DNA from: Nitrospinales bacterium
GTDB taxonomy: Bacteria; Nitrospinota; Nitrospinia; Nitrospinales; VA-1
Direction of reading: 5' to 3'
Length of the DNA stretch: 64,000 nucleotides
Assembly (NCBI GenBank): GCA_965262115.1
Contig: OZ253496.1
Coordinates: 288,001 to 352,000, forward strand
The notes under the pieces are model-generated. The model made no database searches, was not told the origin of the DNA, and worked only from the letters and a program-made list of their open reading frames with translations. This document shows positions 1-64,000 of this stretch, one piece after another; within the stretch, counting starts at the first letter, position 1; the number at the start of each line of letters is the position of its first letter. The position numbers and the translations under genes were made by a program.

Positions 1-716
1 GAAATACCGGCCTTTTCAAATTGGACAACAGCCTCCTTGACAGCTTCAATCATTCTTTCCAAGTTCCAGGGAGCATAGGTTCCTTGCTGGTACATTTCAA
101 ATAATCCCGTATTTTTAATAACCAGAGTGGGATAAATTCTGACAAAATCCGGCCCGAGGCCAATGACATCCTTCACCGATTTTTGGAATTTGTGTTCATT
201 GTCGCCGGGAAGACCGGGCATCAATTGCAAACCCAAGCGAAATCCCCTCTCCCTAATTTTGCTGACGGCAGACTGAATCACGTCAAAGGGACATTCACGT
301 CCCACTAATTTCAGGACTTCATGATCTGTGGACTGGATTCCCAACTCCACCGTTTCAACGTGGTTTTTAGTCAACATTGATAGTCTGACATCATCAATGA
401 ACAAAGCGTGGGTGGAAACCCGGATCGATTGGATTTCTCCCGACAAAATCCAGGGCTGAACCGAGGATAATAAATATTTCTGGCGTTCCAGAGGAATGCC
501 GGTAAAACTGCCTCCGAAAAAAGCCAGTTCCCTTCTCTCGGGGAGTAGATTCCGGTCCAAGCCTTCTAAATGAGTACGCAGGGTTTCTCTTAGCTTATTT
601 CTATCTGTCTTTTTTCCCGTGCCCGTTATTTTAACTTGATTACAAAACGAGCATCGGTAAGGGCAACCTTCATGCGACACAAAAACCGGAACGATCAAAT
701 GTTTTTTCTTTTTCAT
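1..716 (-). CDS. Radical SAM protein (Elp3/YhcC-like), runs off the window start
   Basis: Not in ORF track. Manual translation from ATG at 716 gives MKKKKHLIVPVFVSHEGCPYRCSFCNQVKITG, with the CxxxCxxC motif. Confidence 0.8.
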   Translation of the reverse strand, partial: MKKKKHLIVPVFVSHEGCPYRCSFCNQVKITGTGKKTDRNKLRETLRTHLEGLDRNLLPERRELAFFGGSFTGIPLERQKYLLSSVQPWILSGEIQSIRVSTHALFIDDVRLSMLTKNHVETVELGIQSTDHEVLKLVGRECPFDVIQSAVSKIRERGFRLGLQLMPGLPGDNEHKFQKSVKDVIGLGPDFVRIYPTLVIKNTGLFEMYQQGTYAPWNLERMIEAVKEAVVQFEKAGI

Positions 717-962
717 AGGATAAGAAGCCCATAAGCGGAAGAAATCAAAGCAAACCGGACAAGTAGTAGAGAAACTGGCTAAAAGATTTCCAGATACCTA
801 TTACTACAAGGACTAAAAAAAGCATCCCAATGCAATGCTGAAACCAAATACAATTTTCGATGTGCTGGTTTCCGGCTCAAAGCGCGGGGGCTCTTTATCC
901 TGGGGAATAGGATCCCTTTCATAAGGTAATTTTTTATTGACCATAGCGGGCGCAATTCAAAT

Positions 963-1436
963 TTACAGACGACGATACATTTTTTCAAATTCAACCTTGA
1001 AAGACGCCATGGCGGAATTCATTTCATCCAGCCTTTTAATAATTATTTTTAAAAAGTGGTCCTTAAATTTATTCAGGATGGCAGGATCCAGGGTTTTTAA
1101 CAAATAGGCATCCATTTTCAGCACAACCACCCTGTTTTTGGCAATCACATTGGTGGATCTGGTTTTCCCGGGGATCAATGGAACTTCACCAAACATAGCA
1201 CCAACTTTCAAAGTATTGAGTTCAGCATCTGGCACCTCATCTTTGGTGATGGCCAAAACTCCTTTTAACAGGATAAAAATCGTGGAGTCCTTCTCTCCCT
1301 GGCGAATTATGTAATCCCCCTTTTTATGTTCTATGATATGGGTGTCCAAGTTCACCAAGGTCTTTTTCTCGCCTGCGGTAAAAGGCTTAAAAAAAGAAAT
1401 TTCTTTTATCAACTTTAAGACGTCCTGGTTTCGCAT
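963..1436 (-). CDS. Cyclic nucleotide-binding domain protein
   Basis: cNMP-binding motifs IIRQGE, GAMFGE and TRSTNV; no HTH tail. Confidence 0.85.
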   Translation of the reverse strand: MRNQDVLKLIKEISFFKPFTAGEKKTLVNLDTHIIEHKKGDYIIRQGEKDSTIFILLKGVLAITKDEVPDAELNTLKVGAMFGEVPLIPGKTRSTNVIAKNRVVVLKMDAYLLKTLDPAILNKFKDHFLKIIIKRLDEMNSAMASFKVEFEKMYRRL

Positions 1437-1494
1437 TGTTACTTTCTCAAAAGGATGGATTAGTATCCAGGAAGAATGTTTTACCTCATAAGCT

Positions 1495-1902
1495 TCATTT
1501 TTCCTGGCACTCGCAATACCCGTCTTCAGTCCAAAGAATATTTATATAGTCAGGGAAAATCGTCTCTTTGTCAAAATTGGCCAATTCTATCTGATCGCAG
1601 GTCAAGTTGACAACTCCTTTCAAGTTCGCTCCATGTAAAAAGGAATCCATGAGTTCAGCACCTTCCAAATCGGCATCTGAAAGGTCAGCCTCGCTTAAAA
1701 CCGCCTGGGTTAAATCTGCCCCGACCAAGGTTGCTTTGCGGAGATCCGCTTTGATCAAATAAGCGGCTGTTAAATCTGCCTGGGTTAAATCTGCCTCATC
1801 GAGTTTGGCCCCCATTAACTTGGCATTACTGAGGTCTACCCCCTTCAACTTATCTTTGGAGGCCTCAATTTCCTTTTTCCTTAAAATCCAATCTTCCAGC
1901 AT
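1495..1902 (-). CDS. Pentapeptide repeat protein
   Basis: Tandem A(D/N)Lxx repeats. Confidence 0.9.
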   Translation of the reverse strand: MLEDWILRKKEIEASKDKLKGVDLSNAKLMGAKLDEADLTQADLTAAYLIKADLRKATLVGADLTQAVLSEADLSDADLEGAELMDSFLHGANLKGVVNLTCDQIELANFDKETIFPDYINILWTEDGYCECQEK

Positions 1903-1983
1903 GTTCGATAATATCCAAAGAGTAGTTAGGTTTAGGTTGCTATTTCAGTGAAAACAGTTCAAAAAAAAAGGACACCAGCTACA

Positions 1984-2703
1984 TCATTTGGAAGGATCCG
2001 AAAAACTTTCTATGGCCATTTTAGCCGCCGCCTGTTCCGCTTCCTTTTTACTTTTTCCTGAACCCTGCCCTTTAACTTTATTCTTGATCATCACCACGAC
2101 TTCAAATTCCTTTGCATGATCCGGTCCCAGTTCATTGACCACTTTGTAGGAGGGAGTGCACACCCATTTATTCTGTGTGTATTCCTGAAGTTCACTTTTA
2201 AAATCCCTGAAAGACCAGGAGTGGACTGATTTGGATATTTCCACTTCCAACAGCGGAAGAAATACTTTGGATGCAGATTCCAGTCCACCATCCCTGAACA
2301 AGGCTCCAGCAACGGCTTCAAAAGCGCCGGCCAGGATGGAAGACTTGGCTCTTCCCCCCGACAAATCTTCTCCTTTTCCAAGAAGCAGGTATTTCCCTAA
2401 TTCTAGTTTTCGGGCAAGAGCCGCTAAACAACTTTCATTGACCACCGCCGCGCGAATTTTCGACAAGGTCCCCTCGGCATAATCACTGAATTTATCCACA
2501 AGGTAATCGCTGACCAGAATATCAAGTACAGAGTCACCCAGAAACTCGAATCGCTCATTATGCTTGAGAGACTCGTTTCTTTCATTCACGTAGGATTTAT
2601 GAGTCAGGGCTTTATTGAGAAGTTTCAGGTCGGTAAATGCATACCCGAGCGTTTCCTGAAGGGGAGCAATGTCATTGGCGCGATCAGAAGGGACTTCGAT
2701 CAT
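1984..2703 (-). CDS. rnc: Ribonuclease III
   Basis: HNERFEFLGDSVL signature and C-terminal dsRBD; follows fabF. Confidence 0.97.
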   Translation of the reverse strand: MIEVPSDRANDIAPLQETLGYAFTDLKLLNKALTHKSYVNERNESLKHNERFEFLGDSVLDILVSDYLVDKFSDYAEGTLSKIRAAVVNESCLAALARKLELGKYLLLGKGEDLSGGRAKSSILAGAFEAVAGALFRDGGLESASKVFLPLLEVEISKSVHSWSFRDFKSELQEYTQNKWVCTPSYKVVNELGPDHAKEFEVVVMIKNKVKGQGSGKSKKEAEQAAAKMAIESFSDPSK

Positions 2704-2711
2704 AGCGGAAA

Positions 2712-3953
2712 TTAATTTAAAAATTTCTTAAACACAAGGACCCCGTTAGTACCACCAAAACCAAACGAATTGGAAATGCAAACGCTCAATTTTATTTCAC
2801 GGGCATCATTAGGCACATAATCCAAATCACAGTCCGGATCAGGAGTGGTGTAATTAATAGTCGGCGGGATCACCCCTTTTTGCATAGCCAGAAGAGTGAA
2901 AATTGCTTCGACTCCTCCTGCGGCCCCCAGCAAATGACCGGTCATGGATTTGGTAGAACTGACAGCCAGCTTGTAAGCATGACCGCCAAACGTGGTTTTG
3001 ATAGCCTGTGTTTCCGTTGCATCAGCGCCGGTGGAGGTCCCATGCGCATTGATATAGTCCACATCCTCTTTGTTGATGCCTGCGTTGTTGAGAGCGAGTT
3101 TCAAGCAACGTGCGGCCCCCTCCCCACTGGGAGCAGTCGCCGTAATGTGGTAGGCATCGCCATTGAGACCATAGCCAATAACTTCACCATAAATTCTGGC
3201 GCCGCGTTTTTTGGCGATCTCTAGCTCTTCAAGCATAAGGACTCCGCACCCTTCACCAATGACAAAACCATCCCGATCCTTATCAAAGGGTCGGCTGGCA
3301 CCCTGAGGATCATCATTGCGATGTGATAAGGCCTTTGAGGCGTTAAAGCCAGCAATACAAAGCGGGGTGATGACCGATTCGGTGCCTCCGGCAAACATGA
3401 CATCGGCATCGCCATACTGAATAAGCCTGGCAGCTTCCCCAATAGAATGCGTTCCTGTGGCGCAAGCCGTGACCACACAGGAGTTCGGCCCCTTGGCACC
3501 CGTCATGATAGAAACCTGCCCGGACGCCAGATTAGCAATCAACATGGGAATAAAAAAAGGAGTGATTTTTTTCACTCCCCGTTCCCTTACAATATCGTGA
3601 TATCTTTCAATGGCAGGCAAACCACCCAGGCCAACCCCGACTATAACGCCGACCCGTTCTGCATTCCGGTCATTAATTTCGATCCCCGAATCATCCAACG
3701 CCATTTTACTACAGGCCACGGCATAGTGGATAAACCGGTCCATCTTCTTTACATCTTTGTGGTCTATATACTGTTCTGGATCAAATCCCCTGACTTCTCC
3801 GGCGATTTTGACAGGAAAGTTTTCTTCAGGAGTGAAGGTTTTAATAAAATCCACTCCTGAACGGCCCGCAAACAAAGCCGTTCCGTTTTCATTCACCCCA
3901 ACACCCAAAGGTGAAACGATCCCCAATCCAGTAACAACAACGCGTCTTTTCAT
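2712..3953 (-). CDS. fabF: 3-oxoacyl-ACP synthase II
   Basis: TACATG, NAHGTST, GHLLGAAG and SNSFGFGG motifs. Confidence 0.97.
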   Translation of the reverse strand: MKRRVVVTGLGIVSPLGVGVNENGTALFAGRSGVDFIKTFTPEENFPVKIAGEVRGFDPEQYIDHKDVKKMDRFIHYAVACSKMALDDSGIEINDRNAERVGVIVGVGLGGLPAIERYHDIVRERGVKKITPFFIPMLIANLASGQVSIMTGAKGPNSCVVTACATGTHSIGEAARLIQYGDADVMFAGGTESVITPLCIAGFNASKALSHRNDDPQGASRPFDKDRDGFVIGEGCGVLMLEELEIAKKRGARIYGEVIGYGLNGDAYHITATAPSGEGAARCLKLALNNAGINKEDVDYINAHGTSTGADATETQAIKTTFGGHAYKLAVSSTKSMTGHLLGAAGGVEAIFTLLAMQKGVIPPTINYTTPDPDCDLDYVPNDAREIKLSVCISNSFGFGGTNGVLVFKKFLN

Positions 3954-3982
3954 GCATGCACCCTGGGGATTATGATGACCAA

Positions 3983-4216
3983 TCAGTTGGTTCGGCTTGT
4001 TATATAATTTGTAGCATCCTGAACCGTGGCTATTTTTTCAGCCTCCTCATCGGGAATTTCAATATCAAATTCCTCCTCAAGAGCCATCACCAATTCCACC
4101 GTATCGAGAGAATCGGCCCCCAGGTCATCAATAAAAGACGCTTCTGCAGTCATCTGTTTTTCATCAACGCCTAACTGATCAACAATAATTTCTTTAACTT
4201 TTTCTTCAACTGACAT
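3983..4216 (-). CDS. acpP: Acyl carrier protein
   Basis: [12 protein letters not shown] phosphopantetheine site. Confidence 0.98.
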
Positions 4217-4241
4217 AATTTTTAAAACTCCTTGTTTGGAA

Positions 4242-4982
4242 TCACATCAACATACCACCGTTTAAATTAATGACCTGTCCTGTAATATAACTGGACTTAT
4301 CGGAAACTAAAAAAGCAACACAGCGCGCTACATCTTCAGGCAGCCCCAGTCTGGCAAGGGGTATCTGCTCAATCAATTTTTGCCGTACCGTTTCATCCAA
4401 AACCCGTGTCATTTCTGTATCAATAAAACCGGGTGCCACTGCATTCACTCTGATCCCTCTGGATGCTACTTCCCGGGCCAGAGTTTTTGTCAAACCAATC
4501 ACCCCGGCCTTGGATGCCGAGTAATTGGCCTGGCCAAAATTACCCATCACCCCAACGATTGAAGCGATATTAACAATCGCCCCACTTTTTTGTTTCATCA
4601 TCTGCTTTGCTGCCTGTTGGCTACAAAGAAAACTTCCCTTAAGGTTAATATCCAGAACCAGATTCCAATCACTTTCTTTCATCCGAATCATCAAACAGTC
4701 GCGAGTGATTCCCGCGTTATTGACCACGATATCCACCGGCTTTTTATCCTTCAGGATGAAATCAAAAACCTGTTTTACCTCAGCAGCGTTTGAGACATCA
4801 ATTTTAACGGCGGAAGCCGACCCGCCGTTATTATTTATAGCTTCTGCCGTAGCCTGGGCTCCTTCCAGGTTCACGTCTCCCAGCACTACATGAGCTCCTG
4901 CCCGGGTCAGTTCCTCACCGATGGTTCTACCAATTCCCTGAGCCCCCCCAGTGACCAAAGCCACTTTATCTTTCAGTTCCAT
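4242..4982 (-). CDS. fabG: 3-oxoacyl-ACP reductase
   Basis: SDR motifs [16 protein letters not shown] and YSASK; fab operon context. Confidence 0.96.
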
Positions 4983-5006
4983 TAAAATCCTGTTCGAACG
5001 ATTAAG

Positions 5007-5948
5007 TCAATTTGCGTTTAAAGCGGCCAGAGTTTGCGACAAACTTTTGCGGTCTTCAACCTGATAGCAATTGATGTTTCTGTTAAATCTTTTTATCAGG
5101 CCGGATAAAACTTTTCCCGATCCCAACTCAATGACTGTATCAATACCATGATCCATCAGCACCTGCATCGTCTCCGACCAACGCACAGGAGAACAAACCT
5201 GTTTAACAAGGGCGGATCTGGCTTCGCTTCCTTTAGTGATGGGTTTTGCCTCGATGTTGGTGATTATAGGAAAGGACAGGTCGTGAAACTCGGTATGCTC
5301 TAATTCTTTTTGAAGCTTGATCTCAGCCGGTTTCATAAGGGCACTGTGAAACGGAGCACTTACCGGCAAGGGTACGGCTTTTTTTGCGCCTGCCTGCAAC
5401 GCCTTTTCGGAAGCCTGTAAAACGGCCTCCTTATGACCTGCAATGACCGTCTGTACAGGACTGTTTAAGTTAGCCGGCTGAACGATACAGGACTCTTCAG
5501 AAACCTGGTCGCACAATTTCTGAAGCGTATCAATCGGCAATCCTATAATGGCGGCCATTGTCCCCACTCCAATCGGAACCGCTTCCTGCATGAACTGGCC
5601 CCGCAATCGGACCAACCTTACCGCATCCTTAAATTGAAGAGCCCCTGCAGAAACCAAGGCCGAAAATTCACCCAGGCTATGGCCTGCCGCAATTACCGAA
5701 TCTATACCATTTTCCCTTAATATTTTCAAGGCCATTGTACTATGCGCCAGCAGTGCGGGCTGGGTATTTTCTGTCAACCTCAAAGTTTCTTCAGGGCCAT
5801 TAAAACAAATATTTGCAAGATCATATCCCAAAACCTCATTGGCTTCCTCCAACAATTCGTGAGCCGAGAGGACATGGTCATAAAAGTCTTTGCCCATGCC
5901 CACAAACTGGGAACCTTGGCCGGGAAAAACAAAAGCAATCTTTACCAT
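5007..5948 (-). CDS. fabD: Malonyl-CoA:ACP transacylase
   Basis: FPGQGSQ, GHSLGE and SAPFHS motifs. Confidence 0.97.
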   Translation of the reverse strand: MVKIAFVFPGQGSQFVGMGKDFYDHVLSAHELLEEANEVLGYDLANICFNGPEETLRLTENTQPALLAHSTMALKILRENGIDSVIAAGHSLGEFSALVSAGALQFKDAVRLVRLRGQFMQEAVPIGVGTMAAIIGLPIDTLQKLCDQVSEESCIVQPANLNSPVQTVIAGHKEAVLQASEKALQAGAKKAVPLPVSAPFHSALMKPAEIKLQKELEHTEFHDLSFPIITNIEAKPITKGSEARSALVKQVCSPVRWSETMQVLMDHGIDTVIELGSGKVLSGLIKRFNRNINCYQVEDRKSLSQTLAALNAN

Positions 5949-6943
5949 TTGATCACCGCCGATCCCCAGGTCAGGCCCGCCCCAACTACCCCTAGCACAG
6001 AGGTGTCACCGGGTTGAATACGTCCACTCCGTTTCGCTTCATCAATCCCGATCGGGATGGAAGCTCCAGAGGTATTGCCATATTTGTGGATGTTCATGAA
6101 TACTTTTTCCATGGGATAGTTCAACCTTTCAGCAACCGCGCTGATAATCCTTTGGTTGGCTTGATGCGGAACCATAAGCCCCACCTCCTCCATACTCAAA
6201 CCATTAAACTCCAAAGCTTCACGAATCACATCCGTCATTCTTTTAACAGCGACCTTAAATGTCGCATTGCCGGACATTTTGATGAAATATTTTTTGTCAT
6301 CAACATCTTGTTTATTAATCCCCGTCCTGCCAATTCCACCCGGAATGCAGATCAGATCAGACAAGCGGCCGTCCGAATAAATATGCGTGGATAAAATTCC
6401 CAGAGGCTGCTCATGCTCCACCATTTTTAGCAATAAAGCCCCTGCCCCATCACCGAAAAGAATGCAGGTGGATCTGTCCGTCCAATCGATGATTCTGGAA
6501 TTGACCTCACTACCTATAACCAGGATATTTTCGTAACGCCCATTTTTCAAATATTGCTCAGCAATGGAAAGACCGAAAACAAATCCGGAACACACTGCGG
6601 AAATATCATAAGCGGCAGACCCGAAAGCTTGAATTTCGTTTTGCACAAAGCAGGCGGTGGAAGGGAACAGTACATCCGGACTGGAAGTGCAGACAATGAT
6701 TAAATCCACATCCTCAGGACCAATCCCGCCCTCTTCCAATGCCTGCTTCCCGGCCTTAGCCGCCATCGTGGAGGCGGACTCATCGTCAGCAGCAATCCGG
6801 CGCTCGCGGATTCCTGTCCGCTCAGTGATCCACGCATCGGAAGTATCAAGGGTTTTTTCAAGATCCTGATTTGTGAGGATTTTTTCCGGCAAGTAAGCGC
6901 CAGTTCCCGCGACTACTGCCCTGAAGGTATTTTGAGAAGTCAT
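5942..6943 (-). CDS. fabH: 3-oxoacyl-ACP synthase III
   Basis: AVCSGF, FGDGAGA, PHQAN and GNTS motifs. Confidence 0.96.
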   Translation of the reverse strand: MTSQNTFRAVVAGTGAYLPEKILTNQDLEKTLDTSDAWITERTGIRERRIAADDESASTMAAKAGKQALEEGGIGPEDVDLIIVCTSSPDVLFPSTACFVQNEIQAFGSAAYDISAVCSGFVFGLSIAEQYLKNGRYENILVIGSEVNSRIIDWTDRSTCILFGDGAGALLLKMVEHEQPLGILSTHIYSDGRLSDLICIPGGIGRTGINKQDVDDKKYFIKMSGNATFKVAVKRMTDVIREALEFNGLSMEEVGLMVPHQANQRIISAVAERLNYPMEKVFMNIHKYGNTSGASIPIGIDEAKRSGRIQPGDTSVLGVVGAGLTWGSAVIKW

Positions 6944-6958
6944 TAAAATATGAAGTTA

Positions 6959-8080
6959 TCAGGTTTCGTCAGAACTTTTATTGGCTGGTTTATCGGGTTC
7001 TTCCTTATTGGCTTCTGCAGACTCTGCACCAAACGCCATATCTTTGATCTGTTTCCAAATTGTCCCTTTTGATGCTTCCATATCGGCCAGGTTAGATTCA
7101 ATGCCTTGTCGAATATGTGTATTGATGTTTTTCTCACTCAATTCACGAGCCCGGTTGATCGCATTTTTTATCGCTTTCGGCGAAGAACTTCCATGCGCGA
7201 TGATAACGACTCCGTTCACCCCCAATAGAGGGGCTCCGCCGGTCTCTGAATAGTCGACCTTTTTCTTGAATTGGTCCAACTGCGACTTTAAAAACAAATA
7301 GCCCAGTTTGCTAAGCCAACTGCTTTGAAACATGCGCTTGAGGTTGGTTCCAATCATTTCTGCCAGGCTCTCACTTATTTTGAGCGCCACATTGCCGGTG
7401 AAGCCATCACAAACAATCACATCCGCATTACCCCGATAGACTTCCTTGCCTTCAATATTGCCAATAAAATTGATATGGCTGGCTTTGAGCATTTGAAAGG
7501 CCTCCTTGACGATCTCATTTCCCTTTCCATCTTCTTCGCCAATACTGAGCAAACCTACCCGGGGATTTTCCTTGCCGAGAATATATTCCGCAAAAACATG
7601 GCCCATAATACCAAACTGAAACAACTGGCTGGTTTTGCAATCGACATTTGCGCCGGCATCCAGAAGAATGGCATTGCCCTTTAAAGTCGGTAATTGAATG
7701 GCAATGGCAGGCCGGTCAACACCGTTTAGTGGCCGTAATATTACCGTCGAATAAGCCAGAACTGCGCCGGTATTTCCGGCACTCAGAAAAGCCGATGCTG
7801 TCCCCTCTTTAACCAGGTCCAAACCAATTTTCATGGAGGACTTGCGTTTGGAGCGCAGGACTTTCCCGGGACTGTCGTGCATTTCCACCACCTCATCGGC
7901 GTGGACAATCTGAATAGGAAGGTTATGATCGGGATCGAGCCGGTCTAAGACCGCCTGAATCGGTTCGGACAAACCGGTGAGAATGATTTCCGTTTTATAT
8001 TCCCTCGCCGCCATGACCGCGCCTTCTACAGCAGCTTCCGGAGCATGATCGCCCCCCATGGCGTCAACCACGATTTTCAT
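6959..8080 (-). CDS. plsX: Phosphate acyltransferase PlsX
   Basis: MKIVVDAMGGDHAP start (ATG at 8080; the longer ORF extends into an intergenic repeat), SAGNTGA, DGFTGN. Confidence 0.96.
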   Translation of the reverse strand: MKIVVDAMGGDHAPEAAVEGAVMAAREYKTEIILTGLSEPIQAVLDRLDPDHNLPIQIVHADEVVEMHDSPGKVLRSKRKSSMKIGLDLVKEGTASAFLSAGNTGAVLAYSTVILRPLNGVDRPAIAIQLPTLKGNAILLDAGANVDCKTSQLFQFGIMGHVFAEYILGKENPRVGLLSIGEEDGKGNEIVKEAFQMLKASHINFIGNIEGKEVYRGNADVIVCDGFTGNVALKISESLAEMIGTNLKRMFQSSWLSKLGYLFLKSQLDQFKKKVDYSETGGAPLLGVNGVVIIAHGSSSPKAIKNAINRARELSEKNINTHIRQGIESNLADMEASKGTIWKQIKDMAFGAESAEANKEEPDKPANKSSDET

Positions 8081-8115
8081 TTCCGGGTCTGGCTCCTTTC
8101 CACTAGCCGTGGGGG

Positions 8116-8176
8116 CAAATAGCAATGGCTCGTTGAGCCGAGATAACTCTTTGCCAGCCCAAAAAAGTTGTTGCAC
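8116..8176 (+). repeat. Dispersed intergenic repeat family, core TTGAGCCGAGATAACTCTTTGCTAGCC (representative copy)
   Basis: Degenerate copies at about 9150(-), 15685(-), 18990(+), 21608(+), 25265(+), 31660(-), 44630(-) and 52846(-). Confidence 0.75.
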
Positions 8177-8256
8177 TTTGTCACCGGCGGCCCGCCGGCC
8201 AAAGAGCGTTGGGGATTATCGAGAGGAATACGAGTAGCTAAACAGTGACGGAGGTA

Positions 8257-8439
8257 CTAAACCGCTTCGACTTCCATCACTTCTTTGCCTTTGTAATAGC
8301 CGCAATGTGCACAGATATGGTGTGGGCGGACCATCTCATGGCACTGAGGGCACTCAACATAGGAAGGAACGCTTAAGCTATCGTGAGACCGACGCATTCC
8401 TTGTTTGGATTTAGATGTTTTCTTCTTTGGGACAGCCAT
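8257..8439 (-). CDS. rpmF: 50S ribosomal protein L32
   Basis: [11 protein letters not shown]...CPQC...[10 protein letters not shown]. Confidence 0.97.
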
Positions 8440-8448
8440 AATATCTCC

Positions 8449-8973
8449 CTATTTCAACTTGTCTTTTAATTGTTCTAAAACTGCCAGTCGTGGATCGCAA
8501 GACTCTTCATTTTTGCAACCACATTTACTCTCATTCAGGTTTGTCCCGCACTGGGGGCATAAGCCTGCACAATTTTCCCGGCACAATATGACTTGCGGCA
8601 GGCTCAATAATATTAAATCTCGAACTGGAGGGGACAGGTCAATACGGCCCTCTTCATAATAATCTTGTTCCACATCCAGACCCGTCAACTCAATTTCACC
8701 GGCCAGTTGCTCATTTCCAACCCCAGGGATGAAGTGAACACTGAGCTTGGCTTTCACCGCAAAACTAAAATCACCCAAACATCGGGTACAGGTGACAGAG
8801 AGTCCCGTCTGCAAACTACCCTGGCAGAGAACTTCCTGACCGGATTTTTCTAGCTTCCCCTGAACTTTAACATCCTCCGTTAAAACACAGTCGTCTATAT
8901 TGAAGTGCTCTTTAGGCTCAAGCACATCAAAATTCAGACCCTCTTCGTAAATTTCCTCAATATCAAAAATCAT
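8449..8973 (-). CDS. YceD/DUF177 family protein
   Basis: CTRCL and CRENCAGLCPQCG...DPRL motifs; upstream of rpmF. Confidence 0.92.
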   Translation of the reverse strand: MIFDIEEIYEEGLNFDVLEPKEHFNIDDCVLTEDVKVQGKLEKSGQEVLCQGSLQTGLSVTCTRCLGDFSFAVKAKLSVHFIPGVGNEQLAGEIELTGLDVEQDYYEEGRIDLSPPVRDLILLSLPQVILCRENCAGLCPQCGTNLNESKCGCKNEESCDPRLAVLEQLKDKLK

Positions 8974-9281
8974 GGCTTGAAAAAACCCTTGAATTCAAAC
9001 CCTTTGCATTTCCGGAAGCTCAATTCAGAAGGAGGGATATGGAGGGAGAATGTTATCTTTTATAGCAATTTCAGTCAAGAAAATAATTCCCACTCGGCGT
9101 GGGGCCAGTGAGAACCGGCGAGCCGCCGGTGGCAGATAGCCATGGCTCATTTGGCTAGCAAAGAGTTATCTCGTGACAGGCTGAGTGAAGTTTGAAGGAC
9201 CACTATTTAAAAGAGAGGGGCTCATATAGACCCCGCAAGCGGGGATTGCCGGTTGCTAGTTCGCCCCACGCGGAGTGGCGG

Positions 9282-10160
9282 CTAGTGGCGCGGGTGGAAC
9301 CGGTTGTGGACTTCGAGCATTCTTTTTTCCAGAACATGAGTGTAGATTTGTGTGGTTGAGATATCGGCATGCCCTAGCATCTGCTGGACCGATCTCAAAT
9401 CGGCTCCCCTATCCAATAAATGCGTGGCGAAAGCGTGTCTCAAGGTATGCGGCGACACATTGGCTTTGATACCGCATTGACGCACATATCCTTTTAACAG
9501 CTTCCAGAATCCTTGCCGGGTCATGGCTTTGACTCTTCGGGTCAGGAACAATTCTTCCACCTTTTGCCTCTTGGCCAGAACAGGCCGGGAGTTTAACAAA
9601 TAGTCCTCCAATACATTTCTCGCAACCATGCCTATGGGGACAATGCGCTCTTTCGATCCTTTCCCCATAGTTCTCAGGCAACCAGCTACCAGATCGAGGT
9701 TATGCCCCTTCACCGATATCAGTTCAGAGACCCGCATTCCGGTTGCATACAAAACCTCCAGCATGGCCTGATCTCTGAGACCAATGGTGGTGTCCATATC
9801 CGGACAACTCAAAAGTTTGTCGACATCGGCCAGCGATAGTATATGAGGAAGCTTTCTCCACCGCCGAGGGGTTTCCAGAATCTCGGCCGGATTATCATTG
9901 AGTTGTTTGTCTTGACACAGATAGCGAAAAAAGGATTTGATCGAAGACAGACTTCGCGCAATGGAAGACGGCGACAAGCCCTCATCACGCAATATCAGAA
10001 GAGAACTACGAATATCCGCCGTTGTCAGGCCTGCCACTTCCTTGTCAGGAAAAGCCCGAGCAAAACGCCGCAGATCACGGCAATACCCTGCCACTGTGTG
10101 CGGCGAATGTCTTTTCTCAATGCGCAAATATTCGGAAAACTCTTGAATTAATGCATCCAT
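9282..10160 (-). CDS. xerD: Tyrosine recombinase XerD
   Basis: LYATGMRVSEL, GKGSKER, SPHTLRHAFATHLL and LGHADISTTQIYTHV motifs. Confidence 0.9.
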   Translation of the reverse strand: MDALIQEFSEYLRIEKRHSPHTVAGYCRDLRRFARAFPDKEVAGLTTADIRSSLLILRDEGLSPSSIARSLSSIKSFFRYLCQDKQLNDNPAEILETPRRWRKLPHILSLADVDKLLSCPDMDTTIGLRDQAMLEVLYATGMRVSELISVKGHNLDLVAGCLRTMGKGSKERIVPIGMVARNVLEDYLLNSRPVLAKRQKVEELFLTRRVKAMTRQGFWKLLKGYVRQCGIKANVSPHTLRHAFATHLLDRGADLRSVQQMLGHADISTTQIYTHVLEKRMLEVHNRFHPRH

Positions 10161-10443
10161 AATAAAATTATGGTATAAAATTCAATAAGTTACAATTATT
10201 ATTTTTCTTATTAGGTTTATTCTGCTCAATCTGTTAAGCTTGATAGTCGAATCATAGAAGATGAATGGTTAACACAATGAAATTAGCCCATTACTGGTTT
10301 TTACCCTTCCATAAGCTTCGGATCGCCTGACCTCTCCCTCGTGGCAGGTCGCTGTTCCACTGTCCGCTTATTTTTTAGACCGAGTCATCGCCGTTTTTCG
10401 CATTTATTCATTCACAATTAAACTTTAAAAACTACAGACAACT

Positions 10444-12282
10444 ATGTTGAATCAGGAATTTATCAGAAATATTGGAATCATTGCTCATGTTGACCATGGG
10501 AAAACCACCTTGGTCGATTGTCTTCTTAAGCAGAGTGGAATGTTCCGGGACAGTGAGCTCTCGGAGACGTGCATCATGGACAGCAACGAACTGGAGAAAG
10601 AGCGCGGAATCACTATATTCTCAAAAAATGCGGCGATAAATTACAAAGGGTACAAGATCAATATTGTCGACACACCCGGGCATGCTGATTTTGGCGGCGA
10701 GGTGGAACGGATTTTAAAAATGGTCAACGGGGTTCTGCTTCTGGCCGATGCTGTCGAAGGCCCCATGCCGCAGACCCGGTTTGTTTTGAAAAAATCCCTC
10801 GAACTGGGACTCAAGCCCATTGTCGTTATCAACAAAATCGACCGCCCTGCGGCGCGGACGAAAAAGGTCGTCGATGAAGTTTTTGATTTGTTCGTTGAAC
10901 TGAATGCAAATGATGAACAACTGGACTTTCCTGTCATATACACATCAGCCAAGCAGGGTATTTCCAGGCAAACACCCACGGGCCCAAACGATGACATCAC
11001 CCCTCTTTTGGATATGGTCATCGAAAAAGTCCCAGCCTATAGAGGTGATGCCAAAGGACCTTTCCAAATGCTGGTTTCCTCCATGGATTATGATGACTAC
11101 GTTGGAAGGATCGCTATCGGCACAATCACACGTGGACATATACAGGCAAAAAGCAACTATACCCAGATCAATCGTCAAGGAGATATGAAAACCTTTAGTC
11201 TTTCCAAGCTATACACTTTCCAAGGATTGACGAAGGTAGAGTCTCCCTCAGCGACCACAGGAGATATTATCGGCATTGCTGGAATGAAGGAAGTGGAAAT
11301 CGGCGAAACCATTGCGGACTCCAGTTGCCCGGAACCACTCCCAGTTATTGAGATTGACGAACCTACTCTATCGATACATTTTTCTTCCAACACCTCACCC
11401 TTTGCAGGTCGTGAAGGCGACCTTGTCACCTCAAGGCAGGTGCGAGATCGTTTATTCAGGGAAATCCGCTCCAACGTTTCTCTCCGAGTGGAGGAAACCG
11501 ACACGCAGGATACCTTCAAGGTTTCCGGACGCGGGGAATTGCATTTAACTATATTAATAGAAACCATGCGCCGTGAGGGCTTTGAGTTTTCCATTTACCG
11601 CCCGGAGGTCTTGATCAAAGATATTGGCGGAACTCCACACGAGCCGGAAGAGTTTGTCATTCTCGATATTGACGACTCTCATATGGGCTCTGTTATGGAA
11701 GCCATGGGAAAACGCAAAGGCACCCTGAAGAATATGATCCAAGGAGAAACCACGGCGAGGCTTGAATTCGTCATTCCCACACGCGGACTTTTCGGATTTC
11801 GTTCTGAATTTCTAACGTTGACCAAAGGCACGGGAATCATTAACCGCACTTTCCATAATTTCATTCCGCATTGCGGTGAGATCGCCCAGCGCACCAATGG
11901 TGCTTTAATTGCCATGGAAAATGGAAAAACGACCGGTTTCTCCCTGTTTAATTTGCAGGAAAGAGGCTCTATGTTTCTCGGGCCGGGTGAAGAAATTTAT
12001 ACTGGACAGCTTGTCGGTGTGAACAAAAAAGATAATGACCTGGTGGTTAATATCTGCAAGGAAAAAAAGCTGAGCAATATGCGCGCATCCGGGTCCGATG
12101 TGAATATCATTCTCACACCGCCAGTAATAATGAGTCTCGAACAGATTCTTGGTTTTCTAAACGAAGACGAGTTGGCAGAGGTCACCCCGAAAAGCATACG
12201 CTTGCGGAAAAAAATCCTGAACGAAAACGACAGGAAAAGATTTGGTAGAGCGCGGAACACCATTCCTGTTTTCGTGTCCTGA
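10444..12282 (+). CDS. typA: Translational GTPase TypA/BipA
   Basis: [29 protein letters not shown] and [11 protein letters not shown] motifs. Confidence 0.97.
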
Positions 12283-12466
12283 TTGTTCCATTTTCATTGC
12301 CCTGATATTTGAAATGTTGTAGAATCAACAACCTTTCATAAATCAGGGGAAGAGAATTGTTTTTGAAAAACATTATTTCGTTTTTCAAACCCCTAAGACT
12401 TTTTCGACAAACAAGCCCACCTTAAAATATAAGCCGGATCAAAATATATCCGGGAATGGGATTCAC

Positions 12467-13495
12467 ATGCAGCGCACAACCCTCGTTCAACACATTCGAC
12501 AACAGGAAAAAGCCAATCCCGGAGCTACTGGAGAGTTCACCAGCCTGATGAATGAAATCATGGTGGCTGGCAAGATCATTTCTCTTGAAGTCAACAGCGC
12601 AGGTATAGGAGAAGATATTTTTGGGCTTACCGGAAAAATAAATGTCCAGGGGGAAGAAGTCAAAAAGCTGGATGAGTTTTCTGACCTCACATTCACTAAA
12701 ATTATCGGTCAGTCAGGCACGGTATGTGCCATCACCTCCGAAGAAAGAGAAGAAGCTCTGATCATCGAGGACAATCCCGGAAAATATATTTTCATGATGG
12801 ATCCTCTCGATGGATCTTCAAACATTGATGTTAATGTCAGCATAGGAACGATATTTTCTATTTACCGCAAGAAAAGCCTGGGCGATAAAGTAACAGACGA
12901 GGATCTCCTGCAAAAAGGAGGCGAACAAATTGCCGCCGGTTATATCGTATATGGTTCCAGCACAATTTTTGTCTACACAACCGGGCAAGGTGTTCATGGG
13001 TTTACGCTTGATCCGGCGCTGGGTGAATTTTTTCTCTCCCATCCTGACTTGGTCATCCCTGAGCAGGGTTCTACCTACAGCACCAACGAAGGCAACTGGG
13101 GTAATTGGGATGAACCCCAAAAGGATCTGGTCGCTTATTTAAAGGAAGACGCTCCGGCAACAGGGCGCCCCTATAAATTGCGTTATATCGGCTCTCTCGT
13201 CGCGGATTTCCACCGGACTTTGTTAAAAGGCGGGCTCTTCATGTACCCCAAAGACACGAAAAGCCCTAATGGAAAATTGAGATTTTCTTTTGAGGCTGCT
13301 CCTCTGGCTTTCATTGTTGAGCAGGCCGGAGGAAAGGCCTCTACCGGAAACCAACGGATTCTGGATATTATCCCCAGCGGCATTCATGACCGTTTGCCTC
13401 TCTTCATCGGTAGCAAGAAAGATGTCGAACTGGCGGAAGAACGGCTCGCGGCCACAGTGAAAAAGGGCGGTTGGTTCAAATGGCTGAGCGGATGA
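12467..13495 (+). CDS. fbp: Fructose-1,6-bisphosphatase class I
   Basis: DPLDGSSNIDVN and RYIGSLVADFHRTLLKGG motifs. Confidence 0.96.
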   Translation: MQRTTLVQHIRQQEKANPGATGEFTSLMNEIMVAGKIISLEVNSAGIGEDIFGLTGKINVQGEEVKKLDEFSDLTFTKIIGQSGTVCAITSEEREEALIIEDNPGKYIFMMDPLDGSSNIDVNVSIGTIFSIYRKKSLGDKVTDEDLLQKGGEQIAAGYIVYGSSTIFVYTTGQGVHGFTLDPALGEFFLSHPDLVIPEQGSTYSTNEGNWGNWDEPQKDLVAYLKEDAPATGRPYKLRYIGSLVADFHRTLLKGGLFMYPKDTKSPNGKLRFSFEAAPLAFIVEQAGGKASTGNQRILDIIPSGIHDRLPLFIGSKKDVELAEERLAATVKKGGWFKWLSG

Positions 13496-13514
13496 CCATC
13501 GGCCTATAACTATT

Positions 13515-14780
13515 ATGAAAATTCAAAGCATACGCGGTGTTAAAGACATCCTGCCCGATGAAATCTGGAAATGGCAGTACATCGAGTCCATCGCCCATAA
13601 TATTTTTCCACGATACGGCTTCAAGGAAATCCGCCTCCCCATTTTTGAAAACACCCGGCTGTTTTCCCGCAGTATTGGCGAAACTACCGATATCGTCGAA
13701 AAGGAAATGTATACCTTTCAAGACCGGGGCGGCGACTCCATTACACTTCGGCCCGAGGGAACTGCATCGGTGGTTCGTGCCTATGTGGAGCACAAGATGT
13801 ATAATCCCCCTTCGGTGCTCAAGATGTTTTATATCGGCCCCATGTTTCGCTATGAGAGACCGCAGGCCGGTCGGTTGAGGCAATTCAATCAAATTGGAGT
13901 CGAGGCCATGGGCTCAGCCAGTCCGGTTGTGGATGTAGAAGTGATGACCATGCTCATGGAATTTTTCAAAGCACTGGGACTCACCGACATCAAACTTGAG
14001 ATCAACAGCCTGGGCAGTCAGGAATGCCGCCCTCAATACCGCGAGCTCTTAAAAACAGAAATAGAAAAACATCTGGACCAGCTTTGTTCCAACTGCAAAA
14101 ACCGATACCAGCGCAATCCTTTGCGGGTCCTCGATTGCAAGACGGAGCAATGCGGTAAGATTGCGGAAGGACTGCCAAAACTTATCGACCACCTGGACCC
14201 CGCCAGCGCCGAACATTTCTCGGAAGTGCGTTCACTTCTGGACTCTGCCGGAAGCTCCTACTCCGTCAACCCTAACCTGGTTCGAGGATTGGATTATTAC
14301 AACCGTACCGCGTTTGAAGTCACCTCACAAAATCTGGGCGCCCAAAATGCCATTTGCGGAGGCGGACGTTACGACACTCTGGTGGAAGAACTGGATGGCC
14401 CCTCGACACCCTGTTTCGGTTTTGCCCTTGGTCTCGAACGCCTGGTTTCCCTGCTACCGTTTGATGATGCAAAAACGCTAAAGAAAAATCCTGATATTTT
14501 TATCGTCTGCATGGGAGAGGAAGCCAAAACCACGGGGTTTAAAATTGCGCACGAACTACGCTTGAAGGGATTCAGGGTCGAGAGAGATTATGAAATGGGG
14601 AGCATGAAAAGCCAAATGCGTAAGGCCAACAAAGCCCAGTGCCGGTTGACCCTTATTCTGGGAGAAAACGAAATCCGTTCCGGTAAATTTGTATTGAAAA
14701 ATATGAAAACCGGCGAGCAAATAGAATGTCCTGTCGAGGAACTGGCCACAGAAATCGCCAAACTCTCCACCGATTCGTAA
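13515..14780 (+). CDS. hisS: Histidyl-tRNA synthetase
   Basis: LRPEGTA, FRYERPQAGR, LVRGLDYY and GGGRYD motifs. Confidence 0.97.
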   Translation: MKIQSIRGVKDILPDEIWKWQYIESIAHNIFPRYGFKEIRLPIFENTRLFSRSIGETTDIVEKEMYTFQDRGGDSITLRPEGTASVVRAYVEHKMYNPPSVLKMFYIGPMFRYERPQAGRLRQFNQIGVEAMGSASPVVDVEVMTMLMEFFKALGLTDIKLEINSLGSQECRPQYRELLKTEIEKHLDQLCSNCKNRYQRNPLRVLDCKTEQCGKIAEGLPKLIDHLDPASAEHFSEVRSLLDSAGSSYSVNPNLVRGLDYYNRTAFEVTSQNLGAQNAICGGGRYDTLVEELDGPSTPCFGFALGLERLVSLLPFDDAKTLKKNPDIFIVCMGEEAKTTGFKIAHELRLKGFRVERDYEMGSMKSQMRKANKAQCRLTLILGENEIRSGKFVLKNMKTGEQIECPVEELATEIAKLSTDS

Positions 14781-14851
14781 TTATTTTTGTTGGACAAAAC
14801 TTTTCCCGAAATTTAGCATCCTAACTTCAGGAGCCGGGAAAGCCTGAATGA

Positions 14852-14880
14852 TTGACCCCTCTTAATGACCGTGCTAGGTT
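14852..14880 (+). promoter_or_regulatory. Putative sigma70 promoter of fur
   Basis: TTGACC-N17-TAGGTT with extended -10 TG, 30 nt upstream of the ATG. Confidence 0.45.
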
Positions 14881-14910
14881 AACCCGATATAATCGCTACT
14901 TAAAAAAATT

Positions 14911-15339
14911 ATGGCTAGCAAAGAGTTAGAAGTTCTTGAGGATTATATTGTTCAAAACAAGCTGAAGATCACTAAGCAACGGCGTGCTGTTCTCAATGCT
15001 TTTATGGAAAGCGAAAAGCATGTCAGCGCTGAGGAACTCTACAATCAGGTCACCGTCACCGACCCAAAAGTGGGGCTGGCAACGGTGTATCGCACTCTAG
15101 CGTTGCTAACCCAAAGCGGCCTGGCCTCGGAGCTGGATTTTGGCGACGGACAAAAACGCTATGAACATAAATACATGCATGGTCATCACGACCACATGAT
15201 CTGCACCGAGTGTGGAAAAATCATCGAGTTCAACCATCCCCTCATCGAAAAGTTCCAGGAAGAAGTCGCCAGCCGAAACGGGTTCAACATCACTTCCCAC
15301 AAATTGGATATGTTTGGCCTGTGTAACGAATGCCGCTAA
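14911..15339 (+). CDS. fur: Fur family transcriptional regulator
   Basis: TKQRRAVL, GLATVYRTL, HHDHMICTECG and C-terminal CxxC. Confidence 0.92.
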   Translation: MASKELEVLEDYIVQNKLKITKQRRAVLNAFMESEKHVSAEELYNQVTVTDPKVGLATVYRTLALLTQSGLASELDFGDGQKRYEHKYMHGHHDHMICTECGKIIEFNHPLIEKFQEEVASRNGFNITSHKLDMFGLCNECR

Positions 15340-15427
15340 CCCCCACTCGGCGTGGGGCCAGCACTGCATTGCCCGTGGAGCGAACTGAGTATTCAAACGC
15401 AATACTATAATGACTCCCCCTGACAAG

Positions 15428-15634
15428 GAGACCTTTGCGTAAGTCTATAAAGCAGAAAAGCGAGATGCTTCGAGATACCCCTACGGGGCAAGAATTCAAA
15501 GGTCAAATATCACTAGCTCAGCATGACAATAAAAGGCTATTTTGTCATTCTGAGGAGCTATTGCAACGAAGACGTGATACTTTTCCCTAACCTTCGTGCC
15601 CCGGAGGGGTAATCTTGGGTTATGCAAAGCTCTC
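15428..15634. mobile_element. MITE copy A (207 bp, non-autonomous)
   Basis: TIRs GAGACCTTTGCGTAA / TTATGCAAAGCTCTC (13/15 match), flanked by 9-bp direct repeat CCTGACAAG (15419-15427, 15635-15643); second copy at 17443. Confidence 0.9.
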
Positions 15635-15772
15635 CCTGACAAGGGGGATAAAGAGGATTTACATATCAGCAGTTTTTTTGACGAGCAAAGAGTATCTTGG
15701 CTCAATCAAGCCCTTGCCAACTGGCAGCATGTTATGATCCCTCATCAGTCTTTATGCACCGAAGGGGTACGC

Positions 15773-16669
15773 CTAGTGGGGAAGGGACTGGGCGCAACGA
15801 AATCCGATATAGTTAAAGATTTCGTTCATGACCTGGCCATAGGTGGTCACTTTTGGGAAAACTTTATTTTTGGGATGTAGCCAGACCCGGTTGGTGATGC
15901 GTAATGCGCCGGCTGAAGAGTCGAAGGAACCACCTCGTACCACTTTCGATTCACCCGCTTCCGGACCTTGAGGGTTGTCTTTCGAGCGGACTTTATAATA
16001 AGGCTCATACCAGTCGTTGACCCACTCCCAGACATTCCCCATCATGTCATAAAGACCGTACTGGCTTGGGGCTTTACTCCCAACAGGGTGTGTGGTCTCT
16101 GCTGAGTTATCTTCAAACCAGGTGTAATCTCCATGCACCATATTGCCCCAGAAGTAGCGGGTTGTCGCCCCTCCCCGAGCCGCATATTCCCATTCCGCTT
16201 CGCTGGGCAAGCGGCAGGCACCCTGTGATTTCTTGATAAACTTCTGCACATCCAGAAAATTGACCTGTTCAACGGGCAAGTCTGCTCCCATGAACTTGGA
16301 GGGATTATATCCTCTCAGCTTTTCCCAACGCGCCTGGGTCACTTCATATCTATCCAGATAAAAATCATCGACGCATACCTCATGCTCCGGCTTTTCATCT
16401 TCCTGGGTATAATCATTGCCCATGATAAAACACCCACCCTTTATGAACACCATTCCTTCAGGAGCTTTGTCGGCTTTTGACTGATCTTCGGGAGAAAACT
16501 GAACCGGTGCAACCCGCTGATCAGAGAGAGGAGTAGATTCTTCCGACACCTCTGGCAGTTCGGAAAAGCTGGGATGAATCTCGTCACTACCTTGGTCCTG
16601 GGCATTATCAGCGCAAGCCGAAAGTAGGAAAAAAACGCTGAGGATGATGAATGTTCTATAAAAACGCAT
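15773..16669 (-). CDS. FGE-sulfatase (SUMF1-like) domain lipoprotein
   Basis: Lipobox LSAC, RLPSEAEWEYAARGG, GLYDMMGNVWEW and IGFRCA motifs. Confidence 0.9.
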   Translation of the reverse strand: MRFYRTFIILSVFFLLSACADNAQDQGSDEIHPSFSELPEVSEESTPLSDQRVAPVQFSPEDQSKADKAPEGMVFIKGGCFIMGNDYTQEDEKPEHEVCVDDFYLDRYEVTQARWEKLRGYNPSKFMGADLPVEQVNFLDVQKFIKKSQGACRLPSEAEWEYAARGGATTRYFWGNMVHGDYTWFEDNSAETTHPVGSKAPSQYGLYDMMGNVWEWVNDWYEPYYKVRSKDNPQGPEAGESKVVRGGSFDSSAGALRITNRVWLHPKNKVFPKVTTYGQVMNEIFNYIGFRCAQSLPH

Positions 16670-16884
16670 TGTTTTAACAGGAGTTGGGGAAAGGCGAATA
16701 ATACCATTTTAATGAGGTTTTACAAAAAAATTTCTGCATTTTAAGAACTTACTGCGGTTTTTCTTGAAATAATCCTGAAATGGGTTAAAAAATGGCCCCA
16801 CATCCACGTATTTTCCAATAGATAGTTCAAATTTTTTGTCCAAATACCGATAAATAATAGAACTACTTATCATGGAGCTGGACT

Positions 16885-18760
16885 TTGCGATTCCTAAAAC
16901 CACTCAGCATTTTTGTCTCTTGCCTATTACTGGGAACAGGTTGCAGTACCCTGGAAAAAACCTATCAAAAAACGCGCCAGACAATGGCGAACCTTTTTAA
17001 CGCCGCCGAGGACACCTATCGTCCTGCCTTGGGACTGGACAGGGATATTGACTTGCAATTCGCCAAGCACCAGTTCAATCGCAGAGAATATTCCATTGCG
17101 GAATTTTATTTAAAAAAGACATTGGCCAATCAGCCGGAAAACCGGGAAGCCATCCACCTTCTGCCTTGGGCTTATTTTTTCCAAAAACGTTTTGACAAAG
17201 CATTGGCGTCTTTCAAGCAGGCACACACACTGCACAGAAAAGACCCAACCGCCTTATTGGGTATGGGCTGGTCTTATTTCAGCTTGAAGCAATATCAGAA
17301 GGCTTTGGATAGTTTTGAGCGCGCCGAACGGTTTGCCTCCCACTCCTACGAAATCCACAAAGGCAAGGCCTTCATTCATCTGGAACAGCGGCGAGGCCAG
17401 CTTGCACGAGAAGAACTGGAAAAAATTCTTCCACTCGCCAAGGAGACCTTTGCGTAAGTCTATAAAGCAGAAAAGCGAGATGCTTCGAGATACCCCTACG
17501 GGGCATGAAGTTTAATGAAGAGGATATCACATACCCCTACGGGGCAAGAATTCAAAGGTCAAATATCACTAGCTCAGCATGACAATAAAAGGCTATTTTG
17601 TCATTCTGAGGAGCTATTGCAACGAAGAATCTTGGGTTATGCAAAGCTCTCCTCGCCAAGGTGAATGAATTGCTGGAACAGTGGGAAGCTTCAAACCGTA
17701 ATGACTTCATCGTTCGTTGGGCGATCGTTCCTTCCAACCCTGATTCCAGTTCGATATTTACCTTACCGGTTGAGTTTCCCCGATATCGCAGCCTTCTCCT
17801 TGGAATGCCCACAGAAGACATAGAAGCTCTGGACTCAGCATGGGAAAGCTATTATCAGGGCAAGTACGCTAAAGCGTCCAACCTGTTTGGTGGACTGGCC
17901 CGGTCAAATTCCCCAAACCTGGATGCGGTGAACGGGTTGGCCTGGAGCCTGATGCATGCAAAACAAATCAATAAATCGGAAAAAACATTCAAGGAAATCC
18001 TGGAACTTTACCCGTATTTCCTGGGGGCCTTCAAAGGCCTGCGGGAAATTGAGGAAATCAAGAAGCGCCAGGCTGTTTATGTACAAAACTATTATGAGTA
18101 TGCGATTGACAAGTTTTTAAAATCCATCGAGCATGAGGATTATGAAATATCTTCTGCCAAAGGACTCGGCCTTTCTCTGTTTGCCATAAAAAATTATTCG
18201 GATGCCATTCCTTATTTGCAAATGGCCTTGAAGAGTGACCCCGAAAACAAAGATATGGCTTATAAACTCGACTGGAGCATTCTGAGAAGTGAGTCTCTGG
18301 GCGTTTCCCAAAAATATTTTGAAGATGTTTTAAAAAATCATCCTCTCCGCGCTTCGCCCTATATGGCTCTCGGTTGGATTCACTACAACTGGAGAAACCC
18401 TGATCTAGGAGTGGAATATTTTCTCAAAGCCATTTCTCTCGATCCGGATTTTGCGCTGACACCGGAGTTTCTAAAATTGTTGAAAAAGGAACGATTTGAA
18501 TGGCAAGTCATAATTCCCTGGGCGGGACCTACTTTCAAAATCAATTGGATGACCAGGCCATGCAAATGTTCAGGCATTCTCTAAAAATCCAACCCAACAA
18601 ATCCGAAGCCCACAAGGGAATGGGTTATGTCTATTTTCGACAGGGCAAACATAATTCAGCACATAAAGGCCTGATGAAGGCCAAACATGCCATCACCGAA
18701 GAACGCCCGAAAGCCAAGCCCCCCCCTCCTTTCGATTTCCTTCGAACAAGTCCGAATTAG
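16885..18760 (+). pseudogene. TPR-repeat lipoprotein interrupted by MITE copy B and a later frameshift
   Basis: Removing 17443-17660 joins ...PLAK to VNELLEQW in frame. A further frameshift near 18510 continues the TPR sequence (NSLGGTYF...AHKGMGYVYF) in ORF 18500-18760. Confidence 0.85.
17443..17651. mobile_element. MITE copy B (209 bp)
   Basis: Same TIRs and 168-bp core as copy A; 9-bp TSD CTCGCCAAG (17434-17442, 17652-17660). Confidence 0.92.
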
Positions 18761-18835
18761 CTTATTAATGATTTATCAGCGAAAAAACAAAACTTTCAAT
18801 TGACTCCTGTCAGAATTCGCTTATAGTATATTACT

Positions 18836-18972
18836 ATTCCACTGGTTGTTTAGATATTGAGACGCTCAAACATTTGGGGAGGGAGGGGTACCTTTCTCTT
18901 TTCACTGAGGGGTGAGAAATCATGGAGTTGAATCTTGATTCGACTCCATGATCCCGGTCCACTCCCGTGGAA
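18836..18972 (+). ncRNA. Candidate structured small RNA
   Basis: Promoter-like TTGACT-N16-TATAGT (18800-18827) reads into an ORF-poor region with four consecutive hairpins, including a 16-bp stem at 18919-18952. Confidence 0.35.
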
Positions 18973-19062
18973 GGGAATTGGGCAAGGGCTCTATTGAGCC
19001 GAACCATCTCTTTGCTAGCCTGCAATAGTTTTTACACGTTGGTCCCTCCCCGAGGGGGCCGC

Positions 19063-21048
19063 TTACTTTTTCCCAGAAAACATTTCCACATAAGAAGACT
19101 TTAGGTTTTCGACAACGGAAGGGTCTGCTAACGTCGAGATATCCCCAAGTTGATCGGCTTCATTGGCAACTATTTTCCGCAATATGCGCCGCATGATTTT
19201 GCCCGAACGGGTTTTGGGAAGCGCGGGAGCCCAGTGTATGACATCCGGTGTGGCGATAGGCCCGATTTCCTTTCTGACAAACTGCACCAGAGCTTTCTTC
19301 AAGGTATCATCCGGTTGCACTCCATCCATAAGCGACACGTAGGCATAGATCCCCTGGCCTTTTACCTCATGCGGGAATCCAACGACTGCAGCTTCGGCCA
19401 CGGCTTCATGCAGCACAAGAGCGGACTCCACTTCAGCAGTTCCCAGCCTATGCCCACATACGTTGATAACATCATCGACTCTGCCGGTGACCCAGTAATA
19501 ACCATCCTCATCACGACGGCAACCATCACCGGTAAAATAATAGCCCGGGTAAAGTTTGAAATAAGTTTCCTCAAAACGTTCATGGTCGCCATAAACCGTT
19601 CTCATTTGACCCGGCCAGGGTTCGGAAATCGCCAGTACGCCTGCCACTCCGTTGCCTTCAAGTATCTTGCCGGTTTCCGCCTCGATCACCACGGGTTTCA
19701 CGCCAAAAAAAGGCAGGGTTGCCGAGCCTGGTTTTGCCGGAGTGCAACCAGGTAGAGGCGTGATCATAATGCCACCAGTCTCGGTCTGCCACCATGTATC
19801 AACAATAGGGCAACGTCCCCTTCCGATATTTTTGTAATACCACCGCCAAGCTTCCGGGTTGATCGGTTCGCCCACTGAACCCAAAACCCGTAGCGTAGAA
19901 AGATCATACTGAGAGGGCGTATCTTCCCCAAACGACATGAGCGCGCGAATCGCTGTTGGAGCCGTATAAAACTGGGTGACTTTGAGTCTATCCACCACAT
20001 CCCAAAACCTTCCACAATCAGGATAGGTAGGGATGCCTTCAAACATGACCGTTGTTGCGCCATTGGCCAGTGGACCATAAACGATATAAGAGTGGCCCGT
20101 GACCCAGCCGATGTCGGCTGTGCACCACCAGATATCACCGTCCTGATAATCAAAAATATATTTATGGGTCAGCGCGGTGTAGACCATGTAACCGCCGGCA
20201 CTATGTTGAACCCCCTTGGGTTTCCCCGTTGAGCCGGAAGTATAGAGAATAAACAGAGGATCTTCCGCCGACATGACTTCCGCATCACAAACAGGGTCGG
20301 CATTTTTCATTTCTTCATGCCACCAGGTGTCCCGGCCCGACTGCATTTCAACAGCAACCTTGTCGCCCACCCGCTGAGACACAATGCAGGCTTTGATCAC
20401 AACTCCATCCTTTGCAGCCCGCTCCATGGCTTCATCGGCATTGGTTTTTAAAGGTACCGGTTTGGCGCCACGAAATCCTCCATCGGTGGTGATGAGAACC
20501 GTGCAGGCCGAGTCCACAATCCGATCTGCCAAAGCGGTGGGAGAAAACCCGCCAAAAACGATGGAATGAATCGCTCCTACCCTTGCGCAAGCCAGCATTG
20601 CAATCACCAACTCCACCACCATGGGCATATAAATAGAAATCCGGTCGCCCTTTTTCACCCCATGACTTTTCAGAACATTGGCAAATTTGCAAACCTCTTC
20701 ATGGAGTTGGCGGTAGGTCAAACGAAGATTTTCACCGGGTTCGTTCCCTTCCCATAATATGGCGGTCTGGTCACCCCGTTTTTCCAGATGACGATCCAGG
20801 CAATTGACCGTTATATTGGTTTTTGCCCCCTTGAACCATTCGATGCGTATCTTGCCGTTACGGACATCATAGTTGTAGTCACGCACCTGATCCCATTTCT
20901 CAAACCAGGTGAACTTTTCAGCCTCATCGGCCCAAAATTTTTCCGGATCACTGATGGAGCGCTCATACATTTCTCGGTATTGATCCATATTTTGGATCAA
21001 TGCCTTGGCGGAAACGGATTCAGAGGGATGGTAAATTTCCTCACTCAT
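19063..21048 (-). CDS. acs: Acetyl-CoA synthetase
   Basis: [21 protein letters not shown] and [11 protein letters not shown] motifs. Confidence 0.97.
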
Positions 21049-21084
21049 AATATTTCTCCAACCAAACCTTTACGGTGTGTATTT

Positions 21085-21516
21085 TTAGAGAGACCGGACA
21101 GCCCTGGCCGCTTCGGTCAGGGTCCAAAGCCCATCAGGCTGACTAAACTCTCCATCGCGGATATTAAGTATAAATACCCGCATACGGCCAGACACCTGTT
21201 GTGCGATCATGGAAAATCCTCCACCCGAGGCGAATTGATCGCTGATATGAATAGTTTTGCCAAACTGATCCTTATTTTCAAAGCTTTTATCAAACAGGGT
21301 CGACATTTCTTCTCTTCCCGGGAGTCTCCAGTCATCATACCCGGCAAATTTATTTTCGTTCATCTCCCGCACATAATCGGCGCTGTCCTGATAATTGACC
21401 CATTTTTTCAGATCAGTCATAGAATCGGTCTTGCACCACATCAGGTTATGCGCTTTGGAGGTGACGGTGCCATCTCCATTATCAACAAAAATATTTTCTA
21501 CGTTATCGGAACTCAT
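21085..21516 (-). CDS. DUF1566 (Lcl C-terminal-like) domain protein
   Basis: FVDNGDGTVT...LMW and AGYDDWRLP motifs. Confidence 0.8.
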   Translation of the reverse strand: MSSDNVENIFVDNGDGTVTSKAHNLMWCKTDSMTDLKKWVNYQDSADYVREMNENKFAGYDDWRLPGREEMSTLFDKSFENKDQFGKTIHISDQFASGGGFSMIAQQVSGRMRVFILNIRDGEFSQPDGLWTLTEAARAVRSL

Positions 21517-21690
21517 AATGTTATAAAACTCGACCTGGGTTTAAAAATTAAGATAAAATACCGGCGTAGCCGTCGGGAGCAAATAACAATGGCTTTGTTT
21601 TGTTGATCTGAGATAACTCTTTCTCCCCTGTAAAAGCTATTGCAAATGGTAGCCAGCGTCACGCTGGCCACGGCTAGTGGAAAATTTAAC

Positions 21691-22089
21691 ATGTCTCAAA
21701 CTCCACCACCACAGAAAAAAGTTTTACTGACCCATCTCGACTGGAACCTGCAAAGGTTGGATGAAGCCTTGAAACAGGAAAGCACCGATTATTTCAAGAG
21801 TGCCGCGCTGCAACGGTTTGGCCATACTTTTACCATGGCCATGAAGAGCATTCGGGGGTTTGGCGATTCCCAAGAGGAAACCAGGGAACCCGGTGATGAG
21901 CAGTGCATTGAATTGGCCACGCAAAACGGCTGGGCGAAAAACCAACCCGAATGGCAGGAAATGTTCGCGGACTATCAACGCATCAATCAAAAGCCCAATG
22001 AGCAGGAGACAGAAGCCCTCTATCAAAAACTACCGCGCTACCAGCAAGCTTTCAAAAGTCTATATTCGCAACTGGAAAACCTAGTCTAG
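21691..22089 (+). CDS. HI0074-like nucleotidyltransferase substrate-binding (HEPN-like) protein
   Basis: LQRLDEAL...AALQRFGHTFTMAMKSIR resembles the family N-terminus; start placed at ATG 21691. Confidence 0.6.
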   Translation: MSQTPPPQKKVLLTHLDWNLQRLDEALKQESTDYFKSAALQRFGHTFTMAMKSIRGFGDSQEETREPGDEQCIELATQNGWAKNQPEWQEMFADYQRINQKPNEQETEALYQKLPRYQQAFKSLYSQLENLV

Positions 22090-22626
22090 TATTTCCCTCA
22101 ATTCATCCAACGCCATTTTTCTATGGGAAATGGCGTTTTTCTGTTTGGAAGACATTTCTCCATAGGTCTGCTCATAACCTTCCGGGATAAAAATTACATC
22201 CCAGCCAAAACCATTTCCTCCCCGGATGCTGTTTGCCAAAGTTCCGCTCACTTCACCCCTGGCAATCTTCATATTTTGTCCGTCATAAACAGCAAAACAG
22301 CATACTGCCGTTGCACCCCGGTCATCAAAGTCGTTGAGCATCTTCAACATGCCCTGACAACCGACTGTTTCTTCAAACCATTTCACCAAGGCGCCGGGCA
22401 ACCCGTTCCAGGCATGGAACAATAGCCCCGAGTCCTCCACCATCACCGGGCACTGTAATGCTGAGTACGCTTGTCGGGCTTTGTGTCGAACCACTACATC
22501 CAGATCCGGGGACTGGATTTCAAAGAGACCGTCAACCTGAATCGGTTCAAGAGCAAGGCTAAGGATTTCTCCCGCTTCCCGAACCTTATCAGGATTTCCC
22601 GTCACAAATTTGAATTGACTCAACAT
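22081..22626 (-). CDS. Non-canonical purine NTP pyrophosphatase (RdgB/HAM1 family)
   Basis: VTGNPDK, EDSGL, GFGWD and SHR motifs. Confidence 0.93.
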   Translation of the reverse strand: MLSQFKFVTGNPDKVREAGEILSLALEPIQVDGLFEIQSPDLDVVVRHKARQAYSALQCPVMVEDSGLLFHAWNGLPGALVKWFEETVGCQGMLKMLNDFDDRGATAVCCFAVYDGQNMKIARGEVSGTLANSIRGGNGFGWDVIFIPEGYEQTYGEMSSKQKNAISHRKMALDELREILD

Positions 22627-22716
22627 GAAGACCGTCCCTGCCCTTGTCCGGCATGGTATCCTGTGTTATACATTGACCTTTTCCCTTAGACCAACATATT
22701 CAAACAATTAAAATTG

Positions 22717-23478
22717 ATGAAACAACTTTTCACTTATTCATTTTTTCTCGTTTTTCTCACTTCATGCGGCCAGATTTTTGAGGTGGACGCAGATGTACAG
22801 GCCCGGCAAGCTCTGTGGGACTTGATGGAAATACAGGATAAGTTTTATCAGGAAAACCAGCGATATGCTACCGGCCATGTGGAAATAGAAAAATACAATC
22901 TGAAATACCATTCCGGCATCGTCTACCTTGAAATAGAGTCGGCGGGAAAAGATAAATACAGGGCCGTTTCCCTTCCTGCCGAATCGACCACCGCGAGGGT
23001 ATTCGCTTATGACAGCGATCAGGGAGGGTTTTATGAAATGGCCGAGGACGAGGTTTCACGATATGTTCTGGGAGCATTGCGACATATTCGCGAGGAAAAA
23101 CATAAAAAAGATTTAAACGAACTGACCGGCTGGATATTAATGGGAGGAATGGCGTTTCTGGGACTGCGCTTTTTTGCCCGCCATCGATCCCAAGAAAATA
23201 ATACCGCTATCTGGGCTTATATCTTATGTTTGCCGGCTATGGGATGGGCCGTCGCCCTTCTGGGAAACATCGAAGTCGATGTGGTGTTCACCAGCACTAT
23301 AGCCCAGGCCACCTGGGTAGGCATGGCAATGGCCTTATTGGCTTTGGCACTGGGAAGTAGCTGGTTGATGAAAAATAAAAAACCCCCTACCCCCTTGATT
23401 AGCTTGCTGGTATGCACACTGCTCATATCCCTGTTGAGCGCTGGAGTTATGGGGTATATGCTCAAAACCTTCAGCTGA
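22717..23478 (+). CDS. Membrane lipoprotein, unknown function
   Basis: Lipobox LTSC, a soluble domain, then about four hydrophobic helices. Confidence 0.7.
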   Translation: MKQLFTYSFFLVFLTSCGQIFEVDADVQARQALWDLMEIQDKFYQENQRYATGHVEIEKYNLKYHSGIVYLEIESAGKDKYRAVSLPAESTTARVFAYDSDQGGFYEMAEDEVSRYVLGALRHIREEKHKKDLNELTGWILMGGMAFLGLRFFARHRSQENNTAIWAYILCLPAMGWAVALLGNIEVDVVFTSTIAQATWVGMAMALLALALGSSWLMKNKKPPTPLISLLVCTLLISLLSAGVMGYMLKTFS

Positions 23479-23561
23479 AAAATCAGCCCAGGCGAACGGT
23501 AAGAATGTGAAGAGTTTCTGATTCACTCACCCATTGGGACCGAAGGGTAAAACTCTGACCA

Positions 23562-23948
23562 TCATGGGTGTTGGAAATTTTTGCTGTCCAGATCCTCCAG
23601 AAAATCAAACCCGGAACGAACTGCCGCTTGAACAGCAGGTTTTTCACCCAAAACTTTAAACAGAGTTCCCCATTCAGATTGCTCTCGCTTTTGAATGGAG
23701 AACTCCTGATCACCAATCTTAGCCCTGTAGTAGGTTTCCAGTTTTTCAAAAGCCTGGTTGATTTCTTTCAATCGGATGTCACCCGATTGGGTGTCAGCCT
23801 TTTCCGGATTGATGTCGGGATGAAATTGCCGGGCAAGAGAGTGATAGGATTTCCGTACCCTGAGCCACTCTTCCCCAGGGGATACGTTGAAAATTTTATA
23901 GCGCTCGGCGATTTGCATAAGATACCCTATTTTCAGGTTTTGTGCCAA
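23562..23948 (-). CDS. DnaJ-domain protein, possibly truncated
   Basis: VRKSYHSLARQFHPD...LKEINQAFEKL J-domain. Confidence 0.75.
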   Translation of the reverse strand: MAQNLKIGYLMQIAERYKIFNVSPGEEWLRVRKSYHSLARQFHPDINPEKADTQSGDIRLKEINQAFEKLETYYRAKIGDQEFSIQKREQSEWGTLFKVLGEKPAVQAAVRSGFDFLEDLDSKNFQHP

Positions 23949-24190
23949 ACCCTAAAATATTAATGACGCCTTAAATATCAAGAAGATATAAAAATATCCT
24001 CTTTTAGAGGCTGTTGCAACCAGGAAAAATCTACCGGAGCCTCTAAAAATTTATAGTTTATTATTTTTCAATGGGTTATATTGGCTACTATTAAAATTGT
24101 TTGATCGGGCCATGAGCTTTAGACTGGCAGTAATTTCCCCGACAATTTAACATCAATTAAAGTTTTGAAGCTTTTCCTGTTTGCGCGAAG

Positions 24191-25264
24191 ATGAATCCCT
24201 CTCACAAATTAAACACACAAAACTTCTTTGGCACCTCGGAAACCGCGCTCAGAGAACTTTTTTCTGATTTGGGTATTGAAGCCTACCGAGCTCACCAGGT
24301 TTTCACCTGGGTCTATCATTATCATTGCCGGGATTTTAATGAGATGAGCAATCTTTCTAAATCTTTGCGGTCCCAGTTGGCAGAGCATTTTCATTTCTCA
24401 CTCCCCAAAATTCAAAACCGAACCCACTCCAAGGACGGGTCGATCAAATATTTATTGGAAATGAATGATGGAGCGGTGGTGGAAAGTGTCTGGATGCCTT
24501 CGGAATCCAGAAAAACTTTATGCCTTTCCACGCAGGTGGGTTGTCGTCTGAATTGCTCGTTCTGTTTAACGGCAAGCCTGGGACTGAAAAGAAATTTAAC
24601 AGCCGGTGAAATCATCGGCCAACACATCGCCATCAATCAGGAACTCAAAGAGAAAGACCAGATCACCAACATTGTTTTTATGGGAATGGGCGAACCCCTG
24701 GACAACTATGGGCCGTTTGTCGATGCATTGCGTCTCATGATCTCCCCGGAAGCCATGAAAATTTCAACAAGAAAGGTCACCGTTTCCACATCAGGACTGG
24801 TTGAAAAAATGAAAACGTTTCAAGAGGAAAACCTGCCGATAAACCTGGCTATTTCTCTCAACGCTTCCGACAATGCCACCCGCGACCGGTTGATGCCTAT
24901 CAATAAAAAATACTCCATTGAAGTCTTAATGGATTGCCTTAAAAAATATCCTTTAAAACCGCAAAGGAGGCATACCATCGAATATGTCCTGCTCGCAGGC
25001 ATCAATGATTCGGATGAAGATGCGCAGAGGCTGGCAAAATGGTTGAGGGATGTTCCCTGCAAGATCAACCTGATTCCTTTTAACGGTTTTGATCCGTCTG
25101 AATACAGGCCTCCCACCGAACAGAGAATTTTGAAGTTTCAAAATTATTTGATCGAGCAGAATTTTTCTGCCTTTATAAGACAAAACCGGGCCACGGACAT
25201 ACTCGGTGCCTGTGGGCAACTCGCGGCCAGCGTGACGCTGGACCCAATAATCAATGGCCCATAA
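24191..25264 (+). CDS. rlmN: 23S rRNA (adenine-C2) methyltransferase RlmN
   Basis: STQVGCRLNCSFC, VFMGMGEP and GACGQL motifs. Confidence 0.96.
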   Translation: MNPSHKLNTQNFFGTSETALRELFSDLGIEAYRAHQVFTWVYHYHCRDFNEMSNLSKSLRSQLAEHFHFSLPKIQNRTHSKDGSIKYLLEMNDGAVVESVWMPSESRKTLCLSTQVGCRLNCSFCLTASLGLKRNLTAGEIIGQHIAINQELKEKDQITNIVFMGMGEPLDNYGPFVDALRLMISPEAMKISTRKVTVSTSGLVEKMKTFQEENLPINLAISLNASDNATRDRLMPINKKYSIEVLMDCLKKYPLKPQRRHTIEYVLLAGINDSDEDAQRLAKWLRDVPCKINLIPFNGFDPSEYRPPTEQRILKFQNYLIEQNFSAFIRQNRATDILGACGQLAASVTLDPIINGP

Positions 25265-25341
25265 AGCCGAGATAACTCTTTGCTAGCCAGCAAAAGCTAT
25301 TGTTCATTCTCCCCGGGCGTTGCCTGGCTTTGCAAGACTCC

Positions 25342-26073
25342 ATGAATAATCCTGATTCCCAAAACCCCGAACTATCAATTATTATCCCTGTTTACAATGA
25401 GAGGGACAACCTGATCCCCCTTGAAGATAAGCTCGAGACAGAACTTGCAAAACTCAACCTGAGTTATGAAATCATTCTCATTGATGATGGAAGTGGCGAT
25501 GGCAGCGCTCATTTGATCAAATCCATGCAGAAACACAATCCACGTATCAGGCTTATCCAGTTCGGTCATAACCATGGGCAGTCAGCGGCATTCGCGGCCG
25601 GATTCAAAGCGGCGCAGGGGGAAATTTTCGTCACGCTTGATGCTGATTTGCAGAACAACCCCGCCGACATCCCCCTGCTTCTTGAGAAGATGCAGGACTA
25701 TGATGTGGTGTGCGGGTGGCGCCATAAGAGGAATGATCCGTGGATCAAAAGGGTTTCCTCAAAAATAGGCAATGCAGTGCGGAATAAATTGAGTGAAGAG
25801 GAAATTGCCGATACCGGATGCTCCCTGAAAGCATTTCGCCGGGAGTGCTTCGACAATGTTAAGTTTTTTAAAGGAATGCACCGGTTTTTCCCCACCTTAA
25901 TGAAAATGGAAGGGTTCCGTGTCACCCAGGTCAAAGTCAGCCATCATCCCCGGCTTCATGGGGAGTCAAAATATAATATTCGAAACCGTTTGCTTTCTTC
26001 TTTTCAGGATTTGCTGGCCATCCGCTGGATGAAAAAGCGACAGATTAACTATGATATTATCAGGGAGGATTAA
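25342..26073 (+). CDS. Glycosyltransferase family 2 (polyprenol-phosphate glycosyltransferase, ArnC/DPM1-like)
   Basis: IIIPVYNE, DDGS, DADLQN and HRFFP motifs. Confidence 0.9.
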   Translation: MNNPDSQNPELSIIIPVYNERDNLIPLEDKLETELAKLNLSYEIILIDDGSGDGSAHLIKSMQKHNPRIRLIQFGHNHGQSAAFAAGFKAAQGEIFVTLDADLQNNPADIPLLLEKMQDYDVVCGWRHKRNDPWIKRVSSKIGNAVRNKLSEEEIADTGCSLKAFRRECFDNVKFFKGMHRFFPTLMKMEGFRVTQVKVSHHPRLHGESKYNIRNRLLSSFQDLLAIRWMKKRQINYDIIRED

Positions 26074-26364
26074 ATGACAACAAACCAATGGTTGATCGTT
26101 GGATTTGTAGGGCAAGCCTTTTTTGGCGCCCGTTTTATTATCCAGTGGATTGTTTCCGAAAGAAAAGGCGAAAGCACTATCCCCCTTGCCTTCTGGTATT
26201 GCAGCATTGGGGGCGCAATGGTGCTTTTAACATATGCCATTCACAGGCAGGACCCAGTATTCATTGTTGGACAAAGCTTGGGAAGCATTGTCTATATCCG
26301 CAACCTGATACTGATAGACCGCAAAAGAAAATCCCTGGCGTCAATGGGAGTTGATAATGAGTAA
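26074..26364 (+). CDS. Lipid A biosynthesis N-terminal domain membrane protein
   Basis: GFVGQAFFGARFIIQWIVSE...P.AFWY...DPVFIVGQ. Confidence 0.85.
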   Translation: MTTNQWLIVGFVGQAFFGARFIIQWIVSERKGESTIPLAFWYCSIGGAMVLLTYAIHRQDPVFIVGQSLGSIVYIRNLILIDRKRKSLASMGVDNE

Positions 26365-26558
26365 CTGAAAAATTAGAATCGGCGGCCTGGTTCTCATGAT
26401 ACTGGGCGGATTTCTTTTTGTCTGGTCAGTGAAGTATATTCAGGCCGAATGACCGCAAATATTTATCGGTTTGCTCTCTGTGTTCAGCACAGCCATGGGG
26501 TTTGCCCTTCTCAATTACGCCGTTGGATTTACATGAGGATGGCCCCACACCGGATTGA
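26357..26558 (+). pseudogene. Small two-helix membrane protein pseudogene
   Basis: MSN*KIRIGGLVLMILGGFLFVWSVKYIQAE*PQIFIGLLSVFSTAMGFALL, with TGA at 26366 and 26450 and a probable +1 frameshift near 26515; ATG overlaps the upstream gene end. Confidence 0.6.
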
Positions 26559-26798
26559 CCCCTCAGTTTTGTTTTTAAACCCCTCACAAATCACCTTGTT
26601 TTTTCTGCCAAAAAAGTAAGACAAGCCTTTATTTAGCAACAGTTTTGAAAGTCCTTGACTTTGCCCAACCCGTATGATATTTCTCTACCTTCTTTAAGTC
26701 CTTTTAACCTCAGAAACAGGTTGAAAGTTTTGAAGAATTGAGGTTTTCCATAGTTGGGAAACGGGTACTTACCGCCTTCTTCTAGCCATTCATTATAA

Positions 26799-28874
26799 GT
26801 GATGATGAAACAAGCTCAAAGTCCTTTTAAAAGGGCCTTTTTTAAAACGCTTATCTGCCTGCTTTTTATCTATATGTCGGGGCATTTGACCCCTTTCCTT
26901 CCTGTTTCTTCTAATTCCATTTTTACGAATCTGAGTTTTCAGACTCTGGCATACGCCCAAGATGATGAGGATGATGAAGAGGACGAGGATGATGAAGATG
27001 AAGACGAGGATGAAGAGGGAGAAGCCGAGGAAGAAGACCTCTCATACTTAACAGATATCGGACCGGCCGCAGACCACGAGTTTGAAGAATTCTCGTTCCT
27101 GGGCATGAGCAACCGCAAGTTCACCTGGGCAGCGGCTCAGCTTCATATACTATTCGCCTCATTCATTCTAGGGTGCCCCATGTTCGTGGTCATCATGGAG
27201 GTTATGGGTGCCCGACGGACACAGGGGGTTCGTAAAGCGATTATCCTCTCAAACGTGTTTCTAGCGGTTCTTATAGGCGTCGTCATAGGGATCACAGGCG
27301 AAATCATAATCGGGATCCATCACGGTGTCTTGTATGGATTATGGGCCTGCGCATTCGGGGCTCTAATAGTCAGTTTCCTGAATTATTTCCACCGTTTGAT
27401 GAATATCCGGGCATCCGCCTTTGTCGGAGCAGTGTTTGGAGCCCTGATCGCCATGCCACTGACACCGGTCGAGCATTACGAAGTTTCCGCAATTATTCTT
27501 GCTTTGATTAATGGTGCCGTCGGCGGCTTGCTCTCCAACGGCATCATGTTTGCCCAGGCAGATTTTAAATTTGAGCGTCTGGCCCATGAGATCACTAAGG
27601 TAATTGGCATTTGTTACAGTTTTACCGCGCTGACGGGAGGTCTCTTCCTCTTTGTCATGCTGGTGGCCTATAAAGACTTCATCACCTATCTTATATCCTC
27701 GTTTCCCATGCTTTTCATGGTGGCTTACCCCACCCTGTTTATTTTGGAAACGGTAATCATGTACATCTATGTCTACTCATGGGACCCACTCAACAAGGCC
27801 AATAAAAAGGGACGGCATATTGTTACGGGCATAATGCTGAATGTCTTTGGTCTCACACTTCTGATGGCCCTGGATGGACCTGCAACCTTTATGCAGGCCC
27901 CGACAAAACCCCTTGCTGATCTGCTCACTATGGGGGAGTGGGATAGAATTACCACTTCGATTTGGATGCCCCTGAACTATCACCGGCTAGTGGGCAACGG
28001 AACCTTTGGCGGTTATATGGTTTGTATCATCGGTGCATATATGTACCTGTGGTCCGACAAAAAGGAAGAGCGGGAATATTATGACTGGGTCGGTTATATC
28101 GGCAACCTCATCGGCGTTGCCATCATGATTCCCCTGCCGGCAATGGGTTACATTTTTGTCGCCGAAATTTACCGATATGACGCCACCATTGGTATGTACA
28201 TCATGTCCGACCGGGAATCCATGTTCATGTTGGTGCAAGGGCTTTTGGTAGGAACCATGTTCAGCGCCAGTAATATTTATATGTGGGTCAGTATGAAGCG
28301 GATTGAACACGCTGAGAGATTTTTCCCGGCCATGAAATTCGGCTTCATATTGATTGTTATTTCTGCCACAATCTGGTTCACTCCCAGACGGTTTTTCGCC
28401 ACCATGCTGCCTGAACCTGGCATGGATCCAAATATGGTTTTGCCGGATAATTTGGCCTTCCTGGCTTTGATGGTTTCCAAGAATACGGCGGCGTTCTGTT
28501 TGGTGACCGTCACTTTCATCAACTATATTTTCTATACTATCGCCACCAAAACCGGAAAAGTGCATTATGGCAAGATCAATCCGCTCGGACCTTACGTTCT
28601 TATTTTCCTCGGATTCTCCGACATCTGGTTGATGAGCTGGATGGGGACCATTCGGGAACTGTCGCGGATGAATTGGCATATTTACAAAGTGTTCAAGGAT
28701 GTAACCCCGGAAAAATTTGCGCCGAGCCTGGCTGAGTCAGGCTTTCACGTTACAATGATTGTTTGGCTCTTTTTCATCCTGATGACAGCCATCATCTGGA
28801 TTGGAATCAAATATCCAAAAACCAAGAAGAAAGAAATCGAGCCAACGCAGGCATCACCGCAAATGGCAGAATAA
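26799..28874 (+). CDS. Cytochrome bd-like oxidase subunit (CydA-like)
   Basis: Multi-TM protein with HILFASF, NYHRLVGN and WMGTIRELSRMNW, resembling the CydA heme-ligand segments; acidic N-terminal tract. Confidence 0.8.
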   Translation: MMMKQAQSPFKRAFFKTLICLLFIYMSGHLTPFLPVSSNSIFTNLSFQTLAYAQDDEDDEEDEDDEDEDEDEEGEAEEEDLSYLTDIGPAADHEFEEFSFLGMSNRKFTWAAAQLHILFASFILGCPMFVVIMEVMGARRTQGVRKAIILSNVFLAVLIGVVIGITGEIIIGIHHGVLYGLWACAFGALIVSFLNYFHRLMNIRASAFVGAVFGALIAMPLTPVEHYEVSAIILALINGAVGGLLSNGIMFAQADFKFERLAHEITKVIGICYSFTALTGGLFLFVMLVAYKDFITYLISSFPMLFMVAYPTLFILETVIMYIYVYSWDPLNKANKKGRHIVTGIMLNVFGLTLLMALDGPATFMQAPTKPLADLLTMGEWDRITTSIWMPLNYHRLVGNGTFGGYMVCIIGAYMYLWSDKKEEREYYDWVGYIGNLIGVAIMIPLPAMGYIFVAEIYRYDATIGMYIMSDRESMFMLVQGLLVGTMFSASNIYMWVSMKRIEHAERFFPAMKFGFILIVISATIWFTPRRFFATMLPEPGMDPNMVLPDNLAFLALMVSKNTAAFCLVTVTFINYIFYTIATKTGKVHYGKINPLGPYVLIFLGFSDIWLMSWMGTIRELSRMNWHIYKVFKDVTPEKFAPSLAESGFHVTMIVWLFFILMTAIIWIGIKYPKTKKKEIEPTQASPQMAE

Positions 28875-28897
28875 GTTTTTTCAGGAGCAAATGAATA

Positions 28898-30142
28898 ATG
28901 AAAATTGACATAATCATTATTGGCGTTATTGCCGGGTTAAGTGGTCTGTTCGCCCTATACAGCACTTTTGGGATTATAGGGGCCGGTGCCGGGTTCGCAG
29001 TGATGGTGACTTATGCTCTGCTTCTCAAGGTCAAACCCAAAAAAATGGAAGAGAAAACACTTTTCCAGAATATCCGGTTTAAGATTCCTGTCATCGCAGT
29101 ATTAGCAGGAAGCATTTGGGTCTTGGCAGGCAAATTCAATTTTCCCGTCTGGTGGCAGATAGAGTTTGTTGCCTTCGCCTTTGTGGGTTTCTTTTTCTTC
29201 ACGCTCCTGGACTGGAAAACTCTCAAGCTGGAAAAATCGCATTTTGACTGGATCAAACGGATGCTGGCTACCTACGCCCTTGCCTCCGGTATATTTATCG
29301 GAGTGACAGCGCAACTACCCCAATTTGATCCGGAAATTGAACTTGCAAAACTCAACAAGCCTCCCGTTAAATTAGCAGGACTAGCGGGGCCCGAGGTTAT
29401 CGCCGCGGGACGCGAAGTGTTCGAAAATAATAAATGCTTCAACTGTCATAAAGTATTCTGGGAAGGCAACTCAGATCGTGGCCCCAACCTGGGTACCAAA
29501 CAGATCGGCCTTTATACCGAGGATTATATTAAAGATCAGATCCTCAACCCTCGAAGAAACCAATCTCCAGGTTTTGAGGACCCCAAATCCAAAAAAGCCA
29601 TGCCGACTTATTATGGAGATGACTTGAGTGAAGACGAGTTGTCCGCCCTGATCTCTTTTTTAAAAACCCTGCGGGACCCGACCCATATGCCGGTTGAAGG
29701 CAAATTCCCCAATCAATGGACCTGGTGGGACGATAAAAATGCCATTGCCGAGGGTAAGATGGTGTTCGAAGGGACCCACCCGGAAACAGAAGGGCTCCTC
29801 TGCGCTGTTTGTCACGGCAAGGATGGCATCCCCATGATGACCGGAGCTCTCGATTTCAGAAATGAAAATAGTCCTGATACCACAAAAACGGATAAGCTTT
29901 TAAAAGACTGGCCGGATGCCCTTTGGTATCGCCGGGTTACCCGTGGTATTCCGGAAACACCCATGGCTGCTTGGGGTATGATTTTCCCACATCTTTATCT
30001 TTGGAAGGCTGAGGCCTATGCCCGGACATTCCACGATCCTCTGGACAAACGCACCGCCAAACGGCCTGTGCCTCCCGTTCCTACCAAAGAAGAAATCGAA
30101 AGCTGGAAAACCAAAGGACTGTTCCTCGACCCATTGCTCTAA
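28898..30142 (+). CDS. Membrane-anchored diheme cytochrome c
   Basis: N-terminal TM helices; CFNCH and CAVCH heme motifs, each followed by a candidate Met ligand. Confidence 0.88.
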   Translation: MKIDIIIIGVIAGLSGLFALYSTFGIIGAGAGFAVMVTYALLLKVKPKKMEEKTLFQNIRFKIPVIAVLAGSIWVLAGKFNFPVWWQIEFVAFAFVGFFFFTLLDWKTLKLEKSHFDWIKRMLATYALASGIFIGVTAQLPQFDPEIELAKLNKPPVKLAGLAGPEVIAAGREVFENNKCFNCHKVFWEGNSDRGPNLGTKQIGLYTEDYIKDQILNPRRNQSPGFEDPKSKKAMPTYYGDDLSEDELSALISFLKTLRDPTHMPVEGKFPNQWTWWDDKNAIAEGKMVFEGTHPETEGLLCAVCHGKDGIPMMTGALDFRNENSPDTTKTDKLLKDWPDALWYRRVTRGIPETPMAAWGMIFPHLYLWKAEAYARTFHDPLDKRTAKRPVPPVPTKEEIESWKTKGLFLDPLL

Positions 30143-30156
30143 AAAAATTTAAAATC

Positions 30157-30195
30157 ATAAAGCCGATCTCGTTTGATGAGGTCGGCTTTATTTTT
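30157..30195 (+). terminator. Rho-independent terminator
   Basis: ATAAAGCCGATCTC / GAGGTCGGCTTTAT stem followed by a T-run. Confidence 0.8.
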
Positions 30196-30270
30196 GCCTA
30201 TTCGACAAACCCATTACAGGTTTGCTAGAATAACTGTATTGTTACAGTTCGTGATTCTTTGGAGATCGCA

Positions 30271-30750
30271 ATGAGTAAAATTGATGACTTGATAAAAGAA
30301 AACCTGCTGGAAAATGGAACCATCCTTCTTCTTCGTGATAAATACATAGGCATCCGTGGTTGCATGGAGCTTGCCACGAAAGAAGTATTAAAAAGCGTGA
30401 AACAGCTTATTGTTCCAGGAAACCAGATTTTGGATGAAGGCTTGGAGGCTCTTGCTGAATCCCCACATTTGGAAAACTTGGAACTTCTTAACATCAATCA
30501 CAATGATATTGGGGACTATGGAGCGATCGCTCTGGCAAACTCGGAAAATTTACCCAAATTGAAGATAGTCACTATGTTCGGCAATGTGGTAGGAGATACA
30601 GGAGCTCAGGCTTTTGCTAATTCGCCTCAGAGCAAGAAATACGTCAAACTGGATCTCTTTAAAAACCAGTATACCGAGATCGGCTATAAAGCCCTCACCG
30701 AATCAGAGAACCTGAAAAACTGTGAAGAGCTGGAAGTCTATCGGGATTAA
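30271..30750 (+). CDS. Leucine-rich repeat protein
   Basis: Repeats such as N.I.D.G..ALA.S..L.NL; GGAG RBS before ATG 30271. Confidence 0.8.
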   Translation: MSKIDDLIKENLLENGTILLLRDKYIGIRGCMELATKEVLKSVKQLIVPGNQILDEGLEALAESPHLENLELLNINHNDIGDYGAIALANSENLPKLKIVTMFGNVVGDTGAQAFANSPQSKKYVKLDLFKNQYTEIGYKALTESENLKNCEELEVYRD

Positions 30751-30757
30751 CCCGGCT

Positions 30758-31042
30758 TCAGCCCTTATCACTCCATTGTGTGGTATCAAAGGTCTTGACC
30801 TGCAGCGCATGGATGAGTTTTGGAGTCCCTGTCATTTCATGATCGAGTGCTTTGTGGACCAGCCTGACTCGTTCCATGACATTGAGGTTTTCGAATTGGG
30901 GTGAAACAACAACGATGGAATAATGACCCCCGCCTCCGGCGGCTTTATGGCCGCGATGAAGGTGGCTCTCATCGATGATCTCCACATGTTCGGCAGAGAT
31001 TCTTTCTTTAAGGTTATTATTGATAATTTCAGTGGTATCCAT
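30758..31042 (-). CDS. BolA family protein
   Basis: DESHLHRGH...GGHY...IHALQ. Confidence 0.9.
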   Translation of the reverse strand: MDTTEIINNNLKERISAEHVEIIDESHLHRGHKAAGGGGHYSIVVVSPQFENLNVMERVRLVHKALDHEMTGTPKLIHALQVKTFDTTQWSDKG

Positions 31043-31074
31043 ATAATTTTAAAGTCTTTTTTAGGTTATTGGTA

Positions 31075-31290
31075 TTATTCATGGGGCTTGGAGCGCAGTC
31101 CCGCATCCGGGAAGTCTTTAAACTTGTTGAGGTTATCCTGGAATTTCTGAAAAGCCTCGTGTTCCTTTTCGTCCATCATTTTTGCCCGGCAGCGGGCACA
31201 AACTGGTATTTTATCGGAGTCATAATTGCGAATCCTGTTTTTGACTCCGCATTGCGGACAAGGTATGATGGCTAAACCGGGATCAGTCAT
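31075..31290 (-). CDS. Small zinc-ribbon protein (thioredoxin-2 N-terminal-like)
   Basis: CPQCGVKNRI...CARC. Confidence 0.65.
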   Translation of the reverse strand: MTDPGLAIIPCPQCGVKNRIRNYDSDKIPVCARCRAKMMDEKEHEAFQKFQDNLNKFKDFPDAGLRSKPHE

Positions 31291-31349
31291 GATTCATCAT
31301 AACAAACCCGCATCGAAAATAAAAAGAGTACTTACAATCTTTCTTTAAT

Positions 31350-31619
31350 ATGTTTTTCTTCCAACAAATCGGTCCCAGCCAGAAAATACCCTTCACGACC
31401 AAGTTGGCCATGGTTTTCTGGATCATCCTGAGTTTGGCCCTGTTATCCTTTTTTGCATTCAGCATTTTTATAATCGCCTTGATGGTGGGTCTGGTTTTAT
31501 TCACCACCAGCCTGTTCCAGAAGAAAAAGCAGCCGGGTTCCATCCCCAATGCCGATTTCCAAACCAGGCCCTACTCTGCACCCCGGCATACCAAAGACGA
31601 CGACGTCATAGACATTTAG
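31350..31619 (+). CDS. Small membrane protein
   Basis: Long hydrophobic stretch; DDVIDI C-terminus. Confidence 0.65.
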   Translation: MFFFQQIGPSQKIPFTTKLAMVFWIILSLALLSFFAFSIFIIALMVGLVLFTTSLFQKKKQPGSIPNADFQTRPYSAPRHTKDDDVIDI

Positions 31620-31689
31620 CAGAGTACCTCTGCCTGTAGATTGCAATGGCTCTCACTACAAACAACAGTATTCTCGGCTCAACCAGCTC

Positions 31690-33108
31690 TTACTGGCTAT
31701 CCCCACGCTCAGTGGATTTTCGAGGTCTTTTGTATATATGTGTGGCTTCGCCGTAAAACGCCTCAGCGGTTTCCATGATGGTTTCAGAAAGTGTCGGATG
31801 CGGGTGAATGGAGTGCGCCAGGTCTTTAGCGTTTAAGTCATTGTCGATGGCCAAAACACCTTCCCCGATCAACTCTCCGGCTCCAACCCCGGATATTCCC
31901 ATTCCCAGAACCTGCTCCGTATCCGGATCAAGAATCAGTTTGGTCACGCCATCCGGCCGACCCAGTGTCTGGGCTCTTCCTGACGCCCACCATGGGAATT
32001 TGACCACTTGAACTTTCCTGTTGCTGTTTTGGGCTTCAGTTTCCGTCAAACCACACCAGGCTATTTCCGGATCGGTAAAAACCACAGCGGGAACACTGTG
32101 TGTTTTTTGAGTGGAATTCTCATCAGTCAGAATATTGATAACTGCTTTGCCTTCCGCCGATGCTTTGTGGGCCAGCATCACTCCACCAATCACATCCCCA
32201 ATCGCATAGATGGAAGGCTCACCGGTTTGAAACTGTTCATTCACCTGAATGAACCCATTGCCATCGGTCTTGATTCCGGTGGATTCCAGGCCAAGGTCCT
32301 CGGTGCTAGGTTTTCGGCCTACGGCGACCAGAAGCTGGTCATAGTTGCCCGTCTTCATATCGCCCTTGAATTGCACCGCAACCTGATTTTCTTTCGGCTC
32401 ACAAGAAACAACCTGGGTATTTAAATAAATAGCCTGAAATTGAGATTTAAGTCTGGAATGCAAAGGACGAACCAGGTCTCGATCCACTCCCGGCAATAAG
32501 TCACCGGTCATTTCCACCACCGTCACCCGGCTACCCAGCGAGGCATACACCGTTCCCATTTCCAATCCTATATACCCACCTCCGACCACCAGTAAACTCT
32601 CGGGAACTTCTTTCAATTCCAGCGCCGATGTTGAGGTCAGGGTCCACTCGCCGATTTCTGCAAATAACGGCGGACAAACAGATTGAGAACCTGTTGCCAG
32701 AATGCAATGATCGAAGGTCATTGGCTCTTTGTCATCGATGACAAGATGATTACCATCGAGAAATCGGGCTCTCCCGCTTACAAATTCAACCCCGCGCTGT
32801 TTGCAAAGGGAGCTCAGGCCGTTGGCCATTTTATTGATGACTTTACGATTCCATTCGCGGATCCGGTTCAAATCAATTTCAGGAGGTTGAAACTTCAAGC
32901 CGCAGGCTTCTGCATTCCTGGTTTCCTCTATCAATCGTGAAAGGTGCAGCAGAGATTTGGACGGAATACAGCCTCGATGCAGACACACCCCACCCGGCTT
33001 GGGATTCTCGTCGATCAGCGTGACGCTCATCTCTCGGTCAGCAGCCAGGAAAGCGGCGCTATAACCTCCCGGGCCAGCACCTAAAACGATTACTTTTTTT
33101 TTATTCAT
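31690..33108 (-). CDS. lpdA: Dihydrolipoamide dehydrogenase
   Basis: GAGPGG, GGVCLHRGCIPSK and HPHPTLSE motifs. Confidence 0.95.
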   Translation of the reverse strand: MNKKKVIVLGAGPGGYSAAFLAADREMSVTLIDENPKPGGVCLHRGCIPSKSLLHLSRLIEETRNAEACGLKFQPPEIDLNRIREWNRKVINKMANGLSSLCKQRGVEFVSGRARFLDGNHLVIDDKEPMTFDHCILATGSQSVCPPLFAEIGEWTLTSTSALELKEVPESLLVVGGGYIGLEMGTVYASLGSRVTVVEMTGDLLPGVDRDLVRPLHSRLKSQFQAIYLNTQVVSCEPKENQVAVQFKGDMKTGNYDQLLVAVGRKPSTEDLGLESTGIKTDGNGFIQVNEQFQTGEPSIYAIGDVIGGVMLAHKASAEGKAVINILTDENSTQKTHSVPAVVFTDPEIAWCGLTETEAQNSNRKVQVVKFPWWASGRAQTLGRPDGVTKLILDPDTEQVLGMGISGVGAGELIGEGVLAIDNDLNAKDLAHSIHPHPTLSETIMETAEAFYGEATHIYKRPRKSTERGDSQ

Positions 33109-33130
33109 AGTATCAAATCATTAACGAAAA

Positions 33131-33739
33131 CTAACGATGTCTTTTGCGACTAAGTTGTTCCCAAACCCTCGGTTCGGCTTTTGAACCGACCTTGCCAAAC
33201 ATATAATGAAAAAGTCTTTGCGCATCCTGCTTGCCAGCATGCTTGCCAACAAGCCGGGAGACAATAGCCTCCTCTATTTGTAAAAATGGTTGCAACTGCT
33301 TTCCCACTTTTTTCACAATCTGAAGATTGCTGAGGTCTGAAGCGGGTTTAACCACAGAGGAAGGCTCACTGCCTTTTTGACTAATATTTTTAGAGTCGAG
33401 GCTATCACTCTCAGCAGCTAGCGATTTCTTGTTCAAGTTTTTATAACCAATAAAATATGCCAGTGCGAAACCAGATTCTGAATCACTTAAGGATTCAAGA
33501 TCCCTTTGAACCCTGGCAAGCAAACTTTTCGAATCTGTCTGGGAATCGCAACCACTCCACTGCCATATATCCCCATCAAGCGGAACCAATGCTCCAAGAT
33601 CGGTAAGATGCCTTAAAAAAGATTCAGCGACCTCCTCGCTCAAATCATCAGAAACGATGAATTCAATAAAAAAACTTGTCCAATCGGCCAAACTCATTCT
33701 GCCCGAATAATTTTTTTTCATAAACCCATCCTTTTGCAA
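33131..33739 (-). CDS. Hypothetical protein
   Basis: 202-aa ORF co-oriented with neighbours; no motif recognised. Confidence 0.6.
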   Translation of the reverse strand: MQKDGFMKKNYSGRMSLADWTSFFIEFIVSDDLSEEVAESFLRHLTDLGALVPLDGDIWQWSGCDSQTDSKSLLARVQRDLESLSDSESGFALAYFIGYKNLNKKSLAAESDSLDSKNISQKGSEPSSVVKPASDLSNLQIVKKVGKQLQPFLQIEEAIVSRLVGKHAGKQDAQRLFHYMFGKVGSKAEPRVWEQLSRKRHR

Positions 33740-33774
33740 CTATATAGCTGGACAAGCAGGGCGTAGATAATTAG

Positions 33775-34422
33775 TTATACATCTTGATATTTAATCAAAC
33801 GCTTTTGAAGCTTCTCCCTCCACTCGTCTGACAAAGCAGAAAGAGAAACCAATTCTTTCATGTGTTGAATATTCGCCCCGCCCTTCCGAAACAAAGCATT
33901 TGCCTTTTCAATAGAAAATTTATCTTTATGAATTCTTTTTATAGGGGCTCCGGGTTCTACCAAACCTGGTTTAAGAACCCTTAAGTAATAACCGCTGAAA
34001 CCATATTTTTTAACACTGCAGGCCATACTCTGGTCGTTAAACACTTTATTCAGCTTATGGCAAGGCTCGCGAGGTTGAGAGACCTGGATCTGTGCCGACC
34101 CTATCTCAAAAATATCACCAATATTAATAGCTGTTTCAGGCATACCCGACAAACTAAGGTTTTCTCCAAAAGCACCTGGCAAGATTTTACGCTGTAGTTT
34201 TTCACTCCAATAAGGAAAATGGTCAACACAGTAGGCGCATACGGCCTTATCCTTTCCGCCATGAATTCGGGTGTCGCCAACACCATCCCCTTCAAACCCA
34301 AGATCATCCAGAAATACCGGTTGAGAAATGGGAATCTTAAAAATTCCTGACCTGATTTTTCTGGGGCCACCATCAAGGGAAACGCGGGCTGGAGGAGTAG
34401 TATTAATGGAAACAATTTTCAA
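33775..34422 (-). CDS. MOSC domain protein (YiiM-like)
   Basis: HGGKDKAV, GAFGENL and SQPREPCHKL motifs. Confidence 0.9.
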   Translation of the reverse strand: MKIVSINTTPPARVSLDGGPRKIRSGIFKIPISQPVFLDDLGFEGDGVGDTRIHGGKDKAVCAYCVDHFPYWSEKLQRKILPGAFGENLSLSGMPETAINIGDIFEIGSAQIQVSQPREPCHKLNKVFNDQSMACSVKKYGFSGYYLRVLKPGLVEPGAPIKRIHKDKFSIEKANALFRKGGANIQHMKELVSLSALSDEWREKLQKRLIKYQDV

Positions 34423-34504
34423 ATCGTGCGCCTCAACTTCTTAGTTACAAAAACAGATCAAATATAATTTATTGGATAATTAAAAGCAGGAAAACCAATA
34501 TCAG

Positions 34505-35143
34505 TTACTTGGACGATGCGGACGGTTTATAGTATTGATAACAATCTCTACCATTATTTTTTGCTAAATAAAGTGCTTCATCAGCACACTTTATCAGGCT
34601 TTTCGCGGCTTTTCCCAGTTCTTCCAGAGCCTGGCTGATCGCTGAATGGAATTCCGCAACCGTCAACAATTTATGGGTTGCGTTTGAAACACCCTGCAAC
34701 AGTTCACCTTGAACCTTAAGAGACTGCTCGGTTACTCTCATTTGCACTTTCTCCTTTTGAATTTTTATCGCGGATCGTACCGAACTAGCCAGGCCTTCAA
34801 CAGAAAGGTTTGATTTGGTTATATAATCCGTGGCTCCTGCTTTCATTACCTCGACAGCTTTCTCCTGATCCCCCTGCGAAGTCAAAAATATTACCGGAAT
34901 AGATATATCCCGTTTATTTAAATGTTCTAGTATTGAGAGCCCATCCGCTTTCCCCAAACGAAGATCCAGAAGACAAACATCGTGTTCACCGTTTTCTATA
35001 CGCGCAATGGCATCTTCATTTTTCGTTGCATAATCCAAATATAATTGCGATTCAGGCAATCCCTTCTTGAGCATCTCCTTGACCAGAAAAATATCATTTT
35101 CATCGTCGTCAACAACCAGTATTCTTAATGGGTGATTTCTCAT
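34505..35143 (-). CDS. Response regulator receiver protein with only the C-terminal remnant of a GGDEF domain (probable internal deletion)
   Basis: REC motifs VDDD, LLDLRL and GATDYITK; ends ADEALYLAKNNGRD with no GG(D/E)EF core. Confidence 0.75.
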   Translation of the reverse strand: MRNHPLRILVVDDDENDIFLVKEMLKKGLPESQLYLDYATKNEDAIARIENGEHDVCLLDLRLGKADGLSILEHLNKRDISIPVIFLTSQGDQEKAVEVMKAGATDYITKSNLSVEGLASSVRSAIKIQKEKVQMRVTEQSLKVQGELLQGVSNATHKLLTVAEFHSAISQALEELGKAAKSLIKCADEALYLAKNNGRDCYQYYKPSASSK

Positions 35144-35234
35144 GGCAAATTAGAAAAAATTTTTAGAAACACAAGGATAGATTCATTTTATCACGACACG
35201 ATAGTCCAAATGGCCCCGAATATCAATGCGGGAA

Positions 35235-36209
35235 CTAGGGCATCCAAAGGTATAAGAAATAAGGACTTAGGGTGCTTTTATCCAGACCAAGATTCAAATT
35301 AATCAGGTTAAAGGCAGGGGGTTGCGGAGAAATGGAATAAAGGTTGGATTTATAATCCCCTTGGTGCTGATAGGTGACCACTTTTAGATCAGGTTTTTCA
35401 AGTTTAAGCTTAATCCGCTCCATAGTATCCGAGATATAACCAATGCGGTCAATAAGCTTGAGGTCTATGGCTTGATTTGAGTCAAAAATACGGCCATCGG
35501 CAAGAGGTTTCACTGCGCCCAAATCAAGTTCTGTCCTGTTTTCTGCGATAATGGTAATAAATCGAGTATGAAAATTATCGATGGTATTCTGAAAAAGTTC
35601 TCGCTCCTCATAGGTGAAAGATCGAAACGGGGACATGAAATCCTTTTTATCGCCGGATTTCACAATTTCCCAATTCACACCTATTTTTTCCATAAGGTTT
35701 TCCAGATTTACTTTTAAAGCTATCACACCAAAGCTGCCAATCAATGAGGTAGGATGCGCAACAATTTCATCCCCAGCAAGGGCTACATAATAGCCACCGG
35801 AAGCGGCAAGGTCCATAATCTGAACATAAACCAAAATCCCATGTTTCTTCTTATAAGTCACCAGTTCATGCAAGATGATATCGCTGGCAGTCACCGTACC
35901 ACCAGGACTATTGATCTTAATTAAAAGTGCCATGATATCATCATCCTTCTCCGCTTTGGCAATTATTTCGCGAACCTGTTCCACCATGCCCAATGCTGTT
36001 GTGGCGCCTGTGAAGGCATGATCTTTCTGGTTATTGATCACACCCTGCAAATCTATCAGGAGTAATTTTTCCGGCCCCTCCCCTTCCAGCACAGTTTCTT
36101 CCAGAGGCCCCATAGTCGGACCAAGCTGAATAGTCGCACAGGCAGTACCAAAAAAAACAGCAAGAACCAGCATCCACCCTTGCTTGATAAATTTAGTGTT
36201 TTTCAACAT
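35235..36209 (-). CDS. sppA: Signal peptide peptidase SppA (S49)
   Basis: INSPGGTV, AASGGYY and KSGDKKD motifs; start uncertain. Confidence 0.9.
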   Translation of the reverse strand: MLKNTKFIKQGWMLVLAVFFGTACATIQLGPTMGPLEETVLEGEGPEKLLLIDLQGVINNQKDHAFTGATTALGMVEQVREIIAKAEKDDDIMALLIKINSPGGTVTASDIILHELVTYKKKHGILVYVQIMDLAASGGYYVALAGDEIVAHPTSLIGSFGVIALKVNLENLMEKIGVNWEIVKSGDKKDFMSPFRSFTYEERELFQNTIDNFHTRFITIIAENRTELDLGAVKPLADGRIFDSNQAIDLKLIDRIGYISDTMERIKLKLEKPDLKVVTYQHQGDYKSNLYSISPQPPAFNLINLNLGLDKSTLSPYFLYLWMP

Positions 36210-36235
36210 TTCCAGATATTTCAAAAAAATAAAAG

Positions 36236-37144
36236 CTAGGTTAAGACACCCCAAAAAGGTTCCAGTTTATTCTGATAGGATTCGAAATTCGTCTGGGATT
36301 TAAAAATTTTATCAAGATTATGGCGAATCTTCAAAATGACTTCTTCGTTGCGCTTTTCCTTTTCCAGTAAGGCCTGCTTAACCAAGTCGTACAAGCAAAG
36401 AATGATCTCTTTAAGGTTTAAATTCAATTTTGCGGCGCGCATTTTAATTTCTTTACGCTGATCGACGGAACGCCCGGACCAAACTGTACTTTCCACAGCC
36501 TTGATTTCCTTGACATACATTTGGATGATCTCATTTAAAGAGGCTAAAGCCACCCCATCACAACCGGAGTCCTTCAGTTTTTTGCACAAAATATGCAGGT
36601 TCTGCAGAGGATCAATAACCTGCAAATCAATCAATACCGACTCATCCACCTCATACATTTTACTCAACTCAGACGGCTGAAGTCTTTCAGAGCCTCCAAT
36701 ATCATTCCCCAATTTATCTTTTAAGTTTGCAACTTCCGTATCCACCGATATTTTAGCCGCCTCAAGAGTTTGTGAAATCTTTTCATCAAATTCTTCCACG
36801 CTCCTTCTCTGCGAATGAACATCCCTGTATTTTTTCTTGAAATCCTCCAGGATGAGTTCAACCTCCGTATTCCAATTGGCCATCAGTTTATTAGCCCGCG
36901 AGCTTTCAAGGGGCACAAGATATTTCAGCCTCACCTTTCTTTCAATGGTGACAAGTCCCCTTATAAGCGTACGTATCAACCGCTCATAAGAAATATACTG
37001 GGCATCCAGGTGTTCCTGAGAATGCTTCAGATTGGATTTGGTGAATTTAATATTGTTCTTTTTTAAGCGAACGGCATTTTCGGCCAAGAGGGACGTGCAT
37101 TTATCCCGTTCCATAATATCCAGGGTTTTATCCAGATCTTCCAT
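36236..37144 (-). CDS. Hypothetical helical protein
   Basis: 302-aa ORF, charged and helical; no motif recognised. Confidence 0.7.
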   Translation of the reverse strand: MEDLDKTLDIMERDKCTSLLAENAVRLKKNNIKFTKSNLKHSQEHLDAQYISYERLIRTLIRGLVTIERKVRLKYLVPLESSRANKLMANWNTEVELILEDFKKKYRDVHSQRRSVEEFDEKISQTLEAAKISVDTEVANLKDKLGNDIGGSERLQPSELSKMYEVDESVLIDLQVIDPLQNLHILCKKLKDSGCDGVALASLNEIIQMYVKEIKAVESTVWSGRSVDQRKEIKMRAAKLNLNLKEIILCLYDLVKQALLEKEKRNEEVILKIRHNLDKIFKSQTNFESYQNKLEPFWGVLT

Positions 37145-37186
37145 AGTTAGATTTCAGAAATAATGTTAATGGGATGAGTTGAACTG

Positions 37187-37975
37187 TTAATCCGCGCTTT
37201 TGGCACAACGACACCCTATACCATAATAATCCTTGGCATCACTATCTCCATAGCGGCTGGAGGACCGGAGATAAACGGGAAGACTGTTCCAGGCCCCCCC
37301 ACGAATAACGTGGTATTTTCCTTTTTCTGGACCTTTGGGGTTTTTATAGGGACTTTTATTATAATATTTTTTATCATACCAGTCATAAACCCATTCGGCA
37401 ACATTGCCCCCAAGGTCGAACACTCCTTCAGGACTTTTGCCTTGCTCAAAACTACCGATCGGGGAAAGCACGGTCCCTTTTTGTATAAAACAACAATTGC
37501 CAAAGTTGGCCCGTTTTTCATTGGGAGGTTCATTACCCCAGGGATAGGCTCGGTTCTCAATACCTTTTGCAGAGCGTTCCCATTCTGCTTCCGTGGGCAG
37601 GCGCTTATCTTTCCATTCACAATATTTTTTGCAACGCTTCCATTGAAAACCAAATACTGGCTTGTTGATCATATCAGACCGTGCCTTTCGGTCGATCCAG
37701 CCGGTTATGGTTGGATATTGTCTGGGGTTGGCGGCCAAATATTCTTCAAAATCCTTAAAAGTCACTTCATATTTATCTATATAGAAAGCATCCAGATAAA
37801 CTTTATGACCGGGGTGCTCATTGGATTTCCCCTCTTCTTCAGGACTGCCCATCTCAAATTCCCCTGCAGAGATATAAGCCATCTCGGGATGGGAGTTGGC
37901 TTCAGCTCGGGAAAACACGATCAATACCACCCAAATGAATAAAAACTGTCTCACAATCCTATTTTTTATGTTCAA
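37187..37975 (-). CDS. FGE-sulfatase (SUMF1-like) domain protein, secreted
   Basis: RLPTEAEWERSAKG, DLGGNVAEW, RGGAW and GCRCA motifs. Confidence 0.9.
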   Translation of the reverse strand: MNIKNRIVRQFLFIWVVLIVFSRAEANSHPEMAYISAGEFEMGSPEEEGKSNEHPGHKVYLDAFYIDKYEVTFKDFEEYLAANPRQYPTITGWIDRKARSDMINKPVFGFQWKRCKKYCEWKDKRLPTEAEWERSAKGIENRAYPWGNEPPNEKRANFGNCCFIQKGTVLSPIGSFEQGKSPEGVFDLGGNVAEWVYDWYDKKYYNKSPYKNPKGPEKGKYHVIRGGAWNSLPVYLRSSSRYGDSDAKDYYGIGCRCAKSAD

Positions 37976-38077
37976 GGCCCGATATTCATTGAGCCTGAAA
38001 GTTTAAAAGTTTATTATAAAGTACCAAATGGAAGCAGTGACCCCACGAATCCTCCATTTCCCCCGATCTTTTGATTC

Positions 38078-38572
38078 ATGCATATCTTAAAACAAATTGA
38101 CCGATTTCTGGAAAAAATTGAAAGCCACCTGATTGTCTTGATCCTGAGCCTTATGATTGTACTTTCGTTCGGCCAAATGTTACTGAGAAATTTTTTTGAC
38201 ATGGGAATTGTATGGGGAGACACCCTGCTCCGTCAATGGGTTCTCTGGCTGGGATTTTTAGGGGCCTCCATAGCAGTCAGACATGACAAGCATATTTCCA
38301 TTGAGATTTTTTCCGAATTATCGTCGCTTTTTTGGAATCGGATTATTAAAGCTTTTACGAGATTTTCAGCTGGCATTATCAGCGGCTTTCTGGCCTGGGC
38401 GGCCTGGTCATTCATGCTATTTGAAAAAGATGCGGACTCGGTTCTTTTCCTGAATATTCCTGTCTGGATTTTTCAGACCATTCTGCCCTACAGTTTTATA
38501 GTTATCGCCATACGCTTTATAATAAGTGGTGCCGTTTTATTTGAAAACAATTCCGAGCAAGCGCTCAAATGA
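38078..38572 (+). CDS. TRAP transporter small permease (DctQ-like)
   Basis: Four TM helices; WLGFLGASIAVRHDKHI. Confidence 0.88.
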   Translation: MHILKQIDRFLEKIESHLIVLILSLMIVLSFGQMLLRNFFDMGIVWGDTLLRQWVLWLGFLGASIAVRHDKHISIEIFSELSSLFWNRIIKAFTRFSAGIISGFLAWAAWSFMLFEKDADSVLFLNIPVWIFQTILPYSFIVIAIRFIISGAVLFENNSEQALK

Positions 38573-39825
38573 TCGCCTTAGTGATTATTCTACTGGCCTT
38601 GCTGGGTGTCCCCCTGTTTGCTGTCATTGGCCTCTCGGCCCTTGCTTCTTTTTACAATGCCGAGATAGATTCGGCAGCCATATTTGTTGAGCTTTACCGG
38701 GTGGCCAGTAACCCGACACTCATCGCCATTCCGCTGTTCACCTTTTCCGGATTTATTCTCGCTCATGGAAAAACTCCCGAGCGTTTGACGCGAGTCTCAC
38801 AAACCATTTTGAGAGGTGTTCCCGGCGGCATCCCTCTGGCTATCCTAATGGCCTGCGCATTCTTCACGGCCCTTACTGGAGCTTCCGGAGTGACAATCAT
38901 CGCCCTGGGCGGTTTGCTCTACCCGCTTTTATTAAAGGAAAAATATGGTGAAAACTTTTCCTTAGGAATGATCACCTCATCAGGGAGTCTGGGGCTTTTA
39001 TTCCCCCCTTCCCTGCCCCTTATTTTATATGGCATAGTCGCTCAGGTCAGTATCGACAAGCTATTCATTGCCGGCATTGTCCCCGGCCTGATCATGATTA
39101 TGATCGTATCGGCCTTCGCTATCACCCGAAGTGCCCGGTCATCCGAGAGCTTTAACTGGCCTGAAGCCAAATCAGCCCTGATCGATGCCATTTGGGAACT
39201 GCCCCTGCCTTTCCTTATATTGGTGGGAATATATGGCGGGTTCTTCACCGTGACTGAGGCCGCATCCGTGACCGTGGTCTATGTGATTCTGGTCGAAACG
39301 TTCATCTACAAAGATCTCGACCTTTTCAAAGATTTGCCGGGCTTGATGAAAGAAAGCATGATACTGGTCGGCACCATCCTCATCATTCTGGGAACCGCAA
39401 TGGGATTCACCAACTACCTTGTGGATGAACAAGTACCCATGACCCTACTGGCAAGCATGAAACAATACATCCATGATCCTCTAACGTTTTTGATGGTGTT
39501 AAACGTGTTCCTTCTCATCGTGGGTTGTATGATGGATATATTTTCCGCAATCATCGTGGTCGTCCCGTTGATTATCCCGATTGCGCAAAGTTTTGACGTA
39601 AATATGGTACACCTTGGAATCATTTTTCTGACCAACCTGGAAATTGGTTATTCAACACCTCCAGTAGGAATCAACCTTTTTATAGCCGCCACCCGTTTTA
39701 ACAAGCCCGTATTAAAATTGTACCAAGCCGTTTTGCCATTTCTAGGACTGCGGCTAATCGGTCTTATTCTGATAACTTATGTACCCGCAATCAGCCTCTT
39801 TTTAGTGGATTGGGTTTCCCGGTAA
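38569..39825 (+). CDS. TRAP transporter large permease (DctM-like)
   Basis: LIAIPLF, SGSLGLLFPPS and TPPVGINLF motifs. Confidence 0.92.
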   Translation: MIALVIILLALLGVPLFAVIGLSALASFYNAEIDSAAIFVELYRVASNPTLIAIPLFTFSGFILAHGKTPERLTRVSQTILRGVPGGIPLAILMACAFFTALTGASGVTIIALGGLLYPLLLKEKYGENFSLGMITSSGSLGLLFPPSLPLILYGIVAQVSIDKLFIAGIVPGLIMIMIVSAFAITRSARSSESFNWPEAKSALIDAIWELPLPFLILVGIYGGFFTVTEAASVTVVYVILVETFIYKDLDLFKDLPGLMKESMILVGTILIILGTAMGFTNYLVDEQVPMTLLASMKQYIHDPLTFLMVLNVFLLIVGCMMDIFSAIIVVVPLIIPIAQSFDVNMVHLGIIFLTNLEIGYSTPPVGINLFIAATRFNKPVLKLYQAVLPFLGLRLIGLILITYVPAISLFLVDWVSR

Positions 39826-39889
39826 TAGCATTTCTGGTTTTTGACACCTATGTTATTCTGCCGAGAATATTCACAAACTATCGAATGAC

Positions 39890-40423
39890 ATGAATAAAAA
39901 GTATAGCCATAGCCTGAAAAATGAAACGGTTTCTTACACCGTCTTTAAAAGCCCAATTGGATTAACGGGTATTGCGGCAACACAAAAAGGCCTGATCCGA
40001 CTTACAAACAAGGTTCCCAGCGAAAAATATTTTGAAAAACTTTTAGCTAAGGAACTAGAATTTCAAATTATAAAGAATCCAAATCATTTCAAAGACCTCA
40101 TCGAACAGTTTCAAAGTTATTTTAAAGGCGAGCTCAGATCCTTCCGATTTCCCTTGGATTTGCGGCTGGAGACTCCCTTCCAGCAAAAAGTCTGGAAAAG
40201 TCTTCTCACCATACCTTATGGTTTTACCCGAAGTTATAAATGGCTGGCTCAATCCATTAAAAACCCTGATTCAGCCAGAGCCGTTGGCAACGCAAATGGT
40301 CAGAATCCTCTTTCCATCATCATCCCATGCCACAGGGTGGTCCGTGAAAATGGTGAATTGGGAGGATATACAGGAGGCGTGCAGATAAAACGTTACCTTC
40401 TGAAACTGGAAAAGGCCATTTAA
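39890..40423 (+). CDS. ogt: Methylated-DNA--protein-cysteine methyltransferase
   Basis: ARAVG and IIPCHRVV motifs. Confidence 0.92.
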   Translation: MNKKYSHSLKNETVSYTVFKSPIGLTGIAATQKGLIRLTNKVPSEKYFEKLLAKELEFQIIKNPNHFKDLIEQFQSYFKGELRSFRFPLDLRLETPFQQKVWKSLLTIPYGFTRSYKWLAQSIKNPDSARAVGNANGQNPLSIIIPCHRVVRENGELGGYTGGVQIKRYLLKLEKAI

Positions 40424-41178
40424 TGGCCCTCTATAAAACTCGAGCCATAGCGATTAAAAGCATTAACCTTTCGGAGTCAGACCGGTTAGTCACTTTCTTG
40501 ACCGAGAATCACGGTAAAGTTAAATGCGTCGCCAAAGGAGCCAGAAAAATCAAGAACCAGTTCTGGGGTGCCTTGGAACCCATGTCCCTGATCCATCTAA
40601 TTTATTTTGGCAAGGAGCACCAGAGCCTTTTCCGGCTCAATCACTCAGACATCATAGAGTCCTTTCAAACAATCCGCGATGACTTTGACAAGCTCTATAC
40701 GGGCGTCTATTTTCTCGACCTTATCGACGCCATGATTCTTGAAGGCCACCGGGAAGCAAAAGTTTTCAGCCTGCTTTATCAATCGCTGGCAGCGCTCAAT
40801 CATCAGAGCGAATTAGAACCTCTGCGCCGGCTTTTTGAGATTCGCCTGCTTTCATTAGCCGGATATCAACCACAACTGGAGCATTGTGTCCTTTGTAGAA
40901 AGTTACACCAAAATGGATTAATTTCTTTCAGCTATGCCCATAATGGAATCCTTTGCAATTCATGCTGCAACAGGGCAAGGAGTGACATACAGTTCAGCAC
41001 GGGAACAAGAAATTACATAAAAAAATTATTAGAGGTGGAAATCAAAACCTGTGAAAGGTTAAAATTTCCTAAGGGCCAAACGGAAGAAATCGAGAAGGTG
41101 ACCCATCGCCTGGTTCTTTCCCATTTAGGCCGTGAATTGAAGTCTTACCCTTTTATTAAAAATATGGCAGAACTTTAG
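40423..41178 (+). CDS. recO: DNA repair protein RecO
   Basis: ESDRLVTFLT..HGKV..AKGAR N-terminus and a Zn finger (CxxC...CxxC). Confidence 0.93.
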   Translation: MALYKTRAIAIKSINLSESDRLVTFLTENHGKVKCVAKGARKIKNQFWGALEPMSLIHLIYFGKEHQSLFRLNHSDIIESFQTIRDDFDKLYTGVYFLDLIDAMILEGHREAKVFSLLYQSLAALNHQSELEPLRRLFEIRLLSLAGYQPQLEHCVLCRKLHQNGLISFSYAHNGILCNSCCNRARSDIQFSTGTRNYIKKLLEVEIKTCERLKFPKGQTEEIEKVTHRLVLSHLGRELKSYPFIKNMAEL

Positions 41179-41187
41179 GAAATCCGT

Positions 41188-41568
41188 ATGGAAAAGAAAC
41201 CGGTTCAAACATCTAAAGCCCCATCAGCAATAGGCCCCTACTCCCAAGCCATTCGTATTGGAAACTTCTTGTACACTTCCGGCCAAATTGCCCTTAATTC
41301 TGAAAACATGGAGATGATGAACGGCGAGATTGAGGAAGAGACCGAATGGGTTCTTAAAAATGTAGAAGCGATTTTAGAAGCCGACGCCATGAGTCTAGCT
41401 CATGTTATCAAAACCACGGTTTATCTGACCGATCTCAGTGAATTTGCCAGAATGAATCAGGTTTATGAGAAATTTTTTGCAAAAACCAAACCTGCCCGAG
41501 CCTGTGTGCAAGTTGCGGCACTCCCTAAGGGAGCAAAAGTAGAGATTGATGCAATTGCTCACTCCTAA
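41188..41568 (+). CDS. RidA/YjgF family enamine deaminase
   Basis: AIGPYSQA, SGQIAL and PARACVQVAALPKGAKVEI motifs. Confidence 0.93.
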   Translation: MEKKPVQTSKAPSAIGPYSQAIRIGNFLYTSGQIALNSENMEMMNGEIEEETEWVLKNVEAILEADAMSLAHVIKTTVYLTDLSEFARMNQVYEKFFAKTKPARACVQVAALPKGAKVEIDAIAHS

Positions 41569-41598
41569 AACAATTCACCCCAACCAGGAAAAATAATT

Positions 41599-41850
41599 GT
41601 GGCAAAAAAATCAGACGGAACAAGAAATTTTTATCGGTTCATGATGCTGATCGGGGTTGCCGTGATCGGTAGCCTAGGCTATTCATTCATGAGCGCCGCA
41701 CCGGACTTTAAAATATCGGAGTATCATCAGGCCACGACTCCGGCGGTGCAATGCATGCAATGCCACATGCAAGGGGTGGAGAAAATTCCCATCATGCCTC
41801 ATCGCCCTATGGGAACCTGCACCATGTGCCACACTCCGTCAGACATTTGA
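41599..41850 (+). CDS. Small membrane-anchored diheme cytochrome c
   Basis: N-terminal TM helix; CMQCH and CTMCH. Confidence 0.8.
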   Translation: MAKKSDGTRNFYRFMMLIGVAVIGSLGYSFMSAAPDFKISEYHQATTPAVQCMQCHMQGVEKIPIMPHRPMGTCTMCHTPSDI

Positions 41851-41963
41851 TAAAGGTTAGATGCTGAGAACCAGCTCGAACAACAGCACACGGCTATAGA
41901 GCGAATAAAATTCCCGCTGGACAGCGGAAACGGTAACTATCTCGTTTATACAAGGCGGGATAA

Positions 41964-43349
41964 TTACAGATGTGTCAAGGCAGGTTTCCCTACGGGATAA
42001 ACATTGAACCCTATCTCGTAGAGGGGCTGGTGATCCAGATGATTTCTTCCATCAAAAATAAAAGCGGGTTTTTCCATCGTATCAAAAATTTTCTGGTAGT
42101 CCAGTTCCTTGTATAAAGACCATTCGGTGATCAATGCGATTCCATGTGCCCCCTCAGCCGCTTGATAGGGATCTTCAATAAAGTCTACTTTCTCTTCAGC
42201 ACCTTGAAGGTCTTTCCTGGCATTGTCCAAAGCATAGGGATCGGTAATTTTCAGGCAGGCTTTTTCCTCAAGAAGCCGCTTGCAAATATAAATCGCAGGA
42301 GCAGCCCGGGTATCCCCTGTGTCCGGCTTGAATGCGAAACCAAAGACCGCCAGTTTCTTTCCAGCCAGCGTATTGAACATGGCCTGCAGAATACGCCGGA
42401 CATATCTCTCCATCTGATAGTCATTGATCGAGACCACCTGCTCCCAGAAAGCGGCAATCTCATTCAACTGATAATGTTCACACAAATAGACCAGACTCAA
42501 AATATCCTTGCTAAAACAGGAGCCGCCAAACCCCGGCCCGGCATTCAGAAATCTGGAACCGATCCTCGAATCCATCCCGATAGCGCGGGAAACCTCCGTC
42601 ACATCGGCCTCTGTCACCTCGCACAGGGAAGCAATGCTGTTAATGGAAGAGATTCGCTGAGCGAGGAAAGCGTTGGCTACCAGTTTTGAGAGCTCGCTAC
42701 TCCATAGATTGGTGGTGATCAAGCGTTCCCTTGGAACCCAATGAAGATATATATCCATCAAAATATCGCGAGCTGCGATTCCAGACGGAGTGCCCATTGA
42801 ACCGATCAGAATCCGGTCTGGGTCTTCCATATCACTGATCCCCGTTCCTTCTGCCATGAACTCAGGATTGGATAAAATTTCAAACTGGACTGAGTTGTTG
42901 CCCGAATGAAGAATGGTTTCCAGAGTCTCTGCGGCGCGAACAGGAAGCGTACTTTTTTCCACAACGATTTTGTTGGATTTGGAGTTTTCTTTTATACGTC
43001 TCGCCGTTTGCTCAATAAATTGCAGATCAACAGCTTTTCCTGCCCCTTCCCCAAACATTTTAGTGGGCGTGTTGACGCTGACAAAAATGATGTCCGCTTC
43101 ATCAATACAGCGATCAATTTCCGTAGAGAAAAACAGGTTTTTCCCACGAGCACTCAGCACCCGTTCCTGCAATCCTGGCTCAAAAATGGGCAGTTTGTCT
43201 GAGTTCCAAGCATTGATCCTTTCCTCGGAAATATCGACAACCGTCACCTTATAATCGGGGCATTTGTTGGCAATGATGGTCATGGTCGGTCCTCCGACAT
43301 AACCTGCTCCGATACACATAATATTTTTTTTGAAATTTTTTGATGCCAT
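41964..43349 (-). CDS. ugd: UDP-glucose 6-dehydrogenase
   Basis: GAGYVG, EKST, SNPEF and GFGGSCF motifs. Confidence 0.94.
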   Translation of the reverse strand: MASKNFKKNIMCIGAGYVGGPTMTIIANKCPDYKVTVVDISEERINAWNSDKLPIFEPGLQERVLSARGKNLFFSTEIDRCIDEADIIFVSVNTPTKMFGEGAGKAVDLQFIEQTARRIKENSKSNKIVVEKSTLPVRAAETLETILHSGNNSVQFEILSNPEFMAEGTGISDMEDPDRILIGSMGTPSGIAARDILMDIYLHWVPRERLITTNLWSSELSKLVANAFLAQRISSINSIASLCEVTEADVTEVSRAIGMDSRIGSRFLNAGPGFGGSCFSKDILSLVYLCEHYQLNEIAAFWEQVVSINDYQMERYVRRILQAMFNTLAGKKLAVFGFAFKPDTGDTRAAPAIYICKRLLEEKACLKITDPYALDNARKDLQGAEEKVDFIEDPYQAAEGAHGIALITEWSLYKELDYQKIFDTMEKPAFIFDGRNHLDHQPLYEIGFNVYPVGKPALTHL

Positions 43350-43386
43350 TAGGAACTTTTCGGTAAATAAGAAGTAAGGCTTGAAG

Positions 43387-43423
43387 AAAAAAAGGCCTGG
43401 CCCTGGAGGGACCAGACCTTTTT
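43387..43423 (-). terminator. Rho-independent terminator downstream of the c554-like gene
   Basis: GC-rich stem flanked by A/T runs. Confidence 0.75.
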
Positions 43424-43442
43424 ATTTAGGAATCAGGAAAAA

Positions 43443-44369
43443 TCACTTTTTATAATTGAAGGTTTTTTTCTTGCTGTTATAAGGCTTAGTACCTTTTATA
43501 AATTTCAGCTTACCTTTGTCATTGATCTTAAAGTCTTCAATCGACAACGGGGTTTTCTCCGTCTGGCCGACTTGTTTAGCGCGTTCGTCCTTTTTCTCCA
43601 GTTTCTGGTCCAAATTATCGTCGTTCCAGTAATCCTCGAATTTGTGGACCTTCAACTTCCTTTCCTCAAAGTTGAACTTGTACTTATCATGGACCTCAGG
43701 TTTGAAAGGAGTGTTCTTATGCGTATGACAACGGGTGCAGACATTGGCATAATCCCAGCGCTGTCCGTATTGCTCCGTCTCCGCTTTAGTGAAATTTCCT
43801 TTAGAGGATTTCATTACGGCCCGGAACTGAGAACCACCGGCAACTGAGTGACACATTTCACAACCGACCTGCTCCTTGTTCGGCTCCTCCGGATCTATCT
43901 TACTGGCCGTGTCCTTGCCTTTTTTACTCTTGCTACCAGCCGGTTTGAATCCGCCTTTTTGACGATAACCAGTTGTATGGCATCGCAAACAAAGGGGTAT
44001 TGTGGTGTAATCTTTTTCAGGGTCCAGTTTAACCCGTAACTTGGCTTCTTTACGTTCACCCGGTTTTAACAAGTTATAGGTACCGCCATGGGATGATTTT
44101 GTCCAAGCCTGGTAATAAGCGTCATGACAACTGCCGTTACATTTGACAGCGCCGACATATTTTGGTTTTTTCCTCATGTCCTTGACCGCCTTGGCCCGTT
44201 TTTTGGGTTTGACTTCCCATTTATCAAACATGGCCGTTTCTTCTGCGGTCAATTCAATTTTCTTTTTCTTTTTAGCGTCCGCCTCAATACCTGTTCCAAA
44301 GACCAGAACCAAGGAAACCAAACTCAGAACTTTCACAATTCGTCCAATTTTCCACTCCCTTTTTTCCAC
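43443..44369 (-). CDS. Cytochrome c554-like tetraheme protein, Lys-rich
   Basis: Signal peptide; YVGAVKCNGSCH, CLRCHTTG, VGCEMCH and CTRCH. Confidence 0.82.
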   Translation of the reverse strand: MEKREWKIGRIVKVLSLVSLVLVFGTGIEADAKKKKKIELTAEETAMFDKWEVKPKKRAKAVKDMRKKPKYVGAVKCNGSCHDAYYQAWTKSSHGGTYNLLKPGERKEAKLRVKLDPEKDYTTIPLCLRCHTTGYRQKGGFKPAGSKSKKGKDTASKIDPEEPNKEQVGCEMCHSVAGGSQFRAVMKSSKGNFTKAETEQYGQRWDYANVCTRCHTHKNTPFKPEVHDKYKFNFEERKLKVHKFEDYWNDDNLDQKLEKKDERAKQVGQTEKTPLSIEDFKINDKGKLKFIKGTKPYNSKKKTFNYKK

Positions 44370-44415
44370 AAACCCTCCGTGTATTTGAGGCTAGGTTTAC
44401 ACAATAATCCTGATC

Positions 44416-44432
44416 GGGGGGGGGGGGGGGGG
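44416..44432. repeat. G17 homopolymer
   Basis: 17 consecutive G, about 47 nt upstream of the c554-like start codon. Confidence 0.9.
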
Positions 44433-44689
44433 AACCCACTGATTCAATGCCCCTCACACGACAGGGGAAGGATAATATAAATCCTTTACCGGGTCAATAG
44501 CTGAGTACCTCCGCCCACTGGGCGTGGGGCCGATGAGCACGTGATATTCTTCTGCGCTGTGATGATCCTCTTCCTTAAACCTCATGCCCCGGAGGGGTAA
44601 GAGCCCGTCGAGCCTCCAAAACTATTTGCTCGCCAAACAAAGAATTATAGACGGCTTAACGAGCTCTTGCTATATTTTCCCCCACGGGA

Positions 44690-45784
44690 GTGGGCAATAC
44701 TAAACCTATCCGGACGAGTTCCTTGAACCATAAGCTTTCCCATTACGATTTTGCTTTACCCGCCGACCTGATTGCCCAAAAACCAACCCAACGCAGAGGC
44801 CAATCTCGCTTGCTGGTGGTGAATCGGAAAAAACAAACCCTGACGCACGATACTTTTGCCAATCTAAAATACCATCTCAACAATCATCCTCTGATGATTT
44901 TTAATGATACCCGTGTCATCCCCGCAAAACTTCTGGCCCGACTGGAATCCAAGCAAGTAGAAATTTTGCTCATTCGTGAGTTGGAATCTGAGGTGTGGGA
45001 AGTCATGATGAAGGGACTAGGCCGGTTAAAGCCAGGGGTCCTGCTCAAATTTGGAAATAGCAGTTTAAGCGCCCAATTCCTCAGGCGGCAGGACGATCGG
45101 GCTGTTATAAGGTTCTCATCCGCAAAAAAGCTTTTAGCTCATTTAAACAAAGACGGGCGAATGCCTCTGCCTCCATATATCCATAGACCCCTTGACACGA
45201 GTTCAAAAACCCTGGAGTTGGACCGAAAGCGTTACCAAACTGTTTTTGCCTCGCATACCGGGGCCATAGCCGCCCCGACAGCAGGACTACATTTCACTCA
45301 GTCACAATTAGCAAGTCTGCGGGAGAAAACTGTCAACACCGCCCACTTGACCCTGCATGTGGGACCAGGAACTTTCGTTCCCATCCGTGATGAATATTTT
45401 ATTGACCACAAAATGCAGGAAGAATATTTTCAAATTTCTCCTGGAAACTGGAACAAGATCACTCGAGCAAAAAGGAAAGGGCAAGCCATATTGGCGGTGG
45501 GAACAACATCGACCCGGGTCCTGGAGACCCAGAGGTTTGAGAAAGCTATCCAGAAAACGGTATCCGGTTGGAGCAATTGCTTTATTTATCCGGGATGGGA
45601 ATTCAGGAATGTGGATCACCTGCTCACCAACTTTCACCTACCCAAATCAACGCTGTTTTTACTGGTTTGCGCTTTCATGGGCGATAAAATGGCGAAAACA
45701 GCCTATAGCGAGGCTATTAAGCGAAAATACCGCTTTTTCAGTTACGGTGATGCCATGAAAATAAGGCCCTTGGCCAAGATTTGA
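44690..45784 (+). CDS. queA: SAM:tRNA ribosyltransferase-isomerase
   Basis: NDTRVIPA, PLPPYI, AAPTAGLHF, TNFHLPKSTL and YGDAM motifs. Confidence 0.96.
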   Translation: MGNTKPIRTSSLNHKLSHYDFALPADLIAQKPTQRRGQSRLLVVNRKKQTLTHDTFANLKYHLNNHPLMIFNDTRVIPAKLLARLESKQVEILLIRELESEVWEVMMKGLGRLKPGVLLKFGNSSLSAQFLRRQDDRAVIRFSSAKKLLAHLNKDGRMPLPPYIHRPLDTSSKTLELDRKRYQTVFASHTGAIAAPTAGLHFTQSQLASLREKTVNTAHLTLHVGPGTFVPIRDEYFIDHKMQEEYFQISPGNWNKITRAKRKGQAILAVGTTSTRVLETQRFEKAIQKTVSGWSNCFIYPGWEFRNVDHLLTNFHLPKSTLFLLVCAFMGDKMAKTAYSEAIKRKYRFFSYGDAMKIRPLAKI

Positions 45785-46069
45785 TCAAGCCTTACCCTCA
45801 TCCACCACTTGCTTGAAAAATTTACCCGATTTAAAACGAACCACCTTCCGCGCAGAAATTTCAGCTTCTTCCCCGGTTTTGGGGTTTCTGCCAATACGCT
45901 TGGTTTTTGCACGCACCTGAAATGTTCCAAACCGACGCAAGATGACCGGCTCTCCATGACCGAGAGATCCTTTAATCAACTCGATCACTGTTTCCACAGC
46001 CTCTTCAGACTTAGCTCTTGATAAACTAGCACGAGATGAGACCTGGTTTATGATATCTTGTTTAGTCAT
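45785..46069 (-). CDS. HU/IHF family DNA-binding protein
   Basis: FGTF and GRNPKTGE motifs. Confidence 0.93.
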   Translation of the reverse strand: MTKQDIINQVSSRASLSRAKSEEAVETVIELIKGSLGHGEPVILRRFGTFQVRAKTKRIGRNPKTGEEAEISARKVVRFKSGKFFKQVVDEGKA

Positions 46070-46445
46070 ACTCCCTCCTCAAAACAAACTAATGATATTT
46101 TTAAAAATTGAATTGGCCAAAATAGTAATTTCTAAATTCACACCTTGATAAAAATCCGTATCTCGCCTGTAACATCACCAAGGTAAAACCGGGAATCTCT
46201 ACGGCTATAAAACAACCTCCTAATACTTGCATCGGTGGCATTACTTTATCACTTAAATTAAAAATATCAATAATTAATTCAAGAATTTAGCAGTATTTTC
46301 CTGTCACCGAAGTTTTTCAAATTTCACGCTTGACAAAGTTCCAAAAAGACCAAAATAGGAGGCCCGGATAACCCTTTCTTTAAAAAGGATTATGGAAATA
46401 CCAAATTAACGGGCATGAGCAATCAGAAATCAACAGGGAAAATAA

Positions 46446-46760
46446 TTATGGGGACAGAGGTGAGGATATTTGCGTTTGGACGATGTGATAAACCTGGTCG
46501 CCGGGTTTGATCAGATTTAGTTTTTCGCGGGCAATTTTTTCAATTTCGTATGGATCGGACTTCAAAGCAGTGATTTCCAACCGAATTTTTCCATTCTTTG
46601 CCCGCAAACTTTCATTCTCGTTTTTCATTTTAAGTTGTTCCTGCTCCAACCGGTAAGCATTCAAAATACCATTCTCATGAAAGACCGCCATCATGGCCAA
46701 CAGCAAAAAAAAGCCAAGGCTCAACAAAATTATTTTCTGGTATCGAGTATTTTCAGTCAT
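46446..46760 (-). CDS. ftsB: Septum formation initiator FtsB/DivIC
   Basis: TM helix plus coiled coil, IEKIAREKLNLIKPGD; follows eno. Confidence 0.85.
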   Translation of the reverse strand: MTENTRYQKIILLSLGFFLLLAMMAVFHENGILNAYRLEQEQLKMKNENESLRAKNGKIRLEITALKSDPYEIEKIAREKLNLIKPGDQVYHIVQTQISSPLSP

Positions 46761-46805
46761 AAAATTGCATCTATTATTTAGATAATAACCTGAAAGTCAA
46801 CGCAG

Positions 46806-49395
<2,590 letters not shown>

Positions 49396-49396
<1 letters not shown>

Positions 49397-50247
49397 TAAC
49401 CGAATAAAATCGAAAGTTCATCCTTTAGAGCTGGTGGAATTTTTTCAGGATCGGTGACCACAGCGAATTTGGCAGCATCACAACAGGAGCAAGGTTCAAT
49501 GCTTTCCAACATGGGTAATAACTCCCTTAAAACTTTCTGCGCCTGCTCCACATTTTTATGCATGATTTCCAACACTGCCTCAAGGGTGACAGGCTCTTCT
49601 TCCACATGCCAACAATCGAAGTCCGTCACCAAAGCCAGGGTTGAATAACATAATCCCGCTTCCCGGGCCAGTTTGGCCTCGGTGACATTGGTCATTCCTA
49701 TAACATCGACATCCCACTGCCGGTATAACAGAGACTCTGCTCGGGTGGAAAACTGGGGGCCTTCAATACAAATATAAGTTCCCCCTTCATGAACCTCTGC
49801 GCCAGCCTTTTGGGCGGCCTTAAAGAGGGTACCCGCAGTAGAAAGGCAAACCGGATCGGCCAGACTGACATGACCGACCATCCCTTGGGTAAAAAATGTA
49901 CTGATGCGCTTATACGTCCGGTCGATAAATTGATGCGGCACCACAAAATGGCCCGGAGGCATATTTTCCTTCATGCCTCCTACGGCGCTCACGGAAATAA
50001 TCCGCTCAACGCCGATTTTTTTCATGGCAAAAATATTTGCCCTGAAATTTATCTCAGAGGGCGGAATAACATGCCCTACCCCGTGGCGGGGAAGAAAAGC
50101 CAATTTAACCCCATCCAGTTTCCCAATAACGATGCTATCCGAAGGCGAACCATACGGAGTGTCCACCGTTACCTTCTCGATCACCTCAAGGCCCTTCATC
50201 TGGTATAATCCGCTTCCGCCGATCACACCCAGCAGTTTCTCCGCCAT
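49396..50247 (-). CDS. mtnP: S-methyl-5'-thioadenosine phosphorylase
   Basis: IGGSGLY, LPRHG, EGPQFSTRAES and GMT motifs. Confidence 0.93.
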
Positions 50248-50417
50248 GAAAATTCACTCCACTAATTATTGAAAGGGATTTAGCTCAAAGACCGTTGAGT
50301 TTAAATAAGGATAAAAGGCACTGGACAAGCAGAAAGCCTATCCGATTGACAAAATTACAACCCGCTCTCCACTCTAAGGGAGAGGCTATGGGTTTCCGAC
50401 CCGTTGAATCAACCCGG

Positions 50418-52688
50418 CTAATCCGAGTCCTCTTTTTTTCTTTCTACTTCGCCCAACAAAAATTTCAATTCCGAGATCTGCTCTCCAGCCTGGCTAATTA
50501 CAGCTTCCTCTTTTTTGAGGTTTTGAACCTTGACATTCACATCCTCCGCCAACAAGTTCAGTGAACTCAATCGTTTTTCCACCACACCCAGGGTATTGAT
50601 TTTGCTGTTCAGCAGATCAATTTTTGATTCTGCTTCTTCAGTAATGCTGGTTAGTTTTTCAATATTGAGGTTGATTCTATCGAGGTTGTCTCTTTCCTTA
50701 TCGATTCTGGCTTTTTCGGTATTGGTGCGGTTGATAACGACCTCAAGTTCGCCAAGAGCCTGCTGGGTGCGCTTGACTTTTTCTTCGCTTTCATGAACCT
50801 GGCTGATACGGTTTTCCGTCCTCTCCAGCATATTGTTGAGTTGATCCATTTTCTTTTCAACATCCAGCATGAACTCCTGCTTTTCATCCAGAGCGGCCTG
50901 CTTGTTACGCAAATCCTTCATCAGATTATCAAGTTCATGAAGTTTTGAATCTGTCTTTTCCACTTGGGCCGAGCCTTTGTTCAACTCGTCCATTTTGCCC
51001 TCAAAGTTAGTGGTTATCTGCCCCAGTTCCTCCCGAATCTGATCGATTTTGGAAATTTCGTCTTTGGCTTCCTGAACTTCTTTAAACCGGATCCGCAATT
51101 CAATTTCCTGAATACTCAATTTGGAGGAGATGTTGTTCATCCTTTTTTCCTGATCATCAATCGCTGCCTTTTCCTTGGCCAGATCGAGGATTTTCTCCTC
51201 AATCGTGTTTGCCATGGACTTCAAATCCTCAAGCTTCTGGTCCACTTTCTCAAGGAAATCGATTTTCTTGGAAACTTTAGCAATTTTGATGTTTGCCTCT
51301 TCAATGAAGAAATCCAGCCCGTCCACCTTCTTCTCCATTTTCTCAATGAGGGCCTTTCTCTGCATCTGCGCTTCCATCTTCACATCAAGGCTGATGACCA
51401 TGGAGCTAAGATCGTTGATCTTTTTATCCACCTGATCCACCAACTGTTGCTTGCGAATGATCTCATCCATTTGTTGCTGGGTGGACTCATTCATCACCTC
51501 AACCTGCTTGAGAATCCCGGAAACCGTATCGATTTTCTTGATGTCCTCATCCAGCCGACTGACCTTCTGTTCCGCTTCCTCAGACATAACATTGAAGCGG
51601 CTCATCATTTCATTGGCATCATCAATGACCTTCATCTCATCCTTCAAAATCTTCATTTTATTGCTGAGATTGTCCATAAGAAAGGAGTTGAGCTTGTGTA
51701 TTTTCTCCTCGGTCTTTTCAATCATGGACTTTTCGTCCTGGATCCTGGCAATCCTGGTTTCCACATCCACGGACAAAGAATCCAGGTCCCGCAAACGCCC
51801 AGTGATGCTCCGGATCATTTCATTTTTAACCAAAATGTTCTTGGATTCGATTTTAAGATCGCTGATTTGTTGCATCAGGCTGTGGAGAGTTTCCTGAGTC
51901 TCAACAATCATATGGCTCTGCCCAAGGAGCTTTTCATAATCCCCCTGCACACTGACAAGGATACGTTTCAACTCTTCCGTATCCTGGGTATGGCTTCCTA
52001 TGGTTTCTTTATCCTGCTTGATCCGTTCATAGCGGCTATCGAGCTCGCCCAGGGTGTCCTTCATGACCCCGACTTTTACAGCGGTCGTTCTCAACAACTC
52101 TTTCATGTTGACAACGTCCTGCACCTGACTCGAAACATTATCGAGCATATGCTCAAGCCGGTTGATATTACGATCAGCAGATTTGAGGAGTTTACTTTCC
52201 TCGCGCAGTTTTTTAATTTTGGAATCCATGTCCCAGACCAGGACATTTAGGCGGCCCGCATCTTCGTTGGCTTTTTCAACAACCTGTTTTTGCTGACTCA
52301 GGCTTTTAATCTTGCTGTCAATATGCTCGTTAAGCAAATGCAGTTCATCTAAATCCTTTTTCAGAGCGTTGTAATTGGAGTTCACCTCTTTTGAAACACG
52401 CTGAAAGTCACGCACCCGAACATTAAAATTCTTGATCTCCTCAAAACGCACGTCCAACGAATCCAGTTTCCTTAACGCATCAGGCACCTGTCCGCTGACG
52501 TGGTCAAAAGACCTTTTTTTGTCTTCCAGTTCCCCTGACTTCTGCTCAAAATACTCTACGAGCAATTGCAGGTTCTTGCGCTCATGCGAGGCAACCTTAA
52601 TGAGTTCTTTAAATTCTTTAGGGTCGAAACCGGCTTTTCCTGAGGGTATGGAACCTTGCGGAGTCTCAGGTTTGAAATCTTCAGCCAT
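50418..52688 (-). CDS. Long coiled-coil protein
   Basis: 756 aa, E/K/D/L-rich heptads over nearly the whole length; no ATPase or TM motifs. Confidence 0.8.
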   Translation of the reverse strand: MAEDFKPETPQGSIPSGKAGFDPKEFKELIKVASHERKNLQLLVEYFEQKSGELEDKKRSFDHVSGQVPDALRKLDSLDVRFEEIKNFNVRVRDFQRVSKEVNSNYNALKKDLDELHLLNEHIDSKIKSLSQQKQVVEKANEDAGRLNVLVWDMDSKIKKLREESKLLKSADRNINRLEHMLDNVSSQVQDVVNMKELLRTTAVKVGVMKDTLGELDSRYERIKQDKETIGSHTQDTEELKRILVSVQGDYEKLLGQSHMIVETQETLHSLMQQISDLKIESKNILVKNEMIRSITGRLRDLDSLSVDVETRIARIQDEKSMIEKTEEKIHKLNSFLMDNLSNKMKILKDEMKVIDDANEMMSRFNVMSEEAEQKVSRLDEDIKKIDTVSGILKQVEVMNESTQQQMDEIIRKQQLVDQVDKKINDLSSMVISLDVKMEAQMQRKALIEKMEKKVDGLDFFIEEANIKIAKVSKKIDFLEKVDQKLEDLKSMANTIEEKILDLAKEKAAIDDQEKRMNNISSKLSIQEIELRIRFKEVQEAKDEISKIDQIREELGQITTNFEGKMDELNKGSAQVEKTDSKLHELDNLMKDLRNKQAALDEKQEFMLDVEKKMDQLNNMLERTENRISQVHESEEKVKRTQQALGELEVVINRTNTEKARIDKERDNLDRINLNIEKLTSITEEAESKIDLLNSKINTLGVVEKRLSSLNLLAEDVNVKVQNLKKEEAVISQAGEQISELKFLLGEVERKKEDSD

Positions 52689-52913
52689 AACAAAAGTCCT
52701 GTATCAAAGAGGAATGTTTTTTGGCAAAGGGCCAAATACCATAAGGTACTATGTTTTATATACTTATGGGAAATAAATGTCAAGCTACTAGCCGCCGCTA
52801 AGCGCGGAGCCAGCGTGACGCTGGACCCAATGAGCAATGCCTCTGTTTGCTAGCAAAGAGTCATCTCGGCTTGATGAGTTCTTACCCGGTTTCCTCCTCT
52901 GGCAAGGAACCGG

Positions 52914-53930
52914 CTATCTTTGAGTCAGGCATTCTGCAATTTGAACAGCATTGAGCGCCGCCCCCTTGCGCAAGTTGTCGGACACCACCCAGAAGTTGAT
53001 GGCATTCTTGCAGGAAATATCATCACGAATTCGGCCCACAAACACCTCATCCCTGCCAGCCCCATCAATCGCCAACGGGTATTCGTTGGTCGCGGGATTA
53101 TCAACCACTCGAATGCCAGGTTGTCCTGACAATAGTTTCTTAACCTCCGTGGCACTGATAGGTTCCTCGGTTTCCACATTCACGGATTCAGAATGACTAT
53201 AAAATACCGGCACTCGAACCGTGGTGGGTGAGACCTGAATCGATGCATCACCAAGAATCTTTCGAGTCTCATCCACCATCTTCATCTCTTCTTTGGTGTA
53301 GCCATTATCTAAAAAAGTATCTATGTGCGGCAAACAGTTAAATGCTATTTGATGTGGATATACATTAGATTTAGATGGTTTGCCGTCCAGCAGGTTTTTA
53401 GTCTGGGTTCGCAGTTCTTCTATAGCCTTTTGACCGGAACCGGAAACAGACTGATAAGTGGAAACCACAACCCGTTTTATTTTAAATTTGTCATGGATCG
53501 GCTTTAACACCATCACCATTTGAATGGTCGAACAATTGGGATTGGCAATGATACCGGGGTCAGAGCCGATTGCTTCCGGATTCACCTCCGGCACCACCAA
53601 CGGGGTATCCGGTTCCATACGAAACGCACTGCTGTTATCAATCACGATGCAACCGGACTTCACAGCAAAAGGGGCAAACTGACGGCTCACACTGGCTCCC
53701 GCCGAAAACAGGGCAATATCTACCCCCGCAAACGAATTTTCGCTCAACTCTTCAACGGTGACAGGATTTTCTTTGAAGGTAAGGGTTTGCCCCACCGACC
53801 TGGCCGATGCCAGAGCCTTCAGGTCAGCGACAGGGAAGTCCCGCTCTGCAAGAATTTCGAGCATTTTTCTTCCCACCGCACCAGTAGCACCAGTTACCGC
53901 GACATTGTATTGTTTCTTCTTAGCCAACAT
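52914..53930 (-). CDS. asd: Aspartate-semialdehyde dehydrogenase
   Basis: GATGAVG, ANPNCST and DNLRKGAA motifs; start placed at ATG 53930. Confidence 0.96.
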
Positions 53931-55014
53931 TCTTTTTCTCCAGCTCTTCAGCAATCAAATCACCCATTGCCTGGGTTCCCACCTCTTTCATGCCCGCAGA
54001 CATAATGTCACGGGTGCGGACCCCTTTGGCCAACACCGCTTCAACCGCTTGTTCTATCCAAATATTCGACTCCTCACGCTCCAGAGAATACTTGAACATC
54101 ATGCCTACGGATAAAATTGTAGCCAGCGGATTGGCCCACTCCTGACCTGCAATATCCGGCGCACTGCCATGTATAGGTTCATACATGGCATATTTTTCAC
54201 CAAGACTTGCAGATGGCAACATACCTATTGATCCGGTGAGCATGGATGCCTCATCACTTAAAATATCACCGAACATATTGGTCGTCAGGATGACATCAAA
54301 TTGTTTGGGGTTTCTCACCAATTGCATGGCGCAGTTATCCACATACATATGCGAAAGGTTCACATCTGAGTAATCGGAATGCAAGTTGGTCACTACCTCG
54401 CGCCAGAAACCGGTCGACTCCAACACATTAGCCTTATCCACCGAGCAAACAGATTTGTTACGTTTGCGGGCCACATCAAAGGCGATGCGAGCAATGCGCT
54501 CAATTTCCGGCTCGGTATAAACCAGGGTGTTGAATCCTCTGCGGGTGCCATCTTCGAGTGTATCAACCCCGCGCGGCTGGCCGAAATAAATCCCGCCGGT
54601 CAATTCACGCACTACAAGAAGATCCAAACCTTCGACCACTTCACGCTTCAGCGTGGACGCCTCAACCAAAGCTGGGAAAATACGCGCCGGACGAAGGTTG
54701 GCATAAAGCCCCAAGCTGGACCGAAGTCCCAACAAGGCACGTTCTGGTCTGAGGGAAAAGTCAATATTCTCCCACTTAGGGCCGCCAACCGCGCCTAACA
54801 ATATCGCATCGGCATTTTGCGCCGCTTTCAGGGAAGCATCCGGCAAAGGGTGACCGGTAGCTTCATAACCCGCGCCTCCAACCGGCGCCTCATTGATATT
54901 CATCTTTAAACCCAGTTTGGACTCGATGATCTTGAGAATTTTTAGAGCTTCGCGGATCACTTCCGGCCCGATTCCGTCACCGGGGAACACCGCAATATTG
55001 AATTCAGTTTTCAT
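53920..55014 (-). CDS. leuB: 3-isopropylmalate dehydrogenase
   Basis: [28 protein letters not shown] and [10 protein letters not shown] motifs. Confidence 0.96.
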
Positions 55015-55259
55015 AAAACAAATCAAGCTCCTCTTGAATCATTGTTTCCAATAATAGCGCTACCCGCTACGTGAGTGGAGGGAGGAAATAGTAGCAAACT
55101 ATAGTTGAAAGCCCAACAACCACTTTCTACTAGATGGAATCGACAAATTACATCCGGCGGTTCGCCGGTCGGCATCAAATCCGTTGCAAATATCTATTTT
55201 TACATTATCATAACCTCCAGCATTGGAAATTCTTAAAACCACTTGAGCACTCTCAGCCT

Positions 55260-56021
55260 ATGATCAATAGCAAAAAAGTTTGTGTCATCATGCCGGCCTA
55301 CAACGCCGAAAAAACTCTCAAAAAAACTTACGACGAAATCCCCAAAGATATTGTCGATGATGTCATTCTCACGGATGACGCCAGCCAGGATGAAACGGTC
55401 AAGCTATCCCGGAAACTGGAGATCAAAACCTTTGTGCACACCGAAAACAGGGGATACGGAGCCAACCAGAAAACCTGTTACCAAGCAGCGCTTGATAGTG
55501 GCGCCGACATTGTCATCATGTTGCATCCGGACTACCAATATACCCCAAAGCTCATTACTCCCATGGTATCCATGATGGCGGAAGGAATTTTTGATGCCGT
55601 GATTGGCTCAAGAATTTTGGGCAACAAAGCCATGATGGGCGGAATGCCTATTTATAAGTATGTTTCAAACCGTGTTTTAACTCTGACCGAGAACCTGCTC
55701 ACCCAGCAAAAACTTTCCGAATATCACACCGGATACCGGGCCTTCAGCCGAAAAGTGCTGGAGACCATACCTCTGCTGGAAAACTCCGATGATTTCGTAT
55801 TCGACAACCAGATGCTTTGCCAGACCCTGTATTTTGGCTTTGATGTGGGAGAAATATCCTGCCCGGCGCTTTATTTTGACGATGCCTCATCCATCAGCTT
55901 TCGTCGTAGCGTGACCTATGGACTAGGAGTTATGGAAACCGCCCTGAAATATGCCCTGGCCAAACGCCGCATGGGACATTTCAAAATCTTCAATCCAAAC
56001 GGCAAAAGATTAGAGACCTAA
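55260..56021 (+). CDS. Glycosyltransferase family 2
   Basis: IMPAYNAE, DDAS and HPDYQY motifs; start placed at ATG 55260. Confidence 0.88.
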   Translation: MINSKKVCVIMPAYNAEKTLKKTYDEIPKDIVDDVILTDDASQDETVKLSRKLEIKTFVHTENRGYGANQKTCYQAALDSGADIVIMLHPDYQYTPKLITPMVSMMAEGIFDAVIGSRILGNKAMMGGMPIYKYVSNRVLTLTENLLTQQKLSEYHTGYRAFSRKVLETIPLLENSDDFVFDNQMLCQTLYFGFDVGEISCPALYFDDASSISFRRSVTYGLGVMETALKYALAKRRMGHFKIFNPNGKRLET

Positions 56022-56055
56022 AAAAAACTGTCCGTCGAACCGCCCGGTTCAATAT

Positions 56056-56230
56056 TTCCTCTCCCCTGGAGGGAGAGGATTAAAGTGAGGGGGAATGAAA
56101 CCAGATCCCAAATCTGCCGCAAAAAAACTCCGAAACAACTCACCCGATGCAAAAGTAAAGCTATGGTCTGCGCTTAAAAACCGCCAACTGGGAAATTTCA
56201 AATTTCGCCGTCAAGCCCCCATCGGCACAA
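56056..56230 (+). pseudogene. Truncated DUF559 (Vsr-like endonuclease) gene with upstream REP-like palindrome
   Basis: AKKLRNNSPDA..KLWSALKNRQLGNFKFRRQAPIG, after which similarity is lost; preceded by the CCTCTCCC...GGGAGAGG hairpin. Confidence 0.75.
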
Positions 56231-56552
56231 CATCATTAGCAAAATGCAAACTTAGTGTGAATTTTGGTATTAGCTCCTTAACAATTTCCTTATAAGCCAG
56301 CCAACGTTTTATATAAGCCACTCCGGTCCAGATTGCAAAGGGGGCTATTAGCCAAGCCCAAGACCAATTTCTTATCTCTGATATTGGCCACTCCAAGAAC
56401 TTCACAAGAGTAAAAACCAATGAAAGAGGAGGCGCCAAATAGCTCCAGAACTTAAATCCATCCTCCCAAATTGCCCACCCAATACTTCTGGTGTATTTTT
56501 TATTGACCCATTAACTCCAATCCTAAATAGCCATTCCATAATCTTATCACGC

Positions 56553-57290
56553 CTAATACTCCACCTTGATCAGGCAGAGACCATGGGCCGGGGCGGTGGG
56601 GCCAGCTACCTTTCGGTTGCGGACTTCAAGAATAGTTTTCACTTCTCTTGCTGGCATTTTCTTTCGTCCAACATAAACCAGAGTTCCTACAAAATTACGC
56701 ACCATATGTTTGAGGAATCCCTTGCCTTCAAATTCAAAGATCAAAAAACCGTCCTGCTTGATAATTTCAACACGGTCCATGGTCCGCACAGGAGATTTCG
56801 CATTGCAGTTTCCCGCCCTGAATGAGGTGAAGTCGTGCTTCCCTTGCAGATATTTAGCGGCTCGGCGCATGGCAGGGACATCCAGTTCATGGGGGACGAA
56901 CCAGGAGCGGCGGAAGTTTAGTGCAGAAGGATAATCTCTGTTTAAAATCGTGTAACGGTAAAGCTTGCGCTTGGCAGAGCCGCGGGCGTTGAAGGTCATA
57001 GGAACTCTGCGCACTTCTCTTAGGGTGATGTCGTGTGGCAGTAAACTGTTCAAGGCCAACTGAAATTGGGAAGGTTTCATTTTAGATTCGGTCACAAAAT
57101 GGGCAGGCATCCCTTCGGCATGCACACCCGCATCGGTTCGGCTGGAACTTAAAACAGTTGTCGGAGTATTGGTGATTTTACTCAGGGCTTTTTCCAGAAC
57201 CTCCTGGATGGAGATGCCGTTTTTTTGCACCTGCCAACCGTGGTAGGCGGTGCCTTCATACTCCAAAATGAGAAGATATTTTTTTTTCAT
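56553..57290 (-). CDS. truA: tRNA pseudouridine(38-40) synthase
   Basis: YHGWQ, SRTDAGVHA, FLKHMVR and TAPAHGL motifs. Confidence 0.96.
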   Translation of the reverse strand: MKKKYLLILEYEGTAYHGWQVQKNGISIQEVLEKALSKITNTPTTVLSSSRTDAGVHAEGMPAHFVTESKMKPSQFQLALNSLLPHDITLREVRRVPMTFNARGSAKRKLYRYTILNRDYPSALNFRRSWFVPHELDVPAMRRAAKYLQGKHDFTSFRAGNCNAKSPVRTMDRVEIIKQDGFLIFEFEGKGFLKHMVRNFVGTLVYVGRKKMPAREVKTILEVRNRKVAGPTAPAHGLCLIKVEY

Positions 57291-57776
57291 TCCACCCTAT
57301 GATTAAAAATGAAAAACGCGTTGAACTCGTCAACGCGTGTTTTCCTCTTTTTATTGGCCCACTTTCTGGACTACGCAGGTCCGTTCACATTTATATGCGA
57401 ACCTTTATTTTTGTTCTACTCAATTCTTTAGGTGGATTCTCAGCTCCTATAAAGACCTCCTGGTTAAAGGTTGGTCTCAAATCCCTTATTGGGTAATATA
57501 ATCCCTCCACCGGGTTTCGCAACTTTAGTAAAGATAAGGTGCTATTATGGGCTGCATGAGAAGAAGTAGACCAAACTCAGCGAAACAGGGTCGGCTGACC
57601 GAACATTTTATGGTAGGGAGAGGGCCCGTTGTACGGTCTCCATGGTTGGCGTTAACCGCAATATGTTTGGGCTGTTTTTGGTTGAGGTAGATAAAATAGC
57701 GGGTTACCATATTTGGCTTGGTTATTCAGGACAGCCCCATTTTATAATTACAGAAGAAACCACAATAGGAAAAACC

Positions 57777-58796
57777 ATGACAGATGAATATCAGCTTTTA
57801 GAAGTTGTTGAAATAGAGTTCGATACGGAAAATCCGCGCATTAAAAAAGCACTTGAAAAATACAGCGACAAAATTACCGCTGAACGAATACATTTTGCGT
57901 TGCGCTCTGCCAGTGACGATTCAAACGCGACATCTTCATTTTCGCGGCTTAGGGACTCCATCCATGCCAATGGTGGCATTACACAACCAATTGTCGTGGC
58001 CGTACAAGGCGATAAAAAAATCTGCATTGATGGCAACACGCGACTCGCTATTTACCAGGACTTCTCAAAGCAAGGAACAACAGGTAGTTGGGAGAAAATT
58101 CCTGCACTGGTGATGCATGATGCACAACAAAAAGATATCGAAACGATCCGTGTTTCTGCCCATTTGGTTGGACCCAGACCCTGGCCTTCCTATGAGAAGG
58201 CTAGCTATCTGTATTATCTCTACCACACCGAATTCATGAGGTTTGAGGAGATGGTAGCGCTTTGTGGCGGGAATCGCCCAGAGATTGAGCGTCAAATTGA
58301 TGCCTATGAGGACATGAACGAACACTATCGTGATGTTGTCGATGACACTGCGTTTCATATCGACCGATTCAGTGGTTTTGTTGAGCTACAGAAACCACTA
58401 GTAAAACAGGCGATCCTTGACGCAGGTTTTGAATTAAAAGACTTTGGGGAATGGATAAGAGATGGCAAGGTCCGACGTTTGAAAGATACACGGAAACTAC
58501 CAAAAGTGCTACGAGATGAAGAAGCAAGGGATATTTTTGTTAAAGGGGGAATAGGGTCAATCGAGCGAGCGATAAAGCATATTGACCTCAAGACCGAAAC
58601 CGCGCCGGGTGTGGGTCTTGAAGGCGTACCAATACACACACTGGCAAAAACACTCGCTGGAAAAATCCGTGATATGCCCTTTTCAATGGTGCAGGCACTG
58701 CAAAAGGGAGACAGCGACGAAGATGTTGAAGCGGTTCGCATTTTTGAGGACTTGGCAGATTGTCTAGGCGAGCTTTTAGAGAGTGTCGGAAAGTAG
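57777..58796 (+). CDS. ParB/Srx-like N-terminal domain protein (intact)
   Basis: ENPRI...LRDSIHANGGITQPIVV...IDGNTRLA; AGGA RBS before ATG 57777. Confidence 0.8.
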   Translation: MTDEYQLLEVVEIEFDTENPRIKKALEKYSDKITAERIHFALRSASDDSNATSSFSRLRDSIHANGGITQPIVVAVQGDKKICIDGNTRLAIYQDFSKQGTTGSWEKIPALVMHDAQQKDIETIRVSAHLVGPRPWPSYEKASYLYYLYHTEFMRFEEMVALCGGNRPEIERQIDAYEDMNEHYRDVVDDTAFHIDRFSGFVELQKPLVKQAILDAGFELKDFGEWIRDGKVRRLKDTRKLPKVLRDEEARDIFVKGGIGSIERAIKHIDLKTETAPGVGLEGVPIHTLAKTLAGKIRDMPFSMVQALQKGDSDEDVEAVRIFEDLADCLGELLESVGK

Positions 58797-59227
58797 CGAG
58801 CATCGTAACCTTGTTATGCTGATGGCTTGCGAGCTACAGGTTCAATATCCAGATGTCGTGATGGAAACGGATTTACAAATACGGCCTGGTGACCCTGTGC
58901 CGCGAATGATCAATGCGCATAGACCCGATATTTACGCGTATAACTAAGGAAAGTAATTTTTGCGTGATTGGCGAGATCAAGACGGTAGCCGGCCTGGACA
59001 ATAAGCATACATACGCCCAAATAACATCCTTTGTTAGTTATCTGGAAGACAGACATCAAGGTATTTTTGTTCTTGGTATCTCGGGTGAAAGAGCAAATAG
59101 AGCGAAAACGCTGTTACGTTTTATTCATAAGGAATTGGGCTTGGCGAAAACCGACCTGCAAATATTTGACGGTTGCGATTACTGGACACTCGATAGAAAA
59201 GAGGGAATGCGGTGGCATTTAAGTTAA
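58783..59227 (+). pseudogene. Small PD-(D/E)XK-like protein, frameshifted
   Basis: GTG 58783 gives MSESSEHRNLV...HRPDIYA with stop at 58945; the +1 frame continues ...CVIGEIKT...HTYAQI to 59227. Confidence 0.6.
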
Positions 59228-60664
59228 GAAAACCACCCAAGTTAAATGCCAGACTGGATGCCTATCCGTACCAGCTGGACGCGCTCATAGCGGTGCAAAA
59301 ATTACCCTATGCGGCGATTTTCCATGAACAGGGTTTGGGTAAAACCAAGATAGCCGTTGACCTCGCTTTATATTGGATTGAAAACGATGTTGTTGACACC
59401 GTATTTATTATCACAAAAAAGACACTGGTACAAAATTGGGTGGATTAACTGGCTGTTCATTCTTATGTCAGCCCAAGAGTCCTATCTGGTAATCCCGGGG
59501 AAAACAATATTGCTTTGAACTCTCCGGTTATATTATATATGATGAATTATGAAGTGATTTCCAGCAATTTTGACTTGATACAATTATTCCTGAAAACCTG
59601 TCGCGTTGGTGCAATTCTGGATGAGTCCCAGAAAATAAAAAATCCAGACGCAAAATTAACCCAATATTTTCACGCTCTAGCCGATGGGTTTCGTCGTCGC
59701 GTCATCATGACGGGAACGCCTGTTGCCAACCGACCATTCGATATATGGTCACAAATAAAGTTTCTCGACGACGGAGAAGCATTGGGGCAATCGTTTGCCA
59801 AATTCAAAGCTCAAACGGAGCTTCCAGACACGACAGACCAGCAGGAGTTATACAGCAAACAGCTTGCTGGAATCATGATGAAGTTGAAAAAATTTTCAGT
59901 GCGGGAAACCAAAAAATCCTCTGGTCTTGAACTACCGGATAAAACCATCATCACTCACTGTGTCAAAATGACAGCATTACAGGCGAAAATTTATGCGGAC
60001 TACAGAGACAGGCTCTTACATGAGTTTGAAAGCCTTGATGGTGTGGTGATTGACGGTGCCGAAGATATCCTAAAACGTTTGTTGCGACTTGTGCAATGCG
60101 CTTCTAACCCGTTCTTGGTGGACGAAACCTATCAGGAAATACCTGGTAAATTTGTTGAATTGGACCATATTCTTAATACTGTAAACACAGAGTCAGTTAA
60201 AATAATCATCTGGACTGGATTTGTTAAAAATGTCGAGTGGATTTACCAAAAATTACAAAAGTACAACCCGGCAAAGGTACATGGTAGTTTAACCGTTGAT
60301 TATCGAAATAAAGCACTCACTAAATTTAAGACAGCCTCATCATGCCGAATTCTGGTGGCGACACCGGGGGCGGCAAAAGAAGGACTGACGCTTACGGTTG
60401 CCAATCATGCTATATTTTATGATCGCAGTTTCAGCCTGGATGATTACTTGCAGGCACAAGACCGCATTCATCGAATATCACAAACACAAGACTGTTTCGT
60501 ACATATTGATTGCCGAAAACACCATTGATGAATGGGTGGACAGCTTGCTGAATGCTAAACACCAGGCAGCCCAGTTGACTCAGGGTGATATAGACGAAAC
60601 TGAATTTGATGCGAATTTTGACTTTGACTTATCTAATGTATTGTCGAAAGTATTGAACACCTAA
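59212..60664 (+). pseudogene. SNF2-family (SF2) helicase with an internal stop and a C-terminal frameshift
   Basis: HEQGLGKT, LDESQ, TGTP and QAQDRIHRI motifs; in-frame TAA 59446-59448; frameshift near 60505 continues LIAENTIDEWV to 60664. Confidence 0.85.
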
Positions 60665-60679
60665 AGAGGTAAGACATAA

Positions 60680-61702
60680 ATGAGCGACACCACAATTACA
60701 GTATTTGACAAAGAAATTTCAGTTACGCATGAAAAAATATCTATCTATAAATTGAAATATTTTGAGGAAAACCCTCGTGTTTTTTCTTGCATTCACGGGG
60801 AAGATACACCCGAAAACGAGGATGAATTACAGACTTTTATTCAGGATAAAATGTGGGAGCAACCAAGCGTTAAAAATTTGGTTACGGATATTGAAAAGCA
60901 CGGTGGACTACTTGAAAGAATTTTAGTCCGATATGACACTCGCCAAGTTATTGAAGGAAATTCCAGATTAGCCGTTTTTCGAAAGTTACATAAAAAGAAG
61001 CCAGATGAAAAATGGGCATTTATAGAGTGTGATTATGTAGATACTCTTACACCAACACAACAAGATGCTTATCTAGCCCAAATCCATATCAAGGGAAAGA
61101 CTGAGTGGTCAGCATACGAGAAAGCAAATTTCTCCTACATTCGAGCAAAAAGAGGTGTTCCGATTGAGGATATTATGCGTATATTGTCTGAAGGAAAGAA
61201 TGAAATTTAGAAGCAAATTGACACGGTCACTTTGATGGAAACGAACAATGATATAGAGAAGTCGCATTTTAGTTATTATGATGTGCTTATCAGGTCCAGA
61301 AATATCAATCTCCACGCTAACTATACTTCTGATGTTGAAAATTTTATCTTGTCAAAAATAAAAAATATACGAACAGAAGATGCAGATAATAACGATTTCA
61401 CAGCGCAAGATTTAAGAAACAAACTGCCTGATATCTTGAAAAAAAAGAAAGTGCTAAAGAAATTTATAGTAGAAGAGTCAACTATGGATGAAGCCTATCA
61501 AAATGCTCGTCCAAGCGACCCTCTAAAAAAGATAAAGACAGCCAAGAATAAAATAATGGACATCCATAAAGAAGAAATTACTCACCTTGAAAAACGGTAT
61601 GTTGATGAGCTATTGGCTAACATAAAAAAATTGTCCAAGGAGGTGGAGCGTATTCAAAAAATGATAGAAAAGGTAAAAGAGGAAAACAACTTCAATGCCT
61701 AA
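60680..61702 (+). pseudogene. Second ParB/Srx-like protein with an internal TAG
   Basis: ENPRV...IEKHGGL...IEGNSRLA...WSAYEKA, paralogous to 57777; TAG 61208-61210 is in frame with ORF 61232-61702. Confidence 0.8.
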
Positions 61703-63296
61703 TAACATCCTGCTTATTGAGCCCGGCTATCCCAACAAATACCCGCCATTGGGATTGATGAAGATCGCACAGTATCATGGAGTCAATGGGAAAAACGACA
61801 ATGTGCGATTTATCAAGGGCTAAGATAATAGTGTATTTGATACATATTGGGACAGAATATATATCACCACCCTGTTTTCATTCGAGTTCAGCCGTATTGC
61901 CAAATCTATAGACTTCGCGATTAAAGTCGTCAATGGCGACACTGACCGGATTTTTGTTGGTGGTATTGCTACATCTTTGATGCACGAGCGGTTTTTATCC
62001 GAAGCCCACTGGCGGGATGTACGCTTTATTAAAGGCTTGCTCAACAAAGCCCCTGCTGTATCGTTACAGTTAGATTCGTTTTCAGATGAACTCTATGCCG
62101 GAGATATAACAGGCGTACCTATAGAAGACTATATCCCGGATTACAGCATTCTTGAACAAATAAACTATCAATACCCTGTCAGGGATGCGTATTTTGCTTA
62201 TGCCTCGCGCGGGTGTGTGCGCAAATGCCACTTTTGCGGAGTGCCAAATCTTGAAGGCGAGCAGAGGGACACATATTCTTTAACAGACACTATTAATGGA
62301 ATTGAAAATCTTTACGGCCTCAAAAAAGACCTAACTTTAATGGATAACAATATAGTAGCCTCAAGTCGTTTCAAAGAAATCATAGCTGAGATTATTGGTT
62401 TAGGATTTCAAAAAGGAGCGGTGATTCAGCGAAACGGGGTGGCTGTACAACGAAGGGTGGACTTTAATCAAGGTGTGGACGCGAGAATTCTTTGCAAAAC
62501 CCCAATGTATCTGAAAGAAATAAGTAAGATTTGTATAAAACCCTTGAGGATAGCTTTTGACCATATAGGCTTAAGAAAACCTTACGAGCAGGCCATACGA
62601 TATGCGCATGAGTTTGGACTGAATGAGCTGTCCAATTATATGCTTTATAATTTTCACGACACGCCGCAGGACTTGTTCGCCAGAATGCGGTTGAATGTGT
62701 CGCTCAATGAAGAACTGGGTATTCGGATTTTCTCATTTCCGATGCGTTATCAGCCGACAGACTAGCCAGACCGCAAGCATATTAGCGCGAAATGGAATAG
62801 ATACTGGCTTCGCTCTTTTCAGATTATTTTGCAAGCAACCCACGGAATTGTCAGTGGCTCGCCAAATTTCTTCAAACACGCTTTTGGTGATTCCTATAGC
62901 GAATTTGAGAATATTTTGTGTATGCCGCATGTCTACATCCGCAATCGCAAATGGTTCTCTACCCATGGAGGACGACCTGAATTAAATGATTTTCAGACTA
63001 TTTTCTCCAAGCTCACAACCCAAGACCGTCATGACCTTCTGTCTGTTCTGTCGCGATGCCGTAATTCTGACCTGGAAATCCAACTTGCCGCTGATAAAAA
63101 CGCCAAGTTAAGAAATATAGCGGTTCACTATCGCGGGTTTACAAGTGATGAAGAGCGGATGATCTGGAAAAAAATAAAAAGGATAAAGCCTCAAAAAAAC
63201 GGGTTCTCCAGACAAGATGTTGAAGATGTACCATTTGTCTCTGAAGATGAATGCGTAGAAGATGCAGATATCAATGACGCAATAATGGTAGTGTAA
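61695..63296 (+). pseudogene. Radical SAM protein with two internal stops
   Basis: ATG 61695 MPNNILLIEPGYPNKYPPLGLMKI; CVRKCHFC at 62214-62237; DFNQG; in-frame TAA 61821 and TAG 62763; one frame throughout (533 codons). Confidence 0.85.
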
Positions 63297-63298
63297 GC

Positions 63299-64000
63299 AT
63301 GAGCAACCCTCGAGTATTTGTTGGCAAAGAGATCTTGCGGCTTATCACGACCGCGATGTATGACGACCCACTGACCATCTACAGGGAGTATATTCAAAAC
63401 GCAGTTGATGCAATTGATGGTGCCGTGGTAAAAGGCTATGATAAGGACAATGCTGGAATACGCATCAACCTGAATCATAGCGAACGAATCATTACTATCC
63501 ATGACAATGGTCCAGGCATAGCGGCTACAAAATTTTCCAGTCGCATGAAAACTATTGGCTGGAGCGAAAAAAGCGGAATATCGTTGCGTGGCCTTTGGGG
63601 CATCGGACGGCTTGCCGGTCTTGCTTATTGCAAGCACTTGGTTTTTCGGACGAAGGCTCAAGAAGAAGGCAGTGTCAGCCGCATGGATTGGGATGGGCAG
63701 AAATTCAGAGAGATATTGTCCACACCTGACCAAAAGACCGATTTATCGGCAATTGTAGAGCGAATCACCACGACATCATCTGAGTCGGTTGATATAGAGC
63801 AACCTAGCTTTTTTGAGGTTCAAATTAACCAAGTTATGCGTCACGGAAACGATGCGCTGTTGAGTGAAAAAAGAGTAAGTGAATACCTTGCTCAGGTCGC
63901 GCCAGTGCCTTTCCATATTGATGCGCCTTTTCGTAAACAGATACAGGCATTCTTGACTCCGCACATTGACGTGTCTGGCTACCGCATTTATTTAAACGAA
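63299..64000 (+). CDS. GHKL (Hsp90/MORC/MutL-like) ATPase, runs off the window end
   Basis: Not in ORF track. Manual translation gives MSNPRVFVGKEILRLITTAMYDDPLTIYREYIQNAVDA...DNGPG...GLWGIGRL (Bergerat motifs); open to 64000. Confidence 0.85.
   Translation, partial: MSNPRVFVGKEILRLITTAMYDDPLTIYREYIQNAVDAIDGAVVKGYDKDNAGIRINLNHSERIITIHDNGPGIAATKFSSRMKTIGWSEKSGISLRGLWGIGRLAGLAYCKHLVFRTKAQEEGSVSRMDWDGQKFREILSTPDQKTDLSAIVERITTTSSESVDIEQPSFFEVQINQVMRHGNDALLSEKRVSEYLAQVAPVPFHIDAPFRKQIQAFLTPHIDVSGYRIYLNE

Follow-up and report, generated by a model that had tools for sequence, protein, structure and literature searches.

A 39–41-base hairpin-ended unit dispersed without target duplication in a Nitrospinales genome, and how it might move as a folded DNA strand

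The window analysed here, a 64,000-nucleotide stretch of a Nitrospinales genome, carries six copies of a very small repeat, hereafter the unit, together with two copies of a MITE, one of which splits a TPR-repeat gene. The features are as follows.

15428..15634, + strand: MITE copy A, 207 bp, equal to the 129-bp empty MITE plus two 39-base units, with IS5-type terminal repeats
15419–15427 and 15635–15643: 9-bp target duplication of MITE A
15476..15514, + strand: unit, A:T type, 39 bases, sitting inside the first MITE A palindrome
15573..15611, − strand: unit, C:G type, 39 bases, found in MITE A but not in MITE B
15726..15727, + strand: two altered host bases, AG against CC in the empty host, the third and fourth bases past the tail end of the next unit
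15730..15769, − strand: unit, T:A type, 40 bases with one stem mismatch, within a CCAC...GTGG palindromic repeat
16885..18584, + strand: TPR-repeat gene split by MITE B into ORFs 16885–17457 and 17661–18584
17443..17651, + strand: MITE copy B, 209 bp (129 + 41 + 39), interrupting the TPR gene
17434–17442 and 17652–17660: 9-bp target duplication of MITE B
17491..17531, + strand: unit, T:A type, 41 bases, lying head-to-tail with the resident unit, at whose head it was inserted; lacking from MITE A
17532..17570, + strand: unit, A:T type, 39 bases, identical in sequence to 15476–15514
44540..44557, − strand: 18-base tail of a second, outer unit adjoining the next copy, the remnant of a nested pair
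44558..44599, − strand: unit, T:A type, 42 bases, in the intergenic region separating a cytochrome c554-domain gene from queA

An earlier sequence-only reading of this DNA had listed the six copies, and all of them lie where it placed them; the 15-base head matches six times, compared with 0.01 expected from 100 shuffles. The tail, however, runs one base further than was claimed, and this final base pairs with the one that follows the hairpin. Between their ends, MITE copies A and B show zero mismatches and differ solely by a 39-base block in A and a 41-base block in B. Neither block is accompanied by a target duplication, and each MITE copy represents the empty site of the other, as had been proposed, with junctions that slide by one base. 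Furthermore, the unit at 15476–15514 has an exact empty host site 21 times in this genome, for the GACA variant of the site, and 20 exact empty sites were found for the unit at 15573–15611. The insertion point of MITE A corresponds to an empty chromosomal site in G004 (locus L167), and the TPR gene is intact in all 21 orthologous loci that have both anchors (29 loci examined). A unit does occupy 15730–15769, and the orthologous site is empty in G019 (locus L159), but it is not a clean insertion, as bases 15726–15727 differ both from the usual empty host and from G019. The outer unit at 44540–44557 likely lost its head by slippage.

The description of the unit is based on column statistics and pattern searches. 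A genome-wide pattern search yielded 261 complete units, 246 of them 39–41 bases long. The unit is non-coding, with fixed and asymmetric ends, a single terminal hairpin instead of separate left-end and right-end hairpins, and the purine-rich variable middle that the first description had noted (mean 0.75). Its four-pair stem shows compensatory change, the pair 6:10 alternating between C-G and G-C; in the loop, only the middle base, position 8, is free to vary and takes all four bases, whereas positions 7 and 9 are 95–100% fixed. The reverse strand reads X'-GTGAT, a G-poor spacer of ~18 bases, TTC-X and the hairpin TGCCCC-GNA-GGGGTA, so that TTC-X stands on the 5' side of the hairpin. Because a G-N-A loop gives DNA, but not RNA, a hairpin of unusual stability that resists exonucleases, the reverse strand is probably the working strand. 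Among the 64 triloops, GNA alone gives the mini-hairpin (PMC13037366).

In 239 of the 261 units, the base adjoining the hairpin (X) makes a Watson-Crick pair with the unit's final base (X'). When only distinct bodies were counted, 155 of 175 were paired, compared with a mean of 84 and a maximum of 103 in 2000 shuffles, and the pairing was kept at 80 of the 88 sites with unique-like flanks. Single changes at X:X' are common, with T facing G at 44 of 466 sites and eight C-A pairs. Linkage among three founders could account for part of this pairing. In the tandem pair of the window, only the reverse strand is predicted to fold with a stem that continues past the junction (z −1.7, which is weak alone).

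Could these units simply be passengers or leftovers, produced by deletion from a longer ancestral MITE or by tandem slippage? Some classes have clearly been amplified with their hosts: all 17 copies of an IS3 element carry the unit, all copies in G072 and G073 occupy a single host position, and one run consists of four identical head-to-tail copies. However, deletion from a longer ancestor fails because the empty MITE measures 128–129 bp and lengths rise from there in ~40-base steps; MITEs without a unit, at 24 of 54 complete copies, outnumber every other class. The units lie in 158 distinct contexts in this genome, they are nested in their own loop in 17 of the 70 family genomes, and in the IS3 homologues of G016 and G063 the sequence runs on unbroken at precisely the point of insertion. 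Further independent sites include prophage contigs and many unrelated repeats besides the IS3 element. The sequence-only reading had said that it would fall if deletion explained the differences and no independent sites existed; neither is the case. As a general explanation, the passenger account is refuted, and we leave it almost no probability.

When flanks were rejoined across the units, exact empty sites were recovered for 24 of 197 flank pairs, and for 56 of 193 when one mismatch was allowed. What these empty sites match is the loss of a single unit; offsets implying a duplication or a deletion gave at most 3 matches for any one offset. The host MITE has terminal inverted repeats and, in 42 of 54 copies, a 9-bp target duplication, both traits of DDE-type MITEs and both missing from the unit itself. 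Exact empty sites and independent targets thus support what was proposed: the unit is mobile and very small, its ends are asymmetric, one of them bears a hairpin, and its insertion leaves no target duplication. Among the matches listed for contigs of near-identical strains, no presence/absence variants of units were seen, and plasmids gave no match. Composites without the first nine bases exist and were considered as products of read-through transposition, which we do not claim because they can be slippage deletions.

Within the genus, units are present in 20 of 22 genomes. One unit only was found at 134 of 186 loci, and just 14 of the 261 units lie inside ORFs of at least 150 aa, several of which are spurious. 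Repeats are strongly favoured as targets: 19 of 146 sites in this genome have unique flanks, compared with 101 of 150 random intergenic points. The flanks show no fixed target tetranucleotide and only a weak preference (N-S-Y-D-C), and the position of the cut relative to host hairpins follows no clear rule. We considered the variable middle as a programmable target guide and rejected it, as no complementarity between units and flanks was found in a fixed or a free register. No replication-strand bias was detected in this genome (78 vs 86 independent sites, p 0.58). On one contig of G054, unit orientation looks skewed.

It is possible, though in our judgement unlikely, that units spread without a dedicated transposase, being copied by host proteins through template switching or gene conversion from a filled site to an empty site with similar flanks; the hairpin would stall or protect the strand, and a few donor flank bases would be co-converted. 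Such homology-guided copying accounts for the missing enzyme (see below) and the absent strand bias, and also for the repeat preference, the reuse of exact insertion positions across genera and the tie between unit type and host site. Moreover, identity within six bases of flank is 0.40–0.72 for near-identical units compared with 0.25–0.52, although the pairs depend on one another and some of them are diverged copies of a single host. On the other hand, near-identical units are also found at unrelated targets without flank similarity, the IS3 junction included (in 27 of the 158 contexts, the middle is identical to that of a unit in an unrelated context); unit ends are exact to the base, and the conservation of X:X' would be left unexplained.

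A two-base change beside the tail end bears on the same question. At self-nested sites of this genus, GG is replaced by CT three bases past the non-hairpin end in 26 of 33 cases, whereas the sister genera show the change in none of 21. A dependence of this change on the sequence of the inner unit is weakened, since sister genera with the same inner types are unchanged. Homology-guided copying can explain the recurring CT as hitch-hiking flank; however, the changed bases are positions 3 and 4, and position 1 usually follows the target (GG-CT-CA, CG-CT-CA, TG-CT-GC), for which one donor flank is insufficient. This fixed two-base scar is a constraint that every proposed mechanism must reproduce.

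Which enzyme might act on the unit? The sequence-only reading expected HUH mobilisation of the IS200/IS605 or RAYT type. No Y1, RAYT or Y2 gene was found in this genome (93.9% complete) by profiles, tblastn and an HUH motif scan. Searches with PF01797, PF13366 and PF04986 gave nothing fitting, NF047646 gave one match far under its cut-off (E 0.02), and the best hit of our own profile from 30 Y1 sequences (E 0.014) was not an HUH protein. Across 120 genomes, the presence of Y1 genes does not track the unit: eight genomes have at least 100 heads, a Y1 match occurs in two of these, and its long type also occurs in unit-free genomes. The transposase flanked by unit ends that had been suggested as a check was sought at 33 Y1 loci from relatives and seen at none. 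In other families of the phylum, hairpins of a similar C4-GNA-G4 form border Y1 genes that carry a subclass 1.2 signature (L403, L406), and the anatomy of the unit is still HUH-like. Nevertheless, the HUH reading is unproven, because there is no Y1, RAYT or Y2 gene, no tracking candidate and no replication-strand bias; with no fixed target either, it is not supported so far.

Alternatively, the unit could be moved by an enzyme of another element in this genome, namely the IS110 recombinase, DUF559 or small GIY-YIG nucleases, Cas1 or an integron-type integrase, which we consider improbable. All of these enzymes occur here, and many targets are palindromes flanking DUF559 and GIY-YIG genes. The neighbours of units in this genome, in genome loci and in metagenome loci included no recurring nuclease besides IS110 and IS3, and the single CRISPR array found has no unit nearby. 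Across relatives, none of the DUF559, Cas1 and IS110 profiles tracks the unit, nor do tyrosine recombinases in five genomes; the GIY-YIG search covered this genome only, and many of the genomes compared are incomplete. DUF559 is missing from G007 and found in unit-free genomes, Cas1 matches occur in 9 of 70 family genomes and in none of six from the unit-rich genus g18, and a third tyrosine recombinase scoring like the integrase-like gene of this genome was not seen in G013 or G007. The IS110 element (domains PF01548 and PF02371, CT core) occupies ~24 unit copies. Its bridge-RNA guides match the loop of the unit, the left and right target guides in its upstream non-coding end matching the head, so that they aim at the unit as a target; of 23 genus genomes, six have an IS110 match, and G007, with its 81 units, has none. 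We conclude that this IS110 is an ordinary family member with a new natural target, a parasite of the unit.

A route through an RNA copy and reverse transcription, as has reportedly been proposed for the cyanobacterial SDR repeats, appears quite improbable. The unit resembles those repeats in size, nesting and absence of target duplication, and the excess of T-G over C-A at X:X' (44 vs 8) would suit pairing on the forward strand. However, the conserved loop is a DNA-type GNA triloop, units show no bias relative to gene direction (90 vs 84), and Rfam returned only two snoRNA matches, both far under cut-off. PF00078 gave nothing fitting in this genome, whose sole reverse-transcriptase match is broken and lies within the first 85 kb, a region that looks like foreign eukaryotic sequence.

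Our preferred explanation, held with a confidence somewhat short of even, is that this 39–41-base element, which has entered hundreds of sites with no target duplication, travels as folded single-stranded DNA and is acted on by a strand-transfer enzyme whose gene lies elsewhere. By pairing, X and X' would stack the 5' end on the foot of the hairpin and bring the two ends together at a single nick, giving a small dumbbell. A single strand exchange of the tyrosine type at this nick may free a circle while sealing the donor again, and running the exchange backwards would insert the circle, presumably into hairpin-forming single-stranded regions with a weak sequence preference. The hairpin end would be joined exactly, and repair may sometimes complete the other end, giving the two-base change in this genus. 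Copies within other repeats would also multiply as passengers and would probably undergo exchange by gene conversion. The geometry agrees with the guide rule of TnpA-REP, by which the last two guide bases read the bases flanking the cut (PMC3479197). Among the contigs, neither a circle nor a free strand of the unit was seen. Near-identical units share more flank identity than distant ones, an observation that goes against this mechanism and favours copying by homology.

More speculatively, and with rather low confidence, the unit may represent a class of self-aligning single-stranded DNA micro-elements, in which one internal pair brings the two ends to a single nick, a 40-base dumbbell with no protein of its own is excised and reinserted by an unrecognised or host strand-transfer enzyme, and, in this genus, two target bases at a set distance are rewritten. 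If so, the enzyme would add a new kind of activity to bacterial transposition. An enzyme able to insert ~40 bases with no target duplication and little target specificity would have interest as a tool. To our knowledge, the spread of repeats under 50 bases is an old open question, the SDR and CGTC-type repeats having no known enzyme. The unit family makes it testable, with exact ends, hundreds of filled and empty sites, an end-to-end pair and closed genomes without an HUH gene. It also affects the shape of these genomes: it sits in every copy of an IS3, provides landing sites for ~24 IS110 copies and rides a gene-breaking MITE.

How does the unit compare with known systems? The closest are the small dispersed repeats SDR1–8 of Nostoc punctiforme and relatives, reportedly described by Elhai et al. 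in 2008 (Genome Res 18:1484) and said to be 21–27 nt long, to lie in other repeats, minitransposons and their own copies, to show compensatory structure and a patchy distribution in one lineage, and to have no known enzyme. Like them, the unit is very small, non-coding, dispersed, compensatory in structure, patchy within one lineage and nested in itself and other repeats; it differs in its length (39–41 bases), phylum, GNA triloop, X:X' pair, flank change and own IS110 parasite. The suggestion of an undescribed minimal element holds for the family, on which a literature search that covered few subscription journals found no paper, but not wholly for the kind, as the SDR repeats reportedly behave alike.

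IS200/IS605 elements show a replication-strand bias towards the lagging-strand template, and their non-autonomous derivatives are called PATEs. By the mechanism summarised in PMC6006769, their ends share with the unit the lack of target duplication and a left-end-like cut ~22 bases 5' of the hairpin; GAA-loop hairpins also occur at IS605-type ends in this phylum (L397, L399). The unit differs in using one hairpin for both ends, with no fixed target tetranucleotide, no strand bias and no TnpA in the genome. The REP, REPIN and RAYT systems, as described in PMC3479197, PMC8266576, PMC3116915 and PMC3733652, likewise comprise hundreds of short intergenic hairpins. Compared with these, the unit has TTC-X where the hairpin foot would bear a GTAG, GTGG or CGTC tag, moves as a single copy whose spacer is fixed and not as an inverted doublet, and has no RAYT gene in the genome or adjoining any copy examined. 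Even so, the bases 5' of its hairpin could read the junction as the REP GTAG guide reads C|T. Finally, the IS110 element shares its domains, CT core and guide-bearing upstream end with the bridge-RNA IS110/IS621 group, as described in PMC11208160, and it targets the unit just as IS621 targets REPs.

We found six matches in the window to the 15-base head of the unit (TACCCCT-N-CGG-K-GCA), compared with 0.01 expected, and all of them lie where the sequence-only reading had placed its copies. As that reading had also noted, the two host MITEs differ by unit-sized blocks without duplicated target bases, being identical between their ends save a 39-base block found only in A (15428-15634) and a 41-base block found only in B (17443-17651).

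15476-15514, forward strand: unit copy in MITE A
15573-15611, reverse strand: unit copy in MITE A
15730-15769, reverse strand: unit copy
16885-18584: TPR gene, split by MITE B
17491-17531, forward strand: unit copy in MITE B
17532-17570, forward strand: unit copy in MITE B
44558-44599, reverse strand: unit copy

The genome-wide pattern search proposed earlier, run on the genome containing the window (G000; a single contig, C1, of 2.68 Mb, 93.9% complete), returned 298 heads, 261 of them with a tail, of which 246 were 39–41 bases long. The strict unit pattern was present in 20 of 22 same-genus genomes, at 1 to 324 copies each, and in 0 of 18 other relatives sampled; the reversed control pattern gave 0. 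With a looser head pattern, other genera of the family (g18 and parts of g16) gave dozens of copies and two genera of a second family a few; of 80 listed genome loci with the unit, 79 were titled Nitrospina, Nitrospinaceae or Nitrospinota. Seven unit heads lie on a 50 kb viral contig. In G072 and G073, of a second family (L420-L425, L427, L428), the unit persists at a single host position, its tail decayed and its C:G end pair retained.

On the forward strand, the unit reads TACCC(C/G)T-N-C(G/C)GGGCA, then a base X, a purine-rich middle starting with GA, and the tail AT(C/A)AC, with X' as the last base. X and X' form a complementary pair in 239 of the 261 G000 units and in 155 of 175 distinct bodies; across 2000 shuffles, the number of such bodies averaged 84 and peaked at 103. 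The stem pair 6:10 changes between C-G and G-C with both bases altered together, and in the loop only position 8 varies freely, positions 7 and 9 being fixed. Which strand acts? Read on the reverse strand, the hairpin is a G-N-A triloop with one extra stem pair (G-T), and a review (PMC13037366) describes GNA as alone among 64 triloops in forming an extra-stable, exonuclease-resistant DNA mini-hairpin, with a much weaker RNA counterpart; the reverse strand would therefore act, as DNA. G is kept out of the reverse-strand spacer, forward C amounting to no more than 7% across ten positions. If the unit ends were joined, the stem would continue over the junction via X:X' and then the next C:G pair; for the tandem pair in the window, a junction-spanning fold was predicted on the reverse strand only (z −1.7, weak alone).

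With the flanks rejoined, 24 of 197 flank pairs had an exact empty counterpart elsewhere in G000, or 56 of 193 when one mismatch was allowed, while offsets implying duplication or deletion scored at most 3, which upholds the earlier claim of insertion without target duplication. The host MITE has 54 complete copies, of which 24 are unit-free (mostly 128–130 bp) and 42 carry a 9-bp target duplication; the unit-bearing copies lengthen in steps of ~40 bases. Consequently, the MITE is an ordinary element of DDE type that the unit entered later as a guest, and the alternative that the differences arose by deletion from a longer ancestral MITE does not hold. Of 29 orthologous loci examined, both anchors were recovered in 21, and every one of these has an intact TPR gene. 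IS5-type transposase remnants, assigned by eye, lie at G000:C1:205636-205950 and 131125-131811; the former has a MITE terminal repeat nearby and is a likely mover of the MITE.

Independent insertion sites, whose lack would have spoken against mobility, do exist: the unit lies near the orfA end of an IS3 element in 17 of 17 copies, and homologues in two relatives (G016 and G063) are contiguous precisely at the insertion point. This element (G000:C1:1657488-1658778 and 16 more copies) expanded with the unit already inserted just before the orfA end, where it alters the reading frame; 10 of the 17 copies also bear IS110. Nesting of a unit within a unit loop is seen in 17 of 70 family genomes. The middles of units at unrelated sites are a median of 2 bases apart, with 27 of 158 identical, consistent with slow, ongoing activity and no special mutagenesis.

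The unit prefers repeats as targets, as only 19 of 146 G000 unit sites had unique flanks, compared with 101 of 150 random intergenic points; many of the remaining sites are small palindromes, and the weak tail-side preference is N-S-Y-D-C (466 sites). Further short palindromic repeat families hosting the unit lie in the window at 8094-8187, 9084-9173, 15337-15368, 18997-19033, 25222-25316, 44514-44540 and 52807-52876. When tested, the unit middle did not act as a target guide, and G000 showed no bias of replication strand (78 vs. 86, p 0.58); gene direction was likewise unbiased (90 vs. 84). In another relative, G054, the heads listed on contig C1 are mostly on one strand (genome: 7 forward, 26 reverse), unlike in G000.

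We tentatively favor, at slightly less than an even chance, movement of the folded GNA strand by tyrosine-type strand transfer. X:X' pairing would bring both ends to one nick, where the transfer would take place; the ends, pairs, empty sites and targets are demonstrated, and the working strand, the circle and the enzyme are inferred. The main rival, which we consider somewhat less likely, is homology-guided copying by host proteins, and the two may operate together. Unit type is linked to host site class, and flank identity within 6 bases is higher for near-identical units than for distant ones; both findings favor a contribution of host amplification or gene conversion to the spread and speak against purely random insertion.

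Where a unit lies inside another unit's loop, the outer arm GGGGCA frequently reads GGCTCA. In G000 and the fetched loci, GCT occupied flank positions 2–4 in 27 of 44 filled sites vs. 6 of 995 empty sites, and at a second host (TGGGGC) in 6 of 8 vs. 1 of 304. The window unit at 15730-15769 shows the change, and its unchanged empty site is found in a relative (G019); a precursor and a product with the same outer body both occur in G000 (C1:2270388 and 1853348). Across the family, 26 of 33 nested cases in this genus carried the change, compared with none of 21 in g18, g15 and g16. Every unit type takes part, both as inner and as outer unit, so one ancestral composite is insufficient unless there was further exchange. 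Three points speak against a general rule: the AAAG|AGGG host showed the GCT change in 0 of 16 filled sites, the same inner unit occurs both with and without it, and none of these counts is one of independent events. The bases may be written by repair at insertion, or a flank variant may hitch-hike through conversion.

Could an element that targets the unit also move it?

G000:C1:120361-121578 and ~23 further copies (L344): IS110 element (IS621-like; PF01548, PF02371) in the unit hairpin

The upstream end was aligned in 24 copies and starts within a unit head in 21 of them, and all 26 downstream ends run on into CGGGGC; the core is CT, head positions 6–7. The upstream non-coding end has a predicted fold with two internal loops (z −2.9) and carries TTACCCCT and CCCGAAG, matching the left and right target, respectively, which follows the pattern described for IS621 (PMC11208160). 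Two divergent copies have the guide CCCGCAG and lie in units with loop base G; a G016 copy has CCCGGAG, its flank being absent from the assembly. In the divergent copies, the right target guide thus varies together with the loop base, which is guide-target covariation toward a new natural target. As only 6 of 23 genus genomes have matches, G007 not among them, IS110, a parasite of the unit, is unlikely to move it.

The sequence-only reading had proposed looking for a Y1/HUH transposase flanked by the same ends. Searches of G000 (93.9% complete) turned up no Y1, RAYT, Y2 or GxxExxY gene, and the unit flanked 0 of 33 Y1 loci examined, absences that hold within the limits of incomplete genomes. 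Of 120 phylum genomes, 37 carry Y1 genes, but among the 8 with at least 100 heads only 2 do. A lead comes from Y1 genes of other families in the phylum: those bearing the signature of subclass 1.2 (PMC6006769) are flanked by C4-GNA-G4 type hairpins (L403, L406), and at L403, L404 and L406 by inverted repeats with short GNA-loop hairpins; none was of this type among the matches listed for the unit's own family. G000 has DUF559 and small GIY-YIG genes, flanked by host palindromes rather than by the unit. Eight of nine DUF559 nuclease matches (L314-L321, including window 56110-56229) were inspected and are bracketed by CCCTC...GAGGG-type palindromes that also occur gene-free, which looks like a nuclease-plus-repeat mobile system. 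The palindrome family bracketing the GIY-YIG genes (G000:C1:2573200-2573538 and 2378867-2379190) also makes up the MITE interior; one of these genes is truncated, with a unit just downstream. DUF559 and Cas1 were rejected as movers, as their distribution does not track the unit. By gene order, judged by eye, G000 has I-C-like, fragmented type II-like and I-F-like CRISPR-cas loci (C1:2121181-2127676, 2643316-2646940 and 765604-769605), of which the first two look broken. Approximately C1:1-85000 has the look of eukaryotic sequence attached to the bacterial contig: its tandem arrays are long, real genes are scarce, and a match to reverse transcriptase there is broken.

How does the unit compare with known systems? 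The HUH mobilisation proposed earlier is unproven: the unit works like a one-hairpin derivative of IS200/IS605 or REP, and its geometry fits the TnpA-REP rule (PMC3479197, PMC8266576) by which the two final bases of the guide read the positions flanking the cut; on the other hand, it does not qualify as a member of either group, and G000 yielded no Y1 or RAYT gene. Our literature search found no paper on this family. In behavior, the small dispersed repeats (SDR) of cyanobacteria are closest. CGTC-type repeats are also described as having no dedicated transposase (PMC3733652). The unit family is real, and it is a variant of a known but unexplained kind of repeat.
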